Below are positions 1-64,000 of a stretch of DNA of 64,000 nucleotides, piece after piece (the first letter of the stretch is position 1; the number at the start of each line of letters is the position of its first letter). This DNA comes from Octopus sinensis (lineage: Eukaryota): assembly GCF_006345805.1 (NCBI RefSeq), contig NW_021831846.1, forward strand, positions 1 to 64,000, given 5' to 3'. Below the pieces are notes generated by a model, which worked only from the letters and a program-made list of their open reading frames with translations, was not told the DNA's origin and made no database searches. The position numbers and the translations under genes were made by a program.

Positions 1-2407
1 GGCAACAGCATAGAATTGAAGCATCCATCTCTTTCTTCTCTCAATTTAGAATGAGGAAATTTGGATGTTGAAGTAATGTAAATAAATTAATTAATAAATA
101 CATATATAGACGTGAAGGAACCTGGTAATAAGAGTAAATAGGGGTAAAGATGGAGGGCGAGAATTCAGGACGAAGGATAAAAAATATATAAAAAGTGTAA
201 GTATAGAAAATATAAAAATGTAGAGTATAAAGATATAAAGAGATATAAGGAGATATAAAGGGGATATAAAGAATATAAAAAAATATAAATGAATATAAAG
301 GCATAAAGTTATAAAGTAAAAATAGAAATAGAAATAAAAGTAAAAAAATAAAAATAGGAATGAAAATGATAAAAATGTAAAAAGATATAAGGATAAGGGA
401 TGTATAGTGGTTACGGACCAAACATGGTGGTCAGGAAAATGACAAAATTTAGTTGTAGAAGTTTTGGGTGTCAATAAATCAACAGGGGCGTCTGGGGACC
501 TAGTGTATTGTAAATCAGAGCTGTTGAGCAGTTAATCTAGTTCCTTGAATTAAGTGGTCATCTTGTACATACATACCAGCATGGATACATACACCTATAT
601 ACACGCGTGCATACACAGCTCCAAGCATATAAGCATACATACGTACTCACGTGTAAACATGTACATAAACACATATACACCCACACACATGCGCATATAT
701 ACATACATACAACAGAATATGCGCATATATACACGGACATTATACGTGTACATATATATATAAATACATATATACACACACACGCACATACACATATAAA
801 CACATACACATATGCATACATATATGCACATGTATACCTATACATATATACGCATATACACACACCTATATATACATACGTACGTCCATCCTTACATACA
901 CATACACAGATGCCCACACATACAGGTTTAGATATAAGATATTAAAAGATGTATATAAGAACGCATGTAAAGAATCACGCACTCACGTCTACACGTGCAC
1001 GCACACACGGCTGTGTGTCCATATGTGCGTGCACATATACACTTACATACACATACAGAGACATACGCGCGTATAGGTATAGCTATAAGATATTAAAAGA
1101 TGTATACAAATATGTGTAAATATGTGTAAATATGTGTACATATGTACGAGTAAACACCTACGTCTGGATGTGCATACCCCGTTACTCTTCTTTAATAATT
1201 TTCTTTATTAATTTTTTTTAAATTTCTTACGTGTTTCTTTACACTTTTTTACATGTTTTCGCAGATTTCTTATATGCATATGTTTATACATATTTGTATA
1301 CATCTTTTAATATCTTATAGCTATACCTATACGCGCGTATGTCTCTGTATGTGTATGTAAGTGTATATGTGCACGCACATATGGACACACAGCCGTGTGT
1401 GCGTGCACGTGTAGACGTGAGTGCGTGATTCTTTACATGCGTTCTTATATACATCTTTTAATATCTTATATCTAAACCTGTATGTGTGGGCATCTGTGTA
1501 TGTGTATGTAAGGATGGACGTACGTATGTATATATAGGTGTGTGTATATGCGTATATATGTATAGGTATACATGTGCATATATGTATGCATATGTGTATG
1601 TGTTTATATGTGTATGTGCGTGTGTGTGTATATATGTATTTATATATATATATGTACACGTATAATGTCCGTGTATATATGCGCATATTCTGTTGTATGT
1701 ATGTATATATGCGCATGTGTGTGGGTGTATATGTGTTTATGTACATGTTTACACGTGAGTACGTATGTATGCTTATATGCTTGGAGCTGTGTATGCACGC
1801 GTGTATATAGGTGTATGTATCCATGCTGGTATGTATGTACAAGATGACCACTTAATTCAAGGAACTAGATTAACTGCTCAACAGCTCTGATTTACAATAC
1901 ACTAGGTCCCCAGACGCCCCTGTTGATTTATTGACACCCAAAACTTCTACAACTAAATTTTGTCATTTTCCTGACCACCATGTTTGGTCCGTAACCACTA
2001 TACATCCCTTATCCTTATATCTTTTTACATTTTTTATCATTTTCATTCCTATTTTTATTTTTTTACTTTTATTTCTATTTCTATTTTTACTTTATAACTT
2101 TATGCCTTTATATTCATTTATATTTTTTTATATTCTTTATATCCCCTTTATATCTCCTTATATCTCTTTATATCTTTATACTCTACATTTTTATATTTTT
2201 CTATACTTACACTTTTTATATATTTTTTATCCTTCGTCCTGAATTCTCGCCCCTCCATCTTTACCCCTATTTACTCTTATTACCAGGTTCCTTCACGTCT
2301 ATATATGTATTTATTAATTAATTTATTTACATTACTTCAACATCCAAATTTCCTCATTCTACATTGAGAGAAGAAAGAGATGGACGCTTCAATTCTATGC
2401 TGTTGCC
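1..2407. repeat. Large near-perfect palindrome (arms 1-1115 and 1288-2407, spacer about 170 bp; left arm cut by window edge)
   Basis: Position 1 GGCAACAGCATAGAATTG is the reverse complement of the sequence ending at 2407; mirrored ORFs 554..763/1327..1851 and 91..474/1931..2242; a few substitutions and a 1-nt indel. Confidence 0.95.
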
Positions 2408-2493
2408 GCATTATGTCGTACGCGAATGAGAGGATTTGCATTCCCAACCAAGAATTTTTGATGTAACACATGTCCTTGTGGAAGCTGTTGTGC

Positions 2494-2571
2494 GCGGCTG
2501 AAGAAGGCCACAGACATACATTATGCATTGTTATAAATCTGTCTAATAAAGGCCCGAAACATATGTACCGC
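2494..2571 (+). ncRNA. Type I hammerhead ribozyme motif (Penelope-associated type)
   Basis: GCGG-CUGAAGA(2498-2504)-A-GGCC...GGCC-C-GAAAC(2556)-AUAU-GUA(2565-2567)-CCGC; stem I GCGG/CCGC, palindromic stem III ACAUAUGU. Confidence 0.8.
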
Positions 2572-2779
2572 TGAATCGTTGGCATCATGTTTTTATTTTG
2601 ATCAATTTATATATATATATATATATATATACGACGGGCATCTTTCAGTTTCCGTCTACTAAATCCACTCACAGGGCTTTGGTCGGCCTGAGGCTATAGT
2701 AGAAGACACTTGCTCAAGGTGCCATGCAGTGGGACTGAACCCGGAACCACATGGTTGGGAAGCAAGCTTCTTACCACAC

Positions 2780-2786
2780 ATGTATG

Positions 2787-2818
<32 letters not shown>

Positions 2819-2872
2819 TGTATGTATGTGTGGTATGTATGTATGTATGTATGTATGTATGTATGTATGTAT
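2780..2872. repeat. (TATG)n microsatellite (another at 3279-3460)
   Basis: Direct reading. Confidence 0.9.
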
Positions 2873-3312
2873 CAGGAATGTGCCGTCAGTACTTACTCAG
2901 GGTAGGCAGTTGGTGATGTTTATGTTGCAAAACACACAAAAAAGTAAGCGAAATACAGGTGTGCAATTGAGTTGGAGGCAGATTTACTTCTGCCTTTATA
3001 GCACGTAAAGAAAACGTTGTTATAGGAGTGTACGCAGCATGTGTACTACATCAGTACTATTTGTAGCTTAAATACTGATATTGAAAAGCAGGGGTGAATT
3101 ATGCCCACCTAATCTACCAAAAAGTAAAATATTTTGCATTCTATGCAGAGTAATGAGAGTAACCTTCATAATTTTATTGAATTAGGCGCATATTTTCCAT
3201 AAAAGGAAAATGTTGCTATTGATCTATTTTATCCAGGGTAGGCACTGCGTACCTTGCCTACCTAGGCGGCACACCCCGGGTATGTATGTATGTATGTATG
3301 TATGTATGTATG

Positions 3313-3346
<34 letters not shown>

Positions 3347-3724
3347 TGTATGTATGTATGTATGTATGTAGATATGTATGTATGTATGTATGTAGATATG
3401 TATGTAGATATGTGTGTATGTGTGTATGTGTGTATGTGTGTATGTATGTATGTGTGTATGTAGATGGCTGTGTGGGGAGAAGTTTGATTCCCAGCCACAT
3501 GGTTCCAGGTCCCTAAAGTGTGACACCTGACACAAGTTCCTTCTATTATAGCCTCGAGCCGACCGAAGCTTTGTTGGTGAATTTGGTATGCGGAAACTGA
3601 AAGAAGCCCGTCCTATACATGTGTGCGTGAACTTGTGCGCGTGTGCGTCTTTGTGAATATGTTTATCTCCGACCACCGCTTAAAGGCCGTGTAGCACCCG
3701 GTACCTTTTGTAGATGCGTTTTAT

Positions 3725-4050
3725 AAGTGGGCACATGAAAGTTGGTCGACCATGGATCAGATATAAGGACAAGCTGAAGAGTAACCCCTTAGAGATGAAG
3801 ACAGCTCACAACACCTTTGAGTGAAAAGCCATGGAGCGAACAAAATGGAGACCGTTGTGTGGAAATGGTATTAGAAACTTTGTTGCAACCAGCATTAACA
3901 AGCTTCGGGGTGCAAAACAAAGAAGAAAAACGGCTACAAATATACCACCGGTACTGACCAGTAATCCTCATACTTGCAAGATCTGTGGGCTTCTTTGCAG
4001 ATCGTTGGCGGAAGTTAAATGTCGCATAAATGTTTCGGAAAGTCTGTGGC
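3725..4050 (+). mobile_element. Old RTE-like LINE C-terminal remnant
   Basis: KVGRPWIRYKDKLKSN, ERTKWRPLC...GI..F, TCKICGLLCRS. Confidence 0.5.
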
Positions 4051-4297
4051 AAGTGTGTTGAGAGTGAAATAAAGTTTTCAGTGTGAGAACGTGGTTTCTG
4101 GGGTCATCCACGTCCTCCGCTTCACCTTTGATTTAACATTCGATTTTTTACTTTGTTAATATAATTTTTGCAATTTTTAAAACGTTCGTCCTTCAATCGG
4201 TCAACCCCATTCGATCCCCGATCCCTTGTGTGTTTGTCTGTCCTTGTTTGAGTCCTCTTTCTATTTAAACCTAATAAAGAAAAGATACATATATATA

Positions 4298-4622
4298 TGG
4301 CTGTGTGGTAAGTAGCTTGCTTACCAACCACATGGTTCCGGGTTCAGTCCCACTGCGTGGCACCTTGAGCAAGTGTCTTCTACTATAGCCTCCGGCCGAC
4401 CAATCCCTTGTGAGTGGATTTGGTAGACGGAAACTCGTCGTGTGTGTGTGTTTGTCCCCCCAACATCACTTGACAATCGATGCTGGTGTGTTTACGTCCC
4501 CGTCACTTAGCGGCAAGAGAAACCGATAGAATAAGTACTAGGCTTCCAAAGAACAAGTCCTGGGGTCGATTTGCTCGACTAAAGTCGGTGCTCCAGCATG
4601 GCCGCAGTCAAATGACTGAAAA
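4298..4622 (+). mobile_element. SINE family A
   Basis: Match to family consensus. Confidence 0.75.
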
Positions 4623-4871
4623 AAATATATATAAATGGATGAATGAATTATCCTTTGTTTACCGTTAACACGGAAAATTCAATAAACAGTTACCAGGGTA
4701 GCAAATTTCACGCAAGTAACACGGATGAAGCGACCTATTCAAAGGTAGAAACTCCGGGTTAATGAGAAGATTGCATTTTACACCGTTTATTCCTTTGAAA
4801 TGAAACCATGTTGTCTTCGAAACATATGTCGAAAGTAAAAGAATCTTAATAACATCTTCGTTCAACTCCAT

Positions 4872-4881
4872 TTATATATAT

Positions 4882-4942
<61 letters not shown>
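4872..4942. repeat. (TA)n microsatellite (one of many)
   Basis: Direct reading. Confidence 0.95.
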
Positions 4943-4944
<2 letters not shown>

Positions 4945-5776
4945 TTGTCTTGTTATTTTCCTTGTCCTGTTCTTTACTGCTTATATTTTGTACTGTCGTT
5001 ACTGTCCTGTTTTTGTTACCATTTTTACCCCTCTGCAAAAAGATCTCAAATTTTATTTGATTTGCTTTTAGCAGGAAGGAAAATTTCTATCGAAGATACG
5101 TCTCGCCTTTACCTTCGAAACGTAGAGTAGATGAAACCATGGCGACTGAAGAAGGGGTTTTTTCCTTGTGTTACTTGTCCTGTACTCTATTTTTGTTGTT
5201 GTTTAAGAAAAATGTCCAGTTCCTTGGGTTTGTGTCTATGTTCTCGTTTCTCATTGTGTTCGACGTCCTTTTGGTGTCCTGTACTCATATATGCGTGTAT
5301 ATATACATGTAGAGGTAGGTACGTACATATATGTATAGATATATGCATATGTTTTATTTATTAATATATATATATATATCAACGACGGACTTCTTTCAGT
5401 TTCCTTCTACCAAATCCTCTTACAAGACAAGATTTGCCTGAAGCTATCCGAACAAGGGTTTAAGCTATCATTTTGTTTACTAGAAATATCAGTCAAATTT
5501 CCACCAAATAAAGTCTTGCTGTTACAAAATGGAAGAGAACATAATATATCAATCCGTCAGAAAAAGGAAAGAATCGTTCAGCTTAAATAAACTTAGGGGA
5601 GGTAACTCCTCATTAAAAACGTTCCAAGGGAGACAATTTCTGGTTAATTTCTAGTATTCTGCTTCTCGTTTGCTTTTTGCTACCTCGTATCGTCTCTTTG
5701 TGGAGTTCAGTGTAAGACTTGAACTCATTGAAAACTCATCTATTTTTATGCTGTCTTAGTGATTAGGGTCACTATT

Positions 5777-6161
5777 GTGGAAGCACTCCGTCGGTTACGA
5801 CGACGAGGGTTCCGGTTGATCCGAATCAACGGAACAGCCTGCTCATGAAATTAACGTGTAAGTGGCTGAGCACTCCACAGACACGTGTACCCTTAACGTA
5901 GTTCTCGGGGATATTCAGCGTGACACAGAGAGTGACAAGGCCGGTCCTTTGAAATACAGGTACAACAGAAACAGGAAGTAAGAGTGAGAGAAAGTTGTGG
6001 TGAAAGAGTACAGCAGGGATCACCACCATCCCCTGCCGGAGCCTCGTGGAGCTTCAGGTGTTTTCGCTCAATAACACTCACAACGCCCAGTCTGGGATTC
6101 GAAACCGTGATCCTATGACCACGAGTCCGCTGCCCTAACCACTGGGCCATTGCGCCTCCAC
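5777..6161 (-). mobile_element. tRNA-derived SINE family B with 13-bp TSD TAGGGTCACTATT
   Basis: Head GGAGGCGCAATGGCCCAGTGG...GGTTTCGAATCCC; TSD at 5764-5776 and 6162-6174. Confidence 0.8.
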
Positions 6162-6665
6162 TAGGGTCACTATTAGCAAAACAGAGAAGACTTTCTTTTA
6201 TAAACGCCAACCTTTTAGCAATATTCAATGCAATGAAGGCGACGAGCTCTTCGTGTTCTGAGTTCAAATTCTGTCAAGGTTGACTTGGCTTTTCATCTTT
6301 TCGGGGTGGATTAAATAAGTACTAGTTGAGTACTGAGATCCATATAATCAACTCACTCGCTCCCCTTAAATAGCTGGCTTTGTACCAAAATTTGAAATCA
6401 ATATTCACTGCAGCCAAAGTGGTGTTGGTAGTGGAATTTCCATGTGTACAACTTGAGGGGCTCGGGACGGGGAAAAGCACCCAGTACACTCTGTAAAGTG
6501 GTTAGCGTTAGGAAGAGCATCCAGCTGTATAAACCATGCCCTGAAACAGTCTACGGAACCTGGCGCAGCTCACCAGCTCCTGTCAAGCCGTCAAACCCAT
6601 GCCAGCATGGAAAATAGACGTTAAATTGTGATATTGCTGATGATGTGCGTGCAAGTGGAGGGACA

Positions 6666-6888
6666 TACTCTTTTTACTCTCTTTTACTCTTTTACTTGTT
6701 TCAGTCATTTGACTGCGGCCATGCTGGAGCACCGCCTTTAATCGAGCAACTCGACCCCGGGACTTATTCTTTTGTAAGCCCAGTACTTATTCTATCGGTC
6801 TCTTTTGCCGAACCGCTAAGTAACGGGGACATAAACACACCAGCATCGGTTGTCAAGCAATACTAGGTGGACAAACACAGACACACAA

Positions 6889-6931
<43 letters not shown>

Positions 6932-7090
6932 TACGACAGGCTTCTTTTAGTTTCCGTCTAACAAATCCACTCACAAGGCTTTGGTCGGCCCGAGGCTATA
7001 GTAGAAGACACTTGCCCAAGGTGTCACGCAGTGGGACTGAACCCTGAACCATGTGGTTGGTAAACAAGCTACTTACCACACAGCTACTCT
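6666..7090 (-). mobile_element. tRNA-derived SINE family A
   Basis: Head GCAGGAGTGGCTGTGTGG (A box)...GGTTCAGTCCC (B box), internal (TA)n, (AAGAGT)n tail; many dispersed copies. Confidence 0.8.
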
Positions 7091-7522
7091 ATACCTAGAA
7101 AATTTTTCGTCAGGCAGCTAGTCGTTATTTCACAAGTGAGGAGTGATGCCTTCTGCCAAGGGTGGTTGGCACAATACTGATGAGGTTTGAACCAGTTAGC
7201 TAGCTTAAAGTGCCATAAGGTGAGAGCTGTAGGGGGTGTTATCCTTTAAATCTTTTAACTATAACTTGTTTCAGTCATTAGACTGTGGCCAAGCTGGAGT
7301 ACGGCCTTGAATTTTACTCAAACAAATCAACCACAGTACTTCTTTCATAAGCCCAATACTTATTCCGTCAGTTTCTTTTGCCAAACCACGAAGTTTTGTA
7401 GGATGTAAACACACCAACACCGGTTGTCAAGTGGTGGGATACACACACACACAAACGGTAGACCAAAAAAATCGCCCCAAAACATTTGACATTATATTTT
7501 ACATTATTATTATTATTATTAT

Positions 7523-7807
7523 GTGGAGGCGCAATGGCCCAGTGGTTAGGGCAGCGGACTCGCGGTCGTAGGATCGCGGTTTCGATTCCCAGACCAGGCG
7601 ATTGAGCGAAAACACCTAAAAGCTCCACGAGGCTCCGGCACGGGGTGGTGATCCCTGCTGTACTCTTTCACCCACTCTATCTTCTGTTGGTCTGCTCGCT
7701 TAGCCAGCGGGGTGGTGTCATTCGAAGGCTAAAACAAGGCGAACGCATTGTGACCAGCGATGTGTAACTACATCTGATGGACTGGTCGGTCACGTGATCA
7801 CGTGATT
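7523..7807 (+). mobile_element. SINE family B head with a different tail, in an (ATT)n tract
   Basis: A and B boxes; related heads near 27310, 55504, 58268. Confidence 0.72.
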
Positions 7808-8415
7808 ATTATTATTATTCCAGCGATGAGCTGGAAGAACAATTAGCGTACAGGGCAAAATGCTTAGCAATAATCCACCAGTCACTTCATTCTGAGTTCA
7901 AATTCTGCCATGGTTGACTTGACCTTTCATCCTTTCGTGGTCGATAAATTAAGTACCAGTGAAACACTGGGGTCAATTTAATCAACTAGGCCTCTCCCAC
8001 CAAATTTCATAATAGAATTATTATTATTAATGATGATGATGATGATGAATTTTGTTCATCGTATTATAAGTATGAGGGTATTCTTCATTATTTTATTCAA
8101 TTTTAAGGTGGCACGCTGGCACAGTCGTTAGCACGCCGAGCAGTATTTCGTCTGCTACTATATTCTGAGTTCAAATTCCGCTGAGGTCGACTTTGTCTTT
8201 CATCCTTTCGGGGTTGATGAAATAAGTACTATTTACATACCAGGGTTGATGTAATTGACTTAATCCCCTCCCCGCAAGCTGTTCTTGTGGAAAAAATTTG
8301 AAATTATTTTATTCAATTTTAGACAAATTGGAGCATGTCTTTCACAATACCACAACATATTGAACTTCAGTCCATGACTTTTGGCCCACCCTGTGTGTGT
8401 GTGTGTTTATGTGTG

Positions 8416-8454
<39 letters not shown>

Positions 8455-8457
<3 letters not shown>

Positions 8458-8851
8458 CACAGGAGTGGCTGTGTGGTAAGTAGCTTGTTTACCAACCACA
8501 TGGTTCCGGGTTCAGTCCCACTGCGTGGCACCTTGGGCAAGTGTCTTCTACTATGGCTTCGGGCCGACCAAAGCCTTGTGAGTGGATTTGGTAGACGGAA
8601 ACTGAAAAGAAGTCCGTCATGTATATATATATATATATATATATGCGTGTGTGTGTTTGTCCCCCTAGCATTGCTTGACAACCGATGCTGGTGTGTTTAT
8701 GTCCCCGTTACTTAGCGGTTCGGCAAAAGAGACCGATAGCATAAGTAGTGGGCTTACAAAAGAATAAGTCCCGGGGTCGAGTTGCTCGATTAAAGGCAGT
8801 GCTCTAGCATGGCCGCAGTCAAATGACTGAAACAAGTAAAAGAGTAAGAGA

Positions 8852-8853
<2 letters not shown>
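8455..8853 (+). mobile_element. SINE family A
   Basis: Full length. Confidence 0.8.
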
Positions 8854-8885
<32 letters not shown>

Positions 8886-9135
8886 CAGGTTTCTTTCGAT
8901 TGCTGTCTTTCAGATCTACTCACAAGGCTTTGATTGACTCAAGGTTGTAGCAGAAGGTAGCTGCTCTCCATGGTGCCACACAGTAGGACTGAACCAGGAA
9001 CTAGCTATTTTCAGTGAGACAGCAATTAGATGACACACTGGATACAAAGACATTTATGTAGCATAAATTAAGTATGGAGGTGAGAAAGAGATCAAAGATG
9101 TTTGAGGTATTTGCGAGTGGACCTGAGATGCATGA

Positions 9136-9248
9136 AGGTGGTGGTGGTGATGGTGGTGGTGGTGGTGGTGTTGGTGGTGGTGGTGGTGGTGGTGGTGGTG
9201 TTGGTGGTGGTGGTGGTGGTGTTGGTGGTGGTGGTGGTGGTGGTGGTG
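9136..9248. repeat. (GGT)n microsatellite
   Basis: Direct reading. Confidence 0.95.
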
Positions 9249-10085
9249 ATGAATATAAAGATGAACAATGGCTTGCCATAATGAGGAAAGAACATGACAG
9301 TTCGTTAAAATAACGACCAAAAATTGGTCCGATATCACATTTTTATTATTTCGAATATCTCAAATTTCAGAAAGAATTCTTCTGACAGGAAGAGAAAAGA
9401 AAAGAGAAAGAAATATTTGAGGTTTTATGAGTTTTTTTTTTTTTTTACTTTTGCTTTTGGTCGATTTTTGTTGTTCCATTTTTTTCTTTTTTTGTGTCAA
9501 AAGAAAATAATTCCTTCAAAATCTTTCCATCTATCTCCAAATCTTCCTCATTTTTTTTTTTTATTTTGATTTTATTTAGTTTCTTATCTCAATCAATAAT
9601 CACTTCACCGTTTCCTCCCCAATTTATTTTTAATCCTTTAATCCACTTCATTTTTAAAGTGACTTACTGAAGATACTTTTTTTTTTTTTCCTTTTACCTT
9701 CAATTTCAAACCATTTACTGCGATGCTTTTAAAAAAACAAAAAACATTCCACATTCCACTGTAAATAATTATTGTTTATTTTTCTCGTCATCATCATTGT
9801 TATTCTTGCTTGCTTGCTGCTGTAAAAATAAAAAATCAATTTTTAAAATAATAGAAAAATAAATTAGAAATATGGAATTTCTAAATGTCTCAAAGAGACA
9901 TGAGCAGTGGTGGAGCGGTAGAGTGGTTGTATAAAGTCAACATAACGTGGCAGTCCCTTAAAGGGAACCACACCACCGCTATATAGCCCTAGGAAGCATC
10001 AACACTTCCTGTCGACTTTGACACATTCCTGTGTCCTTATATTTGCAAAGGGGAGGCAAGCACCCCCATCAGCTAGGACTAGAAA

Positions 10086-10131
10086 CCTGGAGACATGCAT
10101 GTTTCTGGGTATTGCCCGTCATCAGTTCAGG
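10086..10131 (-). ncRNA. Minimal type I hammerhead ribozyme motif
   Basis: Minus strand CCUGAA-CUGAUGA-C-GGG-CAAUA-CCC-A-GAAAC-AUGCAU-GUC-UCCAGG; stem I 5 of 6 paired; palindromic stem III. Confidence 0.75.
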
Positions 10132-10490
10132 GTAGCGTGTCCCCGCTAGCAGTGATACTTGTCAAGCCCTTGCGAATATATCTATTTACAGTGAAATTTA
10201 TTCGCTGGTCACCGTAATTAGAAATATTGAATTTCTAAATTCCCTTTGCAAATATAAGGGCACAGGAATGTGTCAAAGCCGACAGGAAGCGTCGATGCTT
10301 CCTAGGGCTATATAGCGGTGGTGTAATTCCCTCTATGGGACCGTCACGTTATGTTGACTTTATACAACCACTCTATCGCCCCACCACTGCTCATGTCTCA
10401 TTGAGACATTTAGAAATTCAATATTTCTAATTACGGTGAGCAGTGAATAAATTTCACTGTAAATAGATATATTTGCAAAGGCTTGGTAAG

Positions 10491-10921
10491 TTAGTTAGTT
10501 TTTTGGCTCAAAAAGCAAAAAGCATGGCCATGTAGGGGGACATGGAGTTATGTACAGGGTGGTGTTCATGTAAAGAGTTCAGGCCATTTGTGGTCAAGGG
10601 AGACTTTGAACCGAGTGGTCGTCGGCATCTTCACTATCTCGTCCAGCAGTTTATTCCACGGATCCGCAACCCGGACGGAGAAAGCCCCTCTCCTTCGATT
10701 GAGATGAAATCGTCGCAGACAGAGCTTTTCGGAGTGACCCCGCAGCCGACGCTCTGGAGCAGGAGTGAAGAACAGCTCTTTCGAGAGGTTACACTTTCCG
10801 CTTATGATGTTGTGAGCAAGAATGAGATCACCACGGCATCGTCGTTTTTCTAGAGAATAAAGGTCGAGCGTCTTCAGCCTTTCTCCATAAGACAAATGCT
10901 TGAGACCAAGAACCATGCGGG
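10491..10921 (-). mobile_element. CR1-clade LINE 3' fragment
   Basis: ORF 10566..10916 (SYGERLKTLDLYSLEKRRCRGDLI...RLRGHSEKL...FSVRVADPWNKL); (TAAC)n tail. Confidence 0.88.
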
Positions 10922-10946
10922 TATCACCGCTAGCGGGGACACGCTA

Positions 10947-10977
10947 CCCTGAACTGATGACGGGCAATACCTAGAAA
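10947..10977 (+). ncRNA. Truncated hammerhead copy (core 5' half, stem II and GAAA; stem III lost)
   Basis: CCCUGAACUGAUGACGGGCAAUACCUAGAAA, an inverted copy of 10102-10131. Confidence 0.55.
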
Positions 10978-12103
10978 GAAGAAAAAAGAATAGGAAGAAA
11001 TACACAAGCGGGGTGGATGGTGGAATGGGAAGTATTACAGGGGCTTTGTTCAATCTAAGTTTCATTAACCTTATCACACTGTGTCCCTGGTATAGCAGGA
11101 ATAGCCTAAATGTAATCACTACCAGATTCTTGTTAATCCTTTAGCATTTAAACCAGTCATATCCGACCAAAAATATCCATCATCATCATCATTTAACATC
11201 CGCTTTCCATGCTGGCATGGGTTGGACAATTTGACCAAACCAGATGGCTGCACCAGACTCCAATCTGATCTGGCAGAGTTTCTACAGCTGGATGCCTTTC
11301 CTAATGCCAACCACTCCGAGAATGCAATGGGTGCTTTTACGTGCCACCAGCACAAGGGCCAGTCAGGCGGTACTGGCAGCGGCCACGCTCAAATGGTGCT
11401 TTTTATGTGGCACCTGCACAGGAGCCAGTCCAGCGGCACTGGCAACAATCTCAAACTGACCTGATCCAACCTCTCACATTTCCCCTACAATGTCCTAAAA
11501 ATATTAGAGCTATGGGATAATGCCTGATAAATTCAAAATAATATGAACAAGAGCACTCAGAGAGCGCAAACCTCCACCAAGGCAACACAAACATCCTCTC
11601 AACGATTAACCGGAGATGATTTTTAAAATGAGAATATCTGAAATAAACTTGACTGCTCTCACAAATGAGAATACTAAAAATGAACCCAACCACTCTCAAA
11701 AGTTAAGTAAAAGAAAAACAGGAAAAATAATCCAGAATCCTTGTTTGGTACCGGATCAATCCCAAAATCTAATCAGTTTGTGCCAGTCACGAGGCCAATA
11801 TCCCTGAAAGTTTCATCTGAATCCAGCTAGGTGTTCTTGAGATATCTTGTCTACGGACAAACAAACAAATATCACTGAAAACAATACCTCTGCTTTTGCT
11901 AAGGTGGAGGTAATAAATAAGCAACAAATTGGACAAAGAAATCTGAATGCTAAAGGGTTAAAGTAGTAATGACCAACACACAGAAAAAGAAAAGAAAATG
12001 CTAAAATTAGGAAAGTGATCAATGTTGCAACTTCGTAGTCAAGTGAGTTTATGACTCCTTGTTAATGACATCCCCTGTAGCTGTTGTTTACTTTTATTTA
12101 AAA

Positions 12104-12474
12104 CTAGCAGTATCGCCCGGCGTTGCTCGGGTTTGTAAGGGAAATAACTATAAAGCATTTTTAGAGAGTTATAGCCAAAAAATAGCAAAAAAATTATGGT
12201 AAATTTTTTTGAGTTAAAAAGGTCGAGTTGCGTCCCCTAGACAGTCTGTGGTTTGTGTTTCTGATTCTCGACCCCATGTCGAATTTATCGATTTTTTTTC
12301 AGAACTGGGGGAACTTTTCAAAATTTTCGCTGCGTTAGTTTTGAATTATGACATTGGGCTATGTGTGTGTCAAGTTTCATCAGAATCGGTTGAAAGCCGT
12401 GGTCAGGGTGAGGGTACAACCTAACAGACACACAGACACGCAGACAGACAAACTGCCATTTATATAGAGAGAGA
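12104..12474 (-). mobile_element. Non-autonomous Helitron (shared 3' end, different body)
   Basis: Reverse complement TC...hairpin CTAG between A and T. Confidence 0.7.
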
Positions 12475-12637
12475 TGGGGGGGGGGGAAGATGGACTTTTT
12501 TAGCAATGAATTGAGCATGTGACGAACCCAGCACTGCCTCTGGTAAACAAGCAAGGACTAAACATTTTATAGTTGAAGAAAGTATTGATGACATTTATTC
12601 TTCAGGCAAAAAGTTTATGCAGGCAATGAGAGTGATC

Positions 12638-13040
12638 GGATCTTTTCGGTTTGAACGGCAGTTTTTCTAGTGGTGTCATATGAAATTGTCAACTAGTATC
12701 GATCTATTGCATTTCAATCTGTTTTTGAGTTAGGGTTAGGGGTGGAGCGAAGGGTATCTTTTTTCTTCACAAATGTAAATAAACCCAATCTGTTTCTTAA
12801 ACGAGGGACATATTCATACGGCACAGAATGTTGTTTTACCTCAATAGACAGTCATTGATTGGTTGAAATTGCAGAAATTGAAGATAAAAAACAACAAATA
12901 TCTTACAATCTATAGAATTTTCTCAATAAAGCCAAGAGAAAAAGTTGTTTTATAAACACATTCTACCAATATACGAAGTTTAAAATTTTTTAGTCACCTA
13001 GAAATTATGTTAAAAACTGCCATTCAAACCGAAAAGATCC
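12638..13040. mobile_element. MITE, TIR GGATCTTTTCGGTTTGAACGGCAGTTTTT, 8-bp TSD GAGTGATC
   Basis: TIRs and TSD read directly. Confidence 0.9.
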
Positions 13041-14074
13041 GAGTGATCTGGACAATCAAACTAGTAAAAGTAATGAGTAAAATAGCAATTTGGGTGGACA
13101 ATTACATTAGGTGAGAGATACAGTTATTCTGAGATTATTTTTTTACAATTTCGTCCATTGGTTTGCCTGCAATGAACAGATAAGTTTGGTTGAGAGCGAG
13201 GCCTAGTATTGTTCTTCTCCAGAACGTTTCTGAGATTCAGTCCATTAATTTTACCTGCAATCTTCAACCATGCATGCATATTTTTTTTTTTTTTTTTTTT
13301 TTTTGCAGGTGGAGGATAGAGTCAGACACAGGAGACCAGGTCTGAGAGGGTTATCAATCAAAAGGCTATATTCTGCCCTAATTAGACATCTGACAGTTAA
13401 TGGTGCAGTACCCTGCAGTAAATTGGTAGCTTAAGAAGGTTTTATTGTTAACCCAAAGCCAACTTTGATCTGGCTGTAACCAACAACACTATTGTCCACT
13501 TTTCCTTGTCCGCAGAGATTGGACAGAATTTGTTGAGGCAGATTTTCTACAGCCGGATGCCCTTCCTGTCACCAACACTCACCTGTTTTTAAATAAGGTG
13601 TTTTCCTTATGACCAAACTGGTTTTTATGGAAGATCAGAAACGAAGGAGACTGCCTGCATGATGCAATCACTCGCTTACAACTGTCATGTGAAGTCAAGC
13701 AAGGACACAATAACACACACACACATGCACAAAGGAAAACACACACACATACACATAGAGGCAAGCACACGCACTCACACAGAAGCAAACGCATACATGC
13801 ACAGAGGCAAACACACAAACTAGCAAGCAGACACCTCTGATAGGCTTCTTTCAGTTTCCATCTACCAAATCCAGTAAGGGGCTATAGTAGAAGACACTAG
13901 CCCAACATGTCATGAAGTGAGACCGAACCCACACCCTGTGATTAAGAAGCAAGCATCTTACAACACAGCCATGACCTGTGCCTATGAAATGCAATGTTAA
14001 AATTAAAAGGCTCTGATAATACAACAGAAGTCCCTAAATTAAAAGGCAAACAGAAAGTGAGAAAACACAACCAT

Positions 14075-14479
14075 AGGCGCAGGAGTGGCTGTGTGGTAAG
14101 TAGCTTGCTAACCAACCAGTTGGTTCCGGGTTCAGTCCCACTGTGTGGCATCTTGGGCAAGTGTCTTCTGCTATAGCCCGGGCCGACCAAAGCCTTGTGA
14201 GTGGATTTGGTAGACGGAAACTGAAAGAAGCCTGTCGTATATATGTATATATATATATATGTATGTGTGTGTCTGTGTTTGTCCCCCTAGCATTGCTTGA
14301 CAACCGATGCTGGTGTGTTTATGTCCCCGTTACTCAGCGGTTCGGCAAAAGAGACCGATAGAATAAGTACTGGGCTTACAAAAAGAATAAGTCCCAGGGT
14401 CGAGTTGCTCGACTAAAGGCGGTGCTCCAGCATGGCCGCAGTCAAATGACTGAAACAAGTAAAAGAGAGTAAAAGAGTA
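14075..14479 (+). mobile_element. SINE family A, about 50 nt downstream of and antisense to the DRG1 stop
   Basis: Full length. Confidence 0.8.
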
Positions 14480-14530
14480 TAACTTACCATTTCTCCATAG
14501 AAGAAAGGAGGTGGTTGACAAGTAGGTGAC

Positions 14531-14536
14531 TTTATT
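14531..14536 (-). promoter_or_regulatory. Candidate AATAAA poly(A) signal overlapping the DRG1 stop codon
   Basis: Minus strand AAG AAA TAA A contains AATAAA; the next one I noticed is at 13441-13446. Confidence 0.35.
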
Positions 14537-14631
14537 TCTTCACAATCTGAACGACATCTTCATCACACAGGATGTGGTCTTTGCCAACCTTCTGAGGCTG
14601 ATGCTTCACGGATGAGCCCCATACCAAGGCA
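14532..14631 (-). CDS. DRG1: DRG1 coding exon 9 ([33 protein letters not shown])
   Basis: Manual translation; acceptor CAG, TAA stop at 14534-14532; TGS C-terminus. Confidence 0.96.
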
Positions 14632-14780
14632 CTGGAAAAGAGAGTAAACACGTCTTTGAATCTTTTACCGGTTTCAATCACTGGAACACGGCCGCATGCT
14701 GTGGCGCCTCTGTAAAGAAGTGCTTCTTATGTGGCACCGATGATACACACCCTGAAATTGCTGGCCTTGTGCCAAACTTT

Positions 14781-15224
14781 GAAAGAAGAAGAAGAAGAAG
14801 AAAGAGAGAAGAAGAAGAAGAAGAGAAGCAGAAGAAACAGAAGAAGAAACAGAAGAAGAAACAGAAGAAAAAGAAGAAAAAAAGAAAAAGAATGTGAAGA
14901 AGAAGAAGAAAGAAGAAGAAAGAGAAGAAGAAGAAGAAGAAGAAGAAGAAGAAAGAGAAGAAGAAGAAAGAGAAGAAAGAGAAGACGAAGAAGAAGCAGG
15001 AGAAGAAGAAAGAAAGAGAAGAAGAAGAAAGAGAAGAAGAAGAAAGAGAAGAAGAAGAGAAGAAAGAGAAGAGAAGAAGAAGAAGAAAGAGAAGACGAAG
15101 AAGAAGAAGCAGGAGAAGAAGAAGAAAGAGAAGAAGAAAAAGAAAGAGAAGAAAAAGAAGAAGAAAGAGAAGAAGAAGAAGAAGAAAGAGAAGAAGAGGA
15201 GGAATGTGAAGAGGAGGGGGGGGA
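14781..15224. repeat. (GAA)n-based polypurine tract filling most of DRG1 intron 8
   Basis: About 440 nt with almost no pyrimidines on +. Confidence 0.95.
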
Positions 15225-15257
15225 CAGAGCCACTACTGCTGTAGCCGTTATACATAC

Positions 15258-15380
15258 TGTTTGAACTCTCTCATGATGTTCCGATGAATTTTGTCACAGA
15301 AATCTTCCACACTGCTTTTGCCTTGTTTCAAAACAACTGGAGAACGGTAGTCTGGCAGCTGGCCCTTCGGTTTAGTATAG
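15258..15380 (-). CDS. DRG1: DRG1 coding exon 8 ([12 protein letters not shown]...REFK-H)
   Basis: Within ORF 15248..15589; acceptor CAG, donor GTATGT, phase 2. Confidence 0.96.
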
Positions 15381-15649
15381 CTGCAAGAGGCAACAACAAA
15401 ACAGAAGGCATAAGTACAAAGAGGGGAAAAGACAAGTGATGCTGTGCAGTGGGACTGAACCCAAGACCATTGTAGTTGGCAAGCAAGCTTCTTAACCTCA
15501 CACCCACGCCTGCAACCACTGATACCATTTCTCAGATATTCATTGTTATATCGACACAAATCAATTACGATATGATTATGGTTTTCCATAGTCCAGGAAA
15601 GACATTCTACAATTTCTTGCTAAACAACCTACAAAAATTGATCTGTTCC

Positions 15650-16195
15650 ATCATCATCATCATCAACAACATCATTCATCATCATCATTGTTCGACCGTG
15701 GTCGAGACAATGGAATTTACCATGCTACGCCAGACTTCACGGTCCATCATGGCATTACGGAGGTCCTGTTGCTGGATGCCTGTATCCCTGGAGATTACAT
15801 CAGGGTAGGAGAGTGTACGCACTCTGGTATTGCGAGTAGATGGCTTCCAGAGGAGAAGAGTAGAAATTACTTCTTTTTCAGCTCTACAACAATGTCCAGC
15901 AAACTGGACTCTCCTACCTTTCACAAGAGATGACACAGGTGGTAATTTCCCATATATTTGCATTTTGGTTGGATGGCGCTTCCATGAGAGATTTTGAGCT
16001 CTCATAAGGAGCGAGTGTAGGTTCCATCCAACCACCTCTCAAGCTTCTTTGATAACGTCCAGGTTTCTGAGCCATATAGTAGAATTGGTTCGACTGTGGC
16101 TTTGAAGATTTCAAGTTTGAAGTCTCTACTTAGATTTGATGACCAGATCTTATGCATGTCATTACAGGCTGACCAGGCCATACCCTTTCAACATT
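15650..16195 (-). mobile_element. RTE-type LINE 3' fragment
   Basis: FKATVEPILLYGSETW, RRVQFAGHC, DREVWR; (TGA)n tail. Confidence 0.8.
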
Positions 16196-16372
16196 TAACA
16201 TCTGTTTTCGAAGCTGGCATTGGTCAGGTGACTTAAAAGGAACTGACAAAGCCAGGGACCGCACCAGGATTCATAGTCTGTTTTGGCCAGGTTCCTAGGG
16301 CCTGATGCCGTCCCTAATGCCAACCACTTTACAGGGTGTACTGGGTATTTTTAAGTGACACCATTATCCATT

Positions 16373-17312
16373 TCTATTTCTTTACTACCCACAATGGGCT
16401 AAACACAGAGGGGACAAACAAGGACAGACAGAGGGATTAAGTTGATTACATCGACCCCAGTACGTAACTGGTACTTAATTTGTTGACCCCGAGAGGATGA
16501 AAGGCAAATTCATCCTTGGCGGAATTTGAACTCAGAACGTAGCGACAGACAAAATACCTATTTCTTTACTACCCACTAGGGGCTAAACATAGAGTGGACA
16601 AACAAGGACAGATAAGGGATTAAGTCGATTACATCACCCCCAAGTGCGTAACTGGTACTTAATTTGTAGACTCCGAAAGGATGAAAGGCAAAGTCGACCT
16701 CGGCGGAATTTGAACTCAGAACGTAACAGCAGATGAAATACAGCTACGCATTTTGCCCGGCATGCTAACGTTTCTGCCAGCTCGCCGCCTTATGCGACAC
16801 CATCATCAGTGCTTCTTAGGCGACACCAGCACCCACACCAATAAATTTTGTGTGGCACCTTGGCTTGAAGATCTCAATTCCGTTAATAATGATCAAATGT
16901 TTGCACTGTACATAAGCTCGCTGCCCCCATCAAATTGACATTGCTTAAAAAGGTGCACAGTGTACCATACGTTAAGTATCAAAGTGATTGCAGAGGAATT
17001 GAAACCCTGATCTCACAATCATGGGTACAACACCCTAACCACTAGGCTATGTGCAATCATTACACAGACATTGATTAACCTATTTCTTTACTACCCACAA
17101 GGGGCTAAACACAGAGAGGACAAACATGGACAGACTAACGGATTAAGTCGATTATATCGACCCCAGTGCGTAACTGGTACTTATTTAATCGACCCTGAAA
17201 GGATGAAAGGCAAAGTCGACCTCGGCGTAATTTGAACTCAGAACATAATGGCAGACGAAATACCGCTAAGCATTTTGCCCGGCGTGCAAACACTCCTGCC
17301 AGCTCGGCGCCT
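16373..17312 (-). mobile_element. Cluster of SINE family D copies (partial tandem 16373-16790; 17080-17312)
   Basis: Head GGCGGCGAGCTGGCAGA...GAGTTCAAATTCC; other copies near 8105, 29000-29228, 40835-41060, 57525. Confidence 0.72.
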
Positions 17313-17484
17313 TCTTACTTCTTACTACACGGCCATGCCTGTGCAGAGAAATTTTCAAGCAAGTGTGATCTTGTTGGGATTTTTGTTATCAAAATTGTGG
17401 GCAGACACCTGCAGAAGCAACTTGAAGAGAACTTACATTGAAAGAACAAAAAAAAAAAAAAAAAAAAAAAAAAAGAAAACTAAC

Positions 17485-17597
17485 ATTCGAACCAGTTTTA
17501 AATATTCCCAAAGTCTCTCAAGGAGATCATCAAAGTTCCACTTGTGGTGAGCTGATAATGGTACACAATGGGGGATTTTGTAGATAATGTCTAATTC
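17485..17597 (-). CDS. DRG1: DRG1 coding exon 7 ([38 protein letters not shown])
   Basis: Manual translation; acceptor CAG, donor GTTAGT, phase 2. Confidence 0.96.
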
Positions 17598-17723
17598 CTG
17601 GAAATAGAAGAAGTGAAATAATAATAAAAATAAGTTTCATTTTAAAAAGATGTTTATTCGTGACAGAGGCAATATTAATACTGAGACGCAATATTTATCT
17701 CCACTTAACATTGTAGCATTTAA

Positions 17724-18195
17724 TCCTTTCGTTACTGTATTTATTTTGAGATGCTCTGTGTTTCTTTCAATTACTTCAAATATAATAAAGAATTTAGTAA
17801 AATAACTTAGTTACCATTAAGCTAGTGTTAGGAACATAAACTGTGACTAAGGTTTGGTGGAAGATTTTAATTCAAAACTTATGAAAACAAGACATTTGTA
17901 CTACATAGCCAGAGGCACTTTCAGCTAGGTTGGTATCAAAAGGGTTAAGAATTGTTTCTCTATTATATATTTTAACCCTTTTCTTACCATATTTCTGTGG
18001 AGATGCTCTGTGTTTCTTTCAATTATTTTAAATATAACAAAGAATTTAGTAAAATAAATTGGTTATCATTAAGCTAGTGTTAGGAACATAAATTGTGACT
18101 AAGGTTTGGTGGAAGATTTTAATTCAAAACTCATGAAAATAAGACATTTGTATTACAGATCCAGAGCCGGTTCAGCCGGGTTGGTAACGAAAGGG
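17724..18195. mobile_element. Two tandem TTAA-flanked piggyBac-like MITEs (17724-17944, 17976-18195)
   Basis: TTAA|CCCTTT...AAAGGG|TTAA termini; same body. Confidence 0.75.
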
Positions 18196-18255
18196 TTAAA
18201 CTGGCCATATCCTGTCCAAATATTCCACCCGTTTTATGTTCAAACTAAATATAAG

Positions 18256-18645
18256 TAGAATGGTTGTATACTGTCAATCTAACTTGAACGTGACAGTAGG
18301 GGGGTACTCCACCGCCGTTTAGCCCTAGGAAGCATCGACACCTCCTGATGGCTTTGACACACTTTTCCTGTGTCCTTATATACATTTACGAAGGGGAGAC
18401 AAACATCCCCAACCGCCAGGGTTGCATCTAGTGTTTGTCTCCCCTTCGTAAATGTATATAAGGACACAGGAAAAGTGTGTCAAAGCCACCAGGAGGCGTC
18501 GATGCTTCCTAGAGCTAAACAGTGGTGGTGAACCCCTCCTACTATTACGTTCATGTTAGATTGACAGTATACAACCATTCTATCGCCCCACCACCGTACA
18601 TATCTCTACGAGAGATTTAGAAATTTAACATTTCTGATAAGTGTA
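18256..18645. mobile_element. Inverted repeat (arms 18256-18405/18432-18582) of a family related to 9862-10490
   Basis: Shared GCCCTAGGAAGCATC...CTTTGACAC...TTCCTGTGTCCTTATAT motifs; about 150-bp arms, 26-bp spacer. Confidence 0.75.
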
Positions 18646-18659
18646 TGTAGCATCAGCTG

Positions 18660-18890
18660 TAGTGTGCAAGAGAGAAGACTGCACTGGATTGGCCATGAAT
18701 GAGGACAGTTGCATCAAGAGGTGCCGATCTCTAATTTTTGACTAAACATGTGAAAGGGGTAGACCCAGGAAGACGTGGGAAGAAATGGTAAGAAAGAATC
18801 TGCATATGTTGGGCCTCGCAGAGGGGATGACGGAGGACCGACACATTTGGTGGTTTGCTGTGCTTGAAAAGACATGACAAGCTAAGCAAA
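18660..18890 (+). mobile_element. Old RTE-like LINE 3' remnant
   Basis: ERRLHWIGH, RGRPRKTWEEMVRKNL...DRHIWW. Confidence 0.6.
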
Positions 18891-19246
18891 AGCAGGGTTG
18901 CCCTTGCATACAGGTTCACCCTTTACAACCCCCTGGTTGTACTGGGACTTATATTATCGACCCCTGAAAAAACGAAAGGTAAAGTCAATCTCAGTGGAAT
19001 TTGAACTCATAAAGAGGTAAGAGAAATGCCACCAAACATTTTGCCCAGCACCCTAACCATTCTACCAGCACACCACCTTAATCATATGAATGAATTCCAA
19101 TATTTTAAATCTGGGTTTGTCCCCGTTAATGGGGGGTGGCCAGATCTACCTCACTTTTACAGCCATCACTCTCACACCATCTTGTCAGGTTTTGGGCGTC
19201 CTCCCTCCTAATCTCCTCCTCCACGTTTTCTTTATAACACTCATAA

Positions 19247-19632
19247 TTCTTTTACTTGTTTCAGTCATTTGACTGCAGCCATGCTGGAGCACCATCTATA
19301 GTTGATCAAATCGACCCCAGGACTTATTTTTTATAAGCCTAGTACTTATTCTATCGGTCTCTTTTGCCGAACTGCTAAGTTACGGCGATGTAAACACAAC
19401 AGCATCAGTTGTCAAGCAATGTTGGAGGGACAAACACAGGCACACAAACATACACACACGATATATATGATGGGCTTCTTTCAGTTTTCCGTCTACCAAA
19501 TCCACTCACAAGGCTTTGATCAGCCCGAGGCTATAGTAGAAGACACTTGCCCAAGGTACCACGCAGTGGGACTGAACCCGGAACCATGTTGTTGGTAAGC
19601 AAACTACTTACCACATAGCCACTCCTGCACCT
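19247..19632 (-). mobile_element. SINE family A
   Basis: Full length, diverged. Confidence 0.78.
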
Positions 19633-19887
19633 TAATACGATCTGTTAGATAATAATAATAATAATCTTCTCTACTATAGGCAACAGGGCCTGAAATTTTG
19701 AGAGAGGAGTGTAGTTGATTACATCTACCCCACTGTACATTTTCGACAGACAGGCTAATGTGTGTGCGTGTGTGGGGTGTTACTACACAACCCCCACCAG
19801 TGGCAGCAGTGTGCCAAGTAGCGGCTCAACACAGAACACACAAAGAGACTCTTGGAAAATCTTGCTGTAATCTTGTGGCTAGCTTAC

Positions 19888-20073
19888 CTCGACTGATATT
19901 TGATCAATTTTATTGAGTACGTAAATACAAGGGATATAGACTCGGTTGCCCTCGACGACATCGATAAGATCTTCTGCTGTGGCATCATAGCGCAACACGA
20001 TATCAGCGTTGTGGATTCGATACTCTCCAAGGATGGTCTTTACTGTATCCAAGTCCAACTCTGATTGAGAAGC
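19888..20073 (-). CDS. DRG1: DRG1 coding exon 6 (ASQSELD...NKIDQISVE)
   Basis: ORF 19879..20133; acceptor CAG, donor GTAAGC; G4 NKID. Confidence 0.97.
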
Positions 20074-23000
20074 CTGAAAGAAAAAAGAAAAAAACATACA
20101 AAAGCATGAAAAAATAAACTCAATGAAGATCAAAGTTCGTTATCACTACAGTTGTTGTTGTTGTTGTTGTCCAAACTACAGTAACCATTGTTGCTAGGGT
20201 TGTTGCTTCAGCCCCAAGTATAACTGATCAGACAGCCCTATTAACAAAAGAGTTTCAACCATGACCACCTCATCTTGTTCCTATATGTAAGGAACCTTGA
20301 GAGAATACAGAGGAAAAACAGCCAACCCCGTTTCATGTTCAAACTAGTGTTCCAGCAGAGGGGGTGAGTATAAAGAACAATATATATCTTAGGTCAACGA
20401 TTCTCATGATTAATTTGCTTCAGATCACTGGAAATACTTTCACTCGACAATCTCTTGGACGATGACTATACTGTGTGCGTACGTGTGTTGTGTGTGTGTG
20501 TGAGAGAGAGAGGGAGAGAAAGAGAGAGAACACTAGTTCAATACCTGCTGCGTTATATCCAGCCCAAACAGCCAACCCCGTTTCATGTTCAAACTAGCCG
20601 TGTCCAGCATCTAATGCCAACCCTACAATGTTATTCTAAAAGTAAAAACAATTACATCTTCAAAATCTCTAAGCTACAGGATAATACAGGATTAATTTTT
20701 TGAAATGAGAATAAGCAAGCAGCATCCTATTTGACAGAGTAATCTGGATGCTAAAGAGTTAAGGGAACAGATGAGGAAAGCAAGTGGCATAGATAGGGAG
20801 CGTGAGCATCGTCTGAAAAGATTGCTCCACAGACTCCGATCAAGACATGGAGTCCACATTAGTAAGAAGATGGATTACATTTCTCCTAATCACATTTTTT
20901 TTGGCAGTGATATACTTGGAGGTGGAACCACCAATATGTTATTAAAAAAAAACAAAAAAAAACAGAAAGGGTTCCATTTTAGATGTCTGCAGAAAACCTG
21001 AGTCATCGTATGAAAAAACGGAGTAGCCAATGCAATCGTTTCCCATCTGTCCCATCCATCCATCTTCTCTACCCTCTATTCTTGGGAGGATCAAGAGGGT
21101 AAAATCCTCAGGCACCTCCTCAATATGGTCCTATCAGTAGCAACCACCATTACACTTTCTGGCAGGATTCCCAAACTTGACCAACTAAGACTATGGGTCA
21201 GGGTGCCAAGACCACCATCCGAGCATGATCGTTGCCAGAGCAGCCAACTGGCTTCCGTACCCGTGGCACATAAAAGACGTAAAAGGGCACCATTCGAGTG
21301 TGATCGTTACCAAAGTCGCTTCACTGGCACCTGTGCTGGTGACACGAGTAAAAAGATTCGAGCGAGGTCGTTGCCAGTGCCACCTGACTGGCCCCCATGC
21401 TGGTGGCACATAAAAAGCACCAACTACACTCTCAGAGTGGTTGGCGTTAGGAAGGGCATCCAGCTGTAGTAACTCTGCCAGATCAAGATTGGAGCCTGGT
21501 GCAGCCATTTGGCTCACCAGCCCTCAGTCAAAATCGTCCAACCCATGCTAGCATGAAAAGCAGACGTTAAACGATGATGATGATGATGATTTTGTTGTTG
21601 GTCTGCTCCTAGGTTCCCTGCCAGTTGGCTTAAGATTGAAGGCTCTGCCTTTGCGATTCTTTCCCACAACTTGCAAATCAATGTGCTTCAGTGGTGTACA
21701 ATGGAAGAGATTAAAAGTTTCTTGACCAAGGGCCAGCTCCAACAAACCAGAACACAGAGAACAGGTGATAACCAAATGTTAACCCTTTAGCACCTAAACC
21801 AGCTGTAACCAGATCAAATATTCTTCCTGTTTTGTGTTCAAACTGGCTAGATCCTGCATCTCACACTTACCCTGCAATGTCACTCTAAAAATAAACAACT
21901 ACCTCATCAAAATCTCAAAGCTATGAGATAATGCATGACTAATTCAAAACAGTCATCATCATCGTTTAACGTCCGCTTTTCATGCTAGCATGGGTTGGAC
22001 GATTTTGACTGAGGGCTGGTGAGCCAGATGGCTGCACCAGGCTCCAATCTTGATCTGGCAGAGTTTCTACTGCTGGATGCCCTTCCTAACGCCAACCACT
22101 CCAAGAGTGTAGTGGGTGCTTTTACATGCCACCGGCACAAGGGCCAGTCAGGCGGTACTGGCAACGACCTCGCTCGAATCTTTTACACATGCCACTGGAG
22201 TGTGAATAAATAAGCAATGCATTTGACAGTAGTCATCATCATCGTTTAACATCCGTTTTCCGCGCTAGCACGGGTTGAACGGTTCGACCGGGGTCTGGGA
22301 AGTCAGGGGCAGCACCAGGCTCCAGTCTGATCTGGCAGTGTTTCTACGGCTGGATGCCCTTCCTAACGCCAACCACTCCGCGAGTGTAGTGGGTGCTTTT
22401 TACGTGCCACCTGCACAGGTGCCGGGGGGGTGTTCTGGCATCGGCCACGATTGGTTGGTGCTTTTAACGTGCCACCGGCACGGAAGCCAGCCAAAAGCTT
22501 CCTTTTCAAGGGAACTAACCAAAAACCAGTGGCTCGCAAAAAGACCAGGATAAGGGCCATAAGGAGGTTTTTGAAATCCAATTTCAAAACCTGCAACATT
22601 GCTGTGGACAACCAAGAAATTGTCAGTGCTTATTCAGTTGCAGTAATCAACCAAAGAGTGTACGATGGAATAAGGGGTTTTGAACACTATTACAACAATC
22701 AGCTTCATCATCAACATGGTGCAGTTTGCTGCTCCCAAGTATTCATCCCCATCATAAATAAGACTGTGGACATGCGGGCAGTGGGCGGAACCACCTTGCG
22801 GAATCTCGGTTGAATGGATTAACCCCAGTACTTTTTGCCTTGCAGGACACTTGTACTTATCCTATTGGTCTAGTTTGCCAAACCACTAAGATACAAGGAC
22901 TTAAACACACCAACATCAGTTGTCAAGCAGTGGTGGGGGGTCAAACATAGATACAAAGACGTGTGTGTGTGTGTATAACCTGTGCTCGTCTGGCACCTGT

Positions 23001-23224
23001 GCTGGTGGCTCGTAAAAAGCACCATCCGATCATGGCCGTTTGCCAGCCTTGTCTGGCATGTAAAAAGCACCCACTACACTCACGGAGTAGTTGGCGTTAA
23101 GAAGGGCATCCAGCTGTAGAAACACTGCCAGATCAGACTGGGCCTGGTGCAGCCTCCTGGCTTCCCAGACCCCAGTCAAACTGTCCAACTCATGCTAGCA
23201 TGGAAAGCAGACGTTAAACGATGA

Positions 23225-23288
<64 letters not shown>

Positions 23289-23648
23289 CATACACACACT
23301 TATGTGTTTGTGTGATAGACTTCTTTCAGGTTCCACCGACCAAATCCGCTCACAAGGCTTTGGTTAGCCAGGGGCTATATTAGAAACCAACAGCCCAAGT
23401 GCCACATAGTGGGACGACTTGAAACCATGCAATAGCCATGATGGTCATGACCTACACACACACACACACACAGAGATCTGATCAGCTCTTGTAGTTTTCA
23501 TCTGTCAAATTTTACTAACAAGGGTTTGGATGATCCAAGGCTATAAAAAAACCTGGAAAGAGGCGGTGAATTTAACTTCTTAATCATCCTACCTGACCAA
23601 AAATATATACATAAATCACCCAACAACTGGCAATACAGAAGACAAAAA

Positions 23649-24054
23649 CCCATCATCATCATCGTTTAACGTCCGCTTTCCATGCTAGCATGGGTTGGAC
23701 GGTTCAACTGGGGTCTGGGAAGCCAGGAGGCTGCACCAGGCCCAGTCTGATCTGGCAGTGTTTCTACAGCTGGATGCCCTTCCTAACACCAACCACTCCG
23801 TGAGTGTAGTGGGTGCTTTTTATGTGCCACCGACACAGGTGCCACACGAGGCTGGCAAACGGCCACGCTCGGATGGTGTTTTTTATGTACCACGGACACA
23901 GGTGCCAGACGAGGCTGGCGAACGGCCACGCTCGGAAGGTGTTTTTTACGTGCCACCGGCACGGAGGCCAGGCGAGGCTGGCAAACGGCCACGATCGGAT
24001 GGTGTTTGTTACGTGCCACCAGCACGGAGGCCAGTCAATGCGGTGCTGGCTACG

Positions 24055-24057
<3 letters not shown>
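23649..24057 (-). mobile_element. SINE-like family C with 4 internal 63-bp repeats
   Basis: GGATGCCCTTCCTAAxxCCAACC core, (TGA)n tail; copies near 11178, 21205, 21955, 22234, 22980, 32134, 34945, 61520. Confidence 0.7.
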
Positions 24058-24089
<32 letters not shown>

Positions 24090-24547
24090 AAATATTAGGG
24101 AATAAATCCAAACTTACAGGGAAAAAATCAGATTTAGGATTAAATCCAATTTTATAGTATAAATATATTATATTATATTATATTAAATTAGAGATAAAAC
24201 CACTATTAGGCAAATCAAACAATGAAAAACATAAGCCAATACATAAAATTAATTAATTTATATTATTTTAAATATCAAAATATATTCTTTCCTAGAAGGT
24301 ATTGGAATATCCTTCAAGGATGAATTCCAAAATAGCGGTTCTATCTTACCTGTAAATTCCATAATTTACGAAGTTGAGATATTACACTCAATATACGTAA
24401 TTTATCAATATATTAATTAATAATAAAATTTGCATACACATATATACATACATATATATATACACACATACACATACATACATACACACATATATATATA
24501 TACATACATATACACACACAACCCATTTGTTGGAATTACAAACTCAC

Positions 24548-24717
24548 CGTAAATGTAAGGTTAATGCCGCCTTTGTCTTTCCGCCGGAAATGGATGTTTG
24601 GTGGAGACTTGTTCAATCGGATCCCAAAGCCTTCTAATTCATATTCTATGAGCTTCTTGTGTTGTAAAGGTTTTAGCACATCAAGAACAATGAAAATCAA
24701 GCTGCAGGTTCGTGCCA
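24548..24717 (-). CDS. DRG1: DRG1 coding exon 5 (V-ARTCSLIF...GGINLTFT)
   Basis: ORF 24536..24718; acceptor TAG, donor GTGAGT. Confidence 0.97.
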
Positions 24718-25717
24718 CTAGGGAAGAGATAATTAAATATAATTAAATAAATCAAATGATTGATAAGTAAATAAATCTGATACAAGACGGAAACTGAAAG
24801 AAGCCCGTCGTATATATGTATATATATATAAGAATGAATGTTTTTATATATAATGAACGTGAAATACAGGAAGGGACGAACACGGAACACAGACAAATCA
24901 TTCGAAGCCTTCAATCTTCAGTCAGACACCGAATCATCATAGCAAATTTCGGCTGTTCAATTCTGATATTTGCTCCAACTCGGCCAGCCCCAAGAAAAAA
25001 AACTAAGCTGTAAGCATTAGATTTCTTGGTAGAAGACAGGAATGTGAACGCACAAGACGGATGTAAATACAAGAGACGAAAACGAAATTGAAAACAGTAA
25101 TGAATAAACAAAAATATATATAACGGTGGTTGTCATACGACTTTAGACCAAATGAGACAAAACAACAACATAGCAGCTGGCGTAGAAATAATTACCGTTT
25201 CGGTAGCGGGGACACATGTTGGTCGAGATACGATGGCCAACAGAATGGTTTAAGAAGCAGCAGGTCGCAGGAGAGAGAGAGAAAGAGAGACAGAGAGAGA
25301 GGGAATCAAAGAGGGTGGAAGGCAGGGGACAGAATCAGTGACCAAGAGAAAAGGAGAAAGAAGGGATTAAGGAGGATGGGAGGAAGAGGGGAGGAGGATG
25401 GGAGGAAGAGGGGGGAAGAATCGGAGGGCGCCAAAAAGTTTGGTGAAGAAGCAATGGCGGGTAGGAAAGACAGTGTGTATAGAAGTCGTGCAGGGTTTAA
25501 AATTGGACATGTATGTTTGTGTGTCTGTGTTTGTCCCCTTAGCATTGCTTGACTACCGATGCTGGTGTGTTTATGTCCCCGTTACTTAGCAGTTCGGCAA
25601 AAAGAGGCCGATAGAATAAGTACTGGGCTTACAAAAGAATAAGTCCTGGGGTCGAGTTGCTCGATTAGAGGCGGTGCTCCAGCATGGCCGCAGTCAAATG
25701 ACTGAAACAAGCAAAAG

Positions 25718-25750
<33 letters not shown>

Positions 25751-26233
25751 TACACCTGAGTGGGTGTCAGCATAACTGGATCATGAATTACCTATGACTA
25801 ACACTTTGAAATTTTTTTTTTTTTTGTCTTTGGTCAGTGTTATGTCCTATTTGCTTCTATTTAGAAATCAAAGGAAATGACTACTATTCCCTTCAAACTT
25901 TGCTTTCCTGACCTGGACACCTATGTTTTGAAACTGACCTATTTCCCATTACATTTCAGACAGATTCAGCATCTCAGTTGCTGAAGCAGAAATATCATTA
26001 TAGGAAATATTCTGCTCACTGCCATAGATTTGCTTGTCAGTTACTGACAATGTGTGCATCTCTGATCATGAGCAGGAGTAGTGTAGGAGCATCGTAGCCA
26101 TGAGTTGAGAGGGATTCTTTAGGGTTTGAATAAATGGAAGAAGAGCAAAGTTTGAAGGAAATATTAGCCATTTTTCATGCTCTCTCGGGGTAAGCAAATA
26201 GGAAAGAACAGATGCTACCCAAGGACAAAGATC

Positions 26234-26647
26234 GGATCCTTTCGGTTTGAACGGCAGTTTTTTCTAGCGGTGTCACATGAAATTGTCACCCATAATTATT
26301 ACCCTAGTATCAATCTATTGCATTTCAATCTGTTTTAGGGTTAGGGGTGGGGGAAGGGTATCTTTCTTTCTTCACAAATGTAAATAAACCCAATCTGTTT
26401 CTTAAATGAGGGACATATTCATACGGCATAGAATGTTTTTTTTACCTCAATAGACGGTCATTGATTGGTTGAAATTGCAGAAATTGAAGAAAAAAAACAG
26501 CAAATATCTTACAAACTATAGAATTTTCTCAATAAAGCCAAGAGAAAAAGATGTTTTATAAACACATTCTACCAGTATACGAAGTTTAAAATTTTTTAGT
26601 TACCTAGAAATTATTTTTAAAAACTGCCGTTCAGACAGAAAAGATCC
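26234..26647. mobile_element. Same MITE family, 8-bp TSD CAAAGATC
   Basis: TIRs and TSD read directly. Confidence 0.9.
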
Positions 26648-26859
26648 CAAAGATCTTGTTACACCGTAATAAACAACTAACTGTCCAAGAGTAAGCTTCC
26701 AGAACAACAGAGTGCAACCGTTTAATGTCATCGTTTCAAGCAAAGTTAATTAGTTTTAATTTTTACTGAACCAGCCTGATCTGACCTCTCACACCTACCC
26801 TACAAGCTGATTCTAAAAAGAAACAGTTGCATCATCGAAATCTTGAAGCTACAAGATAA

Positions 26860-27258
26860 TCTTTATATATAAAAGTGAGGTTGTGTGCTGTCTGTCTCCT
26901 ACGGTTTAGATTCCTAACTACTCCCACATTTTGCGGTGCAGTTTAACCAAAACCGGTATCTTATAGTCGTGATTCATATCGAGCCCTTCTGGGTATTAAC
27001 GCACGTCTACGATGAGTCTACAATTTTAAAAAAAATTTACCATAATTTTTTTCCCATTTTTAATGCATTTTTGGCATATATAAGGGAAGTAACTCTCTAA
27101 AAGTTTATTAAATCTCAGAACGTAAAAAGCTACAGTAACCCCACCCCCGCCCCTTTGTGGTTAGCCATATTGAGATGGCTATTATACTTTACATCTCTAA
27201 AAATGCTTATATAGTTATTTCCCTTACAAACCCGAGCAACGCCGGGCGATACTGCTAG
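26860..27258 (+). mobile_element. Non-autonomous Helitron
   Basis: A|TC start; CCCGAGCAACGCCGGG hairpin then CTAG|T end. Confidence 0.75.
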
Positions 27259-27441
27259 TACCTGATTAATTCAAAACAATGTGAATAAATAAGAATTACA
27301 TTTGACAGGTGGAAGCACATGGCCTAGTGGTTAGAGCAATGGACTCGCGGCCGAGGGATCGTTGCTTCGAACCTCAGACCGGGCGATGCGTGTGTTTATG
27401 AGCAAAACACCTAAGCTCCAAGCAGCTCCGGCAGAAGGTAA

Positions 27442-27645
27442 TACTCTTTTACTTGTTTCAGTCATTTGACTGCGGCCATGCTGGAGCACCGCCTTTAATC
27501 GATCAAATCGAGCCTGGGACTTATTCTTTTGTAAGCCCAGTACTTATTCTATCGGTCTCTTTTGCCGAACCGTTAAGTTACGGGGACATAAACACACCAG
27601 CATCAGTTGTCAAGCAATGCTAGGGGACACACACAAACACACACA

Positions 27646-27691
<46 letters not shown>

Positions 27692-27853
27692 ACGGGCTTC
27701 TTTCAGTTTCCGTCTACCAAATCCACTCACAAGGCTTTGGTCGGCCCGAGGCTATAGTAGAAGACACTTGCCCAAGGTGCCACGCAGTGGGACTGAACCC
27801 AGAACCATGTGATTGGTAGACAAGCTACTTACCACACAGTCACTCCTGCGCCT
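27442..27853 (-). mobile_element. SINE family A
   Basis: Full length. Confidence 0.8.
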
Positions 27854-28432
27854 ATAATGGTGAACTTCTGCTGACTCTTTCACCACAACTTTCTCTTACT
27901 CTTTCCTCCTGCATCTTGCAACTCACCTCCGGCGTTCCATCCAGGTGGGGAACCTATACGCCAAGGAAACCGGGAAACCGGCCCTTATGAGCCAGGGATG
28001 GCTCGAGAAGGAACAAACAAACATTTGACAGAGTAATTCATCTGAATGCTGAAAGGTTCAAGAAGTGTTGTATGCTCCAAGTAAATGGAACTTGTGGAAG
28101 AGAGAAGCAGCGAAAACAGATCTGAAGCAGATGACATTGACTTGACTACAGAGAAGAAGACCCATTTCAGGTTTAGCCAAACAGACATAGCCCCAGGTCA
28201 AGCAATGCAATGGTATATGAATGAATTTTGTAAAGAGAAATGTGCAAAAATGTGCCGCATGTCTGTGTGTGTGTTTCTCCCCACCACAGCTTGATAACCA
28301 CTGTTGGTTTGTTTACATTCCTGTAACTTAGCTGTTCAGTAAAAGGGGACAACAGAATAAATATCAACCTTTAAGAAAAATTTTTTTATAAAAAGGGGTC
28401 AAATTGTTCAACTAAACCTTCCAAAGAGACTG

Positions 28433-28463
<31 letters not shown>

Positions 28464-29513
28464 TATTATTTTATACTATTTATTCTTTTGAATAATATCA
28501 GTGAAATCTTCGAAACATGTGTCGGAAGTATTTGATTAGGCCCGCATTAAACTCCATTTATATATATATATATATAAATATATAAACACACACCTGACAA
28601 ACTTCTTCAGTTTCTGTCATTCAAATCAACTCATAAGGCTTTGTTTGGCCTGAGGCTACAGTAGAAGAGACTTACCCAAAGTACCATGCTGTGGGACTGA
28701 ACCTAGAACCATGTTGTAGGGAAGCAAGCTTCTTACCACACAGCCGCAAATAAAAAAAACCTTCAACAGAAGTTACAGCCATTATCTTATGGTCCTGATG
28801 ATATCAAGGATATTCTTTTATTCTGATATTCTTCTCAGTTACCATTCAGGGGCATTACCTTCAAAGGTTTCACGAAACAATACTAATCCACAGTAGCTTC
28901 TCTGATGCCATTTATCCACCCCCTACTCTTTGTAAGGTTGAGGGGCTAGAATCTTCAAGCACCTCCTATCAGAAACAAGTGCCATTACACATTATATGTT
29001 TTTCTATTACCCACAAGGGGCTAAACATAGAGGAGACAAACAAGGACAGACAAATGGATTAAGTCAATTACATCGACCCTAGTGCGTAACTGGTACTTAA
29101 TTTATCGACCCCTAAAGGATGAAAGGCAAAGTCGACCTCGGCGGAATTTGAACCCAGAACGTAACGGCAGACGAAATACGGCAACGCATTTCGCCCGGCG
29201 TGCTAACATTTCTGCCAGCTCGCCGCCATTACACATTATAGCCAGATTCCCAAGCATGACCAACCATGCAGATATTATCCAACCATCTTGCTCTTGGTTT
29301 AACCATAGGTCTGCCACTTCATTACAACAAAAGAAATAGCTGTCGGGTTTAAATACCAGATTACTGACCGTATGGTTCTGAGTTCTAACCTTACAAGTTA
29401 TTATCATTGCTAACTGGAGCAAGGGCTAATCAATAAAATCATCATTCCTACAAGCCAACGAAATTACACAGACCTTCAACCAGCTAGAAATAGCAGTCAA
29501 AATTCTTCCTTAA

Positions 29514-29733
29514 CCTTTTCGTTATCAACCCGGCTGAAACCGGCTCTGGTTCTGGGTACAAATGTCTTATTTGCAGAAGATTTGAATAAAAATCTTCCAC
29601 CAAACCTTAGTCACAATTTATGTTCCTAACACTAGCTTAATGATAACCAAATTATTTTACTAAATTCTTTGTTATATTTAAAGTAATTGAAAGAAACACA
29701 GAACGTCTCAAAATAAATACAGTAATTAAAGGG
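29514..29733. mobile_element. TTAA-flanked piggyBac-like MITE
   Basis: Same family, opposite orientation. Confidence 0.75.
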
Positions 29734-30487
29734 TTAAATTCCATCCATTTTCTCTGTCCACTAGTCTTAGAATGGCCATGAATCCTCTGACACCTCTTCC
29801 TGCTTGAGGTCCCTATCCACTAGTCCTAGAATGGTCATGAATCCTCTGACAACTACCCCTGCATGAGGTCCCTATCAGAAGCAACTTCCACTACACTTTA
29901 CACTTTCTGGCTGGATTGCCAAACATGACCATCCAAGACTATGGATATTATCTAACCATCTCATTCTAGGTCTCCTATTGATTGACTCAGCTTCAATAAT
30001 CCATCTTGCAATTCTTCCCCTGCAGCATTCTAACCATCAAATGTCTGTAAGTAAAGGTGGTAAAGTTACCATTTTGAGTCATGCTGACTCATAAGGGCTA
30101 TTCTTTCGGTTTCATGGCATGTAAATTCCCCAAAAGAGGTTAGTCCATCGCAGGATTACTCATTTCTGGAGCAATGGGAAATTAAGTGTCTTGCTCAAGG
30201 ACACAACACGTCGCCCAGTCAAGGAATCGAAACCACAATCTCACAATCATTGAGTCCAACACCCTAACCACTAAGCCATGCGCCTCCACACATGTCCGTG
30301 GTATCAGAACTATGACTTCACAATGTGGAGGGGTGGTGGCTCAACCTGGAGAGGCTCTCTGATCTCCGAGCTACACACCTTGATACATATTTTGTAATTC
30401 TTCCAAGATACTGCAACAAAGTTACAGCTAGGTGTTAGGGGAGATAACTAGTTCAGAACTAAGTATGGTACGTTATTTTTGTTTGAT

Positions 30488-30521
<34 letters not shown>

Positions 30522-31011
30522 ATCATCATCATCACTGCTGCTGCTGACACTACAATTATTGCTGTATCTCTAACTCTCGACTGGCAGACTGCAACTTCTA
30601 CATCAGTGGTTTTCAACCAGGGTTCCACCAGCACAGTCCAGGGGTTCCGCAAGAAGTTACATAAATGCTAAAATCGACAGTAATTTCTAATTCTCCTCTG
30701 CAGATATTTGTGTACATGTTAGGCCTACGTGTACATCTACGAGTTGCACACCAGCGTAGATGACCTTGATCCTTGGTGTGTATATGTAGGCCTCCGACGT
30801 GTACAACTACGAGTTACACGCCAGCGTAGATGACCCTGATCCTTGGTGTGTACATGTACGTGCACATCTACGAGTTGCATGTCAGCTTAGATGATGGTTT
30901 AGTTCTCTTTTGTAAAATACAAGTGACTATATTTGGAAGAAACGTTTTAACAGCGTAAGCCATTTAGGTGTTGTTGTTAATACGCCTTTTAAGAGATCTT
31001 TAGAAGAGTTA

Positions 31012-31729
31012 TTGACCTTTTGTTTGCAAGAAAACCCGAAAGACTTTGTAGAATGTTTGAGTGATGACCATTGGTGTTCCAAGTTAGCATATCTTGCCGA
31101 TATATTTCATGAGTCAAACCTCTTGAACAATGGCATGCAGAGCAGGAACGAAAATATCTTGTCTTCTACTGACAAAATAAATGCTTTTCAGAAGAAATTG
31201 GCAACATGGAAGAAACGCATAGCTGCAGGAAATTTGGAAATGTTTCCAAGTGTTTTTAATAGGAATTGTCAAGAAATTGCGCTACTGATTTTGAACCATT
31301 TGCACACTGTTAACAAATCTTGACAAATATTTTCCACCGATATCTGTTGACCAGTATGACTGGATTAGAAACCCATTTGTGGAATTTGAGCCATTTGAAG
31401 AACAGTTCCCATTAACAGAAGAAGAACTTGCCAGTGCTTTAAATGACAGAACATTAAAGTTGAAGCATTCTGAGCTTCACCTGAATGCATTTTGGTTGCT
31501 GGTTGAAAAGGAATATCCTGCAATCGCACAGAAAGCGCTGCGACTTCTTGTGCAGTTTTCAACCTCCTACTTGTGTGAATTTGGATTTTCAGCCCTGACA
31601 ACCATCAAGCACAAGAAGCGAGCACTATTGCTGTCTGTGGAAGATGAACTTCGTGTGTGTCTATCAAAAACACGACCCAATCTTAAAGAATTGTGCAAGA
31701 AACACCAGGCTCAAGTTTTGGTTCAATGA
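31012..31729 (+). pseudogene. Frameshifted C-terminal hAT transposase including the dimerisation domain
   Basis: ORFs 31012..31323 (WCSKLAYLADIF...KINAFQKKLATW) and 31379..31729 (FSTSYLCEFGFSAL...ELRVCLS...KHQAQV). Confidence 0.88.
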
Positions 31730-31860
31730 GCTCCCATCTCAGTTTAGCCAGACAGGCTTTTAGTAGCCCTAAGTGACCCATGGTCGCTTTGTTCCTCTGA
31801 GTCCTGGCCATCTAAATAACAAACGAGCATAATATTAATGTTATCATTAGTGCAGTCAAT
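31716..31860 (-). pseudogene. DRG1: Duplicated fragment of DRG1 exon 2 plus intron 1 acceptor, inside the hAT element
   Basis: Matches 37468-37612 (offset 5752) with 4 substitutions in 145 bp; AG|ATGGCC acceptor at 31813-31811 intact. Confidence 0.95.
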
Positions 31861-33039
31861 TTTTGATGAGAATAAATGTAATCTATTCAAACTAAAGCTT
31901 TTTTAAATACATGTTTTAATAATAACTGTAGATGCTTATGTACGTGACAATTTTTTTACAGTTTGTGTTTTTATTGTAAATAAATATGAACAGGAGTATT
32001 TTCGTTTCATTAATTAAATGCTGTTTTTTGCATAAGACAAATTATTGCACAGGGGTTCCTCGAGCCAATGGAATGTTTCCTTGGGGTTCCGCTCCAGCAA
32101 AAAGGTTGAAAAGCACTGTTCTACACTATCAACTACCATCATCATCATCGTTTAATGTCCGCTTTCCATGCTAGCATGGTTTGGACGATTTTGACGGAGG
32201 GCTGGCGAACCAGATGGTTGCACCAGGCTCCAATCTTGATCTGGCAGAGTTTCTACAGCTGGATGCCCTTCCTAACGCCAACCACTCCAAGAGTGTAGTG
32301 GGTGCTTATTACGTGCCACCAGCACGGGGGCCAGTCAGGCAGTACTGGCATTGACCTCGCTCGAATCCTTTTACACATGCCACCAGCACAGGTACCAGTA
32401 AGGCGACTTTGGTAACGATCACGCTCAAATGGTGCCCTTTTTACATGCCCACTGGCACGGAAGCCAGTTGGCTGCTCTGGCAACGATCACGCTCGGATGG
32501 TGCTCTTGGCACCCTACTAGCACGGGCACCAGCGAGCAAACTTGTTACTGCCACTACAATTATTGCTGTATCTCTAACTATATGTCGGACAAACGAATAA
32601 ATATATGTAAGTAATATTTCTTCCTTTTTGGTGTTGATTCTTCAATGCTTACTGGTTACACCAACACAAGACCCCCGCCCAAAAAAACAAAGCGTGTAAT
32701 ATGCAGCACAGGCAGTAAACAAAAATAAAATAGAACAGATTGCTGACATTTAGTAGAGATGACCCGGAAGTTGTTGCTCTTCAATTACTATCACAAACAG
32801 CAGAAGCTTTCTTCAGCTGAATACACATTGCTGATTGGTTGAAATTACCCAAATACGACAACTTTAACACAAAATAATTTCTAAAATATGAAATTTTGTC
32901 AAAAATGTTGAAAGTAAACTGTGTTCAGCGTGAGAATTTACACCAGTATACGAAGTTTCAAACTGTTTAGTTAAAAAAATGATCTAAAGATCTGTGAGTG
33001 AAACTGAAGAGATTCTCAAAAAGTGTGGCCGTTAAATCA

Positions 33040-33592
33040 TGATGATGATTGTCATCATCATCATCATCGTTTAACGTCTGCTTTCCATGCTAGCATGGGT
33101 TGGACGGTTCAACTGGGGTCTGGGAAGCCAGAAGGCTGCACCAGGCCCAGTCTGATCTGGCAGTGTTTCTATGGCTGGATGCCCTTCCTAACGCCAACCA
33201 CTCTGTGAGTGTAGTGGGTGCTTTTTACGTGCCACCGGCACAGGTGCTAGATAAAGCTGGCAAACAGCCACGATCGGATGGTGCTTTTTATGTGCCACCG
33301 GCACGGGTGCCAGACGAGGCTGGCAAACGGCCATGATCGGATGGTGCTTTTTACGTGCCACCAGCACGGAGGCCAGTCGGGTCGGCGCTGGCAACGGCCA
33401 CGATCGGATGATGCTTTTTACGTGCCACCAGCACGGAGGCCAGGCGAGGCTGGCAAACGGCCACGATCGGATGGTGTTTGTTACGTGCCAACAGCACAGA
33501 GGACAGTCGGGGCGGCGCTGGCAACAGCCACGTTCGGATGGTATCACAGCTACAATTTCCATTGATGTTGGTCGATTTCGACTTTGATTGTC
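33040..33592 (-). mobile_element. SINE-like family C with 5 internal approximately 63-bp repeats
   Basis: Units start near 33218, 33280, 33343, 33410, 33473. Confidence 0.7.
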
Positions 33593-33866
33593 TTTATACA
33601 AATGTTTTTCTATTGGTTATTTAAAGAGACATGTCCGTAGACAATGGTAATTACCATGATTTTGTATTGCAATTAACTGAAAAAAGACATATATGTAACA
33701 CCTGTAGTAAAAGCTACAAAACCACCCTCAAGACAGTGGTCAGTTTGAGGCAATAGTTAGACACATAGCAGAAGGCTTCATGATCATAAACCCATGGCAA
33801 CACCAACGGTATGGTTAAAAATAAAACAACTAAGAGAGAGAAAAGTAAAATAAAAGCAAATGCTAA

Positions 33867-34261
33867 TCTTTATATATAAAAGTGAGGTTGTGTGCTGTCT
33901 GTCTCCTACGATTTAGATTCCTAACTAGTCCCACATTTTGCGGTGCAGTTTAACCAAAACCGGGTATCTTATAGTCGTGATTCATATCGAGCCCTTCTGG
34001 GTATTAGCGCGCGTCTACGATGAGTCTACGATTTTAAAAAAAATTTACCATCAATTTTTCTCATTTTTAATGCATTTTTGGCATATATAAGGGAAGTAAC
34101 TCTCTTAAAATTTATTAAATCTCAGAACGTAAAAAGCTACAGTAACACCCTCCCCCTTTGTGGTTAGCCATATTGAGATGGCTATTATACTTTACATCTC
34201 TAAAAATGCTTATATAGTTATTTCCCTTACAAACCCGAGCAACGCCGGGCGATGCTGCTAG
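33867..34261 (+). mobile_element. Non-autonomous Helitron (same family), about 50 bp from DRG1 exon 4
   Basis: A|TC...hairpin CTAG|T; near-identical to 26860-27258. Confidence 0.75.
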
Positions 34262-34310
34262 TAAATAAATAAATCAAAATTAACATAAAAAAGTATAGCA
34301 CTGGTGTTAC

Positions 34311-34380
34311 CTGCAATAACTTGTTTTCCTCTTCCTTTTCCATCCTTAGCACCCTCAATAATACCTGGTAAATCTAATAA
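34311..34380 (-). CDS. DRG1: DRG1 coding exon 4 ([24 protein letters not shown])
   Basis: Manual translation of reverse strand; acceptor CAG, donor GTAACA; G3 DLPG. Confidence 0.96.
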
Positions 34381-35461
34381 CTGAAATAAAAATAATAATA
34401 ATAATAACAACAACAATGATGGTGATGATGATTTCAAATTTATGGCACAAGGCCAGCAATTTCGGTAAGGGGAGGGGCTAAGTCAGTTACTTCGACCCCA
34501 GTGTTCAACTGGTACTTATTGACCTCAAAAGGATGAAAGGCAAAGTTGACCTTGGTGGTGACTTGAACTCTGACCATTAAGTCAGAACCATTTTTCTCAA
34601 CACATTAATAACAATGCTGTCAATAATAATAATTTTTTCCTATTACAGACACAAGGCCTGAAATTTTGCAGGGGGGGGGGTTCAGTCAATTACATCAACC
34701 CCAGTATTTGAGTGGTACTTAATTTATCAACCCCCAAGAGGATGAAAGGGAAAGTCAACCGCAGAATGTAAAATTAGAAGAAATGTCACTATGCATTTTT
34801 TCTAGCACAGGTAATAATTTCTTTTATTAATAACAAAGGACCAATTTACTTGACACACCTATGAATCTTTCCCATTTTCTTCTTTAAACAGTGTTACAAT
34901 ACAAAGGAGACTTAGCTGCTGTTTCTTGCAAATTGGATGACAAGCATCCATGCTAGTGGAGCGCTGAGAGCACCATCCGAGCATGATCATTACCAGAGCA
35001 GCTAACTGACTTCCGTACCAGTGGCACGTAAAAAGCACCATTTGAGCGTGATTGTTACCAGGGTCGCCTTACCGGCATGAGAAGAAACATTGAAGCTAGG
35101 TCGTTGCCAGTGCCACTGGACTGGCTCCTGTGCAGGTGGCACGTAAAAAAACACCATTTGAGCATGGCCATTGCCAGTACCACCTGACTGGCTCTCGTGC
35201 CGCTGGCAAGTAAAAGCACCCACTACACTCTCAGAGTGGTTGGCGTTAGGAAGGGCATCCAGCTGTAGAAACTCTGCCAGATCAAGATTGGAGCCTGGTG
35301 CAGCCATCTGGTTCGCCAGACCTCAGTCGAATCGTCCAACCCATGCTAGCATGGAAAGCGGATATTAAATGATGATGATGATGATAATGTAAAGGCTCCC
35401 TTGTTGAATAAAAGAGAAAAGAGTGATAGAGTGAGAGAGAGATGTGTTTAATAAAACCCAC

Positions 35462-35592
35462 CTGAATTTTGGCACCTTTGTAGCGGATGACACCTGGTAC
35501 CGTTGTTAGGGTGGTGAACTCATAGGCTGCTACCTCTGAATACACACCAGCTAAGTTACTCAATAATGTTGACTTCCCGACAGATGGAAAAC
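35462..35592 (-). CDS. DRG1: DRG1 coding exon 3 (G-FPSVGKS...KGAKIQ)
   Basis: G1/G2 motifs; acceptor CTAG, donor GTGGGT. Confidence 0.97.
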
Positions 35593-35742
35593 CTAGAAGG
35601 CAAAGAAAAGAGAGAGAGAAAAAAAAAAGGGAGACAATAAGAAAGCAAGAGAGAGAAATATAAGAAAGAAAAAAGGAAAGTTGCCATCATTATTATCATC
35701 ATTGTTGTGTCTAGGTTTTTTATTTTTTTGCTTTTTCCCCAT

Positions 35743-36295
35743 GTTAGTTAGTTAATTTTTGGCTCAAAAAGCAAGGCCATGTAGGGGGACATGGAGTTAT
35801 GTACAGGGTGGTGTTCATGTAAAGAGTTCAGGCCACTTGTGGTCAAGGGAGACTTTGAACCGAGCGGTCGTCGGCATCTTCACCATCTCGTCCGGCAGCT
35901 TATCCCACGGATCCGCAACCCAGACGGAGAAAGCCCCTCTCCTTCGATTGAGATGAAATCGTCGCAGATAGAGCTTTTCGGAGTGACCCCACAGCCGACG
36001 CTCTGGAGCAGGATTGAAGAACAGCTCTTTCGAGAGGTTACACTTTCCGCTTATGATGTTGTGAGCGAGAATGAGATCACCACGGCGTCGTCGTTTTTCT
36101 AGAGAATAAAGGTCAAGCGTCTTCAGCCTTTCTCCATAAGACAAAGTCTTGAGACCAAGAACCATGCGGGTAGCCAGCTCCTGGACTCTTTCGAGATGCT
36201 GTATGTCTTTGAGGAGATAAGGAGAAGAGGCTTGAATCCCGTACTCCAATATGGGTCTCACCAGCGTGACATAGAACGTGCTGAATAAGATTTAA
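35743..36295 (-). mobile_element. CR1-clade LINE 3' fragment
   Basis: ORF 35815..36261 (RPILEYGIQASSPYL...LERVQ...RRGDLI); (TAAC)n tail. Confidence 0.9.
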
Positions 36296-36863
36296 CTTGG
36301 GAAGTCTGCTACAGACATTGATCATGCTTTGGCAAGCTTATGACAAAGCAACGAGTCATATGCATTGTTTCGAGTGACACGGGTGCTTCAAAACGAAAGA
36401 GACATCTGGAAGACCTGCCACAAGCATCACCCCCAGAAATGTGGTATGGTGGATTAAGAATTTGTCCTCCTAGGGCCAGACTGTCAATCGAGAATTGTAC
36501 TGCAATGTTTTAAAGCATTTCAAGGAGGTGATTCGGCAAAAGCAGCCCCAGCTCAGAAATTCTACCTGTTATATGTTCAAACCAGCTAGATCTAGCCTCT
36601 CACACCTACCCTACAATATCATTCTAAAAATAAGCAATCACACCATTGAAATCTCAAAGCTACAGGACAATGTGAGATAAAGCAATTCCTGCCCAAATAC
36701 AAGTGTAAATACAGTGAAATTTTCAACAGAACATGGGTTTTTTTCTTTTTCAATGTTTAAAGTGAAGATTACCATTTTTGTAATTACCAATATGGTTCCA
36801 GCAAGATGTGATTCCAGCTTGGAAGACTTACAAAATGAAGAGAAAATAAAATCAATAAATAAT

Positions 36864-37277
36864 AGGCGCAGGAGTGGCTGTGTGCTAAGTAGCTTGCTAA
36901 CCAGCCACATGATTCCGGGTTCAGTCCCACTGCGTGGCATCTTGGACAAGTGTCTTCTGCTATAGCCCCGGGCCGACCAATGCCTTGTGAGTGGATTTGG
37001 TAGACGGAAACTGAAAGAAGCCTGTTGTATATATGTATATATATATGTGTGTGCGTGTATGTTTGTGTGTCTGTGTTTGTCCCCCTAGCATTGCTTGACA
37101 ACCGATGCTGGTGTGTTTACGTCCCCGTCACTTAGCGGTTCGGCAAAAGAGACCGATAGAATAAGTACTGGGCTTACAAAGAATAAGTCCCGGGGTCGAT
37201 TTGCTCGACTAAAGGTGGTGCTCCAGCATGGCCGCAGTCAAATGACTGAAACAAGTAAAAGAGTAAAGAGTAAGAGT
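36864..37277 (+). mobile_element. SINE family A
   Basis: Full length. Confidence 0.8.
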
Positions 37278-37397
37278 ATGGCTGATCGGACAGACCTCAG
37301 ATTCCCGCTGGGTACTATTTGCAATAACTAATAATTCTGCCCTTTATCAGACACATTTAAAAACTACAAAATAGAAAAAAAAAAGAGAGATACCAAC

Positions 37398-37563
37398 CTA
37401 CAAAACCAATTCGTGCATCTCCAGTCTTGGCGACGTCAAAGCCCTCACCACCACCTCCACCGCCGCCTTTTGGTTCAATGAGCTCCCGTCTCAGTTTAGC
37501 CAGACGGGCTTTTAATAGCCCTAAGTGACCCATGGTCGCTTTGTTCCTCTGAGTCCTGGCCAT
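37398..37563 (-). CDS. DRG1: DRG1 coding exon 2 (MARTQRNK...RIGFV-G)
   Basis: ORF 37357..37563; acceptor TAG before ATG, donor GTTGGT, phase 1. Confidence 0.97.
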
Positions 37564-38280
37564 CTAAATAACAAACAAGCATAATATTAATGTTATCATT
37601 AGTGCAGTCAATCAAGTGCTTAGCTGTATTTCATCTGGGGTTTTGTGTTAGGAGTTCAAATCTTGCTGAGGTCAACTTTACCTTTCGGCCTTTCAGAGGT
37701 CGATAAAATAAAGTACCAATGAAGTACTAAGATTGATATAATCAACTAACTATGAATCCCTAAAATTGTTAGCCTTGTGCCAAAATTTGCAATTTATCAT
37801 TATTATCAATAAAAAATAAGGCAGTGATCTGGCAGAATCATTAGCACTTCAGACAAAATATTTAGCATCATTTCCGCTGGCTTTGCATTCTGAGTTCAAA
37901 TTCCGTTAAGATCAATCTTGGTTCTCATCCTTTTGGGGTTCATCATGGTTTTTTTCTATGCTTGGTATGGGCTGGACAGTTTGACCAGAGCTGGGAAGCT
38001 GCACCAGGTTCCGGTCTGATTTGGCTTGGCTTCTATGGCTGGATGCCAACCACTTTACAAGGGTGTGCTGGATGCTTGTAACATGCCACTGGCACAAGCG
38101 GTTTTAAGTGGCACCAGCATGAATGCTTTTTATGTGGCACTGGCATAGGACCCTTACAGGCCAATGCTCTTCACCAGGGGACGCGGCCTTAACACTTCTG
38201 CTATGGAGGACTGGCCTTCTTGAGTACAGCAAGGCGCTAGGCATCTTGGTCCTAAGCACTGAGATCAATGTAATTGACCA

Positions 38281-38712
38281 TCATCATCATTGTTCGACCG
38301 TGGTCGAGACAATGGAATTTACCATGTTACGCCAGACTTCACGGTCCATCATAGCATTACAGAAGTCCTGTTGCTGGATGCCTGTATCCCTGGAGATTAC
38401 ATCAGGGTAGGAGAGTGTACGCACTCTGGTATCGCAAGTAGATGACTTCCAGAGGAGAAGAGTAGAAATTACCTCTTTTTCAGCTCTACAACAATGTCCA
38501 GCAAACTGGACTCTCCTACCTTTCACAAGAGATGACACAGATGGTAGTTTCCCATATATTTGCATTTTGGTTCGATGACGCTTCCACGAGAGATTTTGAG
38601 CTCTCATAAGGAGGCGAGTGTAGGTTCCATCCAACCGCCTATCAAGCCTCTTTGATAACGTCCAGGTTTCTGAGCCATATAGTAGAATTGGTTTGACTGT
38701 GGCTTTGAAGAT
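38281..38712 (-). mobile_element. RTE-type LINE 3' fragment (same family)
   Basis: ORF 38287..38838 from ILLYGSETWTL onward. Confidence 0.8.
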
Positions 38713-38747
38713 TAGTATCTTGTAATTGACTAATTCTCTCCCCTTAA

Positions 38748-38969
38748 CTCTTTTGATACCAACCCGGCTGAAACCTCCTCTAGCTCTGCAGTACAAATGC
38801 CTTGTTTTCATAAGTTTTGAATTAAAATCTTCCACCAAACCTTAGTCACAATTTATGTTTCTAACACTAGCTTAATGATAACTAAGTTATTTTACTAAAT
38901 TCTTTATTATATTTAAAATCAATTGAAAGAAACACAGAGCATCTCAAAATAAATATGGTAATGAAAGGG
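38748..38969. mobile_element. TTAA-flanked piggyBac-like MITE
   Basis: Same family. Confidence 0.72.
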
Positions 38970-39159
38970 TTAAATGTGCTGGCCTTGTGTCAGAATTAGA
39001 AACAATTATTTATATCAGTGCGTCTTAAACTTATTTCATTCATGACCCCATTTTTAATCATGAGAATTTTCGTGACCCCAGGTATTAAATATGAAATAAA
39101 ACCTACAAATAAATACATAAATCATTTATTTTTTTTTATGAACAATATACACATAATAT

Positions 39160-39553
39160 AGGTGCAGGGCTGGCTGTGTGGTAAGTAGCTTGCTTCCCAA
39201 CAACGTGGTTCTGGGCTCAGTACCACTGTGTGACACCTTGGGCAAATGTCTACTACTACAGCCTGGAGCCAATCAAAGCCTTGTAAGTGGATTTGGTTGA
39301 CAGAAAATGAAAGAAGCCTGTCCAACATATATATATATATGTGTGTGTGTGTGTCTGTTTGTCACCTCACCATCACTTGACAACTAATGTTAGTGTGTTT
39401 ACGTCCCCATAACTTAGCGGTTCGGCAGGAGACTGATAGAATAAGTACTAGTCTTACAAAGAATAAGTCTTGGGGTCAATTTGTTCAACTAAAGGCGGTG
39501 CTCCAGCATGGCTGCAGTCAAATTACTAAAACAAGTAAAAGAAATAAAAGAAT
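39160..39553 (+). mobile_element. SINE family A (diverged)
   Basis: Full length. Confidence 0.78.
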
Positions 39554-39570
39554 AAATAAAGTAGTTATAT

Positions 39571-39975
39571 TACTCTTTTACTCTCTTTTACTTGTTTCAG
39601 TCATTTGACTGTGGCCATGCTGGAGCACCGCCTTTAGTCGAGCAAATCGACCCCGGGACTTATTCTTTGTAAGCCCAGTATTTATTCTATCGGTCTCTTT
39701 TGCCGAACCGCTAAGTGACAGGGACGTAAACACACCAGCATCGGTTGTCAAGCAATGCTAAGGGGACAAACACAGACACACAAACACACATACATATATA
39801 GATATATACATATATACGACAGGCTTCTTTCAGTTTCCGTCTACCAAATCCACTCACAAGGTTTTGGTCGGCCCGAGGCTATAGTAGAAGACACTTGCGC
39901 AAGGTGCCACGCAGTGGGACTGAACCCAGAACCATGTGGTTGGTAAACAAGCTACTTACCACACAGCCACTCCTG
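39571..39975 (-). mobile_element. SINE family A
   Basis: Full length; tail-to-tail with the previous copy. Confidence 0.8.
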
Positions 39976-41060
39976 TTCTTGGTTCTTGCTGCATAACAAA
40001 TTAAACCTTGATGTAATATTTGACACTGCTGGACGTAGAGCATCTTCTATGGTTTTCAATGTTGAACAATATTTGGTTTTAATAAGGGTTAAAACTGAAA
40101 AAACACATCTTAAGTGCCCCTCTCTGATTACTAAGTCCTGCTTGAACAGACTTTGTAGCATTGCCATCCGTGTCATTACTTTTGTTACTCAAGTTCAGAC
40201 ATTTAGCCATGAGTAAAAATATTTTTATTTTGAAATATAAATAAAATGTTTCATAAAATAATTATCTTGGGCAAATGTCTTCTGCTATAGCCCCGCGACG
40301 ACCAATGCCTTGTGAGTGGATTTGGTAGATGGAAACTGAAAGAAGCTTGTCGTGTTTGTCCCCCTAGCATTGCTTGACAAACGATGCTGGTGTGTTTACG
40401 TCCCCGTCATTTAGTGGTTCGGCAAAAGAGACCGATAGAATAAGTACTGGGCTTACAAAGAATAAGTCCTGGGGTCGATTTGCTCGACTAAAGGCGGTGC
40501 TCCAGCATGGCCGCAGTCAAATGACTAAAACAAGTAAAAGAGTAAAAGAGAAAGAGAGACCTAAATCGAATAAAACTTTAACAGGTATTGTTATTTATAC
40601 ACTTATTAAGGTGAACACAAACTAACTATGCTGAAAATAGATATCTTGTCACTGCACTAGTTGCAACGGTGCTGCATGTGCATTTTATTACTGCAGCACT
40701 TGCATGGTGCATCACGTTAAATATTGTGCATTTGTGAAATAACGTATAAACTGAAATTCAGGTGTTTGAATTTAATTTTCGTGACCCATAGTTTAAGAAG
40801 CACTGATTTATATCAATAATATTTACTTTCTTATTTCTTTATTGCTCATAAGGGGCTAAACACACAGGGAACAGACAAGGACAAAGGGATTAAGTCGATT
40901 ACATCGACCCCAGTATGTAACTAGTGCTTAATTTATCAACCCCGAATGGATGAAAGGTAAAGTCGACCTTGGTGGAATTTGAACTCAAAACGTAACAGCA
41001 GACGAAATACCACTAAGCATTTCGCCCGCTGTGCTAACGATTATGCCAGCTCGCCGCCTT

Positions 41061-41372
41061 CATCATCATTGTTTGACCGTGGTCGAGACAATGGAATTTA
41101 CCATGCTACGCCAGACTTCACGGTCCATCATGGCATTACGGAGGTCCTGTTGCTGGATGCCTGTATCCCTGGAGATTACATCAGGGTAGGAGAGTGTGCG
41201 CCCTCTGGCATTGCGAGTAGATGGCTTCCAGAGGAGAAGAGTAGAAATTACCTCTTTTTCAGCTCTACAACAATGTCCAGCAAACTGGACTCTCTTACCT
41301 TTCACAAGAGATGACACAGGTGGTAGTTTCCCATATATTTGTACTTTGGTTGGATGGCGCTTCCACGAGAGA
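41061..41372 (-). mobile_element. RTE-type LINE 3' fragment (same family)
   Basis: ORF 41066..41383. Confidence 0.8.
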
Positions 41373-41748
41373 TTAGAAGGCATAAAAACTCAAATTTGTA
41401 GAAGTTTTGTTGATTAAATAAACCCCAGTATTTTATTGGTACTTTATCTTATCGTATCTCGAAGAAATGATAAGTAACACTCAAATCTGAAGGATTTATA
41501 CTCAGAAAGTAAAGAGCTTGAAGCTATACCAAGACTTTCTGTCCAACACTGATTACTGTGAGGGGTAAGAAGCTTCCTAACCACACATGGTTTTGTGTTC
41601 CCTCTCACAGCATGGTAGGTAACTTAGTTAAGTGTTGCCTGCTATAACCAAGGGCTGATCAAAGCCTTGTATGTGGATTTAGTAGGCAGAAACTGAGAAA
41701 TATATATATGTATGTGTGCGCATGAGTGTGTGTGTATTTATATATGTA

Positions 41749-42201
41749 CTAGCACTATGACCCGGCGTTGCCAGGTCTAGTGCTAGTGCTTGTTCATTGC
41801 TGGGTCGCAGTAAGAATTTCTCACTAAATCAAGAGCTAAGTTTCTTATCACATTTCAGCCCGGGCCAGTTTTGTTGTTTATGAGTTAGTTAGAGCTTTTT
41901 ATGTGAGTAATTGATATTCATTGGACTTCGGTTTTCACACCTGGAACGGCATAATCATGGAAAATTAGTGGGACTTTGCACATGCCATTGGTCAGACAAA
42001 AAAGGAGATAGAAGAAAGCGAAAAATTCGAATTTGGCTGCAAAATAACTTATGGGCATAAGGGGTCAGTTTATCGATTTTTTTAAATGACTTTCTGGGGT
42101 GACTGTTTTGAAAGCCCATGGAAAATACGAGCCTTATACATGAAAAACTGGGGATTTATATAAAGGACACACAGACATTTTGCCGTTTATAAATATAGAG
42201 A
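41749..42201 (-). mobile_element. Non-autonomous Helitron-like element (different family)
   Basis: Minus strand A|TC...GACCTGGCAACGCCGGGTC hairpin...CTAG|T. Confidence 0.6.
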
Positions 42202-42431
42202 TATGTGTGCATTAATATCTAAATGACTAAACATGAACTGCTATTGGAACTTACATACCATGTACTGGAAACTTTACCACTTCTCTACACCATTTTCCTC
42301 GAATAATGGAACTGCAGCTACAATATCTTTGTATATTTTATGTTTTATTTCTACTTTCATTCTCATATTTCCCTCTATAGTCCCTTATCTCCTTTTCCAC
42401 AATAATTCGAACTCAAATATTTTCACACACC

Positions 42432-42479
42432 GTCTCTGATGAAGGGATATCCATAATATCCCAGAAACAGCTGTAAGGC
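42432..42479 (+). ncRNA. Minimal type I hammerhead ribozyme motif, antisense in DRG1 intron 1
   Basis: GUCU-CUGAUGA(42436-42442)-A-GGGAUAU-CCAUA-AUAUCCC-A-GAAAC-AGCU-GUA(42473-42475)-AGGC; 7-bp perfect stem II. Confidence 0.8.
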
Positions 42480-43168
42480 TATTTCATTATGTCCTGCCTG
42501 GAGTCTGGTGCAGCCCCTCAGCTCACCAGCCCTGGTCAGACTGTGCGACCCATGCCAGAATGGACAATAAATGATGATGATGATGATGATGATGAAAAGA
42601 CTAAGGCTGACAAAGTCACATTAATGTGACTTGGGTTTCTAAGTCGAAGCAAGAGAAGAAACAGTCAAATTGGGGACTCGCTTCCGAACCCAGTCACGGA
42701 GACCCGAGTGACAAGATGGTGTACCTGCCCAAATATGAGAATAGTATTCCATACAAGGCCAGATTGTGAACTGATAAGCATGCAAAATGGCCTCAGATGT
42801 GAGGTGGTCCTTTGACCTAGCAAATCACAAGGCTTCAATCAGCCCAGGGCCAGAGCTGAAGACACTTGCCCCAAGCTGCCACTCAGTGGAACTGAACCTG
42901 AAAACCATGTGGTTAGGAAGCAAACCTCTTACCACACAGCCAAGCTTGCATCTACTGGACACACCGGACTAGACAATCAACGGCCTTCTTTCCCACAAAA
43001 TTTCTGAGTTTTGGCCAGAGGTTTGACATGGCTTTATGGTTAGGGGTGGGTTGGTTGGTTGGCATCCTTTTTGTCTCAGGAGACAATGGAGTTGCGCATA
43101 AAATAGTCTAGTCCGGCTTTTACATTTCATGTTCTAATACATCTCCTGCTGAGGCTGTGTAGTCCTAT

Positions 43169-43672
43169 CCTCAATAGACGTCATTGATTGGTTGAAATTG
43201 CAGAAATTGAAGAAAAAAAACAACAAATATTATCTTACAAACCATTGAATTTTCTTAATAAAGCCAAGAGAAAAAGATGTTTTATAAACACATTCTACCA
43301 GTATTCGAAGTTTAAAATTTTTTAGTTACCTAGAAATTATGTTAAAAACTGCCGTTCAAACCGAAAAGATCCGAGTAAAGTACCGTATGCCGGTAGAAAT
43401 TTAAAAAGTTAGTGCTGTTACTCCACATACTAAAGACTTGTGAAGCTTACAGTGTCTAAAGATCGATTCTCCCCCTTCAGCACCATCATCATCAGCGCCA
43501 TCATCATCATAACACTGAATTGACCGTCAATGGGATTGAAGCTCTCATCTCTCACCTATTCAGAGAAAACGATACATCATCATCATCATGTATCGTCTGA
43601 TCTAAAGTGGTGAAAGATGGGAGCTTCAATCTCATTGACGATCATTTCGGTGTTATCTTGTCCTGCTGTTCT
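43169..43672. repeat. 504-bp direct duplication, copy 1 (half MITE plus flank)
   Basis: Apparently identical to 48844-49347 (offset 5675 at both ends). Confidence 0.93.
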
Positions 43673-44737
43673 GGCAGGTGCCGCAAATGTAGCGAAGACT
43701 TTGCCTCGCTGGTTGTAATGTCATAGTTTCTTGCTGACGTCTTTTCTTGTCTTTCCATTTCTCCTCTCTCTCTCTACTCGCAATCGTAAGGTCGTATATC
43801 CGATTCCCAGCAGCGCATTATGGTCTTGACCAAGACACTTTATTTCATGTTGCCCCAGTCCTCTCAGCCAACGAAAATGAATTGTACCAGTAGTTCAAAA
43901 GGGCCGATCTTGTCACAGTCTGTGTCACACAATCTCCCTGAGCACTACGTTAAGGGTATGCGAGTCTGTGGAGCGCCCAGCCACTTGCATGCTAATCTCA
44001 TGAGTAGCATGACACAGATTATGACATGGCTGGCCCTTTTCAATAACAAATACAACTCATTTTTGCCAGCAGAGTGGACTGGTACAATGTGAAGTAAAGT
44101 GCCCAGCTCAAGGACACAATGCGCTGCAGGGAATCGAAATCACAACCTTGCTATCATGAGCTGAATACCCCAACCACTAGGCCAAGGGCTCCACCAACTT
44201 TGCTTCCTTATAACTTCCAGAAAAATGGATATTTTTTAATGTAATTTCCTACAAGTACACTTCAGATGATGTAAATTACGATCATATCAGGATTTAAGGA
44301 GTTGATACATGTGATGTGTGTATGTATGCAAGCCCACCGATTTTGTTGTTGTTGTTTTTTTTTTTACATTATATTCGAATATAATCGTAATCTACGCCAT
44401 CTGGAAGGTAGTCGTACAAAATTTCGTTAAAAAATACACAATTTATGAAAGTTATGAGGAAACAAAGACGACTGGTGTAAATTTTCCGAAACTCCTTCAT
44501 CCAGTCTCAGAAACTTTTTTTCTTATAACAAATTCCGATATAACAGTAATCGAACCATCAGAAGCATAATATCTAGACAATTTCTCCCAAAAATATATCC
44601 ATTTTTTCTTTTTTTTTTTTTTGGACGTTATGAGGAAACAAAGTCGGGATGGAGTGGGGGGGGGGCACATTTACACATTCGTATAGGTAAACCAAATGGA
44701 AATAAATGAGAGATGGAGCGAAACATCAAGTCTTTCG

Positions 44738-46591
44738 GGTTAATATAGGGTGTAACAAATATCAGAAAATCAAAAAAAAAATGTGTGTAATAGGTGTAAA
44801 ACAACTTCCTATGAACGAATATGAAAAAAAAAATTCGCGCACGCGAAAGGGGGGTGGGGGAGAGGCCTCGGAAAATTCACATCGGGAAGTTCCGAAAGCG
44901 TCTGAGGGGCTGACCCGGGCACCAAAACAAAAAAAAAATAGTGTAATATGTGTAAAACAACTTGCTCTAAACGAATATGACAAAAAAAAATGCGGTCTCG
45001 CGAAAGAGGGGTGGGGGAGAGGCCTCGGAATATTTATATCGGGAATTTCCGAAAGCGTCTGAACCGGCACAAAAACAAAAACAGCGTAATAGGTGTAAAA
45101 CAACTTGCTCTAAACGACTATCATGAAAAAAATGCGCGCTCGCGAAAGGGGGTGTGGGGGAGAGGCTTCGGAAATTTCACATCTTCAGTCCACGGCCTTT
45201 AAACTAAGAAAAAATAGTGTAATTGGTGTAAAACTACTTGTTCTAAACGAGTATCAAGAACACACACTCACACATGAATCATAAACTCCGTATTTCGCAA
45301 AAAAAAAATAAAGAGAAGAAATTCTGGAAAAAGTGAAGAAATGTTGGATCTCATTCCTTGGTTAAAGCTATTTTAAACATTAAATTTATGCTTTTCTTTG
45401 AAATAGTTCAGATATATGCAATTCTTCTCACTTATTAAGATGCATTTATCAGAAAAAATTATTATTTTGTGTCAATCCTTCCCTAATTATCCTTTATTAA
45501 TTAGTTTTGGCGTGTATTTTTTTACCTTTACAACACTGTTTAGTAAAGCAATTAATTATCTTTATAATTTGCATATTTGACTTATTAATCAAAATTCTCT
45601 AGATGTAATATATACTAAGTAATGCATCCTTCATTTATGTGTTCCGTTCTGTAAGTGTGTTTAACTGTGCACATGAATGTGAATATTAAAGAACATATTT
45701 ATTTACTATGATTGTTATTTTCAGAACAAATAAATCTTTTGGCTGTTATGTTATTGATGTTATTATTATTGCTAGTTAAAGGGTGGTGACTTGGCTGAAT
45801 ATTTTGAGTCTTGTAGTATGTAGTTGTGTTAGTCAATATTCTGAGTTCAAATCCAACTCATTTCTTTATCATCATTATCGATGGACCACTCAAAGAGGTA
45901 TGTATACATTATCATTTTCGTAACATAATTTCTGTAGTATTTCAAGATGTTTCTGACACGTATTTTGATTCACATGGCGGAGATCCAACATTTCTTCACT
46001 TTTTCCAGAATTTCTTCTCTTTATTTTTTTTTTTGCGAAATACGGAGTTTATGATTCATGTGTGAGTGTGTGTTCTTGATACTCGTTTAGAACAAGTAGT
46101 TTTACACCAATTACACTATTTTTTCTTAGTTTAAAGGCCGTGGACTGAAGATGTGAAATTTCCGAAGCCTCTCCCCCACCCCCCTTTCGCGAGCGCGCAT
46201 TTTTTTCATGATAGTCGTTTAGAGCAAGTTGTTTTACACCTATTACGCTGTTTTTGTTTTTGTGCCCGGTTCAGACGCTTTCGGAAATTCCCGATATAAA
46301 TATTCCGAGGCCTCTCCCCCACACCTCTTTCTCGAGAGCGCATTTTTTTTTCATATTCGTTTAGAGCAAGTTGTTTTACACATATTACACTATTTTTTTT
46401 TGTTTTGGTGCCCGGGTCAGCCCCTCAGACGCTTTCGGAACTTCCCGATGTATTTTTCCGAGGCCTCTCCCCCACCCCCCTTTCGCGTGCGCGAATTTTT
46501 TTTTTCATATTCGTTCATAGGAAGTTGTTTTACACCTATTACACACATTTTTTTTTTGATTTTCTGATATTTGTTACGCCCTATATTAACC
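44738..46591. mobile_element. Foldback-type non-autonomous DNA transposon, about 613-bp modular TIRs, 8-bp TSD GTCTTTCG
   Basis: Arms 44738-45352 and 45980-46591 built from 130-160-bp subrepeats (GTGTAAAACAACTT); TSD at 44730-44737 and 46592-46599; AT-rich spacer. Confidence 0.88.
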
Positions 46592-47106
46592 GTCTTTCGA
46601 GAGGTAAAAACAGTATCGACCCCAGGTGAGATACACAAATACGATGTCTAGCTACGCTAATGGAGAAGACTTTTAATTAAAGCTATTCCAACCGTGACCA
46701 ACCTGTCCTTTTCTGTGTTTATGTGTGCGCCCGCGCACAATATCTACCCCACCCCCACCGTTTTGCAAAGACGACAGAGTATGTTTTGACAAAGATTTAG
46801 CTGCTATTACAAGCAGGTCGAACGACCACGTAGCGGCGGTTCACTCGTAGGCCAAATAGACACGTTGTTGTTTGGTCTTATGTCAGCAGGGAACAAAGCG
46901 GATTTACGATCGAAGGTACCAGTCGTGACTATCCCGCCTTTTTTTTTTTAAGGGACCTCTACAACTTACTTAATGTCTGTCCTTCCCTATTCGTGAAGAG
47001 TAGGAAATGATTTGAAAGAAATGTGACAGCTATTTCTAGCAGACCACGTATTCAAGAATCAGTCATTGACAACAACGTGCAGAGACAGATCGGTACGCGC
47101 GCGCGC

Positions 47107-47147
<41 letters not shown>

Positions 47148-47318
47148 CACCTACATACCTATACACATACATTTATATGAATATATCTATCTATATATAT
47201 ATATATATATATATAATTATCAATAATATAGGGTGAAATTAATTAATTTAGAAATAATCATTAATTTCACCAAATAGAGTTCGGTATGTAAAAGACCCAT
47301 TCAAGGAAGGTTTAAGTA

Positions 47319-47522
47319 ATACTAATTAATTAAGGGTTCAGCAACGATTTGCCTCACCACACACCGAATTTAGAAATAGCAGTCAAAAAGTTTTGGCTAT
47401 TCTTTCTACTTAAAAGGGATCGCCCTTTTAAGTAGAAAGAATAGCCAAAACTTTTTGACTGCTATTTCTAAATTCGGTGTGTGGTGAGGCAAATCGTTGC
47501 TGAACCCTTAATTAATTAGTAT
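47319..47522. repeat. Perfect palindrome, 100-bp arms, 4-nt loop (ATCG), DRG1 intron 1
   Basis: 47319-47418 is the exact reverse complement of 47423-47522 by base-by-base reading. Confidence 0.95.
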
Positions 47523-47835
47523 ATATATATAGGTATGCGTGCATACCTATACATATATGTACAGCACACACACATACAGATATCCATGTGTGTATGTATA
47601 GGTATATACGTATATATTATATGACGAAGGAATTAAAGCAATAGACAGCAGGCACACACAAAACAGAGGCCTACTGTCTTCCTATAACACATCCAAAATG
47701 CATTAAAGGACCAATTTTTGGTTAATTTCTTTCGTAATATTTTTTTTTTTTTTTTTTTTTTAAATCCCCCAAAAAAAAAGTGAAGGAGAGAAAAAAAAGT
47801 TTTATAAATGAAAAAATATAATATAATAATATTAC

Positions 47836-47874
47836 CTCATTTTCAATTTCGGCAATTTTTTCTAGTACACCCAT
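47836..47874 (-). CDS. DRG1: DRG1 coding exon 1 (MGVLEKIAEIENE)
   Basis: Reverse strand ATGGGTGTACTAGAAAAAATTGCCGAAATTGAAAATGAG followed by donor GTAATA; phase 0 joins exon 2; matches DRG N-terminal helix. Not in the ORF track (too short). Confidence 0.9.
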
Positions 47875-48060
47875 TGTGACCGATTAATTAAGTTCACTTT
47901 CCCTGAGAGGACGTAATTAAAGGCTTTTTCTCTCAAAGACCTGACTAGAAACATACATCAAAGAGCCATATGCCGGGAGAAATCGGACAGGAAGTATCGC
48001 TGCTCCGCACGCTAGAGAACTCACTTCCGGTTAGCATTATTTTCCTCAGTTAGCGCCCTT
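47875..48060 (-). promoter_or_regulatory. Probable DRG1 5'UTR/proximal promoter with ETS/GABP-type sites
   Basis: Non-repetitive, relatively CpG-rich DNA just upstream of the ATG; ACAGGAAGT at 47987-47995 (+) and CCGGAAGT at 48023-48030 (-). TSS not determinable. Confidence 0.5.
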
Positions 48061-48112
48061 GTCCTCCTCCTCATCAGCATCAGCATCAGCATCATCATTA
48101 TTACGATCATCA

Positions 48113-48501
48113 TACTCTTTTTACTCTCTTTTACTCTCTTTTACTTGTTTCAGTCATTTGACTGCGGCCATGCTGGAGCACCGCCTTTTAGTCGAGCAAA
48201 TCGACCCTGGGACTTATTCTTTTGTAAGCCCAGTACTTATTCTATCGGTCTCTTTTTGCCGAACCGCTAAGTAACGGGGACGTAAACACACCAGCATCGG
48301 TTGTCAAGCAATGCTAGGGTACACACACACACACACATACATATATACGACAGGCTTCTTTCAGTTTCCGTCTACCAAATCCACTCACAAGGCATTGGTC
48401 GGCCCGGGGCTATAGCAGAAGACACTTGCCCAAGATGCCACGCACTGGGACTGAACCTGGAACCATGTGTTTGTTTAGCAAGCTACTTACCACACAGCCA
48501 C
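48113..48501 (-). mobile_element. SINE family A
   Basis: Full length, about 240 bp upstream of the DRG1 ATG. Confidence 0.8.
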
Positions 48502-48598
48502 TTCTGTATCGTTTTCTCTAAAAATAGGGTTTCAATCTCATGGACATTCACTTCGGCCCGTCTTGTCCCGCTGTCCAAATACATGGAGTAAAGTACCG

Positions 48599-49047
48599 GG
48601 ATCTTTTCGGTTTGAACGGCAGTTTTTTCTAGCTGCGTCATATGAAATTGTCACCCACAATTATGACCCTAGAATCGATCTATTGCATTTCAATCTATTT
48701 TAGGATTAGGGTTAGTTAGGGTTAGGGTTAGGGGTGGGGCGAAGGGTATCTTTTTTTTTTCTTCACAAATGTAAATAAACCCAGTCTGTTTCTTAAACGA
48801 GGGACATATTCATTCATACGGCACAGAATGTTTTTTTTTCTTACCTCAATAGACGTCATTGATTGGTTGAAATTGCAGAAATTGAAGAAAAAAAACAACA
48901 AATATTATCTTACAAACCATTGAATTTTCTTAATAAAGCCAAGAGAAAAAGATGTTTTATAAACACATTCTACCAGTATTCGAAGTTTAAAATTTTTTAG
49001 TTACCTAGAAATTATGTTAAAAACTGCCGTTCAAACCGAAAAGATCC
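48599..49047. mobile_element. Same MITE family, atypical 13-bp TSD GAGTAAAGTACCG
   Basis: TIRs; duplication at 48586-48598 and 49048-49060. Confidence 0.9.
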
Positions 49048-49347
49048 GAGTAAAGTACCGTATGCCGGTAGAAATTTAAAAAGTTAGTGCTGTTACTCCA
49101 CATACTAAAGACTTGTGAAGCTTACAGTGTCTAAAGATCGATTCTCCCCCTTCAGCACCATCATCATCAGCGCCATCATCATCATAACACTGAATTGACC
49201 GTCAATGGGATTGAAGCTCTCATCTCTCACCTATTCAGAGAAAACGATACATCATCATCATCATGTATCGTCTGATCTAAAGTGGTGAAAGATGGGAGCT
49301 TCAATCTCATTGACGATCATTTCGGTGTTATCTTGTCCTGCTGTTCT
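48844..49347. repeat. 504-bp direct duplication, copy 2
   Basis: See 43169-43672. Confidence 0.93.
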
Positions 49348-49367
49348 CCTACATTTTCCATTTGACA

Positions 49368-49761
49368 TACTCTTTTACTCTTTTACTTGTTTCAGTCATT
49401 TGACTGCGGCCATGCTGGAGCACCGCCTTTAATCGAGCAACTCGACCCCAGGACTTATTCTTTTTGTAAGCCCAGTACTTATTCTATCGGTCTCTTTTGC
49501 CAAACCGCTAAGTAACGGGGACATAAACACACCAGCATCGGTTGTCAAGCAATGCTAGGGGGGACAAACACACTCACACAAACACACACACGCATATATA
49601 TATATACATATATACGACGGGCTTCTTTCAGTTTCCGTCTACCAAATCCACTCAGAAGGCTTTGGTCGGCCCGAGGCTATAGTAGAAGACACTTGCCCAA
49701 GGTGCCACGCAGTGGGACTGAACCCGGAACCATGTGGCTGGTAAACAAGCTACTTACCACA
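49368..49761 (-). mobile_element. SINE family A
   Basis: Near full length. Confidence 0.8.
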
Positions 49762-49786
49762 CCCAGTGTATAAATATATACATATA

Positions 49787-51468
49787 TCAGGTTGAGTAAA
49801 AACTAAGAAATATTTTGAATCATAAAGAAATTTGGACCGGATTTTTGCAGAGTTTTGAATTTTTTGAAAGGTTTTTTTTTTTTTCACTTGTCTGATAATA
49901 CGGACATAGACTTGCCCAAATTGATATTTTTCCACCGTTGTTATAATTATCAGAAATGGAATTGCCAAAGCGAAATATTTGAGCAATTTTGATATTCAAT
50001 TTTGATATTCAAGCAGTTGAAACTGCTCGCGATATCAATGAAACATTTGGTAAGGAAATGACCAGTGAGTGGTCAGCTCAAGAATGGTTTAAACGATTTC
50101 GTAGTGGAGACCTGAGCCTTGAAGATAATAAGCAGAGTGGATCTTTTCGGGTTGACCGGCAGTTTTTAACATAATTTCTAGGTAACTAAAAAATTTTAAA
50201 CTTCGAATACTGGTAGAATGTGTTTATAAAACATCTTTTTCTCTTGGCTTTATTGAGAAAATTCTATAGTTTGTAAGATATTTGCTGTTTTTTTTCTTCA
50301 ATTTCTGCAATTTCAACCAATCACTGACGTCCATTGAGGTAAAAAAAACATTCTGTGCCATATGAATATGTCCCTTGTTTAAGAAACAGATTGGGTTTAT
50401 TTACATTTGTGAAGGAAAAAAGATACCCTTCCCCCACCCCTAACTAACCCTAACCCTAAAACAGATTGAAATGCAATAGATCGATACTAGGGTCATAATT
50501 ATGGGTGACAATTTCATATGACACTGCTAGAAAAAACTGCCGTTCAAACCGAAAAGATCCAGCAGAGTGGATGTCCATCTGTCACCAATGATGGTCAATT
50601 AAAGACCGTTGTTGAGAAAGATCCATGTAAAACCACTCATGAACTGGCAAAAGAACTCCAAGTTAGCCAGAAAACTGCCTGCAACCATTTGCATGCAATC
50701 AGAAAATGAAAAAAGCTCAACAAATGAGTACCCCATGATTTGAATGAAAGTGAGAAAATGCACAGATATGAAATTTGCTCCTCGCTTCTTCTCTGTAAGC
50801 AGACCAATCCATTTCTCAACCGTATCGTAACTTGCGATGAAAAGGGTTTTCTGTACAATAATGAAAAAATGTTCTTCGCAGTGGTTGGACCAATATGAAG
50901 TACCAAAAAGCTTCCCTAATGCTGAGCTCTCAAAAAAAAGGTTATGGTGACTGGTGGTGTACAACTGGACTCATCCACTATAACATCTTAAAACCTGGAA
51001 AAAACATTACTGAAGAAACATATTGCCATGAAATTGTCAAAATGAATGAAAAACTGCTACTTCTCCACCCCCAGAGCGGTCAACAGAAGAGGGCCAATCA
51101 TTCTTGAATCACACATTTCACTAACAACACCCAAAGAAGTTGAGGGAACTTGGCTACAAACTTCTTCCCCGCCCAGTTTATTCCCCTGACCTTTCTGCTA
51201 TAGACTACCACTTTTTCAAGCACTTTGATGGTTTCCTGCAAGAGAAAGAGTCCAAAAATCAAACCGATGCCGAATGTGCATTCAAAGAGTTCATCAGCTC
51301 CAGAACTCCAGATTTTTATGTTACCAGAATAAACAAACTTGTAGCTCGTTGGCAAAAATATGTTGATTGTAATGGTACTTACTTTGATGAATAAAATTTC
51401 CCCATTATTGAAATATATTGTGATGAATTTCATGTTTCAAAACGTTGCTTACTTTTTACTCAGCTTGA
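49787..51468 (+). mobile_element. Decayed full-length mariner element interrupted by a MITE
   Basis: TIRs TCAGGTTGAGTAAAAA/TTTTTACTCAGCTTGA with TA flanks; transposase pieces WFKRFRSGDLSLED, RIVTCDEK, YSPDLSAIDYHFF, RWQKYVDCNGTYFDE; about 1.25 kb without the MITE. Confidence 0.92.
50139..50560. mobile_element. Same MITE family in opposite orientation, inserted in the mariner, TSD AGCAGAGT
   Basis: TSD at 50131-50138 and 50561-50568. Confidence 0.9.
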
Positions 51469-52004
51469 TATATATATATATATATATACAAGCAAAAGGC
51501 CCCCACCCCCGTCCAATGGATGGTGCTGAGTTGTCAAACATTTAAACCAAATTTTCTCAAAACGACTTGTCCAACCGTCCCATAGGCCTTCCCTTTGAGA
51601 AATACTGATTTAACCTAAATTTGAGACACCAGCAAAAGAAGAAATAAAGATAGACTTTTTTTCTATTCCAAAGAAAAAGATTTCCCACGTCTTTATCGAT
51701 CACATTCTCAGCTGGAATCGATTTTTGTAATTTTTTCAAGACTTATACACACCCTGATACTGTTAGTATCTACATATCAAATTTGAGCGCAATCAGATGG
51801 AGGATGCCCGAGATCCTAGAAGCCACATACACACACACAGAACAGATTTTATATAATATATATATATATATATATAAGTTCAGCAAAAATTTAGATTCAA
51901 ATGAATATGGTACTTAATTTAGATGCACCAGAATTCTGTATGGTGCTATCCATAAAAATCCGTGGGGTGATTATAATCAAAATAAGCAACAAGAATGACT
52001 CCGG

Positions 52005-52097
52005 TAATTTGGTACGATCGTTTCGAACTACATCATTTTATTAAATGTTGTAAGTATTACAACAGTTTTAAAATGCTGAGCACTCATCAGCCAATTA
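52005..52097 (-). ncRNA. Type I hammerhead ribozyme motif with extended stem II
   Basis: Inverted copy of 53062-53154 with one stem II mismatch (AGUUC vs AGUAC). Confidence 0.8.
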
Positions 52098-53061
52098 TAG
52101 AGGTTTTCCATTAATACAAAAATTTTCATATCAAGTGGCAACATTATAGAGAAGGTAGATATATAGACAAAGATGTGGATTTAAATTTTAAGAACATTTG
52201 AGGTAGTGGAGTCCCTCAACTGACTAACTAAGATTCAGTTGTTCCAGACCGCTGTAAGGTTCTGAGAGGGAAGAACAAATGAAAGGAGACAATAAAGATT
52301 TTCTAATTATAGAAAAGGGGTAAAGGGGATGTCATAGCTCCATATAAGGAATTTATGTAGAAGACAGCATTGTCACAACTAAATGCCAATTACTACTATT
52401 TGATAAACAGATTCAGCGTTAGGAGAACTAGGTCAATGTCAAATGGTCACAATAACATTCACAGAGAATGCAGAGACCTTACAAACCCTATGCATATCAT
52501 CACAACAGTTGGTCTATAAGTTCCAAGTACTTTGACACGTTAGAATAAAGGAAAAAATATAAATCTAAAATTTATTCAAATTTGGAGAAAGAAACTGTCA
52601 CTTATTATGAGTAGGCATAGTACTTATTAACTGGGGGAAAAAGCCTTATTAATCAAGTGAACATATTAGGGGTCAAAATATATACTAAGAAAGATGGAAG
52701 AAGGAAAATCAAAGAAGGAAGATATTCATAGGCTTAGTAGAAGGCGATATTTTATAATATGAAGAGAGATAATTTAGAAGAGTAAATTATTCAGATTTCA
52801 TGGATAGTGAGTTAAAATATAGGATCTATTGGAAATAAAATTTACTACCTGCAGATAAAAGTTAATTAGTTAGGTAAAAATATCTTAGGTTAATTATATA
52901 TTAAGAAATGGGAGTGAGATAATCAAGATGAACCAAATAGTTTCCCTAGGGACATTGGATTAATACTACTTAGTATTGGAGGACATTATAAAAAAGAAGA
53001 ATTTAATTCTAAGTTTGTTGCCACTTGATATGAAAATTTTTGTATTAATGGAAAACCTCTA

Positions 53062-53154
53062 TAATTGGCTGATGAGTGCTCAGCATTTTAAAACTGTTGT
53101 AATACTTACAACATTTAATAAAATGATGTAGTACGAAACGATCGTACCAAATTA
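53062..53154 (+). ncRNA. Type I hammerhead ribozyme motif with canonical G10.1-C11.1 and extended stem II
   Basis: UAAUUGG-CUGAUGA(53069-53075)-GUGCU...UGUUGUAA-UAC-UUACAACA...AGUAC-GAAAC(53135)-GAUC-GUA(53144-53146)-CCAAAUUA. Confidence 0.85.
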
Positions 53155-53182
53155 CCGGAGTCATTCTTGTTGCTTATTTTGA

Positions 53183-53235
<53 letters not shown>

Positions 53236-53249
53236 TATTTATCAAAAGA

Positions 53250-53600
53250 AAAACAGGATGCAAAGGGTTTTGCGGTACATGTGTTTCTGGCTTTATTGAA
53301 CAATTTCTATCAATGCATAATTGATATAACATGTAGGTCAACAGCCTTCTTCAGCCGCGTACAATTACCACACCAAAGACATGTATTACATTATGGCAGG
53401 TTTGAGAAAAAGTTTGGGAAAAAACGTCATATATGGCATAGCGAGACACCAAAACAAAACGTCCATACCGTTTTTCACTCGATAAAGAACGAGGGGTTTG
53501 GATGTTGAGAGAAAGAGGTGGAAGGGGGTGAATCTTTAATGAAGTTGGGATCATAAAGAGGAAAAAGTATATGTATAAATTTAACCTTTTAGTGTTCACG
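53250..53600 (-). mobile_element. Penelope-like remnant homologous to 2330-2600
   Basis: Shared hammerhead plus GACATGTxTTACAT, GCGTCCAT/ACGTCCAT and TTTGGATGTTGA blocks. Confidence 0.55.
53272..53358 (-). ncRNA. Type I hammerhead ribozyme motif (same family as 2494-2571)
   Basis: Minus strand GCGG-CUGAAGA-A-GGC...GCC-A-GAAAC-ACAU-GUA-CCGC. Confidence 0.75.
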
Positions 53601-54019
53601 TTATTCTGCCAAAATTAATGCTTTTTTTTATCCACATTGTGTTGAACTAATCATGCATTATCTTGTAGCTATGAGATTTTGATGAGGTAGCTGTTAATTT
53701 TAAAATGATATTGTAGGGCTGGTGTGAGAGACCAGAGCTGACCAGTTTGACCATAAAACAGGCAGAATACTTTTGGCTGGATATGGCCGGTTTAAATGCT
53801 AAAGGGTTAAACATGATTATACAGGATAATAGTAAGTGCAAAATGTAATAAAAGAGTAAAGATGTAAATGAATAAGTATATAAAGATCCAAAGGATGTCA
53901 TGTATATGGTCATAAATTCTAGAAATGTATTGTGACAGCATAGAGGGTATGAGACCTAAAGGGTAAGGAGTAAAATGCAAAGTAAAAAATAACAGGGAAA
54001 TAAAAATAAAGATAAAGAA

Positions 54020-54181
54020 GCAGGAGTGGCTGTGTGGTAAGTAGCTTGTTTACCAACCACATGGTTCCGGGTTCAGTCCCACTGCGTGGCACCTTGGACA
54101 AGTGTCTTCTACTATAGCCTCGGGCCGACCAAAGTCTTGTGAGTGGATTTGGTAGACGGAAACTGAAAGAAGCCCGTCGTA

Positions 54182-54219
<38 letters not shown>

Positions 54220-54443
54220 TGTGTGTGTTTGTGTGTCTGTGTTTGTCCCCCCTAGCATTGCTTGACAACCGATGCTGGTGTGTTTATGTCCCCGTCACTT
54301 AGCGGTTCGGCAAAAGAGATCGATAGAATAAGTACTGGGCTTAGAAAAGAATAAGTCCCGGGGTCGAGTTGCTTGATTAAAGGCGGTGCTCCAGCATGGC
54401 CGCAGTCAAATGACTGAAACAAGTAAAAGAGAATAAAAGAGTA
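54020..54443 (+). mobile_element. SINE family A
   Basis: Full length. Confidence 0.8.
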
Positions 54444-54592
54444 AGCGAAAAAATAAAGACGAAAAATAAAAAGATAAAAGGATAAAGGATAAAAAAATGA
54501 AGAAGTGGACATAAAGGTAAAGTGAGATAAGAATAAAGAGACACAGAAAAATACAAGGCAGATAGAGATGATGGGTTAGGATGGTGAGTGTC

Positions 54593-54650
<58 letters not shown>

Positions 54651-54664
54651 ATATATATATATAT

Positions 54665-55399
54665 AGCAATAATAATTCTCTAAATGAGATATAGACAGTA
54701 ACTGCTCCATAACATAAGGGACTAAAGCCATCTGAATATGGCTAGGGACAGGGCAGGGTGGTGGGGGTGTTACTGTTGCATTTAGCCCCAGGCGAACATC
54801 AACGTCGCCAGATAGGCTTGACACCATCACGGCGTCCTCTATCCTGCAAAGGGAGATAATTCCCCGATGAAGCGGAAACCACACACGGACCTAGGTTTCA
54901 AGGTGTTTGCCTATTATCAACGGGTGGTAGGCACCGCTTCCTCAACAAAAAACTCACTCTACAGGATATTTATATATAGATTTTCAAGCAAAATACATTT
55001 GCTGATTTCGAAAATCTGTTTGACAGCAATAATAATTCTCTAAATGAGATATAGACAGTAACTGCTCCATAACATAAGGGACTAAAGCCATCTGAATATG
55101 GCTAGGGACAGGGCAGGGTGGTGGGGGTGTTACTGTTGCATTTAGCCCCAGGCGAACATCAACGTCGTCGAGGAAGCGGTGCCTACCACACGTTGATAAT
55201 AGGCAAACACCTTGAAACCTAGGTCCGTGTGTGGTTTCCGCTTCATCGGGGAATTATCTCCCTTTGCAGGATAGAGGACGCCGTGATGGTGTCAAGCCTA
55301 TCTGGCGACGTTGATGTTCGCCTGGGGCTAAATGCAACAGTAACACCCCCACCACCCTGCCCTGTCCCTAGCCATATTCAGATGGCTTTAGTCCCTTAT
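54665..55399. repeat. (TA)n-flanked direct-plus-inverted duplication
   Basis: 54665-54807 = 55025-55167 (direct, offset 360); 55170-55399 is the reverse complement of 54714-54943; identical ORF starts at 54591..54884(-) and 55229..55432(+). Confidence 0.9.
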
Positions 55400-55503
55400 A
55401 TATATATATATATATTAGAAGAAATGAGGTGAACAGAAGATCGGATGGTTTATATTTACAGATCTTTATTTATATATTACATTTTTTACATATATATCAT
55501 ATC

Positions 55504-55748
55504 GTGGAGGCGCGTGGCTTAGTGGTTAGGGTGTTGAACTCATGATCGTAAGGTTGTGGTTTCGATTCCTGGACCGGGCGATGCATTGTGTTCTTGAGCA
55601 AAACACTTAATTTTCACGTTGCTCCAGTCCACTCAGCTGGCAAAAATGAGTATTTCTGCGACGGACCGGCGTCCCGTCCAGGTGGGGAATTTCAAAGCCA
55701 TTGAAACCGGGAAACCGGCCCTTATGAGCCTGACATGGCTCGAGAAAG
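55504..55748 (+). mobile_element. SINE family B-related
   Basis: A and B boxes; body matches 58061-58268(-) and 27860-28010(-). Confidence 0.68.
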
Positions 55749-55817
55749 AGCATATATCATATCACTTAGATCATTAGTGCTATCACTTTCACTTAGCGCT
55801 ATCACTTAGATCATTAG

Positions 55818-55861
<44 letters not shown>

Positions 55862-56326
55862 TATATAGGGGTGGGGCAAAATTAGTAACCAAGATAAAAT
55901 GTGCAATATTCTAATTTCTTGCTATTTCCTCCCTACCTGTTTAAATTCGTTACACTACAAGCTTTACATCATTTTGTATTGTTGCCTCATTTTTAGGGGT
56001 AAAAATTAGCCAGCATAGTTGTAGTTGTTGTTGAAGATGGGATACTTTGAAACAGTCAGGTAACAAGTAGTTTGGTTTTTTTTTCAAGAAATTTTTCTTC
56101 AACTTTGACTGGATTGTAATTGAAGTTGCTTATAAAATATTTGAATAATTTTTGATGTTTAACAATCAATATTCTTTTCTCCATTGGATTCCAGGTCAGA
56201 TTTTTTCTTTCCACACTTATGTCTAATTTGACCATTTTCAATTTTCAAAAAAATGATGTCTGTGATGGGGTAAAATGAGCTCTGACTTATGAGTGGATTT
56301 GGTAGATGGAAAGTGAAAGAAGCTGG

Positions 56327-56375
<49 letters not shown>

Positions 56376-56752
56376 TCTTTATATATAAAAGAGAAGTTGT
56401 GTGTCTGTCTCCTACGATTTAGATTCCTAACTACTCCCACATTTTGCGGTGCAGTTTAACCAAAACCGGGTATCTTATAGTCGTGATTCATATTGATGAA
56501 TCTACAATGAGTCTACGATTTAAAAAAAATTTACCATCATTTTTTTCCATTTTAATGCATCTTTTCGCTATTATATAAGGGAAGTAACTCTCTAAAAATG
56601 TCTACGATGAGTCAACGATTTAAAAAAAAATTTACCATAATTTTTTCCCCATTTTTAATGCATTTTTTTGCTATTTTTTGGCTATAACTCTCTAAAAATG
56701 CTTTATAGTTATTTCCCTTACAAATCCGAGCAACGCCGGGCGATACTGCTAG
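56376..56752 (+). mobile_element. Non-autonomous Helitron (same family)
   Basis: A|TC...hairpin CTAG|T. Confidence 0.72.
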
Positions 56753-57089
56753 TTAATAATAAAAGTTTATTTGTATTATTTTATTTATGCAGTTTGGTAG
56801 AAAAGCTGATTTATTCCTGATCTGTGTGTGGAGGGTATAGAGGACGTGGATCTTACAAAGAATAAGTCCTGGGGTCGATTTGCTCGACTAAAGGCGGTGC
56901 TCCAGCATGGCCTCAGTCAAATGACTGAAACAAGTAAAAGAGTAATAATCCAAGTCAGTGAAATTGTTTAACTGAAAGAAAAAAAATGGTGCCTGGAATG
57001 AGAATATCTTGTTGGACTCCTGACTGAGTTAGCTCCCTTCATTCAAAAAAAACCGCTTTCGTTCCATTTTTTTTTTTTTCCCTCCACAA

Positions 57090-57500
57090 TACTCTTTACT
57101 CTTTTACTTGTTTCAGTGATTTGACTGTGGCCATGCTGGAGCACCGCCTTTAGTCTAGCAAATCGACCCCGGGACTTATTCTTTGTAAGCCCAGTACTTA
57201 TTCTATCGGTCTCTCTTTTGCCGAACCGCTAAGTGACGGGGACGTAAACACACCAGCATCGGTTGTCAAGCAATGCTAGAGGGACAAACACAGACACACA
57301 AACATATACATACACATACATATATATACATATATACGACAGGCTTCTTTCAGTTTCCGTCTACTAAATCCACTCACAAGGCATTGGTCGGCCCGAGGCT
57401 GTAGCAGAAGACACTTGCCCAAGATGCCACGCAGTGGGACTGAACCCAGAACCATGTGGTTGGTAGGCAAGCTACTTACCACACAGCCACTCCTGCGCCT
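57090..57500 (-). mobile_element. SINE family A
   Basis: Full length. Confidence 0.8.
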
Positions 57501-57706
57501 ATGTCAATAAAATTTATAGAAGTAAGGGCAGAAAGCTGGCAGAATCATTAGCACACCGGGCAAAATGATTAGCAGAATTTCAATCCATTTCATTACTTTC
57601 TCAGTTCAAATTCTGTTGAGGTCAACTTTGCTTTTCATCCTTTCAGGATTGATAAAATAAGTACCAGTTGAGAACTGGGGTCGATGTAATCGACTCACAT
57701 CATCAT

Positions 57707-57855
57707 CATCATTGTTCGACCATGGTCGAGACAATGGAATTTACCATGCTACGCCAGACTTCACGGTCCATCATGGCATTACGGAGGTCCTGTTGCTGGA
57801 TGCCTGTATCCCTGGAGATTACATCAGGGTAGGAGAGTGTGTGCCCTCTGGCATC
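57707..57855 (-). mobile_element. RTE-type LINE short 3' fragment (same family)
   Basis: Nucleotide match to 15680-15835. Confidence 0.75.
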
Positions 57856-58470
57856 GACTCACCCTCACCTCCAATATAGCCAGCTTTATTGCTACAAAAC
57901 CAATAAAAATGGAAACAGAAATAAAAGAATGCCTTACTTGTCTTTCTGTTACTCAGTTACTGTTACACTATTAGAAACCAGCACTATTCCAACCAGAATT
58001 ACTCTGTAGTCCTCACCTGTACAATTAATCTCACCTGTGTTTCCTTCTCAAGACACACCTGGCTCATAAGGGCCGGTTTCCCAGTTTCCTTGGTGTATAG
58101 GTTCCCCACCTGGACGGGATGCCGGTCCATCGCAGGTGAGCTGCAAGATGCAGGGGGAAAGAGTGAGAGAAAGATGTTTCGCTCATAAACACACACATCG
58201 CCCGGTCTGAGATTCGAACCCGCGATCCCTCGACCGCGAGTCTTTTGCTCTAACCACTAGGCCATGTGCCCCCATATGTGTACATCAAATGATATTGTTA
58301 GTACCTGCTCTATCCACCATTAACACTTGAACTGTGAAATTAAATTTCATATTTCTTTTTTTTTTTTTTTCAGTAATGATATTAAATATCTACCAAATAA
58401 TAGAACTGGTATTTTTTGCAAGTTGCCTCACTAAACCTGACAAATCCCAACAGAGAAAAAAATCTTTTAA

Positions 58471-58691
58471 TCCTTTAGCATTCACATTATTCTGTCAAAT
58501 GTAATGTTTATTTATTCACATTATTTTGAACTAATCTTGCATTGTCTTGTAGCTTTGAGACTTTGATGAAGCAACTGTTAATTTCTTAGAACGACATTGC
58601 AGGGTTGGTGTGAGAAACCAGATCTAGCCAGTTTGAACATAAACCAGGTAGAATATTTGAGCCAGATATGACTGGTTTAAATTCTAAAGGG
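58471..58691. mobile_element. Second TTAA-type MITE family (fragments also near 11140, 21780, 26770, 36590, 53640)
   Basis: TTAA|TCCTTTAGCATT...AATTCTAAAGGG termini; multiple dispersed relatives. Confidence 0.55.
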
Positions 58692-59249
58692 TTGAACATG
58701 ATATTCTACAACAGAAGTTAGGTTGGTTTATAAAACTGCTCTCTGCAGTTAAGGGTAATGAAATTTTGAGTGGATATATCTGATTTCCACATTAAAAAGG
58801 TTAATCAACGATTGAGGCCCTTGAATATCCCTGTTGCTCATTTTCAGCTGCTCTACAGTAATACAAAATAAAGAGCTTTGCTCAAGGACACTATAGTCTG
58901 CTCAGTTTGAGAATCAAACCATTGTCCTTACAGCCAGGAGTCCAATATAACCACAGGGCAAGACACATTCACATCTGTACATGTCAACATCATCATCACC
59001 ACCATTAGCATCCAGTTTTCTATGCTCACTAGAATAGGATAGAATTTGTGGAGGCAGATTTTCTACAGCTTGATGCCCTTCCTGTTGCCAACCCTCACTT
59101 GTTTCCAAGCAAGGTGGAGGAAGAGGAAGTGATTAGACTATAAGCTTATTATTACATATTTCCAGTGGTTGGCATATTTGGAAGGGAATCCAGTTGTAAA
59201 AACCACGACAAAACTAATCTTGTCTGTGCTGGTGCCACGTAAAAAATAA

Positions 59250-59747
59250 CCATAAATCCTTGAATATAGTCCACCCTTGCGTATAACACGCAGGGGATTT
59301 TTAGGGGCTGTACCTCTGAAAAACCTAAACCTTGTGTATAATACGCACCCCTTCTCTAACTTGAGTTGTGCGTAATTAAGCCAGCAGCACCTAGTCGATC
59401 AAACACTTCCGCACAAGCATGACACAATAATGGCAATGTAAATATGTTTGCAAATTGTTTTTGTTACATGTTATTCTGTGTTCTGAATACTTTTATTTTA
59501 ATAAATGTTGCTTACTGCAAGTTATGGATGATTCTTTTATGACTTCATTGCTTTCAGGCTTAGCTTAAGGTATTTTCGTGCCCGACATCACAAAATGCAT
59601 CTGAATAGACATTGCCGGACAGCAAATAGAGACTTGGACATTGCTTAGAAAATATTTTTCCTTTTAAACCTCGTATATAGTACGCAGTAGGGATTTTGAC
59701 CTTTAAATTTTAGGGAAAAAATGCGGATTATACTCGAGGATTTACGG
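59250..59747. mobile_element. Tc1/mariner-superfamily (Tc2-like) non-autonomous element
   Basis: Imperfect TIRs CCATAAATCCTTGAATATAGTCC/GGATTATACTCGAGGATTTACGG followed by TA. Confidence 0.5.
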
Positions 59748-61189
59748 TATTCAGACCACTCTGCAGGATGGCTGGTGTTAAGAAAGGCATCCAGCAGTAA
59801 CAGCCATGACAAAACAGCTACAGTAGCCTGGTTAGCTGCTGTCAAACCGTTCAACCCCTGCCAGTGTGGAAGGCAGACATTAAACAATGATGACGATGAT
59901 GATGATTATGGCATGTATGACATAACATTGTATGAATTGCATATCATTGTATAAGATATAGAATAAAAACATGATCTGTTTGCAGAAACGGTTGTAATGT
60001 CAACTTGACTTTCCTTTTCTTCATTTATAATAATAATAATAATAATAATAATGAAATTATTGTATACAGTGCTCAGGTGCACCACAACTTGTCAGAAAGT
60101 GCATATAAAGTACATGCAGTAATGTAGAAATGTCTGGAAAGCGAACAATGTATGAGTCAGATACATGCTTGTGTGTGTATGGAGGGGAGAAAATCAGGTG
60201 TAGTGTTGGCGAATCTCAGAAAGCATGGAAGTTTTGAAGGATGCAGTACTCCGACAACTAACAACCAATGCCGGCAGTTTGTTCTATGCTTCAGCAACTC
60301 TCAGCGTGAAAAAATTTAGATTATTATTTTTATTGTTCCCTCTGCAGCACTTAATAAACCTACTGAATCTTACCTTGGAGTTGTGTAGTGCTCCCTGTAA
60401 TATCAGTTGATGCCTTACAGATCTCCTTCTGATTTAGAAGGAGATCTGTATGCTAGCCAGGACCCTGCATGATGTGTTAATGAGGTGATAGCCAAGATTA
60501 CAATTATGCCCTCTATCTATCTATATATGATTGACTCCTTCCAGTTTCCATCTACCAATTTCAGTCACAAAGCTTTGGTTAGCACAAGGCTATAGTAGAA
60601 GACACTTGCCCAAGGTACAAGTATTCAAAACATGGATATTAAAGCTAATCATACAGCGAAAAGAAAGGTTGACTTTGAAGGCAAAGCTGTGTGAAAGATC
60701 AGCTTTTGTAGACTAACCAGTCCTTTCTTTATAAAGACAGGCACAGAGATGGCTGTGGTTGGGAAGCTTGCTTCCCAACCATGTGATCTTAGGTTCAGTC
60801 CCAGTACATAGCACCTCGGATGTCTTCTACTATCGCCCCAGGGCAACCAAAGCCTTGTGAATGGATTTTATAGAAGAATGGTAACTGACCGAAGCCTGGC
60901 TTTAATACCTAAGTCCAAGATAGTCCTATGGCCTGTCAGTCCCTTCCTTCTGTTTTTTTTTGGGGGGGGGGGGCAGGTCCATCATCGTTCGGCCGTTTGC
61001 CAGGCCTGTCCCAACTTCACCTTGTTATTTATTTTCACTCACTCGTCTGGTCTCGGAATCGAAACCCCAATCTTACAATCATGAGTTCAATACCCTAACC
61101 ACTAACCATGTGCCTCCACACACTCACCTACCCACATAGGTGTGTCTCTGTGTTTGTGTAATTGAGTTTTAGGTTTGTGCAGTTTACTA

Positions 61190-61269
61190 GTGTCTTCTAC
61201 TATAGCCTCGCGCCAACCAATGCCTTGTGAGTGGATTTGGTAGACGGAAACTAAAAGAAGCCTGTCGTA

Positions 61270-61312
<43 letters not shown>

Positions 61313-61510
61313 CTGTGTTAGTCCCCCTAGCATTGCTTGACAACTGATGCTGGTGTGTTTACGTCCCCGTTACTTAGCGGTTCGGCAAAAGAGACCGATA
61401 GAATAAGTACTGGGCTTACAAAGAATAAGTCCCAGGGTCGAGTTGCTCGACTAAAGGCGATGCTCCAGCATGGCCGCAGTCAAATGACTGAAACAAGTAA
61501 AAGAGTAAAG
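61190..61510 (+). mobile_element. SINE family A, 5'-truncated
   Basis: Body and tail match. Confidence 0.75.
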
Positions 61511-62916
61511 AGAGTGACCTTGGATCGTAGAGTGACCTGCTGTGCTTGAGGAGACCTGTTGATTCAAGTTCATCAACATCAAAATAAAAATTCAAATGGA
61601 AATTGTAGTTAAGACAACCGTGCCAGTGACACGTAAAAAGCACCGTTCGAACGTGGCAGACACTAGCGTCGCCTGACTGGCATCTGTGTCGGTGACACGT
61701 AAAAGCACCAACCGATTGTGACCGTTTGCCAGCCAGCTCTGGCTCCTGTGCCGGTGGCACGTAAAAAACACTCACAGAGTGGTTGGCATTAGGAAAGGCA
61801 TCCAGCTGTAGAAACTCTGCCACATCAGACTAGAGCCTGGTGCAGCCTCCATGGCTTACCAGACCCCGGTCGAACCGTCCAACCCATGCTAGCATGGAAA
61901 ACGGACGTTAAATGATGATGATGATGATGATGAACTACCCTTAAAATACATTAATTTTAAGATGAATGTATCACCTTTGGATATACTTGAATTATAAAAG
62001 CATGCATATTAGAAGAGAAAATAGCACTTTGATAATTCAGAAGTATCTAAAGAGAAACAATAAAACACATCTTAAATATAAGATGTAATGGTGTAAGAAA
62101 GTTGGGAGAAATTTCAGGTTGTATAAAGTTTTTGTTTCGGTATTTCAAATAAACCACGATACTTTTAATATTCCCCATTAAAAAGAAAAAAAAAACCTTT
62201 TGGGAAATACGCCGCGATTCTCCTTATATTTTTTTACTAATTGAAATTAACAGGTTATTCTAATTATAAATAAACTTTGGTAAATAATGGAACCACCCTG
62301 GGTGGTTCGTAGCCTCTGTTGTATCAATCGGTGATATGTGACTAGAGCTAAAATAAATAAATATAAGAAAACTCTTGGCAGCGAAAAAGAAACAGCGAAA
62401 GGAAAAAATCCAAAAGGGGAAAAGCTGTAAAAAAAACAAAAGGAATAAAAAACACTAAATAAAAAAATTATATATAAAAACCAAGTTGTAAAAGGGAGAT
62501 CAACTGGGATTCGAAACCGGCTCGTCAACTTTGTTTGGCGGGAAGTTTACTGTATGCATTCAATTGTCAACTTGTTTTTATATATTCCGAATATTCAATT
62601 TATTTGAAATTTTGAAAGATAAATATTGTTTGCCAATTTTATTAGTAAATAAAATTAGAGAAACTAATAAATACTGATAATTATTTCTTTCTTGAAAGAG
62701 AAAATTTAATTACAATTTATTGTTATAAATTGTTGAATATTTCTTTTACAAATAATACACAGTAAACAGGTGGATGGAACGAGTGTATGTGTATATATAT
62801 ATACATACATAAACACTCACATGAATACAGGGATGGCCAGAAGTCGCTATACACATTTCTAATAATAATAAAGAGATGAGTGAAGTGACTTGTGGTCATC
62901 CTGTATATCAACATAC

Positions 62917-63299
62917 GGATCTTTTCGGTTTGAACGGCAGTTTTTTCTAGTGGTGTCATGATATTGTCACCCATAATTATGACCCTAGTATCGATCTATT
63001 GCATTTCAATCTGGGTTAGGGTATCTTTTTTTCTTCACAAATGTAAATAAACCCAATCTGTTTCTTAAACGAGGGACATATTTATATGGCACAGAATGTT
63101 GTTTACCTCAATAGACGTCATTGATTGGTTGAAATTGCAGAAAAAAACAACAACAAATATCTTAAAAACTATAGAATTTTCTCAATAAAGCCAAGAGAAA
63201 AAGATGTTTTATAAACACATTCTACCAGTATACGAAGTTTAAAATTTTTTAGTTACCAAGAAATTATGTTAAAAACTGCCGTTCAAACCGAAAAGATCC
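62917..63299. mobile_element. Same MITE family, 8-bp TSD CAACATAC
   Basis: TIRs and TSD read directly. Confidence 0.9.
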
Positions 63300-64000
63300 C
63301 AACATACACATATATACATGCGTGTGTAAACACAACAAATAAACATACATGTGCTTGTATATACATATTGATTTATATGTGTGTTGTTTTTGTAAACTAT
63401 TGATAGTGAAGATAACATGAGCACAAGACTAGAAATTTGGGAGAATGGTATAAATCGATTCTAGTGCTTTATTATAAATCGAACCTAGAATGTGAGATTC
63501 AAAAATCGACTTCAGCTGGGAATCGAACTCGTTACGTAAAGCAATGTAATAAAGTATTAAGCGAAGGACAATGCATTAAAATTATATTAGTTTATTTTCT
63601 AAAGGAAATTAACAGATGTTATATTGTATGTAAATATAGATTAGTAAATAAAGGACAGAGTAAGAGGGAGAAATAGTTGAAATATCAAGTACGAAACTAA
63701 AAGGTTGCAGTTGTTCAATATGTCAATGCAAATGAGTTGGGTCATAGTTTATTGACTGCGGACCTGCAACAAGCGAAAAGAAAGAATGGAGTTGAACAGG
63801 AGGAAAATATGAAGTGAATAAGTGCTCGGAGAAAAAAAAAAATATTAATTAAAAAAGAAATAATAATCAAGTTACTGTAGAATAAGAATGATCGAGAAAA
63901 ATAACGAAAAAAAATTTTATGATACTTATTAAAAATTTAATATAAAAAAAAACGTTTTTCCATTTGTTCCAAAATGGATACATAATATATATTTTTTTAA

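What the first reader, a model, noticed from the sequence alone, without database searches (positions are those of the whole stretch)
31716..31860. A hAT transposon in DRG1 intron 4 carries a copy of DRG1 exon 2 with its splice acceptor (candidate poison exon)
Seen: 145 bp matches 37468-37612 (96 nt of exon 2 plus 49 nt of intron 1) with 4 substitutions, two of them CpG-to-TpG (R to C, R to W). It sits 5752 bp from the source, in the same orientation as the gene, exactly at the transposase C-terminus (HQAQV then LVQ*), joined through a T-run microhomology. It includes intronic sequence, so it is DNA-templated rather than a retrocopy. If exon 4 spliced to the copied AG (31813-31812), the frame would reach TAA after 22 codons. 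Inference: a local templated insertion during break or gap repair (Pack-like capture) created a decoy acceptor that could tune DRG1 through NMD.
Basis: partly seen in the sequence, partly recalled or inferred. Interest (0 to 1): 0.8.

Follow-up and report, generated by a model that had tools for sequence, protein, structure and literature searches.

The report
DRG1 exon-2 fragment copied into intronic transposon
A 141-145 bp piece of the octopus DRG1 gene (end of intron 1 plus start of exon 2) was pasted, as DNA-repair "filler", into a dead hAT transposon 5.75 kb downstream in intron 4 of the same gene; the copy looks real and old, but there is no evidence that the transposon moved it or that it is ever spliced.

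Summary
Window 31716-31860 matches 37468-37612 at 141/145 with sharp edges. It covers 49 nt of DRG1 intron 1 and the first 96 nt of exon 2, in gene orientation, inside a hAT element in intron 4. The window is Octopus sinensis GCA_006345805.1.

The host element (30604-32118) has 15-bp TIRs and an 8-bp TSD. It is a dead, Ds-like deletion derivative. Four other family copies, two from the same genome, show the empty site CAAGTTT-CTCATTGAG-TTTTTGATGAG and lack the insert.

The event is therefore a private 141-nt templated insertion that replaced 9 bp, with 3-nt and 1-nt junction microhomologies and no TSD. That is the classic deletion-plus-filler footprint of break repair or replicative template switching, copied from 5.75 kb away. 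All four differences are transitions and three are at CpG sites, which argues against an assembly artefact.

"Pack-like capture" is not supported, because nothing shows mobilisation. The poison-exon idea is arithmetically right (TAA after 22 codons), but the copy carries no donor. The acceptor is the weakest type in the gene, and 28 other AGs in the intron score as well. No database protein uses the junction. This is an ordinary kind of event in a neat configuration. Interest is low to moderate.

The parts
31716..31860 (-). Copied DRG1 block: 49 nt of intron 1 (31860-31812, including polypyrimidine tract, AG at 31813-31812 and branch-point-like motifs) plus the first 96 nt of exon 2 (31811-31716). 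Unambiguous filler is 31719-31859; 31716-31718 (TTT) and 31860 (T) are junction microhomology.
   Evidence: 141/145, E=2e-66; empty site; branch-point motifs, substitutions
37468..37612 (-). Source: authentic intron 1 / exon 2 boundary of DRG1 (exon 2 = 37563-37398)
30604..32118 (+). Host element: 1515-bp non-autonomous hAT (octopus FAM200A/ZBED5-like, Buster/Charlie-type) deletion derivative. It retains only the C-terminal ~240 codons of transposase, broken by a stop/frameshift near 31323.
30604..30618 (+). 5' terminal inverted repeat CAGTGGTTTTCAACC
32104..32118 (+). 3' terminal inverted repeat GGTTGAAAAGCACTG
30596..30603 (.). Left 8-bp target-site duplication TTCTACAT
32119..32126 (.). Right 8-bp target-site duplication TTCTACAC (7/8 match)
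30996..31010 (+). Junction of the ~1.56-kb internal deletion of the element (…TCTTTAG|AAGAGT…, 2-nt microhomology AG) relative to fuller copies L011 and L012
31744..31746 (-). TAA reached after 22 codons if exon 4 (phase 1) were spliced to 31811
34311..34380 (-). DRG1 exon 4 (donor CAG|GTAACA), the upstream exon for the hypothetical decoy splice
24548..24717 (-). DRG1 exon 5, the normal partner of exon 4; intron 4 = 34310-24718
47836..47874 (-). DRG1 exon 1 coding part (MGVLEKIAEIENE, donor GAG|GTAATA)
31473..31483 (-). Best cryptic 5' splice-site candidate downstream of the decoy acceptor (CAG|GTGAAG, last exonic base 31481, would give a 331-nt exon). Weaker candidates at 31571 and 31706. No evidence of use.

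Best explanation
This is a lineage-specific DNA-repair scar. A hAT deletion derivative was already resident, and dead, in intron 4 of Octopus sinensis DRG1.

A break, or a stalled replication end, occurred at the last codons of its transposase remnant. Nine bp (CTCATTGAG) were lost. The left 3' end (...CAAGTTT) paired by 3-nt microhomology (TTT) with the DRG1 intron-1/exon-2 boundary 5.75 kb away on the same chromatid or the sister. About 141 nt were copied, and the new end rejoined the right side of the break through 1-nt microhomology (T).

This is 'filler DNA', a templated insertion by synthesis-dependent end joining, SDSA with template switch, or a FoSTeS/MMBIR-type switch.

Shown: the duplication, the empty site, the 9-bp deletion, the microhomologies, the absence of a TSD or poly(A), privacy to this copy, and post-event decay by transitions.

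Inferred: the order of events, the priming end, and which pathway acted.

The copy carries a complete 3' splice site, so it is a potential pseudo-exon acceptor. Most likely it is silent or used only at noise level.
For: - Duplication 141/145 with sharp edges.
- Four other family copies (L001 O. bimaculoides; L002 ENA; L011 and L012 O. sinensis) read CAAGTTT-CTCATTGAG-TTTTTGATGAG at this position. None contains any of the 141 nt.
- Both T-runs pre-exist in the empty site, so they are microhomology, not a TSD.
- Family proteins end ...KKHQAQVSH*.
- The element is a bona fide hAT with TIRs and an 8-bp TSD. It is a deletion derivative with a separate 1.56-kb deletion junction 713 bp away from the filler.
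- There is no larger 5.7-kb tandem duplication in the locus.
- All 4 differences are transitions and 3 are at CpG, which is the decay expected of real, aged DNA.
- Precedent: filler of 1-123 bp with deletions at DSB/excision sites in rice (PMC4423477); filler in 13% of barley deletions attributed to SDSA (PMC3706897); templated insertions by SD-MMEJ (PMC2943611).
Against: - Only one assembly of this locus could be examined. L003 is byte-identical to the window, and the O. bimaculoides orthologue has N gaps over exon 2 and in intron 4. Presence in other individuals or species is therefore unverified.
- 141 nt copied from 5.75 kb away is longer and more distant than typical Pol-theta templated inserts, so the exact pathway is uncertain.
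- It cannot be excluded that the filler arose during gap repair after an excision attempt of this element, which would make it transposon-triggered rather than incidental.
Confidence: 0.8

Rival explanations
1. Transposon-mediated capture (Pack-like transduplication). The DRG1 fragment was acquired during abortive gap repair after excision of the hAT. This would be the same kind of event that made the internal deletion, and the element then is, or was, a vehicle for the fragment.
For: - The element is a Ds-like deletion derivative with a microhomology deletion junction.
- Maize Ds elements carry filler that is occasionally genic (PMC3260210).
- By established knowledge of Ac/Ds, hAT elements transpose preferentially to linked sites.
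Against: - The filler is not at the internal-deletion junction but 713 bp away, at its own 9-bp deletion.
- The insert is absent from 4 of 4 other copies, including two in the same genome.
- The copy lies 5.75 kb from its source in the same orientation, as expected if it never moved.
- No genome-wide DNA search was possible, so a small subfamily cannot be excluded.
Confidence: 0.1
2. Functional poison exon. The copied acceptor is used, exon 4 splices to 31811, a cryptic donor downstream completes a cassette exon, and the TAA triggers NMD, tuning DRG1 output.
For: - The acceptor, polypyrimidine tract and branch-point-like motifs are copied intact, with one T->C at -14.
- In-frame TAA after 22 codons.
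- Cryptic donors exist (CAG|GTGAAG giving 331 nt; CAA|GTAGGA giving 241 nt), with scores in the range of the authentic donors.
- The decoy lies 2.5 kb after exon 4, ahead of the true acceptor 9.6 kb away.
Against: - No donor was copied.
- The exon-2 acceptor has the weakest PPT of the gene's 8 acceptors, and 28 of 544 AGs in intron 4 do as well or better.
- The copy is decaying by CpG transitions with no sign of constraint.
- No protein in the 5.8-billion-sequence database continues into the decoy frame, and exact look-ups of junction ORFs found nothing.
- No RNA data were available.
Confidence: 0.06
3. Assembly artefact: a chimeric read or mis-polish placed exon-2 sequence into the intron-4 transposon.
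For: - Only one assembly could be inspected.
- The genome is extremely repeat-rich.
Against: - The junctions are clean, with microhomology and a matching 9-bp deletion.
- The copy differs from the source by 4 transitions (3 at CpG) and no indels, the opposite of long-read error profiles.
- An artefact would be expected to be identical to its source.
Confidence: 0.04
4. RNA-templated repair. Nascent unspliced DRG1 pre-mRNA, which runs through both the source and the break site, served as the template instead of DNA.
For: - The source is transcribed and includes the intron, so it would be present in pre-mRNA.
- The break site lies within the same transcription unit, so nascent RNA is physically close (sequence layout).
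Against: - Nothing distinguishes it from DNA templating here.
- There is no poly(A) and no splice signature.
- By general knowledge, DNA-templated filler is much the commoner route.
Confidence: 0.03

Closest known systems
Filler DNA / templated insertions at double-strand-break repair junctions (SDSA with template switch, SD-MMEJ/Pol-theta end joining, FoSTeS/MMBIR)
   Same: A small deletion at the target, an insertion that is a copy of sequence elsewhere, 1-3 nt junction microhomologies, and no TSD or poly(A). Fillers up to 123 bp are reported in rice (PMC4423477), and 13% of barley deletions carry filler (PMC3706897).
   Different: 141 nt from 5.75 kb away is at the long and distant end for Pol-theta-type inserts. 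The template is a functional splice-acceptor/exon boundary of the very gene that hosts the break.
Maize Ds2 / Ds-like elements with genic filler (hAT superfamily; PMC3260210)
   Same: A hAT deletion derivative with TIRs and an 8-bp TSD, carrying a fragment with exon plus intron copied from genomic DNA.
   Different: In maize the donor genes are on other chromosomes, so the elements moved or captured in trans. Here the donor is 5.75 kb away in cis, the insert is private to one copy, and there is no sign of mobilisation. This is also an animal (cephalopod) genome, whereas transduplication was described as unknown in animals in 2008 (PMC2572040).
Pack-TYPE transposons (Pack-MULE, Pack-CACTA; PMC8903248)
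   Same: A non-autonomous TIR element with a host gene fragment between its ends.
   Different: Pack elements are defined by amplification or mobilisation of captured fragments. That was not found here.
Intronic pseudo-exons / poison exons derived from transposons or duplications
   Same: An intact 3' splice site deep in an intron, followed by an in-frame stop.
   Different: There is no copied 5' splice site, no transcript evidence and no conservation. Known regulatory poison exons are typically conserved and demonstrably included.

Membership tests
hAT superfamily transposon | Terminal inverted repeats beginning CA(G) | tested here: met
   CAGTGGTTTTCAACC at 30604 and CAGTGCTTTTCAACC (reverse complement) at 32118; the same termini occur in L001, L011 and L012
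hAT superfamily transposon | 8-bp target-site duplication | tested here: met
   TTCTACAT / TTCTACAC (7/8) flank the element. L011 and L012 also have 8-bp TSDs.
hAT superfamily transposon | Transposase with hAT C-terminal dimerisation domain | tested here: met
   The window remnant gives only a weak PF05699 match (E=0.095, below cut-off). Relatives at 77-89% identity carry PF27046 (FAM200-GTF2IRD2-like), PF27073, PF14291 and PF05699, and are named FAM200A-like/ZBED5-like.
hAT superfamily transposon | Autonomy (intact transposase ORF) | tested here: not met
   1.56-kb internal deletion, a stop/frameshift near 31323, and a replaced C-terminus. It is a non-autonomous, decayed copy.
Templated (filler-DNA) insertion from break repair | Insert is a copy of another genomic sequence | tested here: met
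   141/145 identity to 37468-37612
Templated (filler-DNA) insertion from break repair | Empty site known, with loss of target bases | tested here: met
   4 paralogous copies show CAAGTTT-CTCATTGAG-TTTTTGATGAG; the 9 bp are replaced in the window
Templated (filler-DNA) insertion from break repair | Junction microhomology; no TSD, no poly(A) | tested here: met
   TTT on the left and T on the right. Both T-runs pre-exist in the empty site, and there is no A-tail.
Templated (filler-DNA) insertion from break repair | Orthologous empty site in a sister lineage or other individuals | not testable with these tools
   The O. bimaculoides locus has N gaps. No O. vulgaris DRG1 locus or second O. sinensis assembly could be retrieved.
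Pack-like / transduplicating transposon | Host gene fragment between the TIRs of a non-autonomous element | tested here: met
   The DRG1 block lies at element positions 1113-1257 of 1515
Pack-like / transduplicating transposon | Captured fragment carried to other loci (multiple copies, or element distant from the donor) | tested here: not met
   Absent from 4 of 4 other copies, 2 of them in the same genome. The element is 5.75 kb from its donor. This is not exhaustive, as no genome-wide DNA search was available.
Poison (NMD-inducing) cassette exon | Functional 3' splice site | tested here: inconclusive
   The sequence is identical to the exon-2 acceptor except T->C at -14, with branch-point-like motifs at -24 and -36. 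It is also the weakest PPT class in the gene, and 28 other AGs in the intron are as good.
Poison (NMD-inducing) cassette exon | Functional 5' splice site | tested here: inconclusive
   Not copied. Cryptic candidates lie at 31481, 31571 and 31706, scored with a rough PWM only.
Poison (NMD-inducing) cassette exon | Premature stop in frame on inclusion | tested here: met
   TAA at 31746-31744 after 22 codons from exon 4, phase 1
Poison (NMD-inducing) cassette exon | Observed inclusion in transcripts, increased on NMD inhibition | not testable with these tools
   No RNA-seq access. The indirect check was negative: no protein in the database extends into the decoy frame.

The most novel reading that the evidence does not exclude
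The copied acceptor is actually used. An intragenic repair accident gave Octopus sinensis (and perhaps the O. vulgaris complex) a new NMD-coupled pseudo-exon in the housekeeping GTPase gene DRG1. This would be a datable birth of a poison exon by duplication of a constitutive exon's own 3' splice site. A variant reading is that sense transcripts of the hAT remnant carry 96 nt of antisense DRG1 exon 2 and feed small-RNA pathways against the host gene.
Probability: 0.06. Interest if true: 0.6.

Novelty: new member of a known kind. Interest (0 to 1): 0.22.

Why it matters
As it stands, this is a clean, fully resolved example of deletion-plus-filler repair in an animal germline. The template is known (5.75 kb away in cis), the empty site is known, and the microhomologies are known. 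That makes it useful as an illustration, and as a reminder that a gene fragment inside a transposon need not mean transposon-mediated capture.

It would matter more in two cases:
- If the junctions turned up in other hAT copies, it would be a rare case of hAT transduplication in an animal.
- If RNA data showed splicing into the decoy, it would show how a poison exon can be born from a gene's own splice site.

Neither case is supported at present.

Tried and rejected
1. Independent assembly of the locus. The DRG1 protein look-up returned only the same O. sinensis contig, byte-identical to the window.
2. Orthologous empty site in O. bimaculoides. That locus has N gaps exactly over exon 2 and inside intron 4, so it is uninformative.
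3. Exact look-ups of the junction-spanning ORFs (116 aa on the + strand, 42 aa on the - strand) found nothing on record.
4. A spliced DRG1 product is not accepted by the look-up of encoding contigs.
5. Homology search with the hypothetical exon 1-4 plus decoy isoform. No hit extends past residue 135. The near-identical Logan hits P0270 and P0265 turned out to be intronless ORFs from unrelated compact genomes or transcripts.
6. A larger ~5.7-kb tandem duplication of the locus was rejected. The only other pair at a similar offset is an unrelated 504-bp repeat.
7. The idea that the family consensus contains the DRG1 block was rejected by 4 copies.
8. The source edge at 37612/13 abuts an old repeat. 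O. bimaculoides is colinear through that edge, so the repeat predates the event and the coincidence carries no mechanistic weight.
9. The deleted TCATTGAG resembles TCAATGAG just inside the copied block (7/8). I noted it as possible homeologous pairing but did not test it statistically.
10. Literature search for the O. sinensis assembly method returned nothing usable.

Full report
**Observation**

Window 31716-31860 and 37468-37612 are 141/145 identical without gaps. Identity drops to background immediately outside both edges. Within the window the block occurs only twice (blastn E=2e-66). No larger duplication of about 5.7 kb surrounds it.

**Gene context**

tblastn with a DRG1 probe and manual splice-site placement give a 9-exon, all GT-AG model on the minus strand:

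| Exon | Coordinates |
|---|---|
| 1 | 47874-47836 |
| 2 | 37563-37398 |
| 3 | 35592-35462 |
| 4 | 34380-34311 |
| 5 | 24717-24548 |
| 6 | 20073-19888 |
| 7 | 17597-17485 |
| 8 | 15380-15258 |
| 9 | 14631-14532 |

The 365-aa product is identical to Octopus sinensis DRG1 XP_029654632.1. The retrieved O. sinensis locus (GCA_006345805.1, VCDQ01004990.1) is byte-identical to window 48874-13532. That identifies the source genome.

The duplicated block is therefore the last 49 nt of intron 1 plus the first 96 nt of exon 2, copied in gene orientation into intron 4. That is 2.5 kb downstream of exon 4 and 5752 bp from its source.

**The host element**

The block lies in a 1515-bp element (30604-32118). 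Its features are:
- TIRs CAGTGGTTTTCAACC and GGTTGAAAAGCACTG.
- An 8-bp TSD, TTCTACAT / TTCTACAC.
- On the plus strand, only the C-terminal ~240 codons of a transposase, interrupted near 31323.

Its relatives are abundant in O. sinensis, O. bimaculoides and O. vulgaris. They are named FAM200A-like or ZBED5-like and carry the FAM200/GTF2IRD2-like, DUF4371 and hAT-dimerisation Pfam domains. Fuller copies of about 2.96 kb (L011, L012) show that the window copy has a clean 1.56-kb internal deletion with a 2-nt microhomology junction near 31003. The element is thus a decayed, Ds-like, non-autonomous hAT.

**The empty site**

Family proteins end ...[13 protein letters not shown]-stop. I retrieved four other DNA copies:
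- L001, O. bimaculoides
- L002, an ENA assembly
- L011 and L012, both O. sinensis

All read ...CACCAGGCTCAAGTTT-CTCATTGAG-TTTTTGATGAGAATAAATG..., and none contains any of the DRG1 block.

In the window, the 9 bp CTCATTGAG (Ser-His-stop) are replaced by T-GGTTCAATGAG...GCAGTCAA. Against the source (...GCCTTTTGGTTCAATGAG...GCAGTCAAT|CAAG...), this means:
- 31719-31859 (141 nt) is unambiguous filler.
- TTT on the left and T on the right are junction microhomologies.
- Both T-runs pre-exist in the empty site, so there is no target-site duplication.
- There is no poly(A).

The deleted TCATTGAG resembles TCAATGAG just inside the copied block (7/8). It may have helped the initial pairing, but I did not test this.

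**Mechanism**

Deletion plus templated filler with 1-3 nt microhomology is the classic footprint of non-conservative break repair. The candidate pathways are SDSA with template switch, synthesis-dependent MMEJ, and a replicative template switch (FoSTeS/MMBIR). Comparable events are documented:
- Fillers of 1-123 bp with flanking deletions in rice (PMC4423477).
- Filler in 13% of barley deletions (PMC3706897).
- Templated insertions in Drosophila SD-MMEJ (PMC2943611).

The left end, with 3 nt or more of pairing, is the likelier primer. This is an inference. The length (141 nt) and distance (5.75 kb) fit strand-invasion-type copying better than short Pol-theta snap-back, but the pathway cannot be fixed from sequence.

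**Is the transposon causal?**

Maize Ds elements do occasionally carry genic filler, a feature that study calls rare for hAT (PMC3260210). Transduplication was described as unknown in animals in 2008 (PMC2572040).

Here, however:
- The insert is private to one copy.
- It sits in cis next to its donor, in the same orientation.
- It occupies its own 9-bp deletion, 713 bp away from the element's internal-deletion junction.

Introns of this gene are largely made up of interspersed repeats, so a random intronic break could easily fall in a repeat-derived sequence such as this element.

I therefore rate incidental in-situ repair as most likely (about 0.8) and transposon-triggered capture as a minor rival (about 0.1). 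A genome-wide search for the junctions would decide between them, and it was not possible with these tools.

**Artefact?**

Only one assembly could be examined. The O. bimaculoides orthologue has N gaps over exon 2 and within intron 4. Exact look-ups of junction ORFs found nothing.

Internal evidence nevertheless favours a real, aged event. All four differences are transitions with no indels, and three are at CpG sites:
- Two are CpG->TpG in the copy (R->C and R->W, at residues conserved in DRG1).
- At the third (31825), the copy retains CG where the source now has TG.

At 2.8% divergence, against roughly 7-12% for aligned O. sinensis / O. bimaculoides intron blocks, the event is probably younger than that split.

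**Poison-exon hypothesis**

The arithmetic is right. Exon 4 ends in phase 1, and G + ATGGCC... reads [22 protein letters not shown], then TAA at 31746-31744.

In favour: the acceptor is intact (one T->C at -14), with branch-point-like motifs at -24 and -36.

Against:
- The copy stops 70 nt short of exon 2's donor, so any cassette exon needs a cryptic donor. Candidates exist at 31481, 31571 and 31706, but they were scored only with a rough PWM.
- The exon-2 acceptor has the weakest polypyrimidine tract of the gene's eight.
- On a crude criterion, 28 of 544 AGs in intron 4 are as good or better.
- The copy shows decay rather than constraint.
- A search of 5.8 billion proteins with the hypothetical exon 1-4 plus decoy isoform found no sequence extending past residue 135.

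Function as a tuned NMD switch is therefore speculative (about 0.06). Low-level noise splicing is possible, but untested.

**Verdict**

Pack-like capture is not supported, and the poison-exon role is untested. This is a new example of a well-known kind of event in a tidy configuration. Interest is low to moderate.

Noticed in passing
window 43169-43672 and 48844-49347: A 504-bp direct repeat, 100% identical, 5675 bp apart. It brackets DRG1 exon 1 (47874-47836) and presumably the promoter. There are no gag/pol-sized ORFs between the copies, and an inner inverted repeat lies at 44738-45352 / 46591-45980 (98%). It could be a very recent segmental duplication, a non-autonomous LTR-like element enclosing the first exon, or an assembly artefact.
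   Followed up: partly
window 1-2407: A near-perfect 1.13-kb palindrome (1-1132 vs 2407-1271, 98.9%) built from TG/TA-rich microsatellite-like sequence.
   Followed up: no
L004 2756-2999 and 6522-7444 (O. bimaculoides GCA_001194135.2, CM046625.1): Assembly gaps fall exactly on DRG1 exon 2 and inside intron 4. This explains why XP_014775625.1 is annotated as partial, and it prevents use of this species as an outgroup for the event.
   Followed up: yes
window ~30996-31010 (element position ~400): The hAT copy carries a separate 1.56-kb internal deletion with 2-nt microhomology relative to the 2.96-kb copies L011 and L012. This copy has therefore suffered two independent microhomology-type rearrangements.
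   Followed up: yes
window 30709-30894: Three tandem ~68-bp subterminal repeats (about 80% identical) in the 5' region of the hAT element. They are also present in L001, L011 and L012, and may be transposase-binding subterminal repeats.
   Followed up: no
window 37613-37750: The source block ends exactly where an old dispersed repeat begins (about 74% identical to 16623-16753 and 40893-41022). O. bimaculoides is colinear across this edge, so the repeat predates the duplication and the coincidence is probably meaningless.
   Followed up: partly
window 10516-10923 vs 35765-36172; 15679-15993 vs 41060-41374: Further young dispersed repeat pairs (96-97% identical) lie in and around DRG1, alongside many SINE-like copies. 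Introns here are largely made of interspersed repeats.
   Followed up: no
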